From Candidatus Binatia bacterium (GTDB taxonomy: Bacteria > Desulfobacterota > Binatia > HRBIN30): 64,000 nucleotides of DNA. Every line of letters starts with the position of its first letter. The stretch's first letter is position 1. Below are positions 1-64,000 of this stretch, piece after piece. The notes below the pieces were generated by a model, which ran no database searches, was not told the DNA's origin, and saw only the letters and a list, made by a program, of their open reading frames with translations. The DNA is taken from the NCBI GenBank assembly GCA_038245295.1, contig JBBRSP010000003.1:32001-96000 (forward strand). The letters are read 5' to 3'. A program made the translations under genes and the position numbers.

Positions 1-854
1 TCAAAGCTCGGCTTGGCGTTGATGTCGGCGATCAACCACGTGCCGTCCGCCGCGATGGCGGCGCGAATCGCGTGCATGACGCGATCGGGATGGGTCATGT
101 CGTGCAAGCAATCGAACGTGGTGATGAAGTCGAAATCGCCGCTGGGTGGCAGCGGATCGTTCGTCGGGTTGTGAAACTGTACGTTGCTCAAGCCAGCCTG
201 TGCGGCGTTTTCGGTGGCGCGATGCAGAGCATGGTTCGAAATGTCGTAGCCGTGGAACTGCGATTGCGGATAAGCCTTTGCCATTTCGATCAACGCCACG
301 CCGGTGCCGCAGCCGATGTCGGCTACCTTTGCCCCACGTTCGAGCTTGGTAACGACACCGTCGAGTTGCGGCAGCGCCAACGGAACAAGGATGGTGCGAA
401 ACCACGGTGCGAAGCCGCGTTCGATGCCGACCGCACCTTCGGGCCCGAAGGCGTCATAGGGTAGGCCGACTCCGCTTTTGAAGGATTCGGGGAGACGTTC
501 GATGACAGCGAACTGGGCCGGCAGCGAAGAGAACACGCCGGCCGCGAAGAACGGGCTGTCTTCGTTCGCCAGCACCAGCTCGGCTTCGGGACCAAGCTCG
601 AACCGACCCTCGCCACGGTATGCGATGACATGCGCCGCCGCTTGTTGGCGCAACCATTCACGCACCCAGCGCTCATGCAGGCCGCTCTTGGATGCGAGCT
701 CGTCGCTAGTCATCGCGCCGGCACCGTGCATCGACTTGTAGAGACCGAGACGGTCTCCGAGGTAGATCATGCCGGCGGTGGCGGCGCCGCTCATGTGCGA
801 GAAGACGCTGAACAGGAAACCTTTGAGGCGATCAGGATCGAGTGCTTCGGCCAT
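1..854 (-). CDS. Class I SAM-dependent methyltransferase with N-terminal winged helix (Rv2258c-like); 3' end runs off the window
   Basis: Hand translation from ATG at 854: MAEALDPDRLKGFLFSVFSHMSGAATAGMIYLGDRLGLY...ERWVREWL...VADIGCGTG (SAM motif I)...FHGYDIS. Absent from the ORF track because the stop lies outside the window. Confidence 0.85.
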   Translation of the reverse strand, partial: MAEALDPDRLKGFLFSVFSHMSGAATAGMIYLGDRLGLYKSMHGAGAMTSDELASKSGLHERWVREWLRQQAAAHVIAYRGEGRFELGPEAELVLANEDSPFFAAGVFSSLPAQFAVIERLPESFKSGVGLPYDAFGPEGAVGIERGFAPWFRTILVPLALPQLDGVVTKLERGAKVADIGCGTGVALIEMAKAYPQSQFHGYDISNHALHRATENAAQAGLSNVQFHNPTNDPLPPSGDFDFITTFDCLHDMTHPDRVMHAIRAAIAADGTWLIADINAKPSF

Positions 855-976
855 GGGCCGACCCTACCGTCTTGGTTGCAGAGCGGCAAGCACGCCGGGC
901 TGGATGCATCGACCGCCCCCTTTGGTCGGTGACGTCCTTTCGATTTGTCTTTGGTGTGGTATGACGCGCACGCCCG

Positions 977-3367
977 ATGGAGTCTCTCGCCATAGTCTTG
1001 CGGCGTATTCCGCTCTTCGCCACGCTTCCGCCGGGGAGTTTCGCCAAAATCATCGCCGACCTACGTGAGGAGACCTATGAAGCGGGGGCAGTGATCTGCT
1101 TCGAGGGCGACGAAGCGAGCGATTTCTACATCATCAAATCAGGACAGGCTGACGTCTACGTCAATCGCGGTGGCAACGAGCGCGAGCTCGTGGCTGTGAA
1201 CGGCCCGAACGAGTGGTTCGGCGAACGCGCCCTGTTTTCCGATCGACCGCGCTCGGCCACCGTGGTGGCGCGCAGCGCGATGACGGTCTGGCGTCTGACG
1301 AAAGAGAAGTTCGACGGGCTGATGGAGGAAAATCCACGGCTCATCATGCAGTTTACCCAGGTTCTCAGCGATCGCTTGTATCGCGGCAATCAGGAACTTT
1401 CGAAGGTCAACGCGGCGTTCGTGCAGCAGATCTCGTGTCTGATCGATGCCGAGCCGCCGGAGATGTGTTCGCTGCTTCTCCAGGGCGCCGCCTTTCGAGC
1501 ACTCGATCCTGGCATGCTGCGCGCCGTCCTCGGTGAAGGAGCGGCCGATACGCTTCTCCGGCACGCTGCGGAGTTGCCGGCGGTTACCAGTCGTCGCGAT
1601 GGCAAACTGGTTTTCTCGGATGCGGTACGTGAATTTCTGCTGGCGCGCGCCAAGAGGGATCTAGGCTTCGAGTCGGTGCATGACCTGCAGGCACGCGGCG
1701 CTGCCTATTTCGAGCAGGCGGGGCAGTGGGATCATGCCGTCGATCTATTCATCCACGCCGAGCGCTTTCATGATGCGGCGCGTCTCGTAGCGGCGCACGC
1801 CGACGAGATTTTTCGCGACGAGCGTTTCGACGCGTTGCAAGCATGGATCGCCGAGCTGCCGCCGGACGTCTCATGGGCGTTTCTCGCCGACGTACGCCGA
1901 CGTTTCGACGAACGCCAGGCGGCTCGCTCGTTGGCGAGCCAAGGGCCGGTAGCTCGCAAAGCGCGCATTCCAGCCGAGGCCTGGACTCTCCTTGGCGGGA
2001 TCATCGGCGTCGTTGGTGGCGTGGCCTTGTGGCTAACTCCTCCGCCCGAGGGGCTCGACCTGGCCGGCATGAAGATGCTCGGCTTGCTGGCCTGGGCCGC
2101 GGCGTTCTGGGCCTTCGATGTTCTGCCCGACTATGTTGTCGGACTTGGCTTGATCATCGGCTGGATCGTCTTCGGCGTCGTGCCGGCCGAGGTTGCGGTG
2201 TCGGGCTTTACGACGAGCCCGTTCTTTTTGATCATCGGCGTTCTCGGCATCGGCGCGTCGTTACAGAGCTCCGGTCTACTGTTTCGCTTGGCGCTGCAGG
2301 TTTTGCAGCGCTTTCCGCTGACACATCGCGGCCAATGGCTCGGCCTGGCGCTGAGCGGCACGGCGATCACGCCCGGAATTCCGGACGTGACGTGTGGCAT
2401 CGCCATCGCGAGCCCGATTATTTTGGCCCTCTCCGATTCGCTTGGGTACAAACACCGCAGCAACGGGTCGGCGGGTATCGCCATGGCCGCGGTGCTCGGC
2501 TTTGGTCAGATGAGCCCATTCTTTCTCACCGGCGCCGCCGAGAATCTTCTCGCCTGGGGGCTCTTGCCCGAGGCAACACGCGCCGGAATCTCGTGGGTCG
2601 GCTACTTCGAGGCCGCCTTGCCGTTGGCGATCGTTACCTTCGTTCTCGCCTTCATCAGTACGATGCTGCTGCTACCCACGGAGATCCAGCCGACGGTATC
2701 GCGTGGGCTCATTGCGACACAGATCGAGGCCCTCGGGCCGGTGTCGCGCGCCGAGGCGGTGAACGGCGCCGTGCTGCTTGGCGCGATCATTGGTTGGGTG
2801 ACGGCGCCTTACCATGGAATCGACGTGGCCTGGGTCGCGATGATCGGCTTGGCGGTTCTGTTGTCGGCGAACTACCTCGATCGTGGCTCGTTCCGCGCCG
2901 GTATCTATTGGGACTTCATCTTCTACCTCGGCGCCGTGCTCAGCTTGACCAGTGTCGTGCACACGGTCGGCGTCGACAAATGGGTTGTTGGTCTGCTGAC
3001 ACCGATTCTCGCGCCGCTCGCCCAGAATCCGAAGATGTTCTTGTTCTTCGTCGCGATCGCCGTCATGGCCGCACGCTTCGTGCTTCCCAGTTTTCCGCTG
3101 GTATCGGTGCTGGTGTTGACGCTCGCACCCATCGCCATGCCCGCCGGGATCGACGCCTTGGCGCTCATTCTGGTGATCTGCACCTGTGTGTGCGTCTGGT
3201 TCCTGCCCTACCAGAGCCCCTACTACCTGGCTCTCTACTTCGGCACCAAGGAGAAAGCCTTCACCCATGGGCAAGTGCGCCCCGTGGCCTGGAGCTACGG
3301 TCTCATCTATTTGATCGCTATCGTCGTTGCGCTGCCCTACTGGCACTGGCTCGGCCTCATACAGTAA
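977..3367 (+). CDS. Fusion protein: cNMP-binding domain + MalT-like helical region + DASS/SLC13-family anion transporter
   Basis: N-terminal FGERALFSDRPRSAT phosphate-binding cassette; middle helical segment ending LQAWIAELPPD; C-terminal multi-TM region with PPPEGL, VAVSGF, FLTGAAEN and WFLPYQ motifs typical of DASS. Confidence 0.8.
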   Translation: MESLAIVLRRIPLFATLPPGSFAKIIADLREETYEAGAVICFEGDEASDFYIIKSGQADVYVNRGGNERELVAVNGPNEWFGERALFSDRPRSATVVARSAMTVWRLTKEKFDGLMEENPRLIMQFTQVLSDRLYRGNQELSKVNAAFVQQISCLIDAEPPEMCSLLLQGAAFRALDPGMLRAVLGEGAADTLLRHAAELPAVTSRRDGKLVFSDAVREFLLARAKRDLGFESVHDLQARGAAYFEQAGQWDHAVDLFIHAERFHDAARLVAAHADEIFRDERFDALQAWIAELPPDVSWAFLADVRRRFDERQAARSLASQGPVARKARIPAEAWTLLGGIIGVVGGVALWLTPPPEGLDLAGMKMLGLLAWAAAFWAFDVLPDYVVGLGLIIGWIVFGVVPAEVAVSGFTTSPFFLIIGVLGIGASLQSSGLLFRLALQVLQRFPLTHRGQWLGLALSGTAITPGIPDVTCGIAIASPIILALSDSLGYKHRSNGSAGIAMAAVLGFGQMSPFFLTGAAENLLAWGLLPEATRAGISWVGYFEAALPLAIVTFVLAFISTMLLLPTEIQPTVSRGLIATQIEALGPVSRAEAVNGAVLLGAIIGWVTAPYHGIDVAWVAMIGLAVLLSANYLDRGSFRAGIYWDFIFYLGAVLSLTSVVHTVGVDKWVVGLLTPILAPLAQNPKMFLFFVAIAVMAARFVLPSFPLVSVLVLTLAPIAMPAGIDALALILVICTCVCVWFLPYQSPYYLALYFGTKEKAFTHGQVRPVAWSYGLIYLIAIVVALPYWHWLGLIQ

Positions 3368-3398
3368 CGCACCGTCGCCGGAATCCCGTTGCCGCATC

Positions 3399-3479
3399 GT
3401 AGGGGCGGCTCGCGAGCCGTCCGGTTCGGCCCGCCGGCATCAAGCGCCGGCCGCCGTCTCTCTCGCGAGGCACCCCTAC
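3399..3479. repeat. GTAG-type REP-like inverted doublet
   Basis: GTAGGGGCGGCTCGCGAGCCGTCC ... GAGGCACCCCTAC between convergent genes. Confidence 0.5.
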
Positions 3480-3491
3480 GACGAGATCCAA

Positions 3492-4697
3492 CTACGCTAC
3501 GGCCTGCATTCCGTCGCGTGAGCCGATCGCCACGAACCGCCGATCATGCGGCCCTTCGTACAAACAGTCGGGGCGGATGAGGCGGCCGTGTTCGAGGTGC
3601 TCCAACACATGCGCGGTCCAACCGGCGCTGCGGCCGATGGCGAAGGTCGGCGAGAACAAGTCGGTGCTCAAGCCGATACCGTGTAGGAGGAGCGCCGTAT
3701 AGAACTCGACGTTCGTCGCCAGCGCGCGCTCCGGCTTGAGCTCGGCGAGTACCCGTAGGACAGCATCCTCGACGACGCGCGCATTGTCGTAAAGCTCGCG
3801 TTCACCGGCATCCTGGAACAGCTTGTCGGCCGCCGCGCCGAGCACGTCGGCACGGGGATCGCGAACTTTGTAAACGCGATGCCCGAATCCCATGATGCGG
3901 CCGCCCTGAGTGACGACGTCCCGCACATACGCATCGGCCTCCTCGGCGAGTGAGCGGCCGCTGCTGCGGGCTCTGCCGGCGATGGCGAAAACCATGTCCA
4001 ACGCCGGGCCCGGGGCGCCACCGTGCAGCGGTCCCTTGAGTGCACCGATGGCGCCGGTGATCGCCGAGACGATGTCGGACTGCGTGCTGATGATGACGCG
4101 GGCCGTGAACGTCGAGGCGTTCATGCCGTGGTCGGAGACCGTGTTGAGATACGTCTCGAGTGCGCGCGCCTCGGCGGCGTGTGGTTCGGAGCCGCGCAGC
4201 ATGTAAAGGTAATTGGCGGCGTGTCCCAGGTCGGCGCGCGGTGTCACCGGCTCCAGCGCCGCACGCAGTCGCGCGTGACTGGCAACGAGGGCGGGCAAAC
4301 GAGCCACGATCGTCGCAGCCTGATCGCGAGGCGTGCTGCCGGCAGGCATGTCGAGGCTCAACGTTGCCGCTCCCATGCGTAAGGCATCCATGGGAGCAAT
4401 CTGCGCCGCCGCCGCGGCGCGCAGCAGCGTCGCGGTCGCCGCCGGCAGGGTTCGCTGATTCGCCATCTCCTCACGCAGGGCGGCGAGCTCGGCGCGTCCC
4501 GGCAAGCGATCGTGCCAAAGGAGATAGAGAACCTCCTCGAAGGACGCCTGCGGCGCGAGGTCCTCGAGCGGGAAACCGGCAATCGTCAGATGGCCGCCGA
4601 GCCCATCGACGTCACTCAAGCGTGTACGAGTGGCGACGACGCCCTCGAGGCCTTCGGCGACGCGGCGCAGAGTGGATGGAGTTTGTTTTCGTGCCAT
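3492..4697 (-). CDS. Citrate synthase (short, CitA/methylcitrate synthase-like type)
   Basis: GLEGVVA, DHGMNASTFTAR, GPLHGGA, MGFGHRVY, DPRA and TNVEFY motifs. Start placed at ATG 4697 behind an AGGAG RBS. Confidence 0.9.
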   Translation of the reverse strand: MARKQTPSTLRRVAEGLEGVVATRTRLSDVDGLGGHLTIAGFPLEDLAPQASFEEVLYLLWHDRLPGRAELAALREEMANQRTLPAATATLLRAAAAAQIAPMDALRMGAATLSLDMPAGSTPRDQAATIVARLPALVASHARLRAALEPVTPRADLGHAANYLYMLRGSEPHAAEARALETYLNTVSDHGMNASTFTARVIISTQSDIVSAITGAIGALKGPLHGGAPGPALDMVFAIAGRARSSGRSLAEEADAYVRDVVTQGGRIMGFGHRVYKVRDPRADVLGAAADKLFQDAGERELYDNARVVEDAVLRVLAELKPERALATNVEFYTALLLHGIGLSTDLFSPTFAIGRSAGWTAHVLEHLEHGRLIRPDCLYEGPHDRRFVAIGSRDGMQAVA

Positions 4698-4738
4698 GGC
4701 TGAATCTCCTTTCGTCGGCACGGATTCAAATAACAGCA

Positions 4739-4791
4739 TGACATTGTCAATCTTGATCAATGCATCAATATATGGAGCCGCGAATCAATAT
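4739..4791. promoter_or_regulatory. Putative operator in a divergent promoter region
   Basis: AT-rich patch with palindromes TGACA-T-TGTCA (4739-4749) and TTGATCAA (4753-4760). TCAAT occurs at 4747, 4757, 4765 and 4785; ATCAATAT occurs twice. Confidence 0.55.
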
Positions 4792-4807
4792 GGTGTACAG
4801 GCGTCGT

Positions 4808-6010
4808 ATGTCGACGTTTCTGAGTGCGGCGGAAGCCGCCGCCGAGTTGGGCATCAACGTCCCAACGTTGTATGCGTATGTGAGCCGCGGCCTGCTGCGA
4901 TCGGAGGCGGAGCGCGGTTCGCGTCGCCGCCGTTATCTTGCCGACGACGTCTGGACGCTGAAGCAGCGCAAGGTGCACCGGGCCGACCCCGCGGCGGCGG
5001 CGCAGGGGGCGTTGCACTGGGGCTTCCCTGTTCTCGAGTCGCGGCTCTCCGTCATTCAAGGTGGACGCCTGTTCTATCGTGGTCGCGACGTCGTGGCGCT
5101 GGCGCAGACGGCATCGTTGGAGCAGGCCGCCTGTCTTCTGTGGTGTGGTGATCCGAATTGGCCGTTTCCGGAAGATGTCTTGGTTCCGGCGGACTGGAAG
5201 AACATCGTACGCACGGCGCATCTGTTGCCGCCGCTCGAAGCCCTGCAGGTATGCCTGGCATTTGCGGCAGCGGCGGATTCGCACGCGTTCGATTTGCGCG
5301 CCGCCGCGGTGCAGCGAGCGGGAGCACGTATCCTGCGCCTGTTGGCGGCGGCGGTGGCGGGTGTGCGGCCGGCAGCGATCCCGGTGGCGCGTGTCTTGCG
5401 CCAGCGCTGGTGCGGTGCCGACGAATCGGCCGAACGTCTGTTGCAGGCGATGTTGGTGCTGTATGCCGACAATGGACTCAATCCTTCGAGCTTTACCGCG
5501 CGCTGCGTTGCCTCGGCAGGTTCAACGCCGTATGCCGTGGTGTCGGCCGGCCTTGCGGCGTTGCAGGGATCGAAACACGGTGGGGCCTGTGAACGCGCCG
5601 CCGGCGTCATCGACGAGCTGAAAGATGCGCGGGCGGCGACGCGTCTGGTGACGGCGCGGCTGCGGCGCGGGGAGTCGATCCCCGGCTTCGGCCACCCGCT
5701 TTATCCAGCCGGTGATCCGCGCGGGGCGTTCTTGATGGAGTTGTTGCGCGAACACCGGGCGCGCTCGCCGGAAGTGCGGCGGGCGATGGCGTTGGTCAAT
5801 ACGGTTGGCGACCTGATGGGTGAGAAGCCGACCATCGACTTTGGTGTCGTGGCGGTCTGCCGAGCTCTCGAGTTGCCGCCATCGGCCCCTTTGGCGTTGC
5901 TCGGGATCGCGCGCGTTGTGGGCTGGATTGCCCATGGGCTCGAGCAGTACGAAGAAGGGCGCGAAATTAGGCCACGGGCGCGGTACGCCGGCGAAATGCC
6001 ACGCGCTTAG
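4808..6010 (+). CDS. Citrate synthase family protein with N-terminal helix-turn-helix (MerR/HTH_17-like)
   Basis: MSTFLSAAEAAAELGINVPTLYAYVSRGLL HTH, followed by a CS fold with ADNGLNPSSFTAR, KHGGA, PGFGHPLY, DPR and TIDFG. Confidence 0.85.
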   Translation: MSTFLSAAEAAAELGINVPTLYAYVSRGLLRSEAERGSRRRRYLADDVWTLKQRKVHRADPAAAAQGALHWGFPVLESRLSVIQGGRLFYRGRDVVALAQTASLEQAACLLWCGDPNWPFPEDVLVPADWKNIVRTAHLLPPLEALQVCLAFAAAADSHAFDLRAAAVQRAGARILRLLAAAVAGVRPAAIPVARVLRQRWCGADESAERLLQAMLVLYADNGLNPSSFTARCVASAGSTPYAVVSAGLAALQGSKHGGACERAAGVIDELKDARAATRLVTARLRRGESIPGFGHPLYPAGDPRGAFLMELLREHRARSPEVRRAMALVNTVGDLMGEKPTIDFGVVAVCRALELPPSAPLALLGIARVVGWIAHGLEQYEEGREIRPRARYAGEMPRA

Positions 6011-6016
6011 CGCGCG

Positions 6017-7558
6017 ATGAGAAGGATGGGACAAATGATCGTTGAAACGAGTTGCGGCAAGTTGGAAGGAACGAACGAAGCGGGGCTCGATGTGTTTCGC
6101 GGCATTCCCTACGCCGAGCCTCCCGAGCGCTTTCGGGCGCCGCAACACAAGCAACCCTGGGCCGGGGTGCGCGATGCATCCCGCTTTGGTGCCGGGGCGC
6201 CGCAAAACCCCAGCCTGCTTGGGCCGATGCTCGGCATCGAAGTGGGGGACGCCAGCGAGAATTGCCTGTTCCTTAACGTCTGGACACCGGCAGCCGACAG
6301 CGGTCGGCGGCCGGTCATGGTTTGGATCCATGGCGGCGCGTTCGTCATGGGCGCCGGGTCGCAGTCGATGTATGACGGCGCGGCCATGGCGCGACGTGGC
6401 GATGTGGTGGTGGTGACGATCAACTACCGTCTCGGTGCGTTGGGGTATCTGCATCTGGGCGAGCTCGCCGATGGCAGCGAGTTGTTCGCCGACAACCTCG
6501 GCCTGCGTGATCAAGTTGCGGCGCTCGAATGGGTACAGACGGAAATTGCCGCGTTCGGTGGCGATCCGCACAATGTCACGATCTTCGGCGAGTCGGCCGG
6601 ATCAATCAGTGTCGCCAACCTGCTCGGCACACCGTCGGCGCGCGGGTTGTTTCAGCGTGCCATCCTGCAGAGTGGGGCGGCGAACTTTGTGTCGTCGCGG
6701 GCGCAGGCGACAAAGGTTGCCGAGGCGTTCTGCACGGCGTTGGATATCCACCCGCGTGAGATCGAGCGCCTCCGCGATGTTCCGGTGGCGCAGCTCCTCG
6801 ACGTGCAACAGCGCATCCTGGTGAGTTGGGCCGGCCGCGTGCGCGGCATCACCTACCAGCCCGTGATCGATGGCGACATCCTGCCGCGCGCACCCTTCGA
6901 GTCGATCGCCGCCGGAGAGGCGCGCGACATCAGCCTCATCGTCGGCACCAACCTCGACGAAATGAAACTCTTCTCCTTCATGGACCCGGAAGCGCGCGAT
7001 CTCGATCTGGATCGGCTGCGGGGGCGCTGCGAGAAGCGAATTCCGGGAGCCGACAGCCACGGACGAAGCCACGCCGCGCGGCTGATCACGACATACACCG
7101 AGGCGCGTCAGAGCCGCGGCGAGAAGACGACGGCGCCCGAGTTGTGGTTCGCGATCGATTCGGATCGCATGTTCCGCGTCCCGGCGATGCACTTGGCCGA
7201 AGCTCAGGCGCGGCATCAGGCCAATACCTATGCGTATCTCTTCACCTGGCCGTCACCGTTCATGGACGGCGCCCTCGGCGCCTGTCACGCGCTGGAGTTA
7301 CCGTTCGTCTTTGGCAGCATCGGCCAACCCATGCTCGCCTCGTTCGCTGGGAGTGGCCCACCGGCGTTGCGACTCAGCGAACGGATGCAGGAGTCGTGGG
7401 TGTCGTTTGCCCACAGTGGTCGGCCGCAAAGCGCCGATCTAGGGGCGTGGCGCGGCTACGACGGCGCGGCGCGCGATACGATGATCTTTGGTGCCGAGTG
7501 CGGCATCGAGTCGGCGCCACGTGAAGCGGAGCGACAGGTTTGGAATTCGATTGGCTAG
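6017..7558 (+). CDS. Type B carboxylesterase/lipase (PnbA-like)
   Basis: FRGIPYAEPP, ENCLFLNVWTP, WIHGGAF, GESAG nucleophile motif, GACHALEL. Confidence 0.92.
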   Translation: MRRMGQMIVETSCGKLEGTNEAGLDVFRGIPYAEPPERFRAPQHKQPWAGVRDASRFGAGAPQNPSLLGPMLGIEVGDASENCLFLNVWTPAADSGRRPVMVWIHGGAFVMGAGSQSMYDGAAMARRGDVVVVTINYRLGALGYLHLGELADGSELFADNLGLRDQVAALEWVQTEIAAFGGDPHNVTIFGESAGSISVANLLGTPSARGLFQRAILQSGAANFVSSRAQATKVAEAFCTALDIHPREIERLRDVPVAQLLDVQQRILVSWAGRVRGITYQPVIDGDILPRAPFESIAAGEARDISLIVGTNLDEMKLFSFMDPEARDLDLDRLRGRCEKRIPGADSHGRSHAARLITTYTEARQSRGEKTTAPELWFAIDSDRMFRVPAMHLAEAQARHQANTYAYLFTWPSPFMDGALGACHALELPFVFGSIGQPMLASFAGSGPPALRLSERMQESWVSFAHSGRPQSADLGAWRGYDGAARDTMIFGAECGIESAPREAERQVWNSIG

Positions 7559-7564
7559 GCCGTG

Positions 7565-7609
7565 CCGACCAGTCGGACCGGCCGGACCGATCCGACCAGT
7601 CCGACCGAT
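7565..7609. repeat. 5 x 9-bp degenerate tandem repeat
   Basis: ccgaccagt cggaccggc cggaccgat ccgaccagt ccgaccgat, between convergent genes. Confidence 0.8.
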
Positions 7610-7623
7610 CGAAACGGTTCATC

Positions 7624-8394
7624 CTACTTCGGAGGCATACGGATCGCGCCGTCGAGGCGGATCGTTTCACCGTTGAGGTAGGTATTCTCGACGATGTGCA
7701 CCGCCAGGGCGGCGAACTCGGGCGGTTGTCCGAGGCGCTGCGGAAACGGGATGTTGGCGGCCAACGCCTGGCGCGCCGGCTCGGGTAGCATCGCGAGCAT
7801 GGGCGTGTCGAACGTGCCCGGCGCGATTGTCAGGCAACGGATGCCGTCACGTGACAGGTCACGGGCGATCGGCAGCGTCATGCCGACGACGCCGCCCTTC
7901 GAGGCGGAGTAGGCCGCCTGGCCGATCTGACCGTCGAAGGCGGCGACCGACGCGGTGTTGATCAACACGCCGCGCTCGCCGTCGCTGCTCGGCGTGTTCT
8001 TCAACATTTCGGTAGCGGCGAGGCGGATGACGTTGAAGGTGCCGATCAAGTTGATGCGGATCACCATCTCGAACATCTCGAGCGGCATTGGGCCACCCTT
8101 GCCGGTGGTCTTCATCGCGGCGCCGGTACCGGCGCAGTTCACGGCGATCTGTAGACTGCCAAATTTGGCGACGGTCGCCTGAATCGCTTGTGTCACCTGG
8201 TCGCTGTTGGTGACGTCGGCGACGGCGAACAGGCACTTGTCCTCGCCAAAACTCTTGGCGAGTTCAGCGCCGGCCGAATTTGGCCGGTCGAGGATGGCGA
8301 CGCGTGCCCCCTTGTCGATCAATGCCTTCACCGTGGCTCCGCCGAGGCCCGAGGCGCCGCCGGTCACCAACGCTACCGCTCCGTCGATCTTCAT
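7624..8394 (-). CDS. SDR oxidoreductase, 3-hydroxyacyl-CoA dehydrogenase type II (HSD10-like)
   Basis: TGGASGLG, NCAG, NTASVAAFDGQIGQAAYSASKGG, NGETIRLDGAIRM. AAGGAG RBS before ATG 8394. Confidence 0.92.
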   Translation of the reverse strand: MKIDGAVALVTGGASGLGGATVKALIDKGARVAILDRPNSAGAELAKSFGEDKCLFAVADVTNSDQVTQAIQATVAKFGSLQIAVNCAGTGAAMKTTGKGGPMPLEMFEMVIRINLIGTFNVIRLAATEMLKNTPSSDGERGVLINTASVAAFDGQIGQAAYSASKGGVVGMTLPIARDLSRDGIRCLTIAPGTFDTPMLAMLPEPARQALAANIPFPQRLGQPPEFAALAVHIVENTYLNGETIRLDGAIRMPPK

Positions 8395-8525
8395 TGCATG
8401 GTCTCCTTGTCTGCTGATGTGCCCGCTGCGGGGCGACGCCTGATGTAACATCTGAGGGGCTCCGGTCAACGCGGGTGGAGCGGGGTGAGTTGCAAAGGGA
8501 ACCCATCCTTTGCCAAGCTGTGGGC

Positions 8526-9332
8526 ATGCATCCAAATCGCAAGCTGGTTCCGTGGGGCCTCTTCCTCGTGTGCGCGATGGGCGCGGCGTGTTCGACGGTG
8601 CCCTACACCAATCGCTCACAGTTCGTCATGGTCGATGCGGCGCAAGAAAACTCGATGGGCGCCGCGGCGTACAAGCAGGTGCTCGCCAAGGAGACGCTGA
8701 GTAAGAACGCGGCCGCCGTGAGCATCGTGCGTGAGGTTGGCGAACGCATCGCGCGCGCTGCCAATCGGCCCGACTTTCAGTGGGAGTTCAATGTCATCGA
8801 AAAGGACGAGGCCAATGCCTGGGCGCTGCCGGGTGGCAAGGTGGCGGTGTACACGGGCCTGTTCCCGATCGCCAAAGACACGGCTGGTCTGGCGGCGGTT
8901 ATGGGGCACGAGGTGGCGCACGTGCTGGCGCACCACGGCGCCGAGCGCCAAAGCCAGGGGGTGTTGGCCGAGATGGGCGGCGTGTTGCTCGGCGTCGGGC
9001 TGTCGACGCAAGGCATGAGCCCTGGGGCCGTGAATGCGGCGATGCAGGTCTACGGTGCAGGCGCCGCGGTCGGCATCATGCTGCCGTTCAGTCGGGAGCA
9101 CGAGTCGGAGGCCGACCACATCGGCATGATCCTGATGGCCAAAGCCGGCTACGACCCGGAGGCAGCCCTGCAATTGTGGCGTCGTTTCGAGTCGGCTGGT
9201 GGCGCGGCGCCGCCGGAGTTCCTGTCGACGCATCCAAATCCGTCGACACGCCAAGAAGATATTCAGAAGTGGCTACCCGAGGCACGCGGCTACCTGCGCC
9301 CCGACTACAAGGCCCCGGTGAAGACGCTGTAG
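8526..9332 (+). CDS. M48 family metallopeptidase, probable lipoprotein
   Basis: Signal peptide with AAC lipobox-like site; NAWALPGG, HEVAH, FSREHESEAD, FLSTHP. Confidence 0.9.
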   Translation: MHPNRKLVPWGLFLVCAMGAACSTVPYTNRSQFVMVDAAQENSMGAAAYKQVLAKETLSKNAAAVSIVREVGERIARAANRPDFQWEFNVIEKDEANAWALPGGKVAVYTGLFPIAKDTAGLAAVMGHEVAHVLAHHGAERQSQGVLAEMGGVLLGVGLSTQGMSPGAVNAAMQVYGAGAAVGIMLPFSREHESEADHIGMILMAKAGYDPEAALQLWRRFESAGGAAPPEFLSTHPNPSTRQEDIQKWLPEARGYLRPDYKAPVKTL

Positions 9333-9334
9333 GC

Positions 9335-10042
9335 CTAGGACGAATGCGCCGCCGGTAGGCGGAAGTGGGCGTAGAACGAAAGGCCCATGTAATAGGCCGG
9401 AAAGAGCAGCGACAGCCACGCCAGCAGGCTCGATGGGGCCGGCATCTGGAACATCAGCGTAAACATGGCAACACCCCACAGGCCGCCGAGGATGTAGGTC
9501 GTTTTCTGCGCGAACGGGTTGCGACTGGGGTAAAGGTAACGAATCGGCACGAAGACCATGATGGCGAAGAGGATGAGCAGCGCAACGTTGAACCATGGCG
9601 GGGTGCCGAGCACGTAGTAGTAAAAGACGACGATGTTCCAGTACGACGGGAAACCGGTAAAGAAGTGGTCCGGCGTTTTGGCCGAGGTTTGGCCGAAGCC
9701 ATAGCCGCTGGCTAGAAGAGGCGCGCCGCAGGCGACCAGGCCAATCCAATTCGGTGGCACGAGGCCGGCGTGGTAGGCGAGCACGACCGGTACAAGGACA
9801 TAGTTCATGTAGTCGACGATGTCGTCGAGACGTGCCCCGTCGAACTGCGGCAGGACTTCCTTGACCCGAACGCGCCGCGCCAACGTCCCGTCGGTGGCGT
9901 CGATGAACGTCGCAACCGCCATCCAGATGAAAGCCAGCGAGTAGTGACCTTCGTAGATGGCAATCAGACCCAGAAAGGCGAGAACGCTCCCAATCCCCGT
10001 GTAGACGTGGACCCCCCACGCCAAGCGCTCACGCAAGGTCAT
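9335..10042 (-). CDS. pcs: Phosphatidylcholine synthase-like CDP-alcohol phosphatidyltransferase
   Basis: AWGVHVYT, DATDGTLARR...DGARLDDIVDY, KTPDHFFTGFPSYWN. Confidence 0.8.
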   Translation of the reverse strand: MTLRERLAWGVHVYTGIGSVLAFLGLIAIYEGHYSLAFIWMAVATFIDATDGTLARRVRVKEVLPQFDGARLDDIVDYMNYVLVPVVLAYHAGLVPPNWIGLVACGAPLLASGYGFGQTSAKTPDHFFTGFPSYWNIVVFYYYVLGTPPWFNVALLILFAIMVFVPIRYLYPSRNPFAQKTTYILGGLWGVAMFTLMFQMPAPSSLLAWLSLLFPAYYMGLSFYAHFRLPAAHSS

Positions 10043-10141
10043 TCGAACTCCGCTGCCGGATTGCTGCACCGATCGTACGGCGACGCGGCAACGCGGTACG
10101 GTCGGGGCGGGCGCTGGGGCCCGCCCGGTCTCCGTAAAGGT

Positions 10142-10345
10142 CTAGATCTTGTTGACGTTCGAAGCCTGTAAGCCCTTCGGCCCCTGGCCGACCTCGAACT
10201 CGACGCGTGCGCCTTCCTCCAGAGATCGGTATCCCTGGCCGTTGATGGCGGAGTAGTGGACAAACACGTCCTGCCCGTCATCCTGCGTGATGAAGCCATA
10301 GCCCTTTTGTCCATTGAACCACTTCACTGTTCCTTGAACCATCAC
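10142..10345 (-). CDS. Cold-shock protein (CspA family)
   Basis: [22 protein letters not shown]. Confidence 0.95.
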
Positions 10346-10629
10346 TGACCCCCGAACTTCGGTGTGTGTTGCCTGGATTCCCGGCCCGGAAAACTTCGGA
10401 ATGTGGGGACCCGTCCCCGCGCGGCACTCGTGTGACTTCCCGTATCCAAGGTCATTCCCAGAAACACCGCGCGCCCCTTACCACGGGTTCTTGTTCTTGC
10501 GCAAATGTCGCGACGCGGTTTGCGCAGAATCCTGAAAATGGCCAGGGCGCGGTCCTGAGCTCGCTGCGGCGCGGTTGCCTTTACTCCCTCTGGAGCGGGT
10601 GTTATTCGCCGCTTCTTCTTTGGCTGGGG

Positions 10630-11229
10630 ATGACAAGACGAACTTTGCAGGCTGTAGTCGCGTTGAGCCTTGTTCTCGTTCTTGGGGGCATCCTGGTTTT
10701 GGTTGGACGCAGCCTGTGGGAACAGCGCAAGCATCATCTGCTGGATCTGATCGACGTGATTCCGGGTGTTTCGCAGCACATCCGCGACTTCCATCGCACC
10801 AAGATTGTTGACGGGAAGAAGGTTTGGGAAGTGGCGGCGCAGGATGCTCAATATCTCGAGGAGACCAAGACCGTCAGCGTCCGCGGCGTGAATTTGCAGT
10901 GGTATATGAAGGATGGGCGCTCGGTGGGTCTGAAAGGCAACGAAGGCCGAATCACCCTCGATGGGCGCGAAGTCAGCAACATCGATCTACAGGGCAATAT
11001 TGAAGTTTCTTTGGGCGACTACCATGTGCGGGTGGCCAGTGCGAGCTACGAGCAAGCCAAGGAGGCGATCCACGCGCCCGGCCAGGTCGAGATCAGCGGC
11101 CGCGCCATGGAACTGCGCGGTGTCGATATGACGATTGACGTGCAAGGCGAGCGCATGGTGCTCAATCAGGTCAACATGAACCTGCACCCGGCGGATTTCC
11201 CTCAGGGGGGCGGTGATGCACCCTTGTGA
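10630..11229 (+). CDS. lptC: LPS export periplasmic protein LptC
   Basis: Single N-terminal TM, then a beta-rich domain (KKVWEVAAQDAQY); first gene upstream of lptA-lptB. Confidence 0.75.
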   Translation: MTRRTLQAVVALSLVLVLGGILVLVGRSLWEQRKHHLLDLIDVIPGVSQHIRDFHRTKIVDGKKVWEVAAQDAQYLEETKTVSVRGVNLQWYMKDGRSVGLKGNEGRITLDGREVSNIDLQGNIEVSLGDYHVRVASASYEQAKEAIHAPGQVEISGRAMELRGVDMTIDVQGERMVLNQVNMNLHPADFPQGGGDAPL

Positions 11230-11791
11230 CGCCCGTTTGCCTGGTCGCGTCTTGATGGTGGCGATCGCCGTGCTCTGTTCGCTGCACGCGGCATTTGCCG
11301 AGCCAGCCAAGAAGGCCGACACGGCGAGCCCGGAGACCATGCTCGGCGCGTTGTCGTTCAGTTCCAGCAAGGATCCGATCGCGATCAGCGCCGACACTCT
11401 GGAGTTCGACTACAAAGGCCGTGTTCTCTCCTACAAGGGGAACGTCATTGCCATCCAGGGCGACATGAAACTGCAGGCCGACAAGGTGAATGTCACCCTC
11501 AACGCCACCGGGCAGAGTCAGCAACTGCGCGAGGTCACGGCGATCGGCAAGGTGCGGCTGGAAAAGGGGGCGCGCTGGGCGACCGCGGGCCGCGCTGTTT
11601 TCGATCAAACGCAACGTCGAGTGGTGTTGAGCGAGAACGCTGTATTGCAAGACGGGTTGAATCAGGTCCGCGGCGATCGCGTGATCGGTTATCTCGACGA
11701 GGCTCGTTGGGTGGTTGAAGGTGGCAGCCAGCGGGTGCAAGCGATTCTCGTTCCGCCGCAGCACGAGGCAACGCCTGAGGCGAAGCCGTGA
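11213..11791 (+). CDS. lptA: LPS transport periplasmic protein LptA
   Basis: Signal peptide, [27 protein letters not shown]; synteny with lptB. Confidence 0.85.
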
Positions 11792-12528
11792 CAACCGTTG
11801 CCACGCAAACCTCGCTGCGGGCCAGCGGCCTGTGTCTGCGCCTCGGTGGGCGCGAGATCTTGAAGTCGGTGCACTTGGACGTGCAAGGCGGGCAGGTCGT
11901 CGGACTGCTTGGCGCCAACGGCGCGGGCAAGACGACGACGTTCTACACGATCGTCGGTCTTCAGCGGCCCGATCAGGGCAAGATCGAGCTCAACGGTGAC
12001 GACATCACGCGTCTGCCGATGTTCCAGCGTGCCCGCCGCGGCGTCAGCTACCTGCCTCAGGAGCCCTCGGTGTTTCGGAAATGGACCGTCGAAGAAAATA
12101 TTCTGGCGATCCTCGAGACACTGCCGCTGAGCGTCAACGAACGTCGCGAGCGCCTGGCGCAGTTGCTCGATGAGCTCAGTATCTCGCATCTGGCGCGCAA
12201 TATGGCGTACTCGCTTTCAGGCGGCGAGCGACGGCGCGTCGAGATCACACGTGCGCTGGTGACCGAACCAACTTTCATGTTGCTCGACGAACCTTTTGCA
12301 GGCATTGATCCGATTGCTATTCTCGACATCCAGAATATCGTAAGCCAGTTGAAGGGCAGAGGGATCGGAATTCTGATTACAGACCATAACGTGCGCGAAA
12401 CGCTCGGCATCTGCGATCGCGCCTATATCCTTCACGAGGGTTCGGTTCTCGAAGAAGGAACGCCCAGCGAGATCGCTCAGAGCCGTCGTGCCCGCGAACT
12501 TTATCTAGGCGAGAACTTCAGGCTCTAG
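11788..12528 (+). CDS. lptB: LPS export ABC transporter ATPase
   Basis: [51 protein letters not shown]. Confidence 0.97.
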
Positions 12529-12532
12529 GTCC

Positions 12533-14017
12533 ATGGCTCTCGAAACCAAGCTCTACCAGAAGATGACGCAGCAGCTCGTGATGACCCCGCAATTGCGGCA
12601 GGCCATCAAGATTCTGCAGGTGTCGCGCGCCGAGCTCGAGACCCTCATCGATGAGGAGATGGCGCAGAATCCCGTCCTTGAAGAAGAGGTCGAGGAGCGT
12701 CCGCGCGATATCGAGCAGATGCGCAGCGAATCAACCGGGCAGGATGAGCGCGCCACCGATACCGAGTGGCCCGAAACGCCGGTGGAGCGCGATACGACCA
12801 CCGAGGTCTCCAGCGATAAGATGGGCGAGATCGACTGGAAGGAATATCTCGACAACTACAGCAACGATTGGCACGAGAGCAGCGCGGCCTCGGCGGAAGC
12901 GGAAGACGACGAAGAACGGCGTCCTCTCTACGAAAATACCCTGACCCGCGAAGCCTCGCTGACCGAGCACCTGGTTTTCCAGCTGCGCATGAGTGGCCTC
13001 GACCCTATCGAAGAATCGATTGCGGCCAACCTGATCGGCAACATGGACAAGGACGGCTACGTTAAGGTCGAGATCGAGGACATCGCCTTCCAGTGCAACT
13101 ATGCCTTCGATGCCGTCGAATCGGTTCTGAAGCGGATTCAAGCGCTCGACCCGCCCGGAGTCGGGGCGCGTGATCTGCGCGAATGCTTGCTGCTGCAATT
13201 GACGATCCTGGGTGAGGAAGACGGTCTCGCGGCCAGGATAATCCGCGATCACCTCTCCTTGCTCGAGAATAAACGCTACGACCGTATCGCTAAGGAACTC
13301 GGGGTGACGATTCCCGAGGTGGTGGCCGCGGCGGGGTACATCGCCACACTCGAGCCCAAACCAGGGCGCAATTTTGGTGACGGCGACGTGCGCTACATCA
13401 CGCCCGATGTGTTCGTCTATAAAATCGGCGAAGAGCTGCTCGTAACACCGAACGACGATGGCCTGCCGCGTCTGCGCGTAAGCAACTTCTATCGCCGCGT
13501 TCTCGGTGACGGCGAGGCGAGTGATGCCAAACGTTACATCCAAGAGAAGATGCGCGCCGCTTCGTGGCTGATCAAGAGTATTCAGCAGCGCCAGCGTACT
13601 CTGCTGCTGGTGACCGACAGCATCGTGCGTTTTCAGAAAGAGTTCTTCGAGCACGGAATCTCGCATCTCAAGCCGCTCGTGTTGAAGGACGTGGCGCTCG
13701 ACATCGGTATGCACGAGTCGACGGTCAGCCGCGCTACCGCCAACAAGTACGTTCACTGCCCGCAGGGTACCTACGAGTTGAAGTTCTTCTTCACGTCGAG
13801 CCTGCAGACCGATTCCGGCGACGACATTTCCGCCGAGACCGTGAAAGAACGCATCAAGGAAATCATCGCGGCCGAAGATGCGCGCAATCCTCTCAGCGAT
13901 CAGCATATCGCCAAGATGCTTGCCGGAGAGCATGTCGGCATCGCCCGCCGCACGGTTGCCAAGTATCGCGAGATGATGGGTGTGTTACCGTCGTCGAAAC
14001 GACGTCAGGTGTTTTGA
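12533..14017 (+). CDS. rpoN: RNA polymerase sigma-54 factor
   Basis: MTPQLRQAIKILQ, HESTVSRA, RpoN box ARRTVAKYRE. Confidence 0.98.
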   Translation: MALETKLYQKMTQQLVMTPQLRQAIKILQVSRAELETLIDEEMAQNPVLEEEVEERPRDIEQMRSESTGQDERATDTEWPETPVERDTTTEVSSDKMGEIDWKEYLDNYSNDWHESSAASAEAEDDEERRPLYENTLTREASLTEHLVFQLRMSGLDPIEESIAANLIGNMDKDGYVKVEIEDIAFQCNYAFDAVESVLKRIQALDPPGVGARDLRECLLLQLTILGEEDGLAARIIRDHLSLLENKRYDRIAKELGVTIPEVVAAAGYIATLEPKPGRNFGDGDVRYITPDVFVYKIGEELLVTPNDDGLPRLRVSNFYRRVLGDGEASDAKRYIQEKMRAASWLIKSIQQRQRTLLLVTDSIVRFQKEFFEHGISHLKPLVLKDVALDIGMHESTVSRATANKYVHCPQGTYELKFFFTSSLQTDSGDDISAETVKERIKEIIAAEDARNPLSDQHIAKMLAGEHVGIARRTVAKYREMMGVLPSSKRRQVF

Positions 14018-14036
14018 GGGAGGCTGAGGGTCAACC

Positions 14037-14549
14037 ATGGATGTAACGGTTACGTTTCGCCACGTGAGTCCTTCTGTAGTCTTGCGACGTTATGCCGAGT
14101 CGAAGGTCGCACGCCTCGATCGGTTCATTCACAAGCCGGTCCAGGCGCATGTCATCTTGTGCGTCGAGAAGCAGCGCCACACGGCGGAGATCCAGATTTC
14201 CGGACACCAGTTGCATGTGACGGCAAAGAACATCACCGCCGATCTTTATGCAGCGATCGATGGATCCATCGACAAGGTGGAGCAGCAGCTGCGCAAACAC
14301 GTCACCAAACACCGTCGCGGTAAGGGCGAGATCAGTACCGCGCATGCGCTCGATGAAGCCCCAGCCAAGGTGCCGGCGTTGCGACCGCGCAAGACGGTGG
14401 TGCGAGCCATGGCAGTGGACGAAGCGCGCACGACACTCGAGACGACCGAGGTCAGCTTCGTGCTGTTCCGCAACACGGCCAACGACAGTGTCTACCTGAT
14501 GTACCGCCGCACCGACGGCCAACTCGCGTTGCTGGCGCCCGAACTATAG
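14037..14549 (+). CDS. hpf: Ribosome hibernation promoting factor (long HPF/RaiA)
   Basis: VTFRH...DLYAAIDGSIDKVEQQLRK plus C-terminal dimerisation-like domain; directly after rpoN. Confidence 0.88.
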   Translation: MDVTVTFRHVSPSVVLRRYAESKVARLDRFIHKPVQAHVILCVEKQRHTAEIQISGHQLHVTAKNITADLYAAIDGSIDKVEQQLRKHVTKHRRGKGEISTAHALDEAPAKVPALRPRKTVVRAMAVDEARTTLETTEVSFVLFRNTANDSVYLMYRRTDGQLALLAPEL

Positions 14550-14561
14550 AGAGACTCGACC

Positions 14562-15023
14562 ATGCGCATCGTCGACATTCTTCGCGAAGACGCCGTCATC
14601 GCCGAGCTCAGCGGCCGCACCAAAGATGCGGTCTTGCGTGAGTTCGCCGATCACATCGCCAGCATCTATTCCGAGATCGATGCGGCTCGCCTGCTCGAAG
14701 TGTTGTGGGAACGCGAAAGGCTTGGCAGCACGGCGATCGGTGATGGCATCGCGATTCCGCACGGCAAGCTGAGCAGCGTCACCGGGGTCGTCGCCGCCTT
14801 CGGCCGGCATCGGGATGGGGTCGAGTTCGAATCACTCGACGGCAATCCGTCGCGGATCTTCTTCGTGCTCATCGCGCCGGCCGACTCGGTGGGCTTGCAT
14901 CTGAAGGCCCTGGCGCGCGTCTCGCGTTTGCTCAAGGAAGACTCCTTCCGTAAGGCTCTCCTGGTGGCGGGCGATCGCAGCGATCTGTACCGCATCATCC
15001 GCGAAGAAGACGAGAAGTACTGA
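14562..15023 (+). CDS. ptsN: PTS IIA(Ntr)-like protein
   Basis: RERLGSTAIGDGIAIPHGK, HLKALARVSRLLK. Confidence 0.92.
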   Translation: MRIVDILREDAVIAELSGRTKDAVLREFADHIASIYSEIDAARLLEVLWERERLGSTAIGDGIAIPHGKLSSVTGVVAAFGRHRDGVEFESLDGNPSRIFFVLIAPADSVGLHLKALARVSRLLKEDSFRKALLVAGDRSDLYRIIREEDEKY

Positions 15024-15060
15024 GAGCCGCGCTCGAGCTGCTCGGCACGAGAAGACCGGT

Positions 15061-15339
15061 ATGTCGGAAGAGGCAACGACAAAGGTACTCACCATCAAGA
15101 ACCGCCTTGGCTTGCACGCGCGCGCCGCGGCGCAACTGGTGCAAACCGCCAACAAATTTCCGGCGGATATTACGGTGAGCAAGGACGGCCAGGCGGTCAG
15201 CGCCCGTAGTATCCTCGGCCTCATGATGCTCGCCGCCGGCATCGGCAGCACAATCGAAGTATCGATCACCGGCGAGCAGGCAGCCGAGGCGATGGCGGCT
15301 GTCGAACAGCTGATCGACGCCAAGTTCAACGAAGAGTAA
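15061..15339 (+). CDS. ptsH: HPr family phosphocarrier
   Basis: NRLGLHARAAA (His15) and SARSILGLM (Ser46). Confidence 0.93.
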   Translation: MSEEATTKVLTIKNRLGLHARAAAQLVQTANKFPADITVSKDGQAVSARSILGLMMLAAGIGSTIEVSITGEQAAEAMAAVEQLIDAKFNEE

Positions 15340-15360
15340 GGCAAGGTCCGCAAGCGGCCG

Positions 15361-16611
15361 CTACGACGGCCGGGGCACGCCAACCGGCACAACCGCGGAA
15401 TGGCGCCGCAGTAGCGAGTTGACGATTGCCGTCATCTGATCACAGAGCTCCTGGGCATGCTGCAGCTTCTGCGCCGACTCCTGGCGCATTCCCGTGTCGG
15501 TGAGGCCAATCAGCTCGAGATATCCGGCCGCCGCGGCGAGCGGGTTCTTCAAGTCATGGGCGACCGTCCGGGCATACGCATCGAGCTCGCGGATGAGCCG
15601 TACACGTTCGGTGACGTCGTGTAGGACGATGAGCTGACCGACCGACCGTTGCCTGTCATCACGAATGAGCGAACAGCGCACGTCGACGACCATCGTGTCG
15701 TGGGCCACTTCGCTCGTACTGCCGTCGGCGGCTTCAATGGTGCCTTGCACTCGTTCCCAAAAGGGCAGGAGTGCGGCGACGGGGTCGCCCGGCTGGCCGT
15801 TGCGGTGGATGAGATTTCGCGCCGCGGGATTGAGGTCGAGAAGACGATACTCGTCATCGATCACGATGACGCCGTCGCGATGTTGTTGGAACAACAAGCT
15901 GCGCACGGTCGGCATCACGTCGAGCAGGCGATCATGCAGGGTGACCCACGCTACCGTGACCATCGCGACGAGCAGGGCCACCGGCGTGAGGTCGATGCCG
16001 CGCGTGAGCTGCGTCAGGACCATCGCGTTGACGATGAGCGGCGTCGCCAGGCCGAGGCTCAGCACCACGATGCGGCGAATGTAGAACGTCTGCGATCCGG
16101 ATGTGTGGGCGAAGAGGGCGCCGAGAGCGCCGACGATCAGGCCGTAGGTCAGCGGCAGTTGCAGCCAGTAGAACCCTGGACCAAGCACCATGACGGGGAC
16201 GCGGGCGAAGCCGAGATCAACCCAATCGGAGGGGAGCCAGATGAGTTGGTGATAGGGGTTCGTGACAATCAGCAACAGGTTGACGGTCAACGCCGCCGTT
16301 ACGGGAAAACGGGCGATGCGCCACCACGCCGTGCGCCGCGCGTAGCGACAGGCGAAACGAAAGAAGCAGTAGGTTGCGCCAAGGATGGCCGGGGATGCGG
16401 CGCGCCGCAGCAGATCCTGCAGTGGTGGGTCGTTGATCAGGTAGGACAGCGCGTCTTCCAGGATCCACACGGCACAGCCGACAAGGCAGGCACTCATCCA
16501 TACCGCCGCGGGTTGCCGTCGCTGCCGCCAGAAGTAGATCGCCAGCGCCAGCGCCACAGCGGTGGTGGCGAGTAGGCCGTAAGGCAAGATCCAGGTCGGG
16601 TCGCGCGTCAC
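15361..16611 (-). CDS. 7TM (HisKA_7TM-like) - PAS - DHp protein lacking the HATPase_c domain
   Basis: Seven hydrophobic segments, PAS (DGVIVIDDEYRLLDLNPAA), H-box YARTVAHDLKNPL; stop shortly after DHp helix 2. Confidence 0.85.
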   Translation of the reverse strand: MTRDPTWILPYGLLATTAVALALAIYFWRQRRQPAAVWMSACLVGCAVWILEDALSYLINDPPLQDLLRRAASPAILGATYCFFRFACRYARRTAWWRIARFPVTAALTVNLLLIVTNPYHQLIWLPSDWVDLGFARVPVMVLGPGFYWLQLPLTYGLIVGALGALFAHTSGSQTFYIRRIVVLSLGLATPLIVNAMVLTQLTRGIDLTPVALLVAMVTVAWVTLHDRLLDVMPTVRSLLFQQHRDGVIVIDDEYRLLDLNPAARNLIHRNGQPGDPVAALLPFWERVQGTIEAADGSTSEVAHDTMVVDVRCSLIRDDRQRSVGQLIVLHDVTERVRLIRELDAYARTVAHDLKNPLAAAAGYLELIGLTDTGMRQESAQKLQHAQELCDQMTAIVNSLLRRHSAVVPVGVPRPS

Positions 16612-16720
16612 GGTTGTGAGTTATTCTGCCGTCGAGCCGGAAGTGCAAGCGTTGTCGACAACAAGACCCGGGGGCACGGAAGATTGCGTAGGACATCCTA
16701 CAACCGGTAAGCAGGGCGGC

Positions 16721-18436
16721 GTGTCGGCTTCGACCATTTACGAGACGGTGCCGTGGATTCTAGGCGTCGCAACCGTCGGCGCGCTGTTGCTCGGCGGGTA
16801 TGCATGGACCCAGCGGCAACAGCCTGGCGCCCGTTGGCTGGCGTTGATGCTGTTGATCGCCGCCCTGTGGGCGGCATGTGACCTCGTCAGCTTCGTTGCC
16901 GAGATGCCGACACTCGAAGGCATGCTCAAGCGTTTCACGTGGTGGCTGATTCTCGGCGGCGGGTACACATTTTTGCGTTTCGCCGGCGTTCACGCGCGTC
17001 ACGAAGCCTGGTGGGAGCGCGTGCGTCTGCCGGTACACGCGCTGATTGCCGTCAACCTGTTGCTGATGCTCACCAATGGGCAGCACAATCTCATGTGGGC
17101 CAGCGAAAAGATCGTCGACCTCGGCTTTGCGCGGCTGCCATGGCTCGAGCCGGGGCCCGCCTTCTTCTGGATCTTTCGCCCGCTGGCCGCGGGCCAGCCC
17201 CTGGCTGGAGTCGTCGTCCTGCTGATCAGCGCCTTCGGCTCCCCGGGAATCTACATCCGGCAGATCGTTACGCTAGCGATCGGTGCGGCGATTCCGGTGG
17301 TGGTCAATGTGCTGTTCGTGTCGACCTCGGCGCCCGAGCTCGACACGACTCCGGTAACCGTGGTGATCGTCGTAACTGCCTTTGCTCTATCCACCTTCCG
17401 GTTCGGCCTTCTCGACGTGATGCCGGTGGCGCGTGGAATGCTTCTCGACCAGCTCGAGGACGGGGTGATCGTCCTCGACGCGCAATGCCGTGTCGTGGAT
17501 CTCAACCCGGCGGCGCAACGTCTGCTCGGCGGCGCGGGCTTCACGCCAGGTTCACCGGTCGAGCAGCTCGTACCGTTCTGGAACGAAGTACGTGAGGGGC
17601 TCGAGAACGGTGACCAGCCAACCGTCGAAACGGCCCTCGGCGGCGAGAGCGGGAGGTTCATCGAGTTGCGTGCGTCGCGCCTCGGCGGTGAGGATGGCGG
17701 CGCAACGGGACGCGTCCTCGTGTTGCACGATGTCAGTGCGCGTGCCCGCTTGATTCGCGAGCTCGACACCTATGCGCAAACCGTGGCGCGCGATCTAAAA
17801 GCGCCGCTGCAGTCGGTGATCCAGTCGCTCGACGAATTCGCCGGGAGCGAGGTGTGCGGCGCCGACGCCACCAAATATTTGCAGGGTGCCGACCGCGTTT
17901 GCCGCCAGATGACCGGTACGATCGACGCGTTGTTGTTGTTCGCGCAGTTGCGGTCGACGGACGAAGTGCAGCTCGAGGTCGTCGACATGGCCAAGGTCGT
18001 CGAGGCGGCGCTGCATCGCTTGTCCAGTGCCATCGCTGGCGCCGGCGCTGAAATCGTCGTGCCCGAGAGGTGGCCGGTGGTGCCCAGCCGACCGCTGTGG
18101 GTCGAGGAGATATGGACGAACTACCTTTCAAACGCGATCAAATACGGCGGTCGCCCACCGCACATCGAGATCGGCGTATCGACCGAGCAAGCCGAGGTGG
18201 TGCGCTACTGGGTGCGTGATGACGGAGCCGGTCTGAATGAGCAGCAACGCGCTCAGCTGTTCCGCGAGTTCACCCGCCTTGACCCGGGCCGCAGCGAAGG
18301 CCACGGGCTCGGCCTGTCGATCACGCGGCGCATCGTCGAGAAACTCGGCGGCGAGGTCGGCTGCGAAAGTTACCCGGGGCGCGGCAGTACGTTCTGGTTC
18401 ACTCTACCCATGGGAGGCTTGGGAGGAATGGGATGA
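16721..18436 (+). CDS. 7TM - PAS - DHp - HATPase_c histidine kinase-like protein with His->Arg in the H-box (start may be as early as 16616)
   Basis: H-box reads YAQTVARDLKAPL. Intact N (NYLSNAIKYG), G1 (DDGAGL), F (LFREF), G2 (GHGLGLS) and G3 (GRGSTF) boxes. Confidence 0.88.
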   Translation: MSASTIYETVPWILGVATVGALLLGGYAWTQRQQPGARWLALMLLIAALWAACDLVSFVAEMPTLEGMLKRFTWWLILGGGYTFLRFAGVHARHEAWWERVRLPVHALIAVNLLLMLTNGQHNLMWASEKIVDLGFARLPWLEPGPAFFWIFRPLAAGQPLAGVVVLLISAFGSPGIYIRQIVTLAIGAAIPVVVNVLFVSTSAPELDTTPVTVVIVVTAFALSTFRFGLLDVMPVARGMLLDQLEDGVIVLDAQCRVVDLNPAAQRLLGGAGFTPGSPVEQLVPFWNEVREGLENGDQPTVETALGGESGRFIELRASRLGGEDGGATGRVLVLHDVSARARLIRELDTYAQTVARDLKAPLQSVIQSLDEFAGSEVCGADATKYLQGADRVCRQMTGTIDALLLFAQLRSTDEVQLEVVDMAKVVEAALHRLSSAIAGAGAEIVVPERWPVVPSRPLWVEEIWTNYLSNAIKYGGRPPHIEIGVSTEQAEVVRYWVRDDGAGLNEQQRAQLFREFTRLDPGRSEGHGLGLSITRRIVEKLGGEVGCESYPGRGSTFWFTLPMGGLGGMG

Positions 18437-18518
18437 ATCGGCAGGGTTGCCTGTTTCCCGCCACATTTGTGTGCTGGGGGGGCCGCCGGCCGGTTCCCGA
18501 ACCGCCTCTACGATCCGA

Positions 18519-19070
18519 CTACACGGATGCGGGCAGCGGAAACCGGCGCGCCGCTTCGTACAACACGATGGCGGCGGCGGTGGTGATGTTGATTGAACCG
18601 CCGACGCCATCGGTGGGGATCTCGATGCACTGATCGGCGAGATCGATGACCGCTTCGGAGACGCCGTCGCGCTCGGCGCCCAGAACCAGGCACACAGGCG
18701 CGTTGCTGTTCAATTCGTGCGGCGGGATGCTGCCGTCGGTGAGCTCCACGGCGGCGATCGAGTAGCCGGCTTCTTTGCTCCGGCGTACGATGGTCAGGGC
18801 GTCGACGCCCGACTCCCACGGCACCCAGGCGATGGTTCCGGTCGAGGCTTTCACGAGCTTGTGTTTGCTCGTGACGAGATCGAAACCGCAGATGTAGAGG
18901 CGCTCGACGCGGAACGCATCACACAGGCGGAACATGGTGCCGATATTCGGTAGATGAGTGACACCGTCGAGGACGACACGAATCGGCCGCCGCGGCAAGG
19001 TCGGGAAGATGTGCCGGTCGGGGCGCGCTGGGCGCGAGGTTGGGGGAGTGGTGCCGCCGATGCGCCGCAT
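18519..19070 (-). CDS. TrmH/SpoU family RNA methyltransferase
   Basis: VVLDGVTHLPNIGTMFRLCDAF, LVLGAERDGVS, IEIP...GSINITTAAAIVLYE. Start inferred at ATG 19070. Confidence 0.85.
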   Translation of the reverse strand: MRRIGGTTPPTSRPARPDRHIFPTLPRRPIRVVLDGVTHLPNIGTMFRLCDAFRVERLYICGFDLVTSKHKLVKASTGTIAWVPWESGVDALTIVRRSKEAGYSIAAVELTDGSIPPHELNSNAPVCLVLGAERDGVSEAVIDLADQCIEIPTDGVGGSINITTAAAIVLYEAARRFPLPASV

Positions 19071-19147
19071 CAGGGAGCTCCGGCCAGCGAGTCGCCCCGG
19101 TATGGCGGCACCCAACCGAGGCGGAAGGCGAGCGCCCCCACGCGCGG

Positions 19148-20320
19148 CTACGACGCCACTTCCGCCGCCGGAGCGCGCCAGCGTGGGTTCTTGGACGACA
19201 TGTCGACGGCGTAGAACGAATCCCGGCGCGCCATCTCCGGGCCGTATTGGGTGCGCAGATAACGGGCGATCCACTTTTCGATCTTCAGAACGACAAGCTT
19301 GCGGCGCAGTCGCCCCTGCGTGTCGCGGTTGAGGATCGTTGGTAGGGTGTTCAAGGTGAGAATCTCGTCGATCGCCGGCACGGCCATGTTCTCGCGGCCT
19401 TCCTCGCTCGAGTAGAAGTGGCTGACACAGAACAACACGCGGCGCGGATGACCTTGGCGCAACGCCTGACAGGCCTTCACGATCGTCGAGCCGGTACGCA
19501 CCATATCGTCGAACACAACGACGTCTTTGCCTTTGAGGTCGCTGAGCGACACGGGCGAGTCGGCGGCGACCTGGATTTCGACCTGACGCTCGCCCGTTCG
19601 CTCCTTCGACAGCTTGCAAACCCCGGCGGCCGGCAAGGCCAACCGGGCATACATCTGTTCGACGAATTCCACGGCACCCTTGTCCGGCGCACACAAAACG
19701 AGGTTGGCGCCCTGTTTGCCGCATTCAACCACGTCGGAGTTCAACAGGTAGTGCGCATACACCTCGGCGGGAACGAGATTTTCGAAGCTGCCATCGAAGG
19801 TGCTGCGGAAGACGTCCTGCACGGAGCGCGAATGATTATGCACGGTGACCACAGCATCGACGCCGGCCGCCTTCAAGAGCTGCGCGTAGAGCAGGGCGCT
19901 GAACGGTTGACCGTCGAACTTCTTGAAGTCGGCGCTGTCGCGGACGTGGCTTGTCTTGCCCTGATGCGTCTGTGGGCCGCGATCCTGAGCCGAGTAGAAT
20001 AGGTCGGGCTCGACCAAGACCACTTTGGTAGCACCATTGTCCTTGGCGGCACGGGCAATCAAGAAGTTGCGCGTCGCCAGCGATTGGCGCCGATGATTGT
20101 CGCTGTCGACCGAGACGATGATGACCGTTGCGCCGGTCAGGCTGCCGCCGACATTGGTGCGATCGTGCTCGTCCGAGATGAAGCGCGGACAGAACTCGCC
20201 GTTGGCGAAGCTCTTGAGCGAGATGATGTCGGAGAGGTCGGCTGCCTGCCCGAACGAGTGGCCAACATCGATTGCGAAGGGATCCTCGGAGACGTTGCCG
20301 ACGATGATGACTCGACTCAT
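19148..20320 (-). CDS. Ribose-phosphate pyrophosphokinase-like protein (divergent)
   Basis: FANGE, YSAQDR, CAPDKGA, PRPP loop [21 protein letters not shown]. Confidence 0.8.
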
Positions 20321-20484
20321 GGCGCGGTAGTAGCCAAGCCAGGGGCTTCCTCAAGGTGCGGGCGTCGCATTGCGTTCCAACGACCTTGACCGGGCTCGTG
20401 CCCGTGTATTATGAGCCAAGGAGCGGGACGCGAAGCGTTTCCCCACCAGTCGTTGACCGGCGGTGTCGCGGCGAAGGAGTTTTT

Positions 20485-21699
20485 ATGGCTTTGAAAGATT
20501 ACTTGTTTACCTCGGAGTCCGTCTCCGAAGGTCATCCGGACAAGATGTGCGACCAGATCTCGGACGCCATCCTTGATGCTCTGCTCGAGCAGGACCCGAC
20601 GAGCCGCGTCGCCTGCGAGAGCCTGGCCAAGACCGGCATGGTTGTTGTCGCCGGTGAGATCACCACCAATGCCAAGATCGACTACGCCCAAATCGTTCGC
20701 AAAGCCGTGCGCGACATCGGTTACACCTCGTCCGACATGGGCTTTGATGCGGATACCTGCGCCGTCCTGACCGCCGTGGATCGACAGTCGCCGGACATCT
20801 CGCAGGGTGTTACCGAAGGGGAGGGGCTGCACGCCGAACAGGGCGCCGGCGACCAGGGTCTGATGTTTGGCTTTGCCTGCGACGATACGCCGGAGCTCAT
20901 GCCGATGCCCATCATGATGGCGCATCAGCTGGTCAAGCACCTGGCCGACATCCGCAAGTCCGGCAAGTACGACTACCTGCGGCCCGACGCCAAGTCGCAA
21001 GTTACGGTAGAATACCGCGACGGCCGCCCGGCGCGTGTCGATGCGGTTGTCGTGTCGAGCCAGCACAGCCCGAGCGTCGAGCACAAGACGCTCGAAGCGA
21101 TGATCATCGAAGAAGTGATCCGCAAAGTCCTGCCCGCCGAATACATCGACAAGAATACCAAGTTTCACGTCAATCCGACCGGACGTTTCGTCGTTGGTGG
21201 CCCGATGGGTGACTGTGGTCTGACCGGCCGCAAGATCATTGTCGACACCTACGGCGGTTACGGCCGCCATGGTGGCGGCGCCTTCTCCGGCAAGGATCCG
21301 ACAAAGGTCGATCGCAGTGCCGCCTACATGGCGCGCTACATCGCCAAGAACATCGTTGCCGCCGGCTTGGCGAGCAAATGTGAAGTGCAGCTCGCCTACG
21401 CCATCGGCGTCGCCGAGCCGTTGTCGGTTCTGGTCGACTCCTTCGGCACCGGAACGGTGTCGGATACCAAGCTTGCCGAGTTGGTGCGTCAGCACTTCGA
21501 GATGAAGCCTGCCGGCATCATCAAGACTCTCGACCTGCGGCGTCCGATCTACCAGCCCACCGCGGCCTACGGCCACTTCGGCCGCACCCCGGAAGGTAAG
21601 CTGTTCAGCTGGGAACGCGACGACAAGGCGGAAGCATTGCGCAAGGCCGTCGGCGAGACCGCGGCACCGAAGCGCGTCGCCGCCGCGGCGGCAATGTAG
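20485..21699 (+). CDS. metK: S-adenosylmethionine synthetase
   Basis: [38 protein letters not shown]. Confidence 0.99.
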
Positions 21700-21803
21700 G
21701 GCACACCCGTCGATTTGAACTTGAACGCCAACGAGAGCGTCCCACCCATGTGGGGCGCTCTCGTCATTTGTACCCTCGAGAATCAAAACGCGAGGTAGCT
21801 GGT

Positions 21804-23219
21804 TTGACTTCGTTCTCATCCATGTCTGCCCGTGAGCGGGCGCTCGGCCTTCTCGACCCGGGAAGTTTTGCGGTGATCGGTGAAGCTGGCGAAGCCTCGC
21901 CCTTGCTGACGGTTGGTGGCTTGATCGCCGGAGTACCGGTGACGTTGGCGCTGCTGGACGGGCACAAACATGGCGGCACGATCGGGCTCGACGAAGCGAC
22001 ACGGTTCGTCGAGGCGGCGGAGGCGATGAGCGCGGCGGCGGCCGCGTCGCGCGTGTTGATCCTCGGCTTCGACACCGGTGGCGTGCGTGTCGAAGAAGGT
22101 CCGCGAGCCTTGGCCGCGGCATCGGCCGCGGGAGTCGCCCTGGCGCGACTTTCGGTTCAAGGGATTCCACTGGTGTCGATCATCAGCGGCCCGCGTGGCT
22201 GTTTTGGCGCGCCGGCCGTGATGGCGGCGCTCCCCGAGCTGGTCATCATGACCGGTGATGCGAACTGGGGCATGACGGGGCCCCGGCTTTTTGGGGGCGA
22301 AGCCGGTGCGCCGCTCGCCGACGAGGCCAAGGCGGCGACCTCGGCGGCGAGTCGCCTGCGCAACGGTGATGCCCACGTGATTGTCGACGATTCGGCGGTG
22401 ACGATCCGCCGGCGGCTGAGTGAATTTGTCGACCGGCTGACCCAGCCACGGCCGCATCGGAGCCCGAAGGAATACATTGTCGCGAGTGCGTTGGCGACGA
22501 CGGCGATGCGCTCACGGCTGCGCGAGTATCATTTGCAACGACAGGAGCCGGTTGTTTCTCCGTCGCGCCGCAAACCGCGCGACATGCTGCGTTATTCGTT
22601 TCGTGGGCTGTGGGATCCGTCCGGTACGGTTCAGCGCGCCGGGTTGATTCATGCAGCGCTCGGGACCTTGGGCGGTCAGCGAGCCCTGGGATTGGTCATC
22701 GGTAGCGAGGCATCGGCGACCAAAGGGATCGGCATCGAAGAGGCGGCGGTTGTTACCGACATGTTGCGGCTGGCGGTCACGGAGAGCTCCGAACGCGCCG
22801 CCGTTCTGACGTTTCTATTTTGTCAGGGGCACGCCTTCGATGTCGATCAGGAACGTTTCGGTTTGCACCGCGCGCTTGCCGAGTGCCTGCGGGCACACAC
22901 GGCAGCTCGTGTGCTCGGCTATCCGAGTGTCGCCGTGCTCGGCGGCGGAACCTATGGCGCCGCATACCTGGCGTTGGCGGCGCCCAGCCATCGGATTCTG
23001 GCCATGCGTGGTACGTCGATTGCGCCCATGGCACCGCAGGTGTTGCGCGCTTTCCAGTCGCTGCGAGGCGCCAAGTCGGGCCACGAAGCGGGTAATCAAC
23101 TCGCCGAGCTGATCCCGGAGATACGCATCGTCGAAAGTGTCATCCGTCTGCCGCGCGTGCTGCGCGAGGAGCTCGAGGGTTTGCTGCGAACGGTGCAGGC
23201 CGACAACGCAGCGGCGTGA
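21804..23219 (+). CDS. Two-domain carboxyltransferase-fold protein resembling fused malonate decarboxylase beta+gamma subunits (MdcD-MdcE)
   Basis: N-half: SARERALGLLDPGSF, DTGGVRVEEG, GPRGCFG, GMTGP. C-half: GIGIEEA, QGHAFDVDQERFGLHRALA, ARVLGYPSVAVLGG...GAAYLA. TTG start behind GAGGT. Confidence 0.7.
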   Translation: MTSFSSMSARERALGLLDPGSFAVIGEAGEASPLLTVGGLIAGVPVTLALLDGHKHGGTIGLDEATRFVEAAEAMSAAAAASRVLILGFDTGGVRVEEGPRALAAASAAGVALARLSVQGIPLVSIISGPRGCFGAPAVMAALPELVIMTGDANWGMTGPRLFGGEAGAPLADEAKAATSAASRLRNGDAHVIVDDSAVTIRRRLSEFVDRLTQPRPHRSPKEYIVASALATTAMRSRLREYHLQRQEPVVSPSRRKPRDMLRYSFRGLWDPSGTVQRAGLIHAALGTLGGQRALGLVIGSEASATKGIGIEEAAVVTDMLRLAVTESSERAAVLTFLFCQGHAFDVDQERFGLHRALAECLRAHTAARVLGYPSVAVLGGGTYGAAYLALAAPSHRILAMRGTSIAPMAPQVLRAFQSLRGAKSGHEAGNQLAELIPEIRIVESVIRLPRVLREELEGLLRTVQADNAAA

Positions 23220-23277
23220 ACGCGGACAACGGTGTTGGGGTGTGACGCGTTCCCTAACCCCGTGTCCCATGGTGCTG

Positions 23278-24126
23278 TCATGGTGCCAATTCCGTGGCGA
23301 CGCGACCGGCGCCCGGGCGTATCGGAGTGCTGCCGTCCGGCAGCACCCATTGCGACGGCTGGCGGCGGAACGGCTGCGTCAAAATTGACAGAAGGCTGAG
23401 TTGGTTCGGCTCGCGATAGGCTGGTACGCCGATATCAATCTCTTGTTGCGGCACGTCGAGGCGTAGGGTGCCGTGTATCCGGTCCCACAACGTCAAGCCG
23501 CTTGACCAGTTGGAATCAGTTTCGTCGCGAATGATCGAGTGATGGATTCCGTGCAGGCGCGGCGTCACGATCAGCCAGCTGAGGCGGCGCTCGATCGCAA
23601 CGGGCAGGCATATGTTCGAATGGTGGAAGACGATTTCCAGAAAGAGCATGGTCTGCCACAGCGCCAGTGTGCTTGGCCCGATGCCGATCAAAGCAATCTG
23701 CGCCGCGCGCCACGGCACGGAGAGCACGTGTTCGCCGAAATGAAAACGGATGGCGGTCGACGCATCCATGTCGCGGTCGAGGTGATGGACGACATGAAAG
23801 CGCCATAGGAATGCGGCACGGTGATTGAGGCGGTGCCAAAGGTACAGGCTGTAGTCCATGAGCAGAAGGCCAACCGGCACGGCGAGTATGGGCGGCAGAC
23901 CGAGCCAACCAATCAACCCCGATCGGTGATCGGCTACCGCAACCGACAGCGGGTAGACGAGCGGTAGCTCGCAAAGCTGCACGGTGAGTGCGCCTAACCA
24001 ACCAAGCGCGACGTTGCGGCCGCTGCGAAGCCAGACCGACTCAAGGCGTTGCCGGAGCGGCCAACGCCACTCGGCCCAGACGATCAGTGCCGCGGCGAGG
24101 CCAATCAGTGGAAAACTCGCAGACAT
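23278..24126 (-). CDS. Sterol desaturase / fatty acid hydroxylase family protein
   Basis: His boxes YLWHRLNH, FHVVHH, FHHSN, HGIHH. Confidence 0.9.
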   Translation of the reverse strand: MSASFPLIGLAAALIVWAEWRWPLRQRLESVWLRSGRNVALGWLGALTVQLCELPLVYPLSVAVADHRSGLIGWLGLPPILAVPVGLLLMDYSLYLWHRLNHRAAFLWRFHVVHHLDRDMDASTAIRFHFGEHVLSVPWRAAQIALIGIGPSTLALWQTMLFLEIVFHHSNICLPVAIERRLSWLIVTPRLHGIHHSIIRDETDSNWSSGLTLWDRIHGTLRLDVPQQEIDIGVPAYREPNQLSLLSILTQPFRRQPSQWVLPDGSTPIRPGAGRVATELAP

Positions 24127-24188
24127 GGCCTGCGCATATCACGTGGGAAGTATTTGGCCATTCAGTCGCCTGCCTTAACTCTGCCCCC

Positions 24189-24210
24189 TGCCTAAGCCTT
24201 GCCTAAGCCT
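24189..24210. promoter_or_regulatory. 11-bp tandem direct repeat (TGCCTAAGCCT x2), possible response-regulator site
   Basis: Exact tandem copy in the divergent intergenic region, with a degenerate copy TGCCTTAACT at 24171. Confidence 0.4.
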
Positions 24211-24282
24211 GCGCCGCAGGCGCAACGAAGAATCGCGTTGACAACTGGGATGTTAGGACGTTTCATGCCGCACAGAGGTTTC

Positions 24283-26100
24283 ATGTCGATTTTGAGAGTA
24301 TTGCGGATCGCGACGATCATGATCTTGTTCGTCGCGGCACCGGTCCGTGCATCCTCCTACCGTCCCCACATCGTCAATGGCGTGGTCAGTGGCCAATTCC
24401 CCAGTGCCGGAGCATTGCTGATGGGCACGAGTGCCAATACGGCCCAGCTCGAATGTTCAGGGACGTTGATCGGGTGCGACACCTTCGTCACGGCGGCGCA
24501 CTGTGTTTGCAATGGTCTTGGTAGCCAATGCCAGGGCATTAATTCTCCCGCTTCCTATTTCGTCTTCTTCCAGAATGCAGGGTTCTTCAGCGTCACCAGT
24601 GTCACGGTGCGTTCGGACTTCAATTTCCCGGTCGGCGACGTGGCCGTGCTGAAGCTCGGCGCGCCGGTAACCGGGATCACGCCCATGCCGCTCAATACCG
24701 CCGCGACACCCGCGTTCGGCATGGCGGGATACATTGCCGGGTTTGGACGCACGGGCGGCAGCAACAATGACTACGGGGTCAAACGGATGGGTAGTGTCAC
24801 GACGGCGGAGTGTTCGACGGAATCGAATGTCACCTCCGTTTGCTGGGCGTTCAATGCGCCGCTTGGCGCGCCGGGGGCCCATTCCAATACCTGCAATGGC
24901 GATTCCGGCGGACCGCTCTTCGTCGACAACGGCAGCGGCCTGGTGCTCGCCGGTACCACCTCCGGGGGCTACCGTGACGACTGTCTCCTCGGTGATGAAA
25001 GCTACGACGCCAACATGTTTCACTATCACTCATGGGTTGAAAGCATCGGCGGCGCGGATGTCGGCACGACGGTCTGCAGCGACCTTCCGGTCGTCGGGTC
25101 GAGTGGCGCACGAGTGAGCTCGTTTGCCGGAACCTTGTCGACGAATCAAACAGCGACGCATATCTTCACGCTGCCATCGGGCATGAGTGACCTGCGCGTT
25201 ACGCTGAATGCCGAAGCCGACGTCGACCTCTACCTCAAGGCCGGAAGTGCCCCGACGACGAGCGACTACGATTGCAAGCAAGACGGCCCAACCGGTTTCG
25301 GCGCCTGCGCGATCAGCAGCCCGGCTGCCACGACATGGTACGCGATGGTCGTGCAGTACAGCGGCAGCGGCGTCTACCAGGTGACGGCGACGGCGTTTGG
25401 TTCGGATTGCTCTGATCCGATGAATGCCGGTCAGCCATGCGACGACGCCAATGCGTGCACGACCGGTGACGTCTGCAACGGCGGCGTCTGCAGCGGCAGC
25501 AACGTCGCCGACGGTTTGCCGTGTGACGACCGCAATGCCTGTTCGAACCCCGACGTTTGTCTCGCGGGCGCCTGTAGCGGTGGCACGGCGCCACGTGTTG
25601 GCTGTCATGCTCCGTTTGCCGCGCCGGCCGGCGTGGTGCGTTTGCGCCAGCCACTCGTGGGCGTGCCGCATCTGAGCTGGCGCTGGGTCAAGGGCGAAGC
25701 CACCAGCATTAGCGAGTTTGGCGCCCCGACGGTGTCGACGGCGTATGACCTATGTCTCTATTCCACGTCTGGTGCCTCGAGCTCGATCCTGTTGCAACAC
25801 CACGTCGCGCCGGGCGGCTTGTGCGGATCACGGCCGTGCTGGAAGACGACGCGTCATGGATTTCGCTACACGGATCGTGCGGCTGCCAATGGCGCTGTGA
25901 CCAACATCGAGCTGCACGATGGCAGTGACGGCAAAGCCATGGTCACCGGGCTCGGCAAAGGGGCGTTGAACCTACCACCGCTGCCGCTCGCAGGAACTCC
26001 GGCAATCACGATGCAGCTGACCAACGGCATCGCCTGCTGGGAAGCGAGCTACGGAGCCGGGATCAAGAATACGACCACTGAGTACCGCGCGCATCCCTGA
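24283..26100 (+). CDS. Secreted trypsin-like serine protease with PPC domain, Cys-rich repeats and a C-terminal accessory domain
   Basis: Signal peptide, IVNG, TAAHC, GDVAVL, GDSGGP; PPC-like ADVDLYLK; two CDDxNACxxxDVC repeats. Confidence 0.88.
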   Translation: MSILRVLRIATIMILFVAAPVRASSYRPHIVNGVVSGQFPSAGALLMGTSANTAQLECSGTLIGCDTFVTAAHCVCNGLGSQCQGINSPASYFVFFQNAGFFSVTSVTVRSDFNFPVGDVAVLKLGAPVTGITPMPLNTAATPAFGMAGYIAGFGRTGGSNNDYGVKRMGSVTTAECSTESNVTSVCWAFNAPLGAPGAHSNTCNGDSGGPLFVDNGSGLVLAGTTSGGYRDDCLLGDESYDANMFHYHSWVESIGGADVGTTVCSDLPVVGSSGARVSSFAGTLSTNQTATHIFTLPSGMSDLRVTLNAEADVDLYLKAGSAPTTSDYDCKQDGPTGFGACAISSPAATTWYAMVVQYSGSGVYQVTATAFGSDCSDPMNAGQPCDDANACTTGDVCNGGVCSGSNVADGLPCDDRNACSNPDVCLAGACSGGTAPRVGCHAPFAAPAGVVRLRQPLVGVPHLSWRWVKGEATSISEFGAPTVSTAYDLCLYSTSGASSSILLQHHVAPGGLCGSRPCWKTTRHGFRYTDRAAANGAVTNIELHDGSDGKAMVTGLGKGALNLPPLPLAGTPAITMQLTNGIACWEASYGAGIKNTTTEYRAHP

Positions 26101-26216
26101 AGCGCATCTGAGCCGTGACAGTGATCCATCTCGATGCATGCTAGCGGGTTGTCCGCAGATGAACGCAGCCCGGCCGTTGGCCGGAACCAACTCAGGCCAA
26201 CCAGCCCTTCACCTCC

Positions 26217-26503
26217 GTCATTCCGGCGAAAGCCGGAATCTCCCAAGCATTCCACAGTTTCCAATCGAGGATATTCCGGCTTTCGAGACTGTCATAAAAC
26301 CAAAGCGGAGCAACGTCATCCCGGTGAAAACCGGGATCTTCGCTTGCTGGAAGCCTCGAAAGCTGGCGAGATACCGGCTTTCGCCGGTATGACGGAAAGG
26401 TCTGCTCGGTTTCAAATTTGGCTTCCGAGTAGATCGACACACTCTTTCGCCGGGATGACGTTGCTTCAGGTCAGTTTATCGACAGTCTCTTTCGCCGGGA
26501 TCC
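26217..26503. repeat. Cluster of GTCATTCCGGCGAAAGCCGGAATC-type palindromic (REP-like) units
   Basis: Full copies at 26217-26242, 26315-26339 and (inverted) 26368-26393; half copies at about 26270-26284, 26445-26459 and 26490-26503. Confidence 0.85.
26285..26489. mobile_element. Putative MITE (~205 bp) with 16-bp imperfect TIRs and TTTC target duplication
   Basis: Left end GAGACTGTCATAAAAC; right end GTTTATCGACAGTCTC (reverse complement GAGACTGTCGATAAAC). TTTC at 26281-26284 and 26490-26493. Removing the element restores a REP-like palindrome. Confidence 0.65.
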
Positions 26504-26514
26504 ATGTCAAGATT

Positions 26515-27894
26515 CTACAGAAACGGCAGATCGAAGTCCGGCACCGTCCAATAGGTATTCGGACTGCCAATATCGGCAGGGAAGATGACCGAGGGGTCGG
26601 CAACGCTGAGCCAATGCTTGAGGATGGTGCCGAAGACGTCGCGGAAATCGGTCGAGCGGTACGGATCGGCAGAGTTCTGCGAGTACACCGTGTTCCCCTG
26701 GCTGTCGAGCGACGCGATGTTCGGGTGGTTGCCGTAAACGCTGCCGTTGACGCCGCCGCCGATGACGAACATCGGCGCCTGTGAGCCGTGGTCGGTGCCG
26801 GTGTCGTTTTAATTAACGCGACGACCGAACTCGCTCCACCAGACGACCAATACCTTATTGGCGATGCCCATGTTCTCGACGTCGGCATAGAATTGCTCGA
26901 CGGCGCGGCTGATCTCTTTGAACAGATTTGCCTGTCGCCCGGTTTCGGCGCCCTGGTTGGAATGCGTGTCGAATCCGCCTTTCGTGAGTTGGAAGAATCG
27001 CGCACAGACGTTCGTGTCGAAGCCATTCTCCACCGCGTAGATGATCTTGGCGATTTCGCGCAGGTTGTCGGCGGTGGCGCTGTTGAGCGATTCGTAGCCG
27101 TTGTTCCAGGTTGGGCGGTCGGCCAGGTAGATCGGTTCGATCGGTGGGTAGTGCTCCGATGCCGTCAGCGTCGCAGTGCCGGCATTGCCGATGAACTGGC
27201 GCGTCGCTTCTGCCGACAGCGAGGCGTCCTCGTGGAGCGCGGCGTAGGCGGCGCGCTTGTACGAGTCATCCGAGCTGTAGGCGCTGTCGTACGGGAAATC
27301 GAACGAGGCCAGGCTGCTCATGGCGATGACATTGGTGGTGCTCTGACTGAACTCGCGAGCAATCGACGTGCGCAGATTGACCGAACTGATGTCGGCCGCT
27401 CCATAGCCGGCGTTGACCAAGAAACGTCCAACCCAACCGGCGTTGCCGCCCAGCGTGTTGGTCGGATCCCCGATCGCCCACTTCTTGCGCGCTTCGTCAT
27501 GCGACAGGTTGGGGTTCGGATAGCCGCAGCCCTGGAAGACGGCGACCCTGCCCAGGTCATAGAGAGACTTGAAACCGTCGAGAGCCGGATGCAGAGCCAG
27601 CGCGTTCCCTGTGCCGGGGTCGTTGCTAATGCTCGACGCCGCCAGCGACGTCGTGGGAATCTCGAGCGTGTTGCGCACTGCCTGATAGGTGGCCCGCAGA
27701 GACCCCGAAGTTGGGATCACCGTGTTCAGTCCATCGTTGCCGCCGTCGGCGTTCAGGATGATCAAGTACTTGCCGCCCAACGCGTCGGCCATGGCGCGAC
27801 GCAGGAACGGGTTGCGCGCCAGAGCCGGGCTGAGAAAACTTCCCGCCGTGAGAAGGCTGGTACGCTTGAGGAACTGTCTTCGTGAAAGTGACAT
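26515..27894 (-). pseudogene. DUF1501 family Tat-exported protein interrupted by an in-frame TAA at 26809-26811
   Basis: MSLSRRQFLK Tat motif; GGNDGLNTVIP, PNLSH, GGFDTHSNQ. SEFGRRVN*NDTGTDHG reads through in frame to STDFRDVFGTIL...LPFL. Confidence 0.8.
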
Positions 27895-27911
27895 GACGTT
27901 TCTCCTGCCCT

Positions 27912-29495
27912 TCACTGCAGCTGGTACGCCGGCGACTCGAGCACCAGGCAAAACAGGCCGCGCAACTTCTTGTCGACGGTTGTCGGATCGTTGAGATTGA
28001 TTGGCGGTGCGATGCTGCCGGCTTCGGTGAGGTAGTCGATCAACGCTTGACGCGACGCTGAACCGTTGGGGAACTGATCCTGGACGTGCAGGGCGGCGGT
28101 GACGGCATCGACGATGTCGCCGGGATCGGTCAGAGCTCTGTTGATCAGGCGTTCCGGTCGGAAGGCTTTGCTGCCGACGCCACGCGCCTGGGCGATGATG
28201 ACGGCGAAATCGTTGCGCTCGAGCAACGTGCCACTGTTCGTCCAGGCCGTCTCCCAGTCCCAACCGAACACCGTCGGCGGCTCGAACAACGCCTGTCCCA
28301 TGTCGGTGAGTTGTTGCTGAATCCCGACTGTCGTGCTGATCGCGTTCAGCACGTGGTAACGCTTGACGGAAATAGTTTCGTTGATGCCGTCGTTGTTGAT
28401 GTCGACGCTGGCGGTGAAATTCGTATAGTCGAGGTTCATGTTCAGCTGGCGCAGCGTCGAGACGACGTAGTGCACCGGCCACTTCACCGAGTGGGGCTGC
28501 GCCACCGCCGCGTAGAAGAAGTCGTCGACGAGAATTTCGCGCAGCAGCGGCGCCAGTTGCCAGGCTGTTAGCGGGTCGGTCGAGCCGTCGAAATTCGAGC
28601 GTGCGATGATAGCGTCGATCGTCGCCTTGGTGGGGTTGGCGTTCGCCAGGTACGAGATCAACTTCCCCGTGATGTAGCGAGCAACGGTGCCCTGTCCGTC
28701 GCTGTCCGTATGATCGAAAAGGATGTCGATGACGTTGTCGATTTCGGCGGCGCCGATGCTCGTGCCCCCGAGGGTGATGTCGCGGCCGGCCGCCCCGAAT
28801 CCGCCCACCGTGGTGAAGACCGGCTTCGGAGTGGTGTTGTCGTGTTTGGTCGTGTCCAGATAGGCGTCGCCGTACTTGTGACCCGCCGACGTGTCTTTGT
28901 AGAAGCGCCAGCCGCTGAACGCCTTGGCAATCTGCACAATGTCGGCCTGCGTGTAGTTGGCGACGCCGTTGATGTCGTAGACGCCCAGCGTGAACAGCTC
29001 TTGCAACTCGCGCCCGTAGTTCTCGTTCGGCTTGGTTTTGGTGTTCTTGTTGGTGTCGAGGAAGTCCATCATCGCCGCGTCGCGGTTGATCGACTTGACG
29101 AAGGTCTTGAAGCTTTCGTTCTTGACGTTGCCTTTGCAGTGGCGGCGCAGGAGTTTGTTTTGATTCGCCATCAGCGTGAAGTCCTTCACGTCGATGACGC
29201 TGCAAGCGAAGTGATCGTGCCAGAAGAGCACCATCTTCTCCTGGAACTGCTTGCCGGTCTTGAGCATGTAGTTGAGCCAACTGTCGTGCACCTCGCGACG
29301 CAGATCGGCCTGGTAGACGTTGTAGCGCACCTTCGGTTTGAAGGTGGTGCCCTTGCCGCGCGTCAGCGCGTCGGCGGCGTAGCCGCGCGACTTGCCGGTG
29401 TAACGGTGCAGATCCCGCGTCGAGATTTCGAAGCCAACGCGACGCAACAGATGGCGCGCCTCCGCTTCGTCTAGGAGTGTGTTTTCGTCGCCCAT
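27912..29495 (-). CDS. DUF1800 family protein
   Basis: ARHLLRRVGF, EKMVLFWHDHFA, PNENYGRELQELFTLG, MGQALFEPPTVFGW, SPAYQLQ; GGAGG RBS. Confidence 0.9.
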   Translation of the reverse strand: MGDENTLLDEAEARHLLRRVGFEISTRDLHRYTGKSRGYAADALTRGKGTTFKPKVRYNVYQADLRREVHDSWLNYMLKTGKQFQEKMVLFWHDHFACSVIDVKDFTLMANQNKLLRRHCKGNVKNESFKTFVKSINRDAAMMDFLDTNKNTKTKPNENYGRELQELFTLGVYDINGVANYTQADIVQIAKAFSGWRFYKDTSAGHKYGDAYLDTTKHDNTTPKPVFTTVGGFGAAGRDITLGGTSIGAAEIDNVIDILFDHTDSDGQGTVARYITGKLISYLANANPTKATIDAIIARSNFDGSTDPLTAWQLAPLLREILVDDFFYAAVAQPHSVKWPVHYVVSTLRQLNMNLDYTNFTASVDINNDGINETISVKRYHVLNAISTTVGIQQQLTDMGQALFEPPTVFGWDWETAWTNSGTLLERNDFAVIIAQARGVGSKAFRPERLINRALTDPGDIVDAVTAALHVQDQFPNGSASRQALIDYLTEAGSIAPPINLNDPTTVDKKLRGLFCLVLESPAYQLQ

Positions 29496-29538
29496 GATAC
29501 CTCCACTAGTCCTTGGTCCCGCTGCCTTAATGCCACGC

Positions 29539-30552
29539 CTAGTCGGTCCCCGGCACCCAGCCGACGTCGGGAACCCCGGCATCGATCCACAGTCGAATGA
29601 TCTCGCGACTCGAAGCGGGCAGCATGCGCCGTCCCGGCGGCCGCGGCATGCGCGAACCCAGGCCGACGGCGTCGGTCAGGTCGTTGTCGATCTTGTGCAT
29701 CAGAAAACTGGTGGCCGAATTGCCCGGCTGAATGCGCCTCCATCCAAGCCCGAGTGCGGCCGGGTTCTGCGGATCCTGATTGACGGTGTTGTTGAGAGCG
29801 GCGCCTGGCTCCAGGAGCAGGCCGCCGGAGTTGTCGTGGCTCTCGGAGTCGTGACAGGTGGCGACGGCACAACTGGCGCTGAAGACCTGCTTTTGAATCC
29901 GGTCGTAGGTACCCGAAAACAGCTGCTGAGGCTCGCAGCCATGCGCCTCAGCACTGGCCGGAATACAGGTCAATTTCAACTTGTCGGCATCACTCGGCCC
30001 GACCAGTGGCTGTGGTTGGGTGAACAGGCGGACGACCTTGTAGTTGCTCTGGCAGCGGTTCGAGTTGGTGAGGGGCTTGCCGGTCGGCCCTTTGATGCGG
30101 ACACGCACCTGGCTGGTAGAGCTGCACAGGTTCTGGGTCGTCGTGGGCAGGACGATGTCGTTGTCGACGACGGCTTGCAGAGCCTGCATGTCGGGATCGA
30201 ACGCCGGATCGACACCATCATCGAGGCCATGCTCGACCGTGAGGGTTTCGATCCCAGTCGACGTGCAGGCAGTCGGATTGAACGTGCTGTTGGCACAAAC
30301 GGTAACAGCAAACGAGCAGACGCCGTTGACGGTGGCATCACCGTCACATGTCGGATCGCCGTCGACACAACGCACACTTCGCGGGTTGCTCTTCGGCGCG
30401 TTGACGTTGGCTTTGAGCGTGGCGTAGCAATCGGTACGCGCCGGGCGACCGCCGCCGACCTCGACCAGGGGGTCGACGCCAAAGGCAGGGTTTGCGAGCA
30501 AAAACGAGCCGAGTGTGAAAACTGCTCCCGTCAGCTGATTCGCTAGCTTCAT
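29539..30552 (-). CDS. Secreted Cys-rich protein with C-terminal c-type cytochrome-like domain (CX4CH)
   Basis: Signal peptide; CVDGDPTCDGD; SCAVATCH at 29851-29871; distal RMP and IIRLWIDAG as in planctomycete-type cytochrome c domains. Confidence 0.7.
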   Translation of the reverse strand: MKLANQLTGAVFTLGSFLLANPAFGVDPLVEVGGGRPARTDCYATLKANVNAPKSNPRSVRCVDGDPTCDGDATVNGVCSFAVTVCANSTFNPTACTSTGIETLTVEHGLDDGVDPAFDPDMQALQAVVDNDIVLPTTTQNLCSSTSQVRVRIKGPTGKPLTNSNRCQSNYKVVRLFTQPQPLVGPSDADKLKLTCIPASAEAHGCEPQQLFSGTYDRIQKQVFSASCAVATCHDSESHDNSGGLLLEPGAALNNTVNQDPQNPAALGLGWRRIQPGNSATSFLMHKIDNDLTDAVGLGSRMPRPPGRRMLPASSREIIRLWIDAGVPDVGWVPGTD

Positions 30553-30671
30553 TTCACCTCGTCTTTCTCGGCCCTGCGTTACTACTCTGCTCCGGTGGGA
30601 TGCATTGTCGAGAAATAAAATTGCGAAAAGCGGGAAAAGGTTGGGAGTTTTCGTTGATCTGAACAACGCGC

Positions 30672-30735
30672 CGCAAGCTGAAGCTTGCGCCTACCAGGCA
30701 AGCCGGACTGCGGTAGCCGCAGGCTTTGGCCTGCG
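30672..30735. repeat. GTAG-type REP doublet
   Basis: CGCAAGCTGAAGCTTGCGCCTAC ... GTAGCCGCAGGCTTTGGCCTGCG; same family as 41889-41991. Confidence 0.7.
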
Positions 30736-30746
30736 CGGCCCAGGCT

Positions 30747-32567
30747 TCAACAGCCCGACAGCGCTCGCGTGACGGCGGCGAGAATCTCGTCGATGGTGAT
30801 CGTCTGGTCGGAGTTCGTGTCACCCGCGTGGCACGCCGCAGGGGCGGACCCTTCGAGCGCCGCCTGTACCAGGGTGACGAGCTCGTCAATCGTTACCTCG
30901 TGGTCACCGTTGCAGTCGCCAGGGCAGGGCTGGGCCACGGTCGTTGGTGTCGCGGTGTCTGCTTGCGTTGCCGTCGGGCTCGGCGTCGCCGTTGCCGAGA
31001 ATGTTGGGACCGAGGTCGAGGTCGGCGGCGTGGTTGTCGTCGGCGTAAGCGTGGGAAGGGCGGTCGGCAAGCGTGTCGCCGTGATCGTCGGGGTTGCGGT
31101 GGGCCGCGCCGATTGGGTGCGGGTTGGTGTGAAGGTGACGGGGCCGAGGTCGACGGTGATGGTGAACACTTTCGTGTGCGAGTCACCATTCGTATCGGTG
31201 ACCGTGGCGCGCACGAAACCGTTGCCGGCGAAGGAAGGCGTACCCGACAGGAGGCCGTTGGTGCTGAGCTGCAGACCGGTGACATTGGTGCTGGCAAGAG
31301 TCCACTGAAACGAGCTGCTGCCGCCGGTGGCATCGAGCTGCTGGCTGTATGGTTTGCCGCTTTTGCCTTTCGGTAGTTGGGCGGCGGTCGTAATCGTTGG
31401 GGGCAGCGTCGCCGGATACAGGAACTGCACGCCGGCGATATCGTCATCGCGCACCGAAGCACAACGGCCATCGAAGTGGGCGCGGTAATACATGGTGGCG
31501 TCGCGTAGGCTCGCATCGGGCTCGGGGCTGCGCTCGGAGGAGTGGCCGAGGCCCAGTGTGTGTCCGAGCTCGTGTGTCGCAATCTCGGCGACGTTGCATT
31601 CATTCCATACGCCACACTCGGCCCAGCCATTGGCGAAGGTCAGGCTGGCGCAGCGGGTGCGCACGAAGTTGGTGCCGTCAAAGTGTTTGGTCTCCGACGT
31701 CGCGAATTGGAATCCGCCGAGAGCCAGCACACCCATGCAGTTGGTCGGTGGTGGAATGCGATCCGACGGATCGTTGAAGATGACGCGGTTGGGTCCGGGG
31801 CAGTCGAGTGTGACGGTCGCGTCGAGCCCACCATCACTAAGGTCGATTGTTCCGCCGGCGCCGTTCCACTTGCCGAAGGCGCTGTTCACGAGTCGCCGCG
31901 CTGTCGCCAGGCCGAGCAGCGCGTCGCCGTGCCCGTCGATGAGGAACGGTACACTGATGCCCTCGTCAGGCTCGAAGAAGCGTCCGTGACTCGGCCCGCT
32001 CAGGCTGAAGGCGGCGCTGTAGTCCGCGGTTGTGTCTACCTCGACACCGTTGAGCCGCATGGTGCCATTCGAGATGATTCCCGGTGGTATGGCGACGTTC
32101 CAACGGCCGGCGCGGCGACTCGTATCGAGTGCTACGGGGAACTTGCCCAACGACAGTTGGTGCGTGCGCCAAGATCCGTCGCGACGATGTGCGAGAAAGA
32201 CGAGCGCGGTTTCGCCGGCTTCGTATTGCGGCGCGCCGTCGATGACCTCTGTGATATCGGCAAGCTCGCCGCCGTCTTCGACGAGCTCGATGTCCGTGTC
32301 GGGCAAGATCCCTGTCAGGACCTCGTCGACGTGTAAGCCAACGTGGCGTTCGATATGGCCGTCGGCGCGTAAGCGCGGCGTGACCCGCGAGACAGTTGCT
32401 CGGACGACCACCTCGGCGCCGGCGGTGAGGTCATCAACGCTCATCGGCACGATGGTCGTTGCCACCGCTGCCTGGGCGCAAGCAACGAGGAGGAGGAGAA
32501 TCCAGCCGCGAGGGTTTCCCGGGATCAGCACGGGCGGCAGTTTCCGTGAGCGGCGCGGCTGAAGCAA
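30747..32567 (-). CDS. Secreted matrixin (M10-like) metalloprotease with Ig-like domain, Pro/Thr linker and dockerin/EF-hand-like tail (start uncertain)
   Basis: HELGHTLGLGH and Met-turn DATMY; PT-rich linker; CPGDCNGDHEVTIDEL...GDTNSDQTITIDEI. Confidence 0.85.
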   Translation of the reverse strand: MLQPRRSRKLPPVLIPGNPRGWILLLLVACAQAAVATTIVPMSVDDLTAGAEVVVRATVSRVTPRLRADGHIERHVGLHVDEVLTGILPDTDIELVEDGGELADITEVIDGAPQYEAGETALVFLAHRRDGSWRTHQLSLGKFPVALDTSRRAGRWNVAIPPGIISNGTMRLNGVEVDTTADYSAAFSLSGPSHGRFFEPDEGISVPFLIDGHGDALLGLATARRLVNSAFGKWNGAGGTIDLSDGGLDATVTLDCPGPNRVIFNDPSDRIPPPTNCMGVLALGGFQFATSETKHFDGTNFVRTRCASLTFANGWAECGVWNECNVAEIATHELGHTLGLGHSSERSPEPDASLRDATMYYRAHFDGRCASVRDDDIAGVQFLYPATLPPTITTAAQLPKGKSGKPYSQQLDATGGSSSFQWTLASTNVTGLQLSTNGLLSGTPSFAGNGFVRATVTDTNGDSHTKVFTITVDLGPVTFTPTRTQSARPTATPTITATRLPTALPTLTPTTTTPPTSTSVPTFSATATPSPTATQADTATPTTVAQPCPGDCNGDHEVTIDELVTLVQAALEGSAPAACHAGDTNSDQTITIDEILAAVTRALSGC

Positions 32568-32892
32568 GCCGCTTATCAGAAATGGCGTCTGGCGAACGGC
32601 TGGTGGGCCGCCTCGCTGCCGTTGCCGAGTCTTCCATGGCGAGATTCCGCTGCAAATTCAGGGGGTGAATGCGGTTAGCGGACGTGAAAAGCCGAAAAAC
32701 GTTTAATTTGGGTGGCTAGGTCAGGTCGTCCGGGCCCCTGAAAGCGCCTCCTGGGGCTTCCTGGTGCGTCAGGCGCGGGAGCGACACCTTGCGAAATGCC
32801 ACATTTGTCCTCGGGAGCGGGCGACGGCGGGAGAAGCGCCAATTGCTTGGCGGGTGGTGCGTCGTCGGCGACTGGTGATATGAGGCGCCGCC

Positions 32893-34482
32893 ATGGCGCG
32901 ACGCCCGTCCCTCGAAGAAATCCTCGCCGCCGACCAGCGTGATCTGCAGCGGCTGGGATACGCGCAACAGCTCTATCGCGAGATGGGTGGCTTCTCGAAC
33001 TTCGCCATCTCCTTCTCGATCATCTCGATCCTCACCGGCGCCGTGCAGTTGTTCGGTTACGGGCTGCAGTTTGCCGGGCCGGTGATCAACACCTTCGGTT
33101 GGCCGTTGGTCAGCCTGTTCGTCCTCTGTGTTGCCGCCTCGATGGCCGAGCTGGCGTCGGCGTATCCCACGGCCGGTGGTTTGTATTTTTGGGCGCATCG
33201 TCTGGGTGGCCACCGCTGGGCTTGGGTGACGGCGTGGTTCAACATGATCGGCCAGGTGTGCATCACGGCGGGCATCGACTACGCCGCGGCGCAGTACGGC
33301 ATCGGCGCCTTTAATCGCATCACCGGGTCTAGTGTCGCCATCGACACGCCGACGACCATCGCCGTGATGACCGTGCTGTTGCTGCCGCAAATGCTGATCA
33401 ACATCTTCGGCATCAAACTGACGTCGCGCCTCAACGACTTCAGCGTCTACTGGCATCTCGGTGGTGTGGCCATCATCGCGCTGCTCCTCCTGCTGCTCGG
33501 CGAGCATCGTCAGCCGCTGTCGTTTCTCTTTCAGGCCTCGACGACGCTGACGCCGCACGATGCCGGCGCGACTTTTGCGATCGGGCCGTGGACCTTCGAC
33601 TCGTTCATGCTGAGGCTGCCGGCGTTGCATGAACTTTACACCCGCGGCGGCTTCGCGTTGGCGTTTGTGCTCGGGCTCCTGCAGGCGCAGTGGACCTACA
33701 CCGGCTACGACGCATCGGCGCACGTTGCGGAAGAGACGGTCATGGCTCGACTCAACACGGCGTGGGGAGTCTTCCTTTCGGTCGCCGTGTCGGCGGTCGT
33801 CGGGTATCTTCTCTTGCTGATCATCACGTTGCACGTTCCCGATGTCGCGGCGACGGTGGATCCGGCCAACAGCCCCGCCGTCCTCTACGTCGTCTACGCC
33901 AACGTGCCGGCGATGGCAGGGCATCTAATCGCCGTGATCATCGGCGGTGCCATGTGGTTATGCGGCTTGTCGTCGATCACCAGCATGAGCCGTATGTGGT
34001 TCGCCTTCGCGCGCGACGGCGGCATGCCGGGGCATCAACAGATCGCTCGCGTTCATCCGCGCTGGCGCACGCCGATCTGGGCGATCGTCGTGACCTGCAT
34101 GCTGTCGGTGCTTCTTACGGTGTTTGCGGCTCTCTATTCCGTCGTTGTGGCGCTCAGCACCAGCGCGCTGTACGTCGCCTACGGTATTCCCATCTACCTC
34201 AATTTGCGCAACCGGCTGCGGCGGCGCGGCGAGTTCGTCACCTCTGAGTTGGCGCCGTGGAACACCGGGCGATGGAGTCCCTGGCTCAACGCCTTATCGC
34301 TCACGTGGATCGGATTCTTGATCGTCCTGTTCTCGCTGCCGCCGAACGAGCTGGCGGGCTGGGCGTTGGTGGCTCTCGCGGTCTTCATGTTCGGCTACTG
34401 GCATGCGAGCGCCAAACATCGCTTTCACGGGCCGAGGCCGACGGGCGACGCGGCGGGGGACGACGCCGCGGGGGTTCGATAA
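32893..34482 (+). CDS. APC-family amino acid/polyamine permease
   Basis: LGYAQQLYR, FSNFAISFSIISI, MAELASAYPTAGGLY, TGYDASAHVAEET, FARDGG. Confidence 0.92.
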   Translation: MARRPSLEEILAADQRDLQRLGYAQQLYREMGGFSNFAISFSIISILTGAVQLFGYGLQFAGPVINTFGWPLVSLFVLCVAASMAELASAYPTAGGLYFWAHRLGGHRWAWVTAWFNMIGQVCITAGIDYAAAQYGIGAFNRITGSSVAIDTPTTIAVMTVLLLPQMLINIFGIKLTSRLNDFSVYWHLGGVAIIALLLLLLGEHRQPLSFLFQASTTLTPHDAGATFAIGPWTFDSFMLRLPALHELYTRGGFALAFVLGLLQAQWTYTGYDASAHVAEETVMARLNTAWGVFLSVAVSAVVGYLLLLIITLHVPDVAATVDPANSPAVLYVVYANVPAMAGHLIAVIIGGAMWLCGLSSITSMSRMWFAFARDGGMPGHQQIARVHPRWRTPIWAIVVTCMLSVLLTVFAALYSVVVALSTSALYVAYGIPIYLNLRNRLRRRGEFVTSELAPWNTGRWSPWLNALSLTWIGFLIVLFSLPPNELAGWALVALAVFMFGYWHASAKHRFHGPRPTGDAAGDDAAGVR

Positions 34483-34651
34483 GCACACCTGCCATATTAC
34501 GTGAGCGGTTTAGTTGCGCCGCAGCGGCCGCGTTACCTTGACTGATAGGTGACCATCACATACTTGCATCGCGACCCCGGTCCGCGCGCGTTCATCCGAT
34601 TGTTCTGGCTGTGAGGGAGAGGTGGGAAGCGCGCGGGTCGAGTACAGAATT

Positions 34652-35008
34652 ATGGCTGAACTTTATTTACCGATGTTGATTACGTGTCTCCTCGCCGGCG
34701 CGATGGTGGGGTCACTCGTGTTTGCCGGGCAACTGCTGGGTCCGCACGTCGAGAACCCGGCCAAGGGCGAGTCGTTCGAGTGCGGCAATCCATCGACCGG
34801 CAGTGCCTGGGGTCGCTTTTCGGTCAAGTTCTACATGACCGCAATCCTGTTCATCGTCTTCGATATCGAAGTCGTCTTTATGTATCCGTGGGCTGTGGTG
34901 TTTCGCCGCTTGGGCTGGTTTGGGTTTGGGGAGATGATGACGTTTGTCGCCATCCTCGGTGTTGGGTTGCTCTATGTTTGGCGAAAAGGGGCACTGGAGT
35001 GGGATTGA
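34652..35008 (+). CDS. nuoA: NADH-quinone oxidoreductase subunit A
   Basis: FECG, FSVKFYMTAILFIVFDIEVVF, KGALEWD. Confidence 0.95.
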   Translation: MAELYLPMLITCLLAGAMVGSLVFAGQLLGPHVENPAKGESFECGNPSTGSAWGRFSVKFYMTAILFIVFDIEVVFMYPWAVVFRRLGWFGFGEMMTFVAILGVGLLYVWRKGALEWD

Positions 35009-35036
35009 TTCCCCTTCAAGCGACCAACCACGGACA

Positions 35037-36137
35037 ATGATCCTTCTCATCATCATTTCGCTCGTCAAAGCGCTGATTGCCGTCCACATCGTGCTGATCT
35101 TCGCCGGGGTTCTCGGTTGGATCGAACGTAAGGGCAGCGCCCTCATTCAGGATCGCATCGGCGCCAACCGCGCCTCGATCTTCGGCTTCGCCGGGGCAGG
35201 GCTCATCAACACGATGGCTGCCGATCCGCTGAAGTTCCTGACCAAGGAAGACATCATCCCCGACGGCGTCGATCGACTGCTGCACACCTTGGCGCCGTGC
35301 GTGAATCTGTTCCCCGTGCTGGTGGCGTTCTGTGCCGTGCCGTTCGGCGACGTCTTACACCTGCCGGGTGGCGTCGACGTCTCACTGCAGGCCATCCCTC
35401 TGGGTGTTGGCGTCTTGTTCGTCCTCGCCATGGCCTCGATCGGCGTTTACGGCGTTGTCCTCGGCGGCTGGGCTTCAAACAATCGCTTCTCGCTGCTTGG
35501 CGGCATCCGCGGCTCGGCGCAGATGATCTCGTACGAGCTCGCGATGGGGCTGTCGATCGTCGTCATGGTGATGACCTTCGGGTCACTCGATCTGCAGGAG
35601 ATCGTTCGCGCCCAGGGCCATCTCATCGGTGGTTGGCTGCCCGGCTGGGGCATCCTGTACCAACCCGTCGCCTTCATCGTCTTTTTGATCGCCGGTATCG
35701 CCGAGAGCAAACGTGTGCCGTTCGACTTGCCGGAAGGTGAGTCGGAGTTGGTCAGCGGCTACTTCACCGAATACTCCGGCATCAAGTATCTCATGTTCTT
35801 CATGACCGACTTCGCCGAGGTGGCGACAATCGCGGCGCTGATCACGACGTTTTTCTTCGGTGGTTGGCAGGTGCCGTATCTGACGCCCGACGGCTTTGTG
35901 TTCCCGGGTGGCGCGTCGCTGCACATCAACCACTACGTCATCGTGCTGATGCAGTTCGGTGCCTACCTGCTCAAGGTTCTGTTCTGGTCGTGGTTCCAGA
36001 TCATGCTGCGCTGGACGTTGCCGCGTCTGCGTTACGATCAACTCATGTGGTTTGGCTGGAAACGTATGTTGCCGGTGGCGCTGGTGAACATGGTGATCAC
36101 GGCAGCCCTGATCCTGGCCTTGCAGGGGGCGCCGTGA
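35037..36137 (+). CDS. nuoH: NADH-quinone oxidoreductase subunit H
   Basis: [54 protein letters not shown]. Confidence 0.96.
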
Positions 36138-36640
36138 GCCCAATTGTCTTCGGCATTCTAGCGATCCTGCTGGTTATGAGCGGCCTCGGCGTCGTGCTGG
36201 CGCGCAGCCCCATTCGCTCGGCGATGTCGCTCGTTATGACCCTGTTCTTCCTCGCCGTGATGTTCCTGCTGCTCGACGCGCAGCTCGTCGCCGCGCTGCA
36301 GATCATCGTCTACGCCGGCGCCATCATGGTGTTGTTCCTGTTTGTCATCATGCTGCTCAACCTGCAGGAAGAGCCGGCGGCGCTCGGGCGTGTCGGCTTG
36401 CGCTACGGCGCCTCGTTTATCGTCTCGCTGTTCGTCCTGGCGGCAGCGCATTTCCTTACTACGGGGACACTTCAGCCGGGCAATGCCATGGCCGACGCAG
36501 TCGCCCCCGGGTTTGGCTCCACGGAGCAGATTGCCGAGCGTTTGTTTACGCAACATATCTTCGCCTTCGAGCTCACCTCCTTCTTGTTGTTGGTGGCCGT
36601 CGTAAGCGCCGTTGTGCTGGCAAAGAAGAATCTCCAATGA
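36134..36640 (+). CDS. nuoJ: NADH-quinone oxidoreductase subunit J
   Basis: [25 protein letters not shown] overlap with nuoH. Confidence 0.95.
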
Positions 36641-36945
36641 CAGCAGCTCCCATCAGTTGGTTCCTCGTCCTTGCCGCCGTTCTGTTCGGCCTTGGTGCGC
36701 TTGGCGTGCTGATTCGCCGCAACATCATCGTCATATTCATGTCGATCGAGCTCATGCTGAACGCGGTGAACCTGGTGTTCGTCGCCTTCTCGCGTTTCCT
36801 GCATGCGATTGACGGGCAGGTGATCGTGTTCTTCGTCATGACCGTGGCGGCCGCCGAGGCTGCTGTTGGTCTGGCCATCATCATCTCGGTGTTCCGCAAC
36901 CGCGAAACCATCAACGCCGACGATCTCAATCTCTTGCGCTGGTAA
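36637..36945 (+). CDS. nuoK: NADH-quinone oxidoreductase subunit K
   Basis: RRN...[21 protein letters not shown]. Confidence 0.96.
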
Positions 36946-36949
36946 CCTG

Positions 36950-38881
36950 ATGCACGAAACCGCTAGCGCTGTGGCCATTCATGCTCCGTACCTCTGGCTC
37001 ATCGTCGCCTTGCCGGCGCTGGGTGTGTTGATTCAACTCTTCCTCGGCGAGCGCCTGGGCAAGGGTGCCGTGACCGTCGTCGCGCCGGCGGTGATCTTCG
37101 GGGCCTTCCTGGTTGCCGCCTACAGCTTCCTGCAGGTGTGGGGCTCGCCGCCGGGGACATCTCTCGAGCTGAACTTGTGGCCTTGGATCTATGCCGGGTC
37201 GCTGCATGTCGACGTGGCGCTGCGGGTCGACGCGTTATCCGGCGTCATGATCATGATCGTCACCGGCGTCGGCTTCCTGATTCATGTCTACTCGACCGGT
37301 TACATGCACGACGACGAGAGCTTTGCGCGCTTCTTTACGTATCTGAACCTGTTCATGTGCGCGATGCTGATCCTGGTGATGGCCGACAACTTGCCGTTGT
37401 TGTTCGTCGGTTGGGAGGGCGTCGGTCTGTGCTCCTATCTGCTGATTGGCTTCTGGTATCAGGTGGATGCCAATGCCAGTGCCGGCAAGAAGGCGTTCAT
37501 CGTCAACCGCGTTGGTGACGCCGGCTTCTTGCTCGGGCTCTTCCTGATCTATTGGAATCTCGGCGCCGGCCCGCACACGTTGAGCTTCGGCGAGTTGGCG
37601 ACACACGCGCATGAGATCCCGCTGCCGGTTGTTGGCCTGGCCACTCTATTGATGTTCGTTGGTGCGACCGGCAAATCGGCGCAGCTGCCGCTTTACGTTT
37701 GGTTGCCTGACGCCATGGCCGGCCCGACCCCTGTCAGCGCCCTCATCCACGCGGCCACCATGGTCACGGCCGGTGTGTACATGATCACCCGGATGAACTT
37801 CCTGTTCGTCCTGGCGCCGCAGACCATGGCGGTGATCGCTACGGTTGGTGCACTGACGGCGATCTTCGCCGCGAGCATCGGCCTGGTGCAAAACGACATC
37901 AAGAAAGTGCTGGCGTATTCGACCGTCAGCCAACTCGGTTACATGTTCCTCGCGGTCGGCGTTGGCGCCTTCAGCGCGGCGGTCTTCCACCTCATGACCC
38001 ACGCATTCTTCAAAGGCCTGCTGTTCCTGGGCTCAGGCAGCGTGATTCACGGCATGGGCGGCGAGCAGGACATGCGTAAGATGGGCGGGCTGAAGCATCA
38101 TATGCCCTGGACCTATCGCACCTTCCTGGTCGGCACGATTGCCATTGCGGGAATCCCGCCGCTCGCCGGCTTCTTCAGTAAGGATCTAATTTTGGCGCAC
38201 GCCTTCGCGACGTTTCCCGTGTTGTGGGGGCTCGGTATGTGCGCCGCGGCGATGACTTCGTTCTACATGTTCCGTTTGTTCTACATGACGTTCGAGGGTG
38301 AGTGCCGCGCCGACGAGCACACCAAACACCATATCCACGAGTCGCCTGCATCGATGACCGTGCCGCTGATGATTCTTGCCGTGCTGTCCATCGTCGGCGG
38401 CTGGGTTGGCCTGCCCGAGTTCGTCCTTTGGGGCAACCGCTTTGATGAGTTCCTGGCGCCGGTGATTCACGCGGCACACGGCGAACACCTGGCCGAGAGC
38501 ACCGAGATCATTCTAATGCTTGCGTCGGTAGCCGTGGCCGTCGGCGGCTGGTTCACGGCGCGCACATTCTACGTGACACGCCCTGAGCTGCCAAAGCAGT
38601 TGGCCGACTCGTGGGCTGATTTGTACGAAACACTCAGTCAGAAATACTACGTCGATGAGATCTACGATGCCGTCTTCGTGCAGCCGATCTTCGTGTTGTC
38701 GAACTGGCTGTGGCGTTTCTTCGATGTGGCGATCATCGACGGGCTGGTGAATGGCGCGGCGAGTTTCGTCAGCGGCAACAGCAGCGTCTGGCGTCGTTTA
38801 CAGACCGGCAATGTGCAGCACTACGCCGTGTCGATGCTGGTCGGCGCCGTATTGGTGCTCGGCTACTTTGCCCTCAGGTAA
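36950..38881 (+). CDS. nuoL: NADH-quinone oxidoreductase subunit L
   Basis: GWEGVGLCSYLLIGFW, GKSAQLPLYVWLPDAMAGPTPVSALIHAATMV. Confidence 0.97.
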   Translation: MHETASAVAIHAPYLWLIVALPALGVLIQLFLGERLGKGAVTVVAPAVIFGAFLVAAYSFLQVWGSPPGTSLELNLWPWIYAGSLHVDVALRVDALSGVMIMIVTGVGFLIHVYSTGYMHDDESFARFFTYLNLFMCAMLILVMADNLPLLFVGWEGVGLCSYLLIGFWYQVDANASAGKKAFIVNRVGDAGFLLGLFLIYWNLGAGPHTLSFGELATHAHEIPLPVVGLATLLMFVGATGKSAQLPLYVWLPDAMAGPTPVSALIHAATMVTAGVYMITRMNFLFVLAPQTMAVIATVGALTAIFAASIGLVQNDIKKVLAYSTVSQLGYMFLAVGVGAFSAAVFHLMTHAFFKGLLFLGSGSVIHGMGGEQDMRKMGGLKHHMPWTYRTFLVGTIAIAGIPPLAGFFSKDLILAHAFATFPVLWGLGMCAAAMTSFYMFRLFYMTFEGECRADEHTKHHIHESPASMTVPLMILAVLSIVGGWVGLPEFVLWGNRFDEFLAPVIHAAHGEHLAESTEIILMLASVAVAVGGWFTARTFYVTRPELPKQLADSWADLYETLSQKYYVDEIYDAVFVQPIFVLSNWLWRFFDVAIIDGLVNGAASFVSGNSSVWRRLQTGNVQHYAVSMLVGAVLVLGYFALR

Positions 38882-38893
38882 GGCGCGACTGGC

Positions 38894-40429
38894 ATGCTCT
38901 CACTCATCGTATTCTCCCCGCTGCTAGGCGCACTGCTTCTGATGATGATGCGCGGGGATAACGTCGTCGCGTTGCGCCGCTTTGCGTTCATCTATTCGCT
39001 GGTACCGTTCATCCTGTCGCTGATGATGCTGTCGATCTTCAAGGCCGACGAGCCAGGCATGCAGCTGACGGAGACCGCTGCGTGGATCCCGAGCCTGTCG
39101 ATTTTCTACCGGGTCGGCATCGACGGCATCAGCTTGTTCCTCGTGTTGCTGACGACGTTCCTCATGCCGATTGTCGTGCTGACCGGCTGGGACGTCCACA
39201 AGCGCGAACGCGAGTACATGGTGTTCTTGATGCTCCTGGAGACGGGCATGCTCGGGGCGCTCGTCGCTACCGACCTCTTCCTGTTCTACGTCTTCTGGGA
39301 AATCATGCTGTTCCCGATGTACTTTCTGATCGGCATCTGGGGCGGCCAACGACGTGTCTACGCGGCCGTCAAACTGGTGCTCTACACGATGGCCGGCAGC
39401 CTCCTGATGTTGGTCGCCATCCTCTACATCGGTGCGGCGCACCAGCAGCAAACCGGCCAGTTGTCGTTCAACCTGGCACAGCTCACCAACTTCAATTTGC
39501 CCATCGAAGCGCAGCGCTGGCTGTTTGCGGCTTTCGCGTTGGCCTTTGCGATCAAGGTTCCAATGTTCCCGTTGCATACCTGGTTGCCCGACGCGCACAC
39601 GGAAGCGCCGACCGGCGGCTCGGTAATTCTGGCCGGCGTGTTGTTGAAGATGGGCACCTACGGCTTCCTGCGCTTCGCCATCCCGTTGTTTCCGCTCGCC
39701 GCGGCCGAGGCCATGCCGATCATCGCTGTGCTGGCGGTCATCGGAATTGTCTACGGCGCCCTGGTGTGTATGGTGCAGCCCGACTTGAAGCGCCTGGTTG
39801 CCTACTCCTCGGTGAGCCACCTGGGTTTCGTGATGCTGGGCCTGGCGGCTCTGAACGTCGAAGGAGTGCAGGGCAGCTTGTATCAGATGCTCAATCACGG
39901 GTTGTCGACGGGCGGACTGTTCCTCTGTGTCGGTGTGATTTACGAGCGCCGCCATACACGCCTCATCAAAGAGTTCGGCGGCCTGTGGAAGCAGATGCCG
40001 GTGTATTCGTCCATTTTTTTGGTGGTGATGATGTCGTCGGTCGGCCTGCCCGGCCTCAACGGGTTTGTCGGCGAGTTCTTGATCCTGCTCGGCGCCTTCG
40101 GGCGTTATCCGGTGCTCGCGTCCATCGCCAGTAGCGGCGTGTTGTTGGGTGCCGTCTATCTCTTGTGGATGTATCAGCGGGTCATCTTCGGACCGTTGGA
40201 GAATCCGGAAAACCAGAAACTCAAGGACCTATCGCCGCGCGAGTTGTTGATGTTCGTGCCGCTGATCGTCCTTTTCTTCGTGATGGGCATGTACCCGAAA
40301 CCATTCCTCGGGCGCATGGAGCCCGCGGTGCGCGCCACTCTGGAGCGGTACGAGAAACGTGTGGCTCAAAGTGCCCCCGGTGCGGTCAAACTGACGACCT
40401 CGGCGCAGAGTAAGGCGGGAACGAAATGA
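38894..40429 (+). CDS. nuoM: NADH-quinone oxidoreductase subunit M
   Basis: IKVPMFPLHTWLPDAHTEAPTGGS, LVAYSSVSHLG. Confidence 0.97.
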   Translation: MLSLIVFSPLLGALLLMMMRGDNVVALRRFAFIYSLVPFILSLMMLSIFKADEPGMQLTETAAWIPSLSIFYRVGIDGISLFLVLLTTFLMPIVVLTGWDVHKREREYMVFLMLLETGMLGALVATDLFLFYVFWEIMLFPMYFLIGIWGGQRRVYAAVKLVLYTMAGSLLMLVAILYIGAAHQQQTGQLSFNLAQLTNFNLPIEAQRWLFAAFALAFAIKVPMFPLHTWLPDAHTEAPTGGSVILAGVLLKMGTYGFLRFAIPLFPLAAAEAMPIIAVLAVIGIVYGALVCMVQPDLKRLVAYSSVSHLGFVMLGLAALNVEGVQGSLYQMLNHGLSTGGLFLCVGVIYERRHTRLIKEFGGLWKQMPVYSSIFLVVMMSSVGLPGLNGFVGEFLILLGAFGRYPVLASIASSGVLLGAVYLLWMYQRVIFGPLENPENQKLKDLSPRELLMFVPLIVLFFVMGMYPKPFLGRMEPAVRATLERYEKRVAQSAPGAVKLTTSAQSKAGTK

Positions 40430-41877
40430 TCGCGGCACCGGAAATCTCCTGGATTGCGATTCTTCCGTTGCTGATCATCACCGGTACGGCGCTGGTGACG
40501 ATGATCGCCGACTTGTGGATGGATGGCCCGGACCGCGATGCGCTCGGCTGGCTCGGGATCATTGGGTTGGCGATCACCGCCATTACAGCAGTATCCCTGT
40601 GGGGCACATCGATCAGCAGTTTTGCCGGCGTAATCGGCGTCGATCGCTTCGGCTTGTTCTTCACCCTGCTGTTCTGTCTGGTGGGCAGTTTGACCCTGTT
40701 GATGTCGATGAACTACCTCGAAGTCACCGACATCCGCACCGGCGACTACTACACACTCGTGTTGTTCTGCACGATGGGCATGGCCGTCATGGCTTCAGCC
40801 ACTGACCTTATCGTCATCTTCGTCGGGCTAGAGATCATGTCGATCGCGGCATACGCCCTGGCGGGTATCTGGCGCTCGCAACTGCGCGCCAATGAGGCGG
40901 CTCTGAAGTACTTCCTCCTCGGAGCGTTCGCCACCGGCTTTCTCCTGTTCGGTATCGCGTTGCTCTACGGGGCGGCGGGTTCGACCGGGTTGAATGCCAT
41001 CGCCAAAGTTGCTGCCAAACCGACGGCGGAGCAGCATGCGTTGTTGTTGGCGGGCACGGGACTGCTGCTCATTGGCTTCGGATTCAAGGTTGCGGCTGTG
41101 CCGTTTCACGGCTGGGCTCCCGACGTCTATGAAGGGGCGCCGACGACGGTCAGCGCCCTCATGGCGGTTGGCATCAAGTCGGCGGCCTTCGCGGCGTTCG
41201 CCCGTGTATTCCTGCACGGCTTGCAGCCGCTCGAGGCGGACTGGAGTGGGGCGTTGTGGATCCTGGCGGTTGCGACCATGACCGTCGGCAACGTGACCGC
41301 GCTGTTGCAGCGCAACATCAAACGTATGCTTGCGTACTCCAGCATCGCGCACGCCGGCTACTTGCTGGTCGGCATGGTAGCGGGCGGCGAGCTCGGCGGC
41401 AGCAGTGTCCTCTTCTACCTGCTCACCTATGCCCTGATGACGATGGGCGCCTTTTGCGTTGTGATTGCCCTGGGTCGCCAGGGACACCCGAATGAAAATC
41501 TCGACGACTACGCGGGCGCCGGCTTCCGTAGCCCGTTGCTCGGCATGGCGATGATCGTCTTCATGTTGTCGCTCGCCGGTATTCCGCCGTTCGGTGGCTT
41601 CATCGGCAAGTTCTACGTCTTCAGCGCCGCGGTGAAGTCGGGCTATGTCGGCTTGGCGATCATCGGCGTCATCAACAGCCTCATTTCCGTCTACTATTAT
41701 GTCGGCGTGTTGGTGCGAATGTATATGTCCGACGGTGGCGTCGAGGTTCCGACGATGTCTGGTCGTCCGTATCTGATGGCGACACTGGTGCTCACTATCA
41801 TCGGCACGATTGCCCTCGGCATCATGCCCTCCAGCCTGTTCGAAATCGCCCGGCAGTCGTTCCAATCCCTCGGCTGA
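40426..41877 (+). CDS. nuoN: NADH-quinone oxidoreductase subunit N
   Basis: EAALKYFLLG, FKVAAVPFHGWAPDVYEGAP, KRMLAYSSIAHAG. Confidence 0.97.
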   Translation: MIAAPEISWIAILPLLIITGTALVTMIADLWMDGPDRDALGWLGIIGLAITAITAVSLWGTSISSFAGVIGVDRFGLFFTLLFCLVGSLTLLMSMNYLEVTDIRTGDYYTLVLFCTMGMAVMASATDLIVIFVGLEIMSIAAYALAGIWRSQLRANEAALKYFLLGAFATGFLLFGIALLYGAAGSTGLNAIAKVAAKPTAEQHALLLAGTGLLLIGFGFKVAAVPFHGWAPDVYEGAPTTVSALMAVGIKSAAFAAFARVFLHGLQPLEADWSGALWILAVATMTVGNVTALLQRNIKRMLAYSSIAHAGYLLVGMVAGGELGGSSVLFYLLTYALMTMGAFCVVIALGRQGHPNENLDDYAGAGFRSPLLGMAMIVFMLSLAGIPPFGGFIGKFYVFSAAVKSGYVGLAIIGVINSLISVYYYVGVLVRMYMSDGGVEVPTMSGRPYLMATLVLTIIGTIALGIMPSSLFEIARQSFQSLG

Positions 41878-41888
41878 GGCACTGCGCA

Positions 41889-41991
41889 GCGCAAGCTAAA
41901 GCGTGCGCCTACCGGTCGGCCTGCCGTCTTGGTTCCGGACGGCGGTGGGCGGTACCGGCCGCTCATGGTAGGCGCAGGCTTCAGCCTGCGC
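41889..41991. repeat. GTAG-type REP doublet (REPIN-like)
   Basis: GCGCAAGCTAAAGCGTGCGCCTAC ... GTAGGCGCAGGCTTCAGCCTGCGC directly after nuoN. Confidence 0.75.
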
Positions 41992-42025
41992 TGGCGGCGT
42001 TGCTCTGCGGCGCCCTGAAGCTAGA

Positions 42026-42054
42026 TTGACCGGAGCGCCCCCCTCGCATAGCTT
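42026..42054 (+). promoter_or_regulatory. Putative sigma-70 promoter
   Basis: TTGACC-17 nt-TAGCTT upstream of the GGAGG RBS of the dodecin gene. Confidence 0.55.
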
Positions 42055-42081
42055 GCCTGCTATCTGGAGGGACCTGGTCTT

Positions 42082-42294
42082 ATGGTTGAGAAAACGATCG
42101 AGCTAACGGGCACGTCGTCGAACAGTATCGAAGACGCGGTGAATCTGGCCGTCTCACGCGCCGCCGTGACGATCCAGAACATCCGCCGCGTCAAGGTGAA
42201 AGAGATCACTGCCACGGTCGATGGTGGTGCGGTTGCGACCTGGCGCGTCAGCGTCGACCTTTCCTTCGTCGTTTCCGATCGCTTGCACGAGTAG
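42082..42294 (+). CDS. Dodecin family protein
   Basis: KTIELTGTSSNSIEDAVNLAVSRA...WRVSVDLSF; 70 aa; GGAGG RBS. Confidence 0.85.
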   Translation: MVEKTIELTGTSSNSIEDAVNLAVSRAAVTIQNIRRVKVKEITATVDGGAVATWRVSVDLSFVVSDRLHE

Positions 42295-42308
42295 AGCGTC
42301 ACCAGACG

Positions 42309-43289
42309 ATGAGTGACGCCAAAGTCCGACAGGTCGCTCCGGGGGTGCATGTCGTGCACCTGCCGCTGCCGATGAAGCCGACGATCGTCAACGTCACGCT
42401 GCTGCGAAGCGGCGACGAGTGGGCGCTGATCGATACCGGGGTCGACACGGAAGAGAGCCACACGGCGCTGCTCGCCGCGATGCACGAGGTTGGCTGCTCA
42501 CCGAAGAAAGTGCGCACCCTGATCGGCACGCATCATCATCCCGATCACTTCGGCGCCTCCGCCTGGTTCAAGGAACAAAGCGGCGCCACTGTCCTGTTAC
42601 ACGAGCGCGAAGCGCAGGCGGCTTCGCATTACGCACCAACGAAACACAGCGAGGCGACGATTCAGTTCTTTCTGGCGAATGGGATCCCGCTGCGGCGCTT
42701 TGCTCATGTACCGTCGGCGGGCGAGTTCTGGTCGCGTCTCTATAAGCCGACTGTGCCTGACCGCTTCATCGCCGACGGTGATCATATCCAGGTCGGGCAC
42801 TTCGACCTGGAGGTGATCGGTACACCCGGACACACGGCGGGACATTGTGTTCTCTATGCTCGGCGCGAGCGGGTCATGATCGTCGGCGACCATTTGTTGC
42901 CGAAGATCACGCCACACGTCGGATTCTTTCCGGAGGGGCCGGTTGATCCCCTCGGTGATTTCCTGGCGTCACAGCGCAAAGTGCAGAATTTCGAGGTCGA
43001 TCTGGTGTTGCCCGCACACGGTGGTGTCTTCAGTGAGCATCGCCGTCGCGCCGTGCAGATCATTCAGCACCACGAGTACCGTCTACGCGAGATGTACGAC
43101 CTCATCCTTCGGGTGCCGCGTAGCGCCTATGAGGTGGCGAGTCTGTCGTTCGGCTTCGATTTCGACAGTCCGCTACAGGTACAATTCCCGGCTACATTCG
43201 AGACCTTGGCGCATCTCGAGCACCTGCGGGTCCAGGGTAAGGTCGTCAAGGAGACGGAGAATGATGTCGTGCTTTATCGGGCGGCATAG
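42309..43289 (+). CDS. MBL-fold metallo-hydrolase
   Basis: LIDTG, THHHPDHFG, TPGHTAGH, GDHLL, LPAHG. Confidence 0.9.
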   Translation: MSDAKVRQVAPGVHVVHLPLPMKPTIVNVTLLRSGDEWALIDTGVDTEESHTALLAAMHEVGCSPKKVRTLIGTHHHPDHFGASAWFKEQSGATVLLHEREAQAASHYAPTKHSEATIQFFLANGIPLRRFAHVPSAGEFWSRLYKPTVPDRFIADGDHIQVGHFDLEVIGTPGHTAGHCVLYARRERVMIVGDHLLPKITPHVGFFPEGPVDPLGDFLASQRKVQNFEVDLVLPAHGGVFSEHRRRAVQIIQHHEYRLREMYDLILRVPRSAYEVASLSFGFDFDSPLQVQFPATFETLAHLEHLRVQGKVVKETENDVVLYRAA

Positions 43290-43471
43290 GTGGTCCGGTA
43301 GACGGTAGGCGGCGTGGCGAACTAGGGGCGACCCACCCTCTGTTCCACGCACGGTCTGAATAACGGCGCCCGGCGCCCGTCGGAGGGTGTCGGCGGAGGT
43401 TGGTTGAGCCGTTTGGAGGCTCATGCTAACACCACGCCACTTTGGCGAGTCTAAGGGAGGAGAAGAAGCTT

Positions 43472-44302
43472 ATGCAGCGGTCCAAGTTTGCTCTGATGTC
43501 GGTCGCGGTCCTGGCTGTCGCCGGAACGGCGATGGCACAAGATACGACCAAGCTGGTCGAGTACTACAAGCGCAAAGCCAACGTTCCACCGAACGTTGCC
43601 GTCACCGCGAGTGGGGTTGGCGATTCGAAGATTGCCGGGGCCAAGAGCGGTTCTTTGGAAGCAGGGGGCCAGAAGGTTCCTTTCACCATGTCGGCGGATG
43701 GCCGCTACGTCGTCTTCGGTGAGATGGAAGACCTGACGGTCGATCCATTCGCTGCGGTGATGAAGAAGATCGACCTGAAGGACAAGCCGTTCAAGGGCGG
43801 TAAAGACGCCAAGGTTACGATCATCGAGTACTCCGATTTCCAATGCCCGTTCTGCAAGAAGGGCTTCGACACCATCGAGTCGCAGGTCCTGAAGGAGTAC
43901 GGCGACAAGGTGAAATTCTACTACAAGAACCTCCCCCTGAGCTTCCACCCCTGGGCTGAGCCGGCCGCCGTTGGCGTGATGTGCGCCCAGATGCAGAACA
44001 AGGACGCGTACTGGAAGCTGTACGAGTATTACTTCAACAACCAGAAGGACCTGAATCCGCAGAACCTCAAGGAAAAGAGCCTTGAAGTGCTGAAGGACAC
44101 CAAGGTCGATGCCGCCAAGTGGACCGATTGCTTCGAAAACAAGAAGTCTCTCGACGTCGTCAAGGCGGAGTCCGCCGAGGCCCAGGGCCTTGGTATCCAG
44201 GGCACGCCTGGCTTCATTATCAATGGTCGCGCTCTCAAGGGCGCCTACCCGTTCGAGCAGTTCAAGGCCGTCATCGACGACGAATTGGCTCGCGCCAAGT
44301 AA
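43472..44302 (+). CDS. DsbA/DsbG-like thiol-disulfide oxidoreductase
   Basis: Signal peptide, EYSDFQCPFC, GTPGFIING. Confidence 0.9.
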   Translation: MQRSKFALMSVAVLAVAGTAMAQDTTKLVEYYKRKANVPPNVAVTASGVGDSKIAGAKSGSLEAGGQKVPFTMSADGRYVVFGEMEDLTVDPFAAVMKKIDLKDKPFKGGKDAKVTIIEYSDFQCPFCKKGFDTIESQVLKEYGDKVKFYYKNLPLSFHPWAEPAAVGVMCAQMQNKDAYWKLYEYYFNNQKDLNPQNLKEKSLEVLKDTKVDAAKWTDCFENKKSLDVVKAESAEAQGLGIQGTPGFIINGRALKGAYPFEQFKAVIDDELARAK

Positions 44303-44327
44303 GCTTCGATCAACCGGACGTTCTGAG

Positions 44328-44364
44328 AAAGGCGGCGGACCCGATGGGTCCGCCGCCTTTTTTT
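44328..44364 (+). terminator. Rho-independent terminator
   Basis: AAAGGCGGCGGACCC-GAT-GGGTCCGCCGCC-TTTTTTT. Confidence 0.9.
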
Positions 44365-44453
44365 CGTGACGAGCATCGCGTTCCCAGAGCGGTGCGATTG
44401 ACCGACGGCGGCTGAGCGGTAAACCACTCCGGCGCACGAAAGGGAGGATAAGC

Positions 44454-45416
44454 ATGTTGCGAACCGATATCTGCGACCTTTTAGGGATCGAATACCCGAT
44501 CGTCTTGGCTGGCATGGGTGGTGTGTCGATGCACAAGCTGGTCGCGGCGGTGTCAAACGCCGGCGGGCTTGGCGTCATCGGCGCGGCGAACCTCGATGCC
44601 GAAGGGCTGCGGCGTGAGATCCGTAAGACACGTGAGTTGACCGACAAACCCTTCGCCGTCGACCTTCTGGCGCCGATTCCCGACATGATCCGCCCGCAGA
44701 TTCAGGTGCTGTTCGACGAGAAGATTCGTATCTTTGTCGCCGGCCTTGCCGTGCCGGGTGAATTCATTGTCGAGATGCACGAACGCAAGATGATCGTCGC
44801 GGTCATGACCGGGAAGGTGCAACACGCCATCAAGGCCGAACGCGCCGGTGCCGACATCGTCGCCGCGCAGGGAACCGAAGCCGGCGGTCACACCGGCGAG
44901 ATCGGCACGCTGGCTCTGGTGCCGCAGACGGTCGACGCGGTGAAGATCCCGGTACTGGCGGCAGGTGGCATTGCCGACGGACGCGGTGTTGTCGCGGCGC
45001 TCGCGCTCGGAGCCCAGGGTGCGATCATCGGCACGCGTTTCATCGCCACACCGGAAGCGCAGGCATCGCGTCTCTACCAGGAGGCGATCATCAAGAGCAC
45101 GGAAGCGGACACGGTACGAACCCGCTGCTACACCGGCAAGCCGGCGCGCACGATCCGCAATGCCTACAACAACGATTGGGAACAGAACAAACGCGACCAG
45201 ATCAAACCGTTCCCGATGCAAATGTTCTACTCGGCCCAGAATGGCGTCATGGACTACATGGACAGCGGCCTCGGTGCCGACCCGGAGCGCACCTTCATGC
45301 CGGCCGGGCAGGGCATGGGGCTGATCCGAGAGATGAAACCAGCCGCCGAGGTGATGAAGGACCTCCTGCGCGAAGCCGAATCCGTAACGCATTCCGCGCT
45401 CTTCCGGAACTCCTGA
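44454..45416 (+). CDS. Nitronate monooxygenase / FabK-like flavin oxidoreductase
   Basis: YPIVLAGMGG, AVSNAGGLG, QGTEAGGH, AAGGIADGRG, GTRF. Confidence 0.88.
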   Translation: MLRTDICDLLGIEYPIVLAGMGGVSMHKLVAAVSNAGGLGVIGAANLDAEGLRREIRKTRELTDKPFAVDLLAPIPDMIRPQIQVLFDEKIRIFVAGLAVPGEFIVEMHERKMIVAVMTGKVQHAIKAERAGADIVAAQGTEAGGHTGEIGTLALVPQTVDAVKIPVLAAGGIADGRGVVAALALGAQGAIIGTRFIATPEAQASRLYQEAIIKSTEADTVRTRCYTGKPARTIRNAYNNDWEQNKRDQIKPFPMQMFYSAQNGVMDYMDSGLGADPERTFMPAGQGMGLIREMKPAAEVMKDLLREAESVTHSALFRNS

Positions 45417-45419
45417 GCG

Positions 45420-45504
45420 AAAAGGGTCCTGTCCCCTTTTGGCGGATGTTTATCCGATTTGGCCTAAGGAATGCCGCTTAAAACAAAGGGTCCTGTCCCC
45501 TTTG
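45420..45504. repeat. Two direct copies of the imperfect palindrome AAAGGGTCCTGTCCCCTTT
   Basis: Copies at 45420-45440 and 45484-45504 between convergent genes. Confidence 0.8.
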
Positions 45505-45534
45505 CCTGGATCGCCGGATGGCGTTCCACCGTCG

Positions 45535-46614
45535 TTACTCCGGCTCCGTGATGACCGGCTGCACGGCGGCATAGCGTTCCTGGTAAATGCGGGCGAACGC
45601 GACGAGTGTGGCGATGACCACCGGCGCCAGAAATAGTCCGAAGAAACCATAGGCTTTTAGGCCGCCGAAGATGCCGAAGAAGAGCAGGATCGTCGGGATC
45701 TCGGTGCGGCCACCGATGATCAGCGGGCGCACGAAGTTGTCGATGGAGCTGATCACTAGGGCGCCCCATAACACCATCAGGGCTGCCTTCAGACCAGTCT
45801 GCATGAAGTACAGGTAGATCGCCACGCCGCCCCAGGCGATCGGAGTGCCCATCGGGATGAGCGACACAAACCCCGAGGCGCAGCCAAGAAACAGTGCGAA
45901 CGGCACGTCGAGGGCCCAGTAGCCGATGCCGGCGACGAAGCCCTGGAGCACGGCGGTGACTAGCGTGCCCTGGACTACCGCCGAGACGGTTTCGTAGAAA
46001 CGCGCCAGGACGAGGTCTTTGTGCTCCAACTCCATCGGCAACATATCCCGCAGGGTTGTCACCATGCGATCGCCATCGCGAAAGAAGAAAAACAGGGCAC
46101 AGGTGCACAGGAAGAAGTCGATGAGGAACGTGGCGACGTTCTTGGCGATGTCTGTTGCCTGGGCCACCAGGAAGCTGCTGACGGCGTTCGTTGCTTTCAC
46201 GGACAGGCCGGCGAGGTCGACGTTCCAGTCGTTCAAATGGGGGGCCAGGCGCTCCCAGATGCCGGCCAGGCGCGAGGCCTGAACCTGTTCGACGAAGCGC
46301 TGCGGTCCGCCGTGGGCAACAAATTCATTACTGTACTGGTAGAGAGCGACCGACTGATTGGCGGCGACAATGGTCAGCAGAATCGTCGGCACGATGACCA
46401 CTGCAATGACCCCGCTCGTCAACAGGAACGCCGCGAGGCCGCGGCGGTTGCCCAGACGTCGCGTCAGCCAGGTCTGCAGCGGATAGAAGACGATCGCCAG
46501 CAAGGCGGCCCAGCCCATGGGTGCCAAGAAGCCTTCGAACATGAGATACAGCTGGTACAGCAGGAATAGGAACACGGCGAAGAAGAAGGCCGCGAAGAGG
46601 TGCTGGCGTGTCAT
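45535..46614 (-). CDS. AI-2E family transporter
   Basis: Multi-TM protein; FFFFRDG, IDNFVRPLIIG, GFFGLFLAP. Confidence 0.9.
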   Translation of the reverse strand: MTRQHLFAAFFFAVFLFLLYQLYLMFEGFLAPMGWAALLAIVFYPLQTWLTRRLGNRRGLAAFLLTSGVIAVVIVPTILLTIVAANQSVALYQYSNEFVAHGGPQRFVEQVQASRLAGIWERLAPHLNDWNVDLAGLSVKATNAVSSFLVAQATDIAKNVATFLIDFFLCTCALFFFFRDGDRMVTTLRDMLPMELEHKDLVLARFYETVSAVVQGTLVTAVLQGFVAGIGYWALDVPFALFLGCASGFVSLIPMGTPIAWGGVAIYLYFMQTGLKAALMVLWGALVISSIDNFVRPLIIGGRTEIPTILLFFGIFGGLKAYGFFGLFLAPVVIATLVAFARIYQERYAAVQPVITEPE

Positions 46615-46760
46615 TGGGTCGACGCTACCAACGCCGGACCGCCGAGGCAAACGCTGCCGCCGATCACGGCCAACTCTCATGCCATCGGTCGCTTCCCATT
46701 TTGCCAGGGGCGTTGGTGGTGGCGAGTGTGTGGGTCCACCACACATGCCCGTACCTTTCC

Positions 46761-46789
46761 TTGACGCAAGTACGCTGAATTGTTAGCTC
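46761..46789 (+). promoter_or_regulatory. Putative sigma-70 promoter for tRNA-Val/thrS
   Basis: TTGACG-17 nt-TAGCTC with TG one base upstream of the -10 element. Confidence 0.4.
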
Positions 46790-46847
46790 TGCCCGTCCCA
46801 GGCTTTCCCGCTCGGTTCCCGTAAGGGCGCCGTGGACGGGGCATCAC

Positions 46848-46922
46848 AGGCACGTAGCTCAGTGGGAGAGCGCTTCCTTGACACGGAAGAGGTCGGCGGT
46901 TCAATCCCGCCCGTGCCTACCA
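46848..46922 (+). tRNA. tRNA-Val(GAC)
   Basis: Acceptor AGGCACG/CGTGCCT, anticodon arm CTTCC-TTGACAC-GGAAG, GGTTCAA T-loop, encoded CCA. Confidence 0.97.
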
Positions 46923-46966
46923 TGTACCCGAAAGTTGCCTGGGGATGAGAACAAAACGATTGCCAC

Positions 46967-48892
46967 ATGCCCATCACACTCACCATACCGAACGGCGAGC
47001 AGCGCCAATTTGAGCCAGGCGCTACCGCCTTCGAAGCGCTGAAGGCGACCGGCCTCTTCAATAAGCGCATCATCGCCGCCTCGCTCGATGGCAAGGCAAT
47101 CGACCTATCGCGGCTGCTCCACAGCGACGGCGCACTCAACGCAATCTCTCTCGATTCTCCCGAAGGCCTCGACGTCATCCGCCACTCCTCGGCCCACTTG
47201 ATGGCGCAGGCGGTCAAGCGGCTGTTCCCGGAGACGCAGGTGACCATCGGGCCGGTGATCGAGAACGGCTTTTTCTACGACTTCAAACGCGCCACGCCGT
47301 TTACGCCCGAAGATTTCGAACGCATCGAAAAGGTGATGGCCGAAATCGTCAAGGCGGACTTTCCGGTGACACGCGAGGAATGGCCGAAACAAAAGGCCGT
47401 CGAGTTCTTCCGCGAACAGGGCGAACTCTACAAGTGCGAGATCATCGAAGGCTTCACCGACGACACCGTATCGCTGTATCGCCAGGGTGAGTTCGTCGAC
47501 CTGTGCCGCGGACCACACGTCGCATCGACCGGCCGCATCCCGGCCGTGAAGATCACCAGCCTGGCCGGCGCCTACTGGCGCGGCAACTCCGACAACGAGA
47601 TGCTGCAACGCCTCTACGGCACCGCCTGGGCCAGCAGCAAAGATCTCGAGGCCTACCTGAAGCGCCTCGAAGAGGCCAAGGCGCGTGACCATCGCCGCAT
47701 CGGCCAGGCGCTCGACCTGTTCTCGTTGCATCCGATCGCCCCGGGCTCGCCGTTCTTCCACCCCAAGGGCACCATCGTTTACAACCTGCTCGTCGAGTTC
47801 ATGCGCAATCTCTACGGGCGCTACGGCTATACCGAAGTCATCACACCGCTGATCTACAAGACCGAGTTGTGGAAGACCTCGGGGCACTACGACGCCTTCC
47901 ACGACGACATGTTCCTGATGTCGGCCGACGAGGACGAGTACGGCGTCAAGCCGATGAACTGCCCCGGCCACTGCTATCTCTACGCCACACGCAAGTATTC
48001 GTATCGCGACCTGCCGTTGCGCTTCGCCGATTTCAGCCGCCTGCATCGCTTCGAATCCTCGGGAACCCTCACGGGCCTGACGCGCGTGCGCTCGATGGCG
48101 CAGGACGATGCACACATCTACTGCACGCCCGACCAGGTCGAGCAGGAGCTGGCGAGCTTCGTGGCGATGACGCGCGAAGTCTACGACGCCTTCGGTTTCG
48201 ATCGTGTGCAGGTCAGCGTGCAAACCCGACCGGCGAATTTCCTCGGACGTGTCGAGCTCTGGGATGCCGCCGAAGCGGCGCTGCAGAAGGCCGCGGAGAG
48301 CACAGGCTACCCGGTTACCATCCTGGCCGGCGAGGGTGCCTTCTACGGACCGAAGATCGGGTTCGATTTCCGCGACGTGCTCGAGCGCTCGTGGACCCTG
48401 TCGACGGTGCAGATTGATTGTGCCATGCCAGAGCGTTTCGGGTTGAAGTACGTAACGCCGGAAGGTCACTCGGCGACGCCGGCGATGCTGCATCGCGCCG
48501 TCCTCGGATCGATCGAACGATTCATCGCCATCCTGCTGGAGCACACCGCCGGCAACCTGCCGCTGTGGTTGGCGCCGGTGCAGGCGCGTGTGTTGACGCT
48601 CACCGATCGCCAGGAAGCGTACGGACGCGAGATCGTTGCCAAGTTGCAAGCCAAGGGTTTGCGCGCCGAAGTGGACAACCGCAGCGAAAAGCTCGGTTTC
48701 AAGGTGCGCGAGGCTCAGTTGCAAAAGATCCCCTACATGCTTGTGGTGGGAGACCGCGAAGCCGCCGAGGGTTCGGTGGCACCGCGCAGTCGCGCGGGCG
48801 GAACTATGGACACTCTACCGGTGGATGCGCTTGTCGCCCGCCTGGTGGACGAAGCGGTACCTGGCAAACGGCCGGCGCCAGCACCGCATTAA
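46967..48892 (+). CDS. thrS: Threonine--tRNA ligase
   Basis: [51 protein letters not shown]. Confidence 0.99.
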
Positions 48893-48906
48893 GAACGGAG
48901 GCAATC

Positions 48907-49104
48907 ATGCCCAAGTTGAAGACCAGCCGCGGAGCCGCCAAACGGTTCTCGGTCACAGGAACTGGCAAGTTCAAGCGCAGCAAGGCGTTTCTACGCCACC
49001 AACTGTCCTGCAAGACGCGCAAGCAGAAGCGCGGTCTCGGGAAGTCGGCGATTGTGCATCCGACCAACGCCAAGGCGCTGCGCAAGCTGCTGCCGTACCT
49101 GTAA
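48907..49104 (+). CDS. rpmI: 50S ribosomal protein L35
   Basis: [21 protein letters not shown]...LLPYL; GGAGG RBS. Confidence 0.96.
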
Positions 49105-49128
49105 CCCGAGCCCTGGAGGAATACCGCA

Positions 49129-49488
49129 ATGCCGCGAGTTAAACGTGGAACCAAGACGCGCAAGCGTCACAAGAAGATCCTCAAACTAGCGAAAGGCTAC
49201 GTCGGCGGACGCCGCAAGGTCTATCGCCAGGCGCGTGAGACCGTCGAAAAGGGCCTCACGTATGCCTACCGCGATCGCAAGGTACGAAAGCGCGAGTTCC
49301 GCAGCTTGTGGATCGTCCGCATCAATGCGGCGGCCCGCGAAAACGGCCTCAGCTACAGCCAGTTTATGAACGGGCTGACCCAGAGCGGCGTTACCGTTGA
49401 CCGCAAGGTTCTTGCCGACCTTGCCGTGCGCGATCCGCAGGGTTTCCTGGAATTCGTCACGCTGGCCAAGGCCAGTCTGGCTGCTTGA
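49129..49488 (+). CDS. rplT: 50S ribosomal protein L20
   Basis: [31 protein letters not shown]. Confidence 0.98.
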
Positions 49489-49501
49489 GAACGAGGGGAT
49501 G

Positions 49502-49538
49502 GGGTTGGCGGTCAGGAACGATTCCTGATCGCCAACTC
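49502..49538 (+). other. Strong stem-loop between rplT and pheS, no U-tract
   Basis: GGGTTGGCGGTCAGGAA-CGA-TTCCTGATCGCCAACTC. Confidence 0.6.
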
Positions 49539-49582
49539 GACCTCTGCCTCATCAGATCCTCAGCCCTCGCCCCCTCACCATC

Positions 49583-50605
49583 ATGAAAGAAGAGCTAGAG
49601 CGCATTCGCCGCGAAGCGTTGACGGCGTTGGCGGCGGTTTCGAGTGAAGCGGACGCCGAGCAACTGCGCCTGCGTTTTCTCGGGCGCAAGGGCGAGTTGA
49701 CAACCGTCGTTCGCGGCCTACGCGATGTCCCGGCCGACGAACGTCCGGCTGTCGGTGTCTATCTCAACGAGATCAAGACCGAGGTCGAGGAACAGATCGA
49801 TCGCGTTGTCTCGCAAGCGCGATCGCAGGCGCGCGCCGCTCAGGTGGCACGCGAACGGATCGATGTCACCGTCCCCGGCAAACGCCGACAGATCGGTCAT
49901 CTGCATCCGCTGACGCAGACCATGGAGCAGATCGTCGACATCTTCGTCGGCCTGGGCTTCAACGTCGCGACCGGACCAGACGTCGAAGATGACTACCACA
50001 ACTTCACGGCGCTGAATTTTCCGGCCGACCATCCGGCGCGCGACATGCAGGACACGTTTTTCATCGACGAGTCGCACATCCTGCGCACGCACACCTCGCC
50101 GGTGCAGATTCGTGTCATGGAGGCTCTCAAGGCACCGCTGCGCGTCGTGGTTCCGGGCACGACCTATCGCCATGACAGCGACGTCACGCACTCGCCGATG
50201 TTTCATCAGGTCGAGGGCTTCATGGTCGATCGCAAGGTCACATTCGGCGATCTCAAGGGCGTGTTGACGCTGGCGATGCAGCGTCTGTTCGGCTCAGGCA
50301 CACGGGTGCGCTTCCGCGCCAGCTTCTTTCCGTTCACCGAACCGAGTGCCGAGGTCGATATCGGTTGTGTCATCTGCAAGGGCGCCGAGCCCTCGTGCCG
50401 CATTTGCAAAGGCACCGGCTGGCTGGAAGTGCTCGGCTCGGGGTTGATCGATCCGAATGTTTTCGAGGCGGTCGGTTACAATCCAGAAGAAGTATCCGGC
50501 TTCGCCTTCGGCATGGGTGTCGAGCGCATTGCCATGCTGAAATACCAGATCAACGATATCCGGCTCTACTCCAACAACGACGTCCGGTTCCTGCGGCAGT
50601 TCTGA
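49583..50605 (+). CDS. pheS: Phenylalanine--tRNA ligase alpha subunit
   Basis: HPARDMQDTF, LRTHTSPVQ, FPFTEPS, GFAFGMGVERIAM. Confidence 0.99.
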   Translation: MKEELERIRREALTALAAVSSEADAEQLRLRFLGRKGELTTVVRGLRDVPADERPAVGVYLNEIKTEVEEQIDRVVSQARSQARAAQVARERIDVTVPGKRRQIGHLHPLTQTMEQIVDIFVGLGFNVATGPDVEDDYHNFTALNFPADHPARDMQDTFFIDESHILRTHTSPVQIRVMEALKAPLRVVVPGTTYRHDSDVTHSPMFHQVEGFMVDRKVTFGDLKGVLTLAMQRLFGSGTRVRFRASFFPFTEPSAEVDIGCVICKGAEPSCRICKGTGWLEVLGSGLIDPNVFEAVGYNPEEVSGFAFGMGVERIAMLKYQINDIRLYSNNDVRFLRQF

Positions 50606-50612
50606 GGCAAGC

Positions 50613-53024
50613 ATGAAGGTCAGTTGGAATTGGTTGGGCGAGTTCGTCGAGCTCGAATGGTCCGTCGAGCGTGTCGCCGAGCGTCTGGCGATGTCGGGGC
50701 TTGAAGTCGAATCGATCGAACAGCGCGGCCGTGAGCTTGGTGCCGTGCTGGTCGCCGAGGTCGTTCAAGTTGAACGCCATCCAGGTGCCGATCGGCTTTC
50801 GGTGTGCACAATTCGCGTCGAAGCGGAGCAGACGATCCGTGTCGTCTGCGGTGCCCCCAACGTGCGTGCTGGATTACACGTTCCCTACGCGGCACCAGGC
50901 GTGCAGTTGCCCAACGGCAAGCGCATCGAAGCGGCGGAGATTCGCGGCGTTGCCTCGGCGGGGATGTTGTGCTCCGAGGTCGAACTCGGTTTGGGGCCCG
51001 ATGAAAGTGGCCTGCTGATCTTGCCCTCGGACGCGGTGCTCGGAGACTCGATCGCCAAGCTGCTCGACGTTGACGACGTGGTCCTCGATATTGCGATCAC
51101 ACCGAATCGCGGCGACTGCGCGAGTGTTCTCGGCGTGGCGCGTGAGATCTCGGCGCTAACCGGCCAACGCCTGCGCCGGCCGCGCGTCAGCGTCACCGAG
51201 TCGGCGCAGCACGCGGCCGAAATCCTACGCGTCAAGATCGAAGATCCCGAGTTGTGCGGGCGTTATGTGGCGCGACTGATCCACGGTGTGAAGATCGGAC
51301 CGTCGCCGCTGTCGTTGCAGTATCGGCTGCGGTCGGTTGGCATTCGGCCGCACAACAATGTCGTCGACGTTACCAACTTCGTAATGATCGAACGTGGTCA
51401 GCCGCTGCACGCCTTTGATGCGCAGCGTTTGCCGGCTGCCGAGATTACCGTGCGCCGTGCCGGCAGCGCCATGAAGTACACGACGTTGGATGGCCAGGAA
51501 CGTGACCTGGAGGCCGACGATCTCTTGATCACCTCGGGCGGTCGGGCGGTTGCGCTTGCCGGCATCATGGGTGGCGCCGACAGCGAAGTGATCGATTCGA
51601 CGCAACAGATCCTCCTGGAAAGTGCTTGCTTCGCGCCAAGCCGGATCCGGCGTACCGCGAAACGTTTGGGGCTGCGCAGCGAGGCGTCGTTCCGTTTCGA
51701 ACGAGGCATCGATATCGAAGCCGTCGCCACGGCGGCTGATCGCGCCGCGGCGCTGATCGTGCGTTACGCCGGCGGCAAAGTGGCGGCAGGCCGGGTGGAC
51801 GAATACCCCGGCGCACAACCCGTGGCGCCGATCGCGTTGCGTCTGGCTCGTGTCGGCGAACTGTTGGGTATGGAGATCGCCAAGCCCGACGTGGTTTCCC
51901 AGCTCAAAGCGCTCGGCATGAGTGTAACGCCGGCCACACGTGGCACTCTCACCGTGGTGCCGCCGTCGTACCGCACCGACATCACACGTGAGATCGATGT
52001 GATCGAAGAGATCGTTCGTATGGTCGGCTACGACAACGTGCCGACGACCATGCCTGAGGCGGCGTTGGCGGGCGAGGGGCTCGATGTGATCGAGCGTTGT
52101 TATCGCGAGATTCGCCGCCTGCTGAGCGCCAGCGGTCTGAGCGAAGCGATTCCCTATACATTCTGTTCGCCGCGCTTGAATCGACTCTTCCCTCCGGCCG
52201 ACGGTGCCCGTGTGCCGGTGGCTATTCTCAATCCGATGAGTGGTGAAGAGTCCGAGATGCGGCTCAGCGTTCTCGCCGCGCTGGTGCGCGCGCTCAAGTT
52301 GAATGTTGATCAGGCGGCTGGCCACGTGGCGTTGTTTACGCTCGGCAAGGTCTTCTGGAGCGACGCGACGACTACGGGTGTCTATGGCGAAGCGATGCAT
52401 CTGGCACTCGCCGTTCACCGCGGTATCCCGATGGCCGGCGTTGGGACGCGCGAGCAGCAGGCCGATTTCTTCGATGTCAAAGGAATCGTCGAATCCTTGC
52501 TCGAGTCGCTGCGGGTTTCGGGAGTGACCTGGGAGCCGGCGGCGGATGTGACGTCTTTTCATCCCGGCAAGACGGCGCGTGTCTTGATCAATGGGCAGAG
52601 CGTCGGGGTGATCGGGGCGCTGCACCCAGATCTTGCCGACGAACTCAACTTAGATGCCTCAACGTGGCTCGTTGAGCTTGACTTGGAAAATTTGCTCACG
52701 TACTGTCCGCCGCGCGTTGGGTTCAAAGAACTACCAAGATTTCCGGTAGTTATGAGAGACCTCGCAGTCATGGCAGAGGCTCAATTCGCGTCCGATGAGG
52801 TCGTCCGATTCGTCCGCGAGTGGCCTGAGACAGTGGCGTTGATTGAGGGCGTGCAACTTTTCGATCAATATTCCGGGGCGCCGATCCCGGAAGGAAAGAA
52901 GAGTCTGGCGTTTTCCGTCGCGTATCGAGCCGCTGATCGTACCCTGACTGATGTCGAGGTGAATGAGTTGCATGGGCGATTGGTGCACGCGCTGACGATG
53001 GGGTTGGGCTTGGAGCAGAGGTAG
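50613..53024 (+). CDS. pheT: Phenylalanine--tRNA ligase beta subunit
   Basis: VVCGAPN, ITPNRGDC, GQPLHAFD, SFRFERG, DRTLTD. Confidence 0.98.
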   Translation: MKVSWNWLGEFVELEWSVERVAERLAMSGLEVESIEQRGRELGAVLVAEVVQVERHPGADRLSVCTIRVEAEQTIRVVCGAPNVRAGLHVPYAAPGVQLPNGKRIEAAEIRGVASAGMLCSEVELGLGPDESGLLILPSDAVLGDSIAKLLDVDDVVLDIAITPNRGDCASVLGVAREISALTGQRLRRPRVSVTESAQHAAEILRVKIEDPELCGRYVARLIHGVKIGPSPLSLQYRLRSVGIRPHNNVVDVTNFVMIERGQPLHAFDAQRLPAAEITVRRAGSAMKYTTLDGQERDLEADDLLITSGGRAVALAGIMGGADSEVIDSTQQILLESACFAPSRIRRTAKRLGLRSEASFRFERGIDIEAVATAADRAAALIVRYAGGKVAAGRVDEYPGAQPVAPIALRLARVGELLGMEIAKPDVVSQLKALGMSVTPATRGTLTVVPPSYRTDITREIDVIEEIVRMVGYDNVPTTMPEAALAGEGLDVIERCYREIRRLLSASGLSEAIPYTFCSPRLNRLFPPADGARVPVAILNPMSGEESEMRLSVLAALVRALKLNVDQAAGHVALFTLGKVFWSDATTTGVYGEAMHLALAVHRGIPMAGVGTREQQADFFDVKGIVESLLESLRVSGVTWEPAADVTSFHPGKTARVLINGQSVGVIGALHPDLADELNLDASTWLVELDLENLLTYCPPRVGFKELPRFPVVMRDLAVMAEAQFASDEVVRFVREWPETVALIEGVQLFDQYSGAPIPEGKKSLAFSVAYRAADRTLTDVEVNELHGRLVHALTMGLGLEQR

Positions 53025-53065
53025 GTGGACGCGCGTCTGGAACAGCGGAGGGCCGGGCCGTGACC

Positions 53066-53350
53066 ATGACGAAGGGCGACATCGTGGAGCGCATCTACGA
53101 GAAGGTGGGATTCTCGAAGAAGGAAGCCAGCGATGTTGTCGAGTCTGTATTTGAGATCATAAAAAAGCATCTGGAGTCGGGAGATAAAGTGAAGGTCTCC
53201 GGCTTCGGTAACTTCCAGATCAATCAAAAGCGTCCTCGCAAGGGGCGCAACCCGCAAACGGGCGATCAGATCGTCATTACGGGTCGCAAGGTCCTGACCT
53301 TCAAAGCGAGTCAGGTCCTTAAGAAATCGATGAACGGCGCCGGCGAATAG
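53066..53350 (+). CDS. ihfA: Integration host factor alpha subunit
   Basis: MTKGDIVE, KVSGFGNF, GRNPQTG; follows pheT. Confidence 0.93.
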   Translation: MTKGDIVERIYEKVGFSKKEASDVVESVFEIIKKHLESGDKVKVSGFGNFQINQKRPRKGRNPQTGDQIVITGRKVLTFKASQVLKKSMNGAGE

Positions 53351-53454
53351 CCGTTCTGCACCAGACCGGCCACTTCCATGTGGCCGGTCGTTCATTTTCG
53401 TTCAATCCATCCACGCATCTCCGCGTTTCGATCCTGCGGGCTGTCCTGTGCCCG

Positions 53455-53470
53455 TGGCATGAGCGTTGCT
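53455..53470 (+). promoter_or_regulatory. Putative sigma-54 (-24/-12) promoter
   Basis: TGGCATG-AGCG-TTGCT matches TGGCAYR-N4-TTGCW with exact spacing. Confidence 0.65.
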
Positions 53471-53520
53471 CGTTTGAGCGCTGCTGTGCCGACTTTGATG
53501 ATCAACGAACGGAGACGCCT

Positions 53521-53760
53521 GTGACTTTCCAAGCGTTGCGATTACTGATGCTCAACCGGGTTCTCTGGGGCCGCAACGCAGCGATCTGCGTCAGCGAGCT
53601 GGCCGCGATGCTGCACGCCACTGAACTGGAGACCGAGACGTTGCTGGCGGAGCTGAGTGATGGCGGCTGGATTGCCCGCAATCGCGATGCACGCACGGTT
53701 TGGCTTACGGCGCGCGCCGCGCGTGACCTGATGCGCGACGACAATGCTGCCGTGAGTTGA
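53521..53760 (+). CDS. Small hypothetical protein, winged-helix-like
   Basis: GGAG RBS + GTG start; VSELAAMLH...LLAELSDGGWIAR...VWLT pattern. Confidence 0.55.
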   Translation: MTFQALRLLMLNRVLWGRNAAICVSELAAMLHATELETETLLAELSDGGWIARNRDARTVWLTARAARDLMRDDNAAVS

Positions 53761-53820
53761 GTTTACTCCCACAAAACACTAACACCCTGTGGCGGCCGGC
53801 TTCCGGCCGCATCAACATGT

Positions 53821-53894
53821 CGGGGTGTAGCGCAGCCTGGTAGCGCACTCGCTTGGGGTGCGAGTGGTCGTGGGTTCAAATCCCGCCACCCCGA
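53821..53894 (+). tRNA. tRNA-Pro(GGG), CCA not encoded
   Basis: Acceptor CGGGGTG/CACCCCG, anticodon arm CTCGC-TTGGGGT-GCGAG, GGTTCAAATCC. Confidence 0.96.
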
Positions 53895-53987
53895 CTCTCT
53901 TCTGTCCTGCGGCTTCGCTCCTGAGAGCCGGACGATTTCTCCTACTCGGCGCTTAATTTGGCTTGACGCGAATGATAACGTCGCGCC

Positions 53988-54728
53988 GTGGCAATTTTGT
54001 TGAGCAATGATGATGGGATTTCGGCGGCGGGGTTGCAGGCGCTCAAGCAGAGTTTGTCGCCGCTCGAGGAAACCTGGGTGGTCGCGCCGGACCGCAACCA
54101 GAGCGCCGTGAGCCATGCCCTTACGCTGTACAGGCCATTGCGTATCGATGAGGTGGCCAAGCGTTGTTTCACCGTCGACGGCACACCGACCGATTGTGTC
54201 AAGCTTGGCATCGATCAGATCTTGCCGATGCGACCACGCCTGGTGGTGTCCGGCATCAACCATGGTGCCAACCTGGGTGATGACGTGACCTATTCGGGAA
54301 CTGTTTCCGCGGCTTTCGAAGCAACCCTGTTGGGCGTACCGGCCATTGCCGTCTCGCAGATGGGCCGCGTTGCTTTCGACTTCTCGGTGGCGGCGTCGTT
54401 TGTACGCGCCCTCGTGGCGCGTGTGCTCGTTTACGGTCTCCCGCCCGATACGCTGCTCAATATCAACGTGCCTGAAGGCGAAGTGACCGGCTATGCCATC
54501 ACGCGCCAGGGCAAACGCCGCTACGACGCGGAGATCATCGAGAAGGTCGATCCGCGCGGGCGCAAGTATTACTGGATCGGCGGCGACGAACCCGGACATG
54601 TTGTCGAGGAAGGTACCGACTTTGCCGCCGTGCACAGCGGTCTCATCTCGATCACGCCGCTGCATCTCGATCTCACCAACTACGCTTCGTTCAACACCCT
54701 GGCGGAGCTCAATGTGCAGTGGCCATGA
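53988..54728 (+). CDS. surE: 5'/3'-nucleotidase SurE
   Basis: ILLSNDDG, GTPTDCV, SGINHGANLG, YSGTV, SITPL. Confidence 0.97.
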   Translation: MAILLSNDDGISAAGLQALKQSLSPLEETWVVAPDRNQSAVSHALTLYRPLRIDEVAKRCFTVDGTPTDCVKLGIDQILPMRPRLVVSGINHGANLGDDVTYSGTVSAAFEATLLGVPAIAVSQMGRVAFDFSVAASFVRALVARVLVYGLPPDTLLNINVPEGEVTGYAITRQGKRRYDAEIIEKVDPRGRKYYWIGGDEPGHVVEEGTDFAAVHSGLISITPLHLDLTNYASFNTLAELNVQWP

Positions 54729-55438
54729 ACACGCCGGCGCGCCTGCAGCGGCCTGTGCTGATCGCTGTGGCCTGTCTGATCGCCGGCTGCAGCCACGGCG
54801 TGCACCATCGCGTCAAAGCCGGCGAGACACTCTTCCGCATCAGCAAGGCCTACGGCGTCTCGGTGGCGGAATTGACCAGGGCCAACCGTATCAGTGATCC
54901 ATCACGCATCGAGGTTGGTGATGAGTTGGTGATCCCCGGCGCCGACAACTCCGTGCCCGTCGACCTGGTTGCGCCGAAAAGCGTCAGCCTACGCGGCACT
55001 CCCCAGCGCCCCGCGCCGAGCGGCAATCTGGCGTTGCAGTGGCCGGTACGCCGTGGCCAGGTCTCGTCGCATTTCGGCACGCGCGACGGCAACGTGCACG
55101 ACGGCGTCGATATTACGGCGCCGGTCGGCACGCCGATCTTTGCGGCGGCCGCCGGAGAGGTGATCTACGCCGATACATTGCGCGGCTATGGCAACGTCGT
55201 CATCGTGCGCCATCCCAGTGGCTTTGCGACGGTGTACGCGCACAACGACAAGAACCTCGTGCGAGCCGGGCAGCCCGTGACGCGTGGCGAGCAGATCGCC
55301 ACGTTGGGCGACAGCGGCCGCACCACCGGCGCCAATCTCCACTTCGAAGTACGCCAGGACAACATTGCCCGTGATCCATTGCCCTATCTGCCTGCCGAGC
55401 CGCGCCCCCCAGCGCTTACGGTGCGAGCCGCCGACTGA
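54725..55438 (+). CDS. LysM + M23 peptidase lipoprotein (NlpD-like)
   Basis: Lipobox IAGC, LysM (HRVKAGETLFRIS), HDGVD, YAH, HFEVR. Confidence 0.9.
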   Translation: MNTPARLQRPVLIAVACLIAGCSHGVHHRVKAGETLFRISKAYGVSVAELTRANRISDPSRIEVGDELVIPGADNSVPVDLVAPKSVSLRGTPQRPAPSGNLALQWPVRRGQVSSHFGTRDGNVHDGVDITAPVGTPIFAAAAGEVIYADTLRGYGNVVIVRHPSGFATVYAHNDKNLVRAGQPVTRGEQIATLGDSGRTTGANLHFEVRQDNIARDPLPYLPAEPRPPALTVRAAD

Positions 55439-55459
55439 CAGCCACGAAAGGATCCGACC

Positions 55460-55972
55460 GTGACCGATCTGAAGAAACACATCCGTGACATCCCCGACTT
55501 CCCGAAGCCGGGCATCTTGTTTCGCGACGTCACGCCCTTGTTGGCGGACGGCCCGCTGTTGCGCGAAACGGTGGATCGACTGAGTGAGCCATACAAAGGC
55601 AAGATCGACATGGTCGTCGGCATCGAGTCACGCGGGTTCATTTTCGGCGCTCCGGTGGCCTACGCCCTCGGTGCCGGCTTCTGCATCGTGCGCAAGCCGG
55701 GCAAGCTGCCGTCGGCGACCTACAGCGCCGAGTACGCACTCGAGTATGGCACCGACAAGTTGGAGATTCATCGCGATGCCTTCGCCGAGCCGACGCGAGT
55801 GCTGCTCGTTGACGACCTTCTGGCGACAGGTGGCACGGCCGGTGCGGCGTGTGAGCTCATCGAGAAGCTCGGTGGGCAGGTTGTGGCCTGTGCGTTTGTG
55901 ATCGAGCTTGGTTTTCTGGCCGGTCGTAAGGCCCTCGCTCCTCGTCCGGTAAGCGCATTGCTCGAGTATTGA
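55460..55972 (+). CDS. apt: Adenine phosphoribosyltransferase
   Basis: [35 protein letters not shown]. Confidence 0.98.
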
Positions 55973-55982
55973 CCAGCCGCCG

Positions 55983-58187
55983 ATGTTCCGCCTCCGCCTC
56001 ACGCCCCTGCGGTTGGCGCTGCTTGTGGCAGCCCTCCTGTCGACAATGCGCCTGCGGAGCTGCTCGCAATATCTGGATCTGCTGGACGCGCGGCTGGGCG
56101 ACTATCGCCTGATTCAGCGCGGCCGCCAGCTAGTGTCGCCTGAGATCGTTATTGTTGCGGTTGATGATGCGAGCATCGATGCCGTCGGTCGCTGGCCGTG
56201 GTCGCGAGCGGTGGTGGGGCGTCTGGTCGATCGCCTTACCGAGGCCCGGGCCGCGGTAATCGGCTTCGATATCGTCCAATCGGAGCCCACGGCGCCGCAA
56301 GATCTCTCCTTGCTGCGCACGAAACTGAAGGATCTCGACGACGCCACCTGGGCCAAGGTGCGCGAAGGCATGTCGGTATCGCCGGAGGACGAAATTCTAG
56401 CGACCTCGGTCAAGGCGTCGGGGCGCACGGTTCTCGGATACTTTTTCAGCAAGACGGGCGGCAATGCCGCCGCGTCGCCCAAGATCTCCCAGTATGTCGT
56501 GAAGAAGCCCAAAGGTATCGCGCCGGAGGTGGATGCCAACCTCGACAGGCTGCTGCACCAGGAGCGCGCCGTGGTGGGCAACCTGCCCATGCTCAACGCC
56601 GGAGCGACCGCCGTGGGATTCTTCAACATCGAGCCGGATCCCGACGGGTATTGCCGGCATGCGCTGATGGCGATGCGCTACGGCGATCGCACCGCGCTGC
56701 CGCTGTCGATTGCGGTGCTGCAGGTGTACCTCAAGCTGGGCAACCCGGTCTTGCGATATCTGGATCCGTTTTCGGTGGAGATTGGTCTTGGGAAACTGAC
56801 AATCCCGATCGGCCTCGATGGCAATCTGGTGATCAATTACCGTGGGCAGGGACGAACATTCCCTCATATCTCCGCCTCCGACGTGCTGGAGGGGCGTGTC
56901 GGTGCGGATCAACTCGCGGGTAAGATCGTCATCGTCGGCGTCACGGCGAAAGCCGTCTACGATTTGCGAGTGACTCCGTTGGACAAACAGTTCCCGGGAG
57001 TCGAGACCCACGCCAATGTGATCGACAACGTATTGCGACAGGATTTTCTCATTCGCCCGGCGTGGGCACCGCAATTCGAGGTTGGCGTCATCATTGCGGT
57101 TGCGCTCCTGCTGACGGGGGTCTTGCACTATGCCCGTGGTGTCTGGGGGGCGATCGTCGGATTGGCGGCGCTCGCCGCGTATCTGATCGGCAGCCAATGG
57201 TTGTTCGTGGCGCGAGGTCTCGTGCTGAGTGTGTTCTATCCGTCGGCCGCCATTGTCCTGACGTATTCGGCGCTCACCGTGCACCAGTACGTCACCCAGG
57301 ATCGCGAGAAGCGCCGCCAGCGTAAGGCGCTTGAGCTTTACCTCAGCCCGTCGTTGGCTGCGATCGTCAGCGAACACGCCGGCGAAATGCGCATGGGCGG
57401 TGAGAAGCGCGACCATACCGTCCTGTTCTCCGACGTGCGCGGCTTTACGACGATTGCCGAGCAGCTCGATGCCGACGTCTTGGTCGAGTCACTCAACGCC
57501 TACCTCGGTGCGATGACCGACGTCATCTTCGAGTACGACGGCATGCTCGACAAATACATCGGCGACGGGATCATGGCGATTTGGAGCTCCCCGTTGCCGC
57601 AGGAAGATCATGCCGTCTTGGCGTGTCGTGCGGCGCTGTCGATGATGGCGAAACTCGCGACGATGCAGATTGAGTGGAGTAAGAAGGGTTGGCCGGAGTT
57701 CGTCATACGCATCGGCTTGCACACCGGGCCGATGATCTTCGGCAACATGGGCTCGAGCCAGCACCTGAGCCTGACTGTCGTCGGCGACAACGTCAACCTC
57801 GGCGCCCGGCTCGAAGGTCTGAACAAAGCGTACGACACCAATATCATCGCCAGCGAGAGTACCGTCCAACAAGCCGGTGATGCCATCGTCGTGCGTGAGT
57901 TGGATATGGTGCGCGTCAAAGGCCGCCTGCAACCCGTGCGGGTCTACGAAGTACTAGGCTTGGCCGAGGACGCGTCGCGCTGGGCGGCGATGCTTGTCTA
58001 CTGGAACTCCGGTCTGGCCGCTTACCGCGAGCGACGCTGGGACGACGCAATCGCCGAATTCCAGTCGGTCATCAACGTTCGGGCCTTCGATGGCCCGGCG
58101 CGTATCTATATCGCTCGCTGCAAGGGCTTGATGGAATCGCCACCGCCCGAGGACTGGGGCGGCGTCAGGACGATGGAGGAGAAGTAG
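55983..58187 (+). CDS. CHASE2-domain class III adenylate/guanylate cyclase
   Basis: GRWPWSR, FPGVETHA, three TMs, LFSDVRGFT, DKYIGDGIMA, GDNVNLGARLE, C-terminal TPR-like tail. Confidence 0.92.
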   Translation: MFRLRLTPLRLALLVAALLSTMRLRSCSQYLDLLDARLGDYRLIQRGRQLVSPEIVIVAVDDASIDAVGRWPWSRAVVGRLVDRLTEARAAVIGFDIVQSEPTAPQDLSLLRTKLKDLDDATWAKVREGMSVSPEDEILATSVKASGRTVLGYFFSKTGGNAAASPKISQYVVKKPKGIAPEVDANLDRLLHQERAVVGNLPMLNAGATAVGFFNIEPDPDGYCRHALMAMRYGDRTALPLSIAVLQVYLKLGNPVLRYLDPFSVEIGLGKLTIPIGLDGNLVINYRGQGRTFPHISASDVLEGRVGADQLAGKIVIVGVTAKAVYDLRVTPLDKQFPGVETHANVIDNVLRQDFLIRPAWAPQFEVGVIIAVALLLTGVLHYARGVWGAIVGLAALAAYLIGSQWLFVARGLVLSVFYPSAAIVLTYSALTVHQYVTQDREKRRQRKALELYLSPSLAAIVSEHAGEMRMGGEKRDHTVLFSDVRGFTTIAEQLDADVLVESLNAYLGAMTDVIFEYDGMLDKYIGDGIMAIWSSPLPQEDHAVLACRAALSMMAKLATMQIEWSKKGWPEFVIRIGLHTGPMIFGNMGSSQHLSLTVVGDNVNLGARLEGLNKAYDTNIIASESTVQQAGDAIVVRELDMVRVKGRLQPVRVYEVLGLAEDASRWAAMLVYWNSGLAAYRERRWDDAIAEFQSVINVRAFDGPARIYIARCKGLMESPPPEDWGGVRTMEEK

Positions 58188-58355
58188 GCGATTGGCCCGA
58201 CCGATCGTTGCCGGCAATCGTGGGGCAACGAGAACCGCGAACCCTGAATTAGAACAGGGATGGTCGAAGTCTACCGAGGTTCGCCCGCACCCTGCGCGCC
58301 GAACCCCGTACCTGCGAGAATTGGCAAGTCGGCCTGGGCAGTGTCTTTGGTCGCG

Positions 58356-59783
58356 CTACGCCGGCCGTGCCCCGGCAACCTCGGCGGCCTCGACCAATTC
58401 GGCCAGCGCTTCGCGAATGAACCCGTTGATCAGTTCCAGGTCAGGCATGGTGTCGTAGTCACCCATCAGGCCGAAGGTCAGGGAACCGTTGTAACTGACC
58501 AGCGCGACGATCAGGCGGAAGCCGTCGACGATGAAGCCGACCGGCGCCATCTCGAGCAACTGGCGTCCCAGCAGGTAGAGCGGGAACTGCGGGCCTGGAA
58601 CGTTGGTGACGGTGACGTTGGCGAACATCGGTGAGAAGTGCAGTCGCGATGCCTGGGCGAACAGCGTCGGCGGAGCGAAACGCTCGAGGCCGATGATCAG
58701 CTGGGCGCCGAGCGCTTGTTTCGAATCCTTCAGGTCGCGCATCGACTCGTGCACGATGTTGAGCCGCTCCACCGGGTCGTCACAATACACAGGTAGCGGA
58801 GCAACCATGAGCGTGATCCGGTTTCCAAACTGGTTGTGCTCGCCTTGCGTTCGCACCGAAACCGGTACGCCGGCGCGCAGCTCGAGACCTTCGGTCAGCA
58901 CGCCGCGGCGTCGCAACCACCGCGACAACGCCCCGGCGACGACCGCCAGGACGACATCGTTGATCGTTCCGCCCAGCCCACTCTTGATGATCTTGTAGTC
59001 GTTCAGATCCGTGCGCAGCCATGTCACGCGGCGATGCGCGCTGATCGGCCCGTTCAACGGCGAGTCGGGCGCCGGCGACATGCCGGCCCACAGCACTTCG
59101 CCCAGGGCGGTGGCAACCTCGGCGGCACTCCCAAACGAGCTCTGCGGCGCCTGCAGGGATTCGATGGACTTGGTTACCAACTCACCGGAGACCTTGGCGG
59201 CATCACGCACGAGGTCAGCGACCAGCGCTATCTGCGACGGCTCCGGGTTGGGGGTCCATTTGTCGGTTGGGGGGTCCTTGGTGATTTCCGGAGACACGTC
59301 GAAAAGCAGGGTGGCGATGTCGACTCCGGATACGCCGTCGATCATCGCGTGGTGCGTCTTGCTCAGAACCGCGAAGCGGCCGCCCTCGAGGCCTTCGACC
59401 AGATACAGCTCCCACAGCGGCTTGGAGCGATCGAGGCGCTGCGAGAAGATGCGCGCCGTCAGACTCTTCAGCTGGTCGATGGTCCCAGGCGGCGGCAATG
59501 CCGTGTGGCGCACGTGATAGGTGAGATTGAAGCGCGTATCGTCGATCCATAACGGCCGTCCGAGTTCGAGCCCGAGGCCCGGCAACTTGGGTACGGCGAT
59601 CTTCTGGCGATAGCGCGGTACCAGATGCAGCCGGCTCTCGATCTTGGCGGCCAGGTCAGGGTAGGGGGGCGGCGGACCCTCAAAGATCATCACACCACCA
59701 ATGTGCATGTGTGACGGACCGGTCTCCTGAACCAGGAAGGATGCGTCGGTCGCACTCAGTCGATCCATGTGTGCTTGCGCCAT
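58356..59783 (-). CDS. Wax ester synthase/DGAT family O-acyltransferase
   Basis: MDRLSATDASFL, LDRSKPLWE, HHAMIDG, TNVPGP. Confidence 0.93.
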   Translation of the reverse strand: MAQAHMDRLSATDASFLVQETGPSHMHIGGVMIFEGPPPPYPDLAAKIESRLHLVPRYRQKIAVPKLPGLGLELGRPLWIDDTRFNLTYHVRHTALPPPGTIDQLKSLTARIFSQRLDRSKPLWELYLVEGLEGGRFAVLSKTHHAMIDGVSGVDIATLLFDVSPEITKDPPTDKWTPNPEPSQIALVADLVRDAAKVSGELVTKSIESLQAPQSSFGSAAEVATALGEVLWAGMSPAPDSPLNGPISAHRRVTWLRTDLNDYKIIKSGLGGTINDVVLAVVAGALSRWLRRRGVLTEGLELRAGVPVSVRTQGEHNQFGNRITLMVAPLPVYCDDPVERLNIVHESMRDLKDSKQALGAQLIIGLERFAPPTLFAQASRLHFSPMFANVTVTNVPGPQFPLYLLGRQLLEMAPVGFIVDGFRLIVALVSYNGSLTFGLMGDYDTMPDLELINGFIREALAELVEAAEVAGARPA

Positions 59784-61243
59784 CACTTCTCCCTACGGCG
59801 CGTTGCGGCCGCGACCGGTTTCTTCTTGGGCTTACCGCGCTGGCGGCGTGCTGCCGCCAGCAGCTCGGCAATCGAGTCTTCCAGATAACCGCCGATCTCG
59901 TCCAATTCGCCGAGGACATCGGGGTCGCACAATAAGCCGAATTCCAGTTTGCCGTTGTAACTCGCCACTACGACACTCAACGCCGAGTTCTCGACCAGGA
60001 AGCCGACCGGCCCGATACGCTCGACCTCGCGGCCGATCAGGTAGAGCGGCTGCTGCGGACCGGGTACGTTGGTCGCCAGGAGATTGAAGAGGCGCGTCGA
60101 GAAATTGAGTCGCGAGGCCTGCGCCAGGAGGGCCGGCGGAGCGAAGCGCTGCACCGTGCTGATGGTCTGCGCGCCGAGGGCTTGCTTCGATTGCTTGAGC
60201 CCCTCGAGGGCTCGCTTGACTGTACGTAGTCGTTCGACCGGATCGTTGATGTGTACCGGGAGCGGTGCGAAACATTCGACGATGCGGTTGCCGAGCTCGC
60301 CCTGCTCATCGTTGGTGCGCAGTGAGATCGGAATGGCGGCGCGCAACTGCAGGTTCTTGGTGCTGACGCCGCGCGTGCGCAGCCAGCGCGCCAACGCCCC
60401 GGTTACCGCCGCCAGATAGACGTCGTTGATTGTTCCGCCGAAAGCGTCCTTGATCTTCTTCATGTCGGCGAGCTTACACTCGCCCCACCAGACGCGACGG
60501 TGCGAGCTCAGCGGAACGTTGAGCGGCGTCGGCGACGGCGGATTGAGCATGGCGGAGATGAAGTCGCCGACGCCTTGCGCCACCTGCTGGGCCAGCAGGA
60601 CAGCACTTTCCGGATCGTTCCATAGATCGACGAGCTGCCGTCCTAGTGCCAAGGGCACACTCACGGCATCGCGTACGCCGGCGGCGAGCATTTGCGGCGC
60701 GTTGGGCTCCGGATGTGCCAGCCAGACGCGCGGTGCCGGCAGGGTATCCATGTGCTGTGGGTGCGGCGTGGCGTCGAAGAGCACCGTATTCAGATCGACC
60801 CCGGCGACGCCGTCGACCATGGCGTGATGCGTTTTGGTGATGATGGCAAAGCGATCGTCCTCGAGGCCCTGAACCAGCCACATCTCCCAGAGTGGCTTCG
60901 AGCGATCGAGGCCCTGCGAGAAGATACGCCCAGTCAGGCGACGCAGATGGTTCATCGAGTTGCCGCTCGGCAAACCGGTGTGGCGCACATGGTATTCGAG
61001 GTTGAAGCGCGGATCGTCGACCCAGAACGGTCGCCCGAGCTGCAAGGGCGGGTACCACAGCTTCTGGCGGAAACGCGGCGCCAGATGCAAACGTGAGCGC
61101 ACGTGGGCGACGAAGTCGTCGAGCGACGGCGGCGGTCCCGCGGCAATCATCACCCAGCCAATGTGCATGTGGGTGCCGCGGTCTTCGTGCGCCAGGAAAG
61201 ACGCATCGAGAATGGATAATCGGTCGAGGTGCATGGCCATCAT
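59783..61243 (-). CDS. Wax ester synthase/DGAT family O-acyltransferase (tandem paralog)
   Basis: LDRLSILDASFL, LDRSKPLWE, HHAMVDG, TNVPGP; TGATG overlap with the downstream paralog. Confidence 0.93.
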   Translation of the reverse strand: MMAMHLDRLSILDASFLAHEDRGTHMHIGWVMIAAGPPPSLDDFVAHVRSRLHLAPRFRQKLWYPPLQLGRPFWVDDPRFNLEYHVRHTGLPSGNSMNHLRRLTGRIFSQGLDRSKPLWEMWLVQGLEDDRFAIITKTHHAMVDGVAGVDLNTVLFDATPHPQHMDTLPAPRVWLAHPEPNAPQMLAAGVRDAVSVPLALGRQLVDLWNDPESAVLLAQQVAQGVGDFISAMLNPPSPTPLNVPLSSHRRVWWGECKLADMKKIKDAFGGTINDVYLAAVTGALARWLRTRGVSTKNLQLRAAIPISLRTNDEQGELGNRIVECFAPLPVHINDPVERLRTVKRALEGLKQSKQALGAQTISTVQRFAPPALLAQASRLNFSTRLFNLLATNVPGPQQPLYLIGREVERIGPVGFLVENSALSVVVASYNGKLEFGLLCDPDVLGELDEIGGYLEDSIAELLAAARRQRGKPKKKPVAAATRRREK

Positions 61244-61422
61244 GTGCTCCCAGGCTAACGGACGACGATCCTGTAGTTCATCGTTGGTGCTAGTCCAAGC
61301 GCCCTTGGGCTGATAAAGGCCTTGGCTCGATCAAAGGAGGGGCGAGCGATGTCGACGCGCGAAACCCGCCGTCGGCCGAGGCTGAGCGGGATGCACAACT
61401 CTACCGTGATAGGGATGCAATC

Positions 61423-63585
61423 GTGGCCGCGGTGAAATCCGGTGGTGGCTTACGGGCCGTTCGTTACACTCTCAAGAAGGCCGGCGAGGCAGGCGGGATC
61501 GTGCGGCTGACGCGGCGCATGTCGACGCACAATGCCTGCAAAACCTGTGCGGTCGGCATGAGCGGCATGCGCAACGAGGCCGGCAGCTTCCCCGAGGTGT
61601 GCAAGAAGTCGGTGCAGGCCCAGGCGGCGGATATGCAGCCGCCGATCAGCGAGTCGTTCTTCGGCGAGCATTCGATCGCCGATCTGGAACGCTGGCCCGG
61701 CCGAGCTCTCGAAGCTGCCGGACGGCTTGGCTTCCCGGTCGTGGCGCGTCCCGGTGATACACACTTCCGCCGGATCCTTTGGGACGAAGCCTATGCTGTC
61801 GCCGCGGCCGCTCTGCGTGCCGCGCCGCCACCGCGCACCTTCTTCTATTCCTCGGGACGCAGCAGCAACGAGGCGGCCTTCCTGCTGCAATGCTTCGCGC
61901 GCGTCTTCGGGACCAACAACGTCAACAATTGCTCTTACTATTGCCATCAGGCGTCGGGAGTCGCGCTGCAGCGAGCCATCGGGACGAGCACCGCGACCGT
62001 AACGCTCGATGATCTCGAACACGCTGACCTGGCGCTGATCATCGGCGCCAACCCGGCGTCGAACCATCCGCGTCTGATGACCCAGTTGGTGCAGCTGCGC
62101 CGCCGCGGCGGCAAGGTCATTGTCATCAACCCTCTGAAGGAAGTCGGGCTACAGCGGTTCCGCGTGCCATCCGACTGGCGCAGCATGGTGTTCGGGTCGG
62201 AGGTCTGTGATCTCTACTTGCAACCGCACATCGGCGCTGACATTGCGATTCTCAAGCTGCTGCTCAAGGATCTGATCGAGAGCGACAACGTCGATAGACC
62301 TTTCGTTGCGGCGCATGTCGAGGGCTGGGATGAGGTTGAAGCGAATGCGCGGCAGGCCTCCCGGCAAGCACTGCTGCAAGACTGCGGAATCGACGGCGAC
62401 AGCGTTGCGGCGGCGGTGCGGTTACTGGCCGGTTCGCAACGTGCCGTGTTCGCCTGGGCCATGGGCATCACGCAACACGCGCACGGTGTCGACAATGTGC
62501 ACGCGATCGTCAACCTGGCGCTGTCGCGCGGCATGCTCGGGAAGATGGGCGCGGGCCTCCTGCCGATCCGCGGCCACAGTAACGTCCAGGGTGTCGGTTC
62601 GGTCGGGGTGGCGCCGGCGCTGAAGGCCGAGTTCGCCCGCCGACTCGAAGATCTTTACGGGATCGATCTGCCCAAAGAAGCCGGGATGCATACCCTGGCG
62701 TCCATCGAGGCGGCCGACCGCGGCGCGATCGACGCGGCAATTCTCTTGGGTGGAAACCTGTATGAGGCCTCCCCGGACAGTCCGTGGACGGCCCAGGCGC
62801 TGCGCAAGATTGGCACGACCATCGCGATCACCACCAAGCTCAACGCCGGCCACATCCACGGCCGCGGCCGCGACATGCTGCTTCTGCCGGCGTTGGCGCG
62901 TGATGAAGAGTCGCAGTGCACGACGCAGGAGAGCATGTTCAACTTCGTGCGTGTCTCGGAAGGCGGCGCGGCGGCACTCTCGGAAGACATGCGCTCCGAA
63001 GTCGAGATGATGGCCACCTTGGCGGCGGCGGTCCTGCCGCCAGGCCCTGTCGACTTTGCCTCGATGCGCGACCACGGGGCAATCCGTGAGGCGATTGCGA
63101 AGGTGGTACCCGGATATGCTGCCGTGCGCGGCATCGAGTCTTCGAGGCAAGAGTTTCAGGTTCCCGGGCGGACGTTTCACGCCGCCGAGTTTGCGACCGC
63201 TAGCCGAAGGGCACTGGCGAAGATTACGCCGGTTCCACCCTTTCATTTGTGCGCAGGTGAATTTCGACTCATGACGTTGCGCTCCGAAGGCCAGTTCAAC
63301 ACGGTCGTCTACGAAGACGAGGATATCTACCGCGGCAACGAGCGACGCGACGTCGTGATGATGAATGAGGGCGATGCGCGGGCGCGTGGCTGGCAGCGCG
63401 ATCAACGCGTTTCGGTCGAGAACGACACCGGGGCTATGATCGCGCTCATTCGATTTGCCGATCTGCCGCCGGGCAACTTGGCGATGTACTACCCAGAGGC
63501 GAATGTGCTGATTCCTCGACGCGTCGATCCTGAATCGGCGACGCCGGTGTTCAAGTCGGTTGCGGCGCGCCTGCGCGCGTTGTAA
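61423..63585 (+). CDS. FdhF/YdeP family molybdopterin oxidoreductase
   Basis: CKTCA, FYSSGRSSNE, NNCSYYCHQ, PIRGHSNVQG, TLRSEGQFNT, TPVFKS. Confidence 0.9.
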   Translation: MAAVKSGGGLRAVRYTLKKAGEAGGIVRLTRRMSTHNACKTCAVGMSGMRNEAGSFPEVCKKSVQAQAADMQPPISESFFGEHSIADLERWPGRALEAAGRLGFPVVARPGDTHFRRILWDEAYAVAAAALRAAPPPRTFFYSSGRSSNEAAFLLQCFARVFGTNNVNNCSYYCHQASGVALQRAIGTSTATVTLDDLEHADLALIIGANPASNHPRLMTQLVQLRRRGGKVIVINPLKEVGLQRFRVPSDWRSMVFGSEVCDLYLQPHIGADIAILKLLLKDLIESDNVDRPFVAAHVEGWDEVEANARQASRQALLQDCGIDGDSVAAAVRLLAGSQRAVFAWAMGITQHAHGVDNVHAIVNLALSRGMLGKMGAGLLPIRGHSNVQGVGSVGVAPALKAEFARRLEDLYGIDLPKEAGMHTLASIEAADRGAIDAAILLGGNLYEASPDSPWTAQALRKIGTTIAITTKLNAGHIHGRGRDMLLLPALARDEESQCTTQESMFNFVRVSEGGAAALSEDMRSEVEMMATLAAAVLPPGPVDFASMRDHGAIREAIAKVVPGYAAVRGIESSRQEFQVPGRTFHAAEFATASRRALAKITPVPPFHLCAGEFRLMTLRSEGQFNTVVYEDEDIYRGNERRDVVMMNEGDARARGWQRDQRVSVENDTGAMIALIRFADLPPGNLAMYYPEANVLIPRRVDPESATPVFKSVAARLRAL

Positions 63586-63589
63586 TTGA

Positions 63590-63635
63590 AAACGTCCCAA
63601 AGGGGGGCAGGAGTCATCCTGCACGTGGGACGTTT
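63590..63635 (+). terminator. Possible terminator hairpin after the FdhF/YdeP gene
   Basis: Outer arms AAACGTCCCA/TGGGACGTTT, inner arms GCAGGA/TCCTGC; weak U-tract. Confidence 0.35.
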
Positions 63636-63651
63636 GTATTGGGGGAAAGCG

Positions 63652-64000
63652 ATGCCCGCAACTTCTGTAGCGAGTCGGCTTCGCCGTGGGGGCAAGCCTG
63701 TCGGTGCGGTGACCACATTGAACAGTCTACGGCGCGCCGTGCGCGATGCGGTCGCCGGGGGCGGCGCCGATGCGGTGCCGCAACTGTGTCAGGCCCTGCT
63801 GGCACTCGCCGCCGCACAATGGCGCCGCGGCGACATTCCGCATGCGCAACGTGCCTATCGGCGCGCTGCCAAGGTGGCGGAGGAAGCCGGCCTGGCGGAT
63901 GAGTTGGCGCAAGCCGCTCTCGGATTCGGGGGGCCGGCGCCGCGCCCGCAGTTCTTCGATGAGCAAGCGACACTGATCGAGCAGGCCCTGCGCCTCTTGC
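63652..64000 (+). CDS. TPR-like helical protein resembling the sensor region of AfsR/LuxR-type STAND regulators; runs off the window
   Basis: Hand translation: ...LLALAAAQWRRGDIPHAQRAYRRAAKVAEEAGLADELAQAALGFGG...LIEQALRLL, open to the window end. Confidence 0.6.
   Translation, partial: MPATSVASRLRRGGKPVGAVTTLNSLRRAVRDAVAGGGADAVPQLCQALLALAAAQWRRGDIPHAQRAYRRAAKVAEEAGLADELAQAALGFGGPAPRPQFFDEQATLIEQALRLL

Follow-up and report, generated by a model that had tools for sequence, protein, structure and literature searches.

Two divergently transcribed genes in the window (the whole 64,000-nucleotide stretch of Candidatus Binatia DNA that was analysed), called L (left) and R (right) here, encode paralogous membrane histidine kinases which, as read from their sequences, have undergone reciprocal loss: L has lost its ATPase domain and R its phospho-acceptor histidine. 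Purifying selection acts on both genes, and their head-to-head arrangement has been retained as a cassette. We consider it likely that their products form an L:R heterodimer in which the ATPase domain of R phosphorylates the histidine of L in trans. The features of the locus are collected in Table 1.

Table 1. Features of the L/R locus (positions refer to the window).
Feature	Position	Strand	Details
L gene	15361..16611	(-)	7TM-PAS-DHp, 416 aa; phospho-acceptor His352 and H-D-x-x-N motif; ATPase domain absent
L DHp (HisKA, residues 347-402)	15406..15573	(-)	Pfam E 2.6e-9; AlphaFold2 helical hairpin, pLDDT 93.5
L His352 codon	15556..15558	(-)	CAT on the minus strand; His in 13/13 L proteins
L PAS domain (residues 243-338)	15598..15885	(-)	Pfam PAS_4 E 2e-4, 22 bits, just below the cut-off of 23.1
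L HisKA_7TM membrane sensor domain (residues 13-234)	15910..16575	(-)	Pfam E 9e-32
Divergent intergenic region	16612..16720		109 bp between start codons; 100-152 bp in 4 other loci
Promoter-like bipartite motif upstream of L	16621..16649	(-)	aligned in 4/5 loci, partly in the fifth
-35/-10-like elements	16684..16713	(+)	end 7 nt before the R start codon; aligned in 5/5 loci
R gene	16721..18436	(+)	7TM-PAS-DHp*-ATPase, 571 aa; Arg357 in place of His
R HisKA_7TM membrane sensor domain (residues 14-235)	16760..17425	(+)	Pfam E 2e-34
R PAS domain (residues 242-343)	17444..17749	(+)	Pfam PAS_4 E 3e-8
R Arg357 codon at the His position	17789..17791	(+)	CGC in 5/5 loci with DNA
R HATPase_c (residues 459-564), N, G1, F and G2 boxes	18095..18412	(+)	Pfam E 1e-22

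The His352 codon and the Pfam assignments confirm the initial annotation, in which L retains its H-box and stops after the DHp helices, with 21 bp between its stop codon and that of the convergent ptsH gene (15339). Pfam gives no HATPase match in L, and among 50 DHp matches in the genome, obtained with a profile that overlooked one weak PAS-HisKA-REC protein, L is the sole open reading frame without an ATPase match. The chains of the 13 L homologues end 55-81 residues past the histidine, which all of them keep, and none carries an ATPase domain. No such domain was found beyond L either: a tblastn search with the ATPase domain of R over about 1.6 kb downstream of L at five loci gave four matches of 13-19 amino acids with E values of 4-6, none of them in the window.

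For R, the list of open reading frames gives a start at 16616; position 16721 was adopted, as this is where the database protein P0001 and the alignments of homologues begin. Pfam gives no HisKA match in R. Its ATP-binding boxes are intact, as initially described, and residues Asn467, Asn471, Tyr475, Asp500, Gly502, Gly504, Phe514, Arg519, Gly527, Gly529 and Gly531 of the ATP site are invariant in all 13 R proteins, each of which has an ATPase domain. The reported replacement of His by Arg is also correct. Across the 13 proteins this site holds Arg in ten, Gln in two and His in one, and the Asp at H+1 is invariant. The H+4 position, where Asn to Ala had been noted as a second change, is hypervariable (A, G, D, N, S, G, S, Q, H, K, T, I and T) and does not hold a fixed lesion. 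The single R orthologue with a histidine, P0006, has a partner L that is still truncated; it is nested in the R clade, and a tree grouping the other 12 R proteins is rejected (p-AU 0.0002, quick tree). From this placement its histidine is best read as a putative reversion or an error. The same His-to-Arg change is found in P0216, an unrelated 7TM kinase.

Acceptor and catalytic domains are thus carried by separate proteins, 13 of 13 L proteins having the histidine only and 12 of 13 R proteins an ATPase domain without the histidine, and neither L nor R combines the two in a single chain as a canonical class I kinase does. The only Pfam domains in L and R are 7TM, PAS, HisKA and HATPase_c, with no CheA architecture (Hpt/P1, CheW/P5). 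It is very improbable that Arg357 of R takes the phosphate itself, as an alternative N-linked acceptor, and that R has no need of L. Such a role would suit the Arg in 10 of 13 R proteins, the intact H+1 Asp and ATP site and the parallel change in P0216, but Gln takes its place in two R proteins, the surrounding docking surface is not conserved, a single base change suffices to turn His into Arg, and the retention of L would be left unexplained.

A frameshift or sequencing error was ruled out as the source of the lesions, which recur in orthologues; contigs from other samples agree with the window, and no ATPase remnant was found in the stretch searched downstream of L. In these contigs, from the same study, the Arg codon is found with no differences (X2, 17728-17921, depth 3.1; X4, 17585-17849, depth 2), and X2 also spans the His codon and the stop codon of L. 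Confirmation of the two codons, for which raw reads had been suggested, comes from assembled contigs of low depth, those of both samples for Arg and of X2 alone for His; a further sample, X1, may be the source of the window itself. In run X3 of a second study, contigs are identical within both genes and cover neither key codon.

The two proteins share 41% identity over 398 amino acids (E 1e-86), and the spacing of their genes agrees with the initial description of head-to-head paralogues about 110 bp apart. From the end of PAS to the His site, all 26 aligned L and R sequences are free of insertions and deletions, which puts their coiled coils in register. In a quick tree from which P0013 was left out as too short, L and R each form one clade, and the two clades are sisters, with 12 canonical kinases falling outside them (SH-aLRT 97, 99 and 100). 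A conserved Cys is present in helix 2 of both L and R; the outgroup has small residues at this site, and no redox role is therefore claimed for it.

The divergent pair with both defects, which the initial annotation proposed to look for in related genomes, was read as DNA at five distinct loci (G000, G025, G028, G036 and L033), and seven further pairs were deduced from L and R protein records on contigs of equal length. In an order-level survey, 4 of 52 genomes match and all four hold both L and R; the unpublished genome G198 enters only the denominators of 52 and two counts of 48 of 52 given below. The pair is found in 0 of 25 other genomes of the window's own family. The L protein P0019, on a 92.8 kb contig, has no R record on a contig of equal length among the matches listed. 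Whole-gene dN/dS (Nei-Gojobori, ten pairwise comparisons for each gene, dS 0.37-1.40) is 0.23-0.33 for R and 0.18-0.45 for L, and both genes are under purifying selection. The two halves, P0019 aside, thus co-occur in four of four genomes and are maintained.

The patchy spread of the pair, together with the His-bearing P0006 and one rearranged locus (L035), might suggest duplicated kinases that decay independently and have no joint function. This is scarcely credible and is largely refuted by the lesions of the orthologues, the tree and dN/dS: across orthologues that are 45-60% identical, the lesions are the same and the frames are open. The gene arrangement and the intergenic motifs are conserved as well. 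The strict pattern of the bipartite motif on the L side has a single match in the genome, and the position of the -35/-10-like elements makes a leaderless R transcript possible.

The genes beside the pair differ from locus to locus: an RES-Xre pair and an ECF sigma factor in G025, a methyltransferase and a hydrolase in G028, an oxoprolinase and SRP54 in G036, and an AurF-like protein and an acyl-CoA dehydrogenase in L033. HPr and EIIA(Ntr) genes neighbour the pair at no other locus examined, and the speculative link to them is thus not borne out as a conserved trait. As first noted in the window, no response regulator is adjacent: there is no conserved receiver beside the pair at the examined loci, unrelated receivers lying 3-5 kb off in two of them. 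Receivers adjoining 15 loci have at most about 45% identity to any receiver in the window's genome. This genome has 65 receiver matches, 19 of which are more than 3 kb from a kinase, 18 of these being annotated. Four of the 19 were profiled over the 52 genomes of the order as candidate cognate receivers; they are present in 8, 48, 48 and 1 genomes, and none fits the four-genome pattern. Two single-domain receivers of the window's genome (G000:C4:124003-124431 and C4:41279-41668) occur order-wide.

Conservation along helix 1 of the DHp domain differs between the two proteins. With His-face and core positions assigned by us from helical periodicity, the mean pairwise identity of the His face is 1.00 before the histidine and 0.79 after it in L, and 0.53 and 0.32 in R; at the core positions it is 0.93 in L and 0.87 in R. 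L has no ATPase domain of its own, yet its surface upstream of the histidine is the best kept, while R, which has one, drifts there; this fits docking in trans. Within R, conservation is lowest on the receiver-docking face (H+4 0.04, H+11 0.10). Receivers are not expected to dock on the DHp surface upstream of the histidine.

In structure predictions the kinase match ranked first for the L hairpin model, among the matches listed, is the DHp domain of GacS (Z 9.0, rmsd 1.4, 60 residues aligned), a weak match since unrelated hairpins score level with it (Z 9.6-9.9). HK853, WalK and VicK are absent among the matches listed, to which no weight is given. GacS phosphorylates in trans, and its His-less and ATP-less mutants complement each other (PMC8498467). 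The closest solved DHp sequences to L are those of VicK and WalK, which are cis kinases (PMC3904827; PMC11371814). By Z the R model matches the cis kinase HK853 (Z 22.5, rmsd 5.1) at least as well as the trans kinase CpxA (Z 20.8, rmsd 4.3); SaBphP2, one of the top sequence matches of R and called trans in a preprint, superposes on the model with an rmsd of 6.1-6.3. The turn of PsBphP1 is termed 'left-handed' (PMC11316798), a label that was not used for handedness because another paper terms the trans kinase GacS 'right-handed' (PMC8498467). In a cis bundle R would be unable to reach the histidine of L. The helix-1 conservation pattern and the GacS match lean towards trans, the closest solved sequences are cis, and the ranking of matches to the R model is mixed.

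An unlikely alternative dispenses with phosphotransfer between L and R: L would be a membrane-bound signal-regulated phosphatase, a phosphate sink or a Spo0B/ChpT-like shuttle serving receiver domains, and R would control L by binding to it, either allosterically or as a pseudokinase in the style of DivL. It accounts for the histidine, H+4 Asn and receiver-docking face retained by L and for the cis kinases among its closest solved sequences. R, moreover, keeps Arg and the H+1 Asp, so its H site is not free, and an evolved ATPase-truncated ChrS acts without its own histidine, which is dispensable for the phenotype, heterodimers being undetected (PMC9491836). Against it stand the invariant catalytic residues of R, the invariant surface of L upstream of the histidine and the poor conservation of the receiver-docking face of R, unlike that of a receiver-binding pseudokinase.

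The L:R complex predicted from the cytoplasmic parts with ATP and Mg scores 0.57, against 0.00 for the best of three controls; the runs share at least 88% of their contacts, and partner pLDDT is at least 82. The mark for this score is passed by 116 of 157 solved pairs and 2 of 215 mismatched pairs, but those that pass it at 0.60 or lower are just 18 of the solved pairs together with the two mismatched ones. The outcome may stem from a resemblance to DHp dimers of known structure, and the prediction lends weak support to the heterodimer. This modest score would also suit a split kinase without stable heterodimers, in which R2 and L2 meet transiently in the membrane and R phosphorylates L between dimers in the manner of CheA4 on CheA3. 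The CheA3/CheA4 interaction is transient, and separated HisKA and HATPase domains of EnvZ are still active (PMC3591291). The nearly identical, in-register DHp cores of L and R favour subunit mixing, however, and FasB/FasC showed hetero- but not homodimer signals (PMC12675982), so that we regard purely transient encounters as quite improbable.

The complementary split kinase proposed in the initial annotation is partly supported: it withstands nearly all of the refuting conditions set there that sequences can address, while its obligate heterodimer and phosphorylation in trans are still what we infer. An AND gate of the two inputs, as also suggested there, would be hypothetical; in FasB/FasC, the closest precedent, the membrane domain of FasB is dispensable (PMC12675982). 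In our reading, an ordinary class I histidine kinase with 7TM and PAS domains was duplicated long ago, and its two copies then underwent the reciprocal losses seen in sequence and tree. The L:R heterodimer, with one active site, would most likely be joined via the DHp helices and probably via the PAS and membrane domains. R would bind ATP and phosphorylate His352 of L in trans, and phosphorylated L would dock a receiver domain encoded elsewhere and hand on the phosphate. L-containing species probably also carry phosphatase activity, because L keeps the H-D-x-x-N motif. L and R most likely signal only as a pair, since both halves are preserved in split form across several genera. A fuller scheme is conceivable but doubtful: an obligate class I heterodimer that has one active site and whose two 7TM-PAS inputs evolve separately, in which only L:R would have kinase activity and surplus L2 (two His, H-D-x-x-N, no ATPase) would be a pure phosphatase, so that the output would be switch-like and set by both signals and by the L:R ratio from the shared divergent promoter. 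Switch-like behaviour has been predicted for split bifunctional kinases and, in the accessible text, was examined only for the CheA type (PMC3591291).

If the heterodimer is real, the pair would be a clean natural example of paralogues made mutually dependent via reciprocal loss and, having just one active site, would provide an inherently asymmetric kinase dimer, useful to separate subunit roles in signalling. Trans phosphorylation is classically tested in the laboratory by combining His-less with ATP-less mutants, and evolution seems to have fixed this experiment in a genome. For engineered two-component systems L/R could serve as a scaffold on which to build logic from two sensors, and annotated HisKA-only and His-less proteins may be halves of working kinases instead of pseudogenes. 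No published work on the L/R pair or on Binatia histidine kinases was found in a search that covered few subscription papers.

Canonical HisKA_7TM-PAS-HisKA-HATPase kinases of Anaerolineae, Bacteroidales and Acidoferrales share the architecture and the H-box/N-box type and form the outgroup of L and R, but hold His and ATPase in one chain, with no more than 38% identity to full-length R and scores of up to 221 bits with the L profile. The R model matches the DivL fold (PDB entry 4q20; Z 22.2, rmsd 4.5, 215 residues aligned), with the histidine replaced and the DHp-CA fold kept. In DivL, a Caulobacter pseudokinase, the phospho-histidine is reportedly replaced by Tyr, and the protein is said to act by binding a phosphorylated receiver; R is unlike it in its poorly conserved receiver-docking face (0.32) and in having a His-only sister alongside. 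In Rv0600c/Rv0601c of Mycobacterium tuberculosis, ATP-binding and His are reportedly divided between two small fragments of one kinase, whereas L and R are two full sensor paralogues. These two kinase-like proteins act with one regulator, TcrA (PMC3544749).

FasB and FasC of group A Streptococcus are membrane kinase-like proteins that heterodimerise through DHp, and in their authors' model the kinase domain of FasB phosphorylates His246 of FasC, the kinase domain of FasC being dispensable (PMC12675982). The kinase domain of one protein thus acts on the histidine of the other, as proposed for L/R. A kinase domain is nevertheless still present in FasC, as are DHp histidines in FasB, and phosphorylation in cis is not ruled out there, whereas the losses in L/R are fixed in the genes. 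FasA lies in the fas locus, while L/R are divergent and have no linked receiver, and the membrane domain of FasB is dispensable (PMC12675982), while those of L and R are both conserved. In RetS-GacS of Pseudomonas aeruginosa two different kinases likewise form a DHp-DHp heterodimer, but an inhibitory one whose partners also homodimerise and are not a complementary split, unlike the L/R model (PMC8498467). Phospho-acceptor and ATP-binding domains lie on two proteins in CheA3/CheA4 of Rhodobacter sphaeroides, neither of which autophosphorylates alone although the mixture does, the His-bearing half also being a phosphatase (PMC3591291), and in Hik36/Hik43 of Synechocystis (PMC7656254). Both of these are class II systems, which have P1 as a domain apart and lack sensors, whereas L and R are membrane-bound class I DHp proteins with a 7TM-PAS module each. 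Split HisKA/HATPase kinases have been predicted from the 1556 of 42417 HisKA proteins without HATPase, no natural pair being named in the accessible text (PMC3591291). Split kinases are therefore already known, and the L/R pair is unusual in that reciprocal loss has hard-wired the split, here in a class I kinase whose two sensors are both intact.

The best reading of the divergent paralogues L (7TM-PAS-DHp, with His352) and R (7TM-PAS-DHp-ATPase, with Arg357), and a probable one, is a class I sensor kinase split into complementary halves, as the initial annotation had proposed. L would pair with R through the DHp helices, and His352 of L would be phosphorylated by the ATPase domain of R. The two proteins are 41% identical across 398 amino acids in a pairwise comparison, and both genes lie where they had been placed. 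A Pfam domain search of the R protein gave no HisKA match. No remnant of an ATPase domain was found 3′ of L in five loci, in agreement with the earlier view that L lacks this domain and has no room for a frameshifted copy. The Arg codon of R reads the same in assembled contigs (not raw reads) of two additional samples that belong to the same study, at a depth of 2–3, and a contig of one of these samples, at this depth, spans the His codon and the stop of L together. Two conserved motif pairs lie in the short gap between the genes, and the position of the one before R would fit that of a leaderless transcript.

Coordinates of the two genes and of associated features
Feature	Location	Strand	Description
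L	window 15361-16611	minus	416 aa; HisKA_7TM + PAS + HisKA; C-terminus 64 residues past His352
R	window 16721-18436	plus	571 aa; HisKA_7TM + PAS + HATPase_c; Arg at His position
Motif pair before L	window 16621-16649		Conserved across 4-5 loci; single occurrence genome-wide under strict pattern
Motif pair before R	window 16684-16713		Conserved across 4-5 loci; ends 6-7 nt from R start codon
lptB-rpoN-hpf-ptsN-ptsH cluster	window 11788-15339		37 bp from ptsN to ptsH, neither rapZ nor HPr kinase gene between
Rearranged pair	L035:733-2436		L without 7TM domain head-to-head with R cut down to 7TM domain; short repeats at breaks
Tandem runs, several relatives	G025:C16:77522-87349; G003:C134:1502-7609; G028:C261		2-4 7TM-PAS genes
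L087, L088	G000:C4:124003-124431; C4:41279-41668		Orphan single-domain receivers, each in 48/52 order genomes
L089	G000:C2:324821-325942		PAS-HisKA-receiver without ATPase domain; no kinase within 30 kb

The initial annotation had asked whether both defects are conserved in relatives. All 13 L proteins keep H-D-L-K-N-P and end 55–81 residues past the His, while the acceptor site of the 13 R proteins, all with an ATPase domain, is Arg in ten, Gln in two and His in one (P0006); the expectation thus held throughout L and in 12 of 13 R. Additional cluster members covering the site concur (seven R with Arg; five L with His and truncated). A quick tree built on the region common to both places L and R in one clade each; the two clades are sisters with respect to 12 canonical kinases, which points to a single duplication. 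P0006 is the sister of an Arg-bearing R, and grouping the other 12 R together is rejected (p-AU 0.0002); the best reading of its His is that one base has reverted or that it is an error. Purifying selection on both genes, the other check suggested earlier, was confirmed, with whole-gene dN/dS values of 0.23–0.33 for R and 0.18–0.45 for L (ten pairs each; dS is high in most). The membrane domains are conserved to about the same degree (mean pairwise identity 0.62 and 0.60). The pair is real and conserved, and is not a product of decay.

A Cys in DHp helix 2 (Cys394 in R and Cys390 in L of the window) occurs in 13/13 R and 12/13 L and is absent in the 12 outgroup rows shown. P0216 (589 amino acids), which falls outside the R clade and is a 7TM-PAS kinase with an ATPase domain, carries the same His-to-Arg change, of independent origin. 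L089 is a second ATPase-less DHp protein, in the same genome as L.

Exposed and buried faces around the His site were assigned by ourselves on the basis of helical periodicity and known structures. Both proteins conserve the buried positions (0.93 in L, 0.87 in R), and the exposed face scores 1.00 in L versus 0.53 in R before the His and 0.79 versus 0.32 after it; outgroup kinases give 0.68 and 0.40 (47 of 49 could be anchored). In all 13 R, the residues of the N, G1, F and G2 boxes are invariant. Because of these exposed-face identities and the invariance of the boxes, L looks like a helix maintained for a substrate role and receiver docking. R in turn resembles an ATP-binding enzyme that has been maintained, with release of its own acceptor face. 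The Asn-to-Ala change at H+4, earlier regarded as a second lesion in R, is not fixed and is one state among several of this released face.

Results on the handedness of the L/R DHp are mixed and lean toward trans. In favour are the high exposed-face conservation in L and its relaxation in R, the fit of the L hairpin model (pLDDT 93.5) to GacS, described as a trans kinase (PMC8498467), at 1.4 Å over 60 residues (Z 9.0), and the best Foldseek TM-score of the R model, 0.80 to trans CpxA (r.m.s.d. 3.3) versus 0.66–0.73 for HK853 entries. Against it, unrelated hairpins tie with GacS for the L model, the R model is a poor fit to further CpxA chains and to GacS itself (r.m.s.d. 6–9), cis HK853 outranks CpxA by Z for the R model, and the solved sequences nearest L, VicK and WalK, are both cis. 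The L:R complex prediction lent weak support, scoring 0.57 versus 0.00 for the best control, with contact agreement of at least 88% and partner pLDDT of at least 82; among 157 solved pairs only 18 passed at this level, as did the two mismatches (of 215) that passed at all. Resemblance to solved DHp dimers may explain the score. A version with the AND gate first suggested and with switch-like behaviour is possible but rather unlikely. The rival in which no phosphotransfer occurs between the two, L acting as a phosphatase, sink or shuttle and R as a pseudokinase or allosteric regulator, is kept alive by evolved ChrS, which when truncated of its ATPase domain can act without its His (PMC9491836).

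Both genes occur together in four genomes, G000, G025, G028 and G036 (4/52 of the order, 4/301 sampled of the class). The pair was not found in any of the other 25 members of the window's family, and three of five genomes of another family have it. Metagenome contigs L033/L034 hold a fifth distinct complete pair, and seven more are inferred from contigs of equal size (7864, 4523, 4837, 7407, 33076, 50948, 18120). For some proteins on short contigs, and for P0019 (an L protein on a 92.8 kb contig), the partner was not among the matches listed. The L035 arrangement is either a deletion or a misassembly. When 1.84 billion representatives were searched by profile, L/R members with broad coverage scored at least 257 bits versus at most 221 for canonical 7TM-PAS kinases, a boundary that is sharp by this measure. 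GC content is unremarkable. Surroundings differ at every locus, and the proposed link to HPr/EIIA(Ntr) was dropped, since ptsH/ptsN adjoin the pair in this window only. The names lptB and rpoN in that cluster are our presumptive assignments, made from the translations.

No cognate receiver was found among the receiver genes of the genome (four profiled over the 52 order genomes) or those beside the pair loci. The orphan receivers L087 and L088, whose best matches in the order genomes are mostly 60–83% identical, are possible signalling hubs for orphan kinases. HisKA_7TM is listed as a sensor domain, with no ligand given in the accounts available.

A literature search found nothing on this pair. 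RetS–GacS is reported as an inhibitory heterodimer (PMC8498467). In function, the nearest precedent is FasB/FasC, a proposed heterodimer in which the FasB kinase domain would phosphorylate H246 of FasC (PMC12675982); the likeness is one of function, and homology is not claimed. CheA3/CheA4 is a class II split kinase for which biochemical proof exists, and the paper on it also uses domain counts to predict split kinases of the HisKA/HATPase kind (PMC3591291); the L/R pair would function like a split kinase yet lies outside the CheA type. In contrast to both systems, in L/R each of the two losses is fixed in the gene itself, and each half retains a complete membrane and PAS input.
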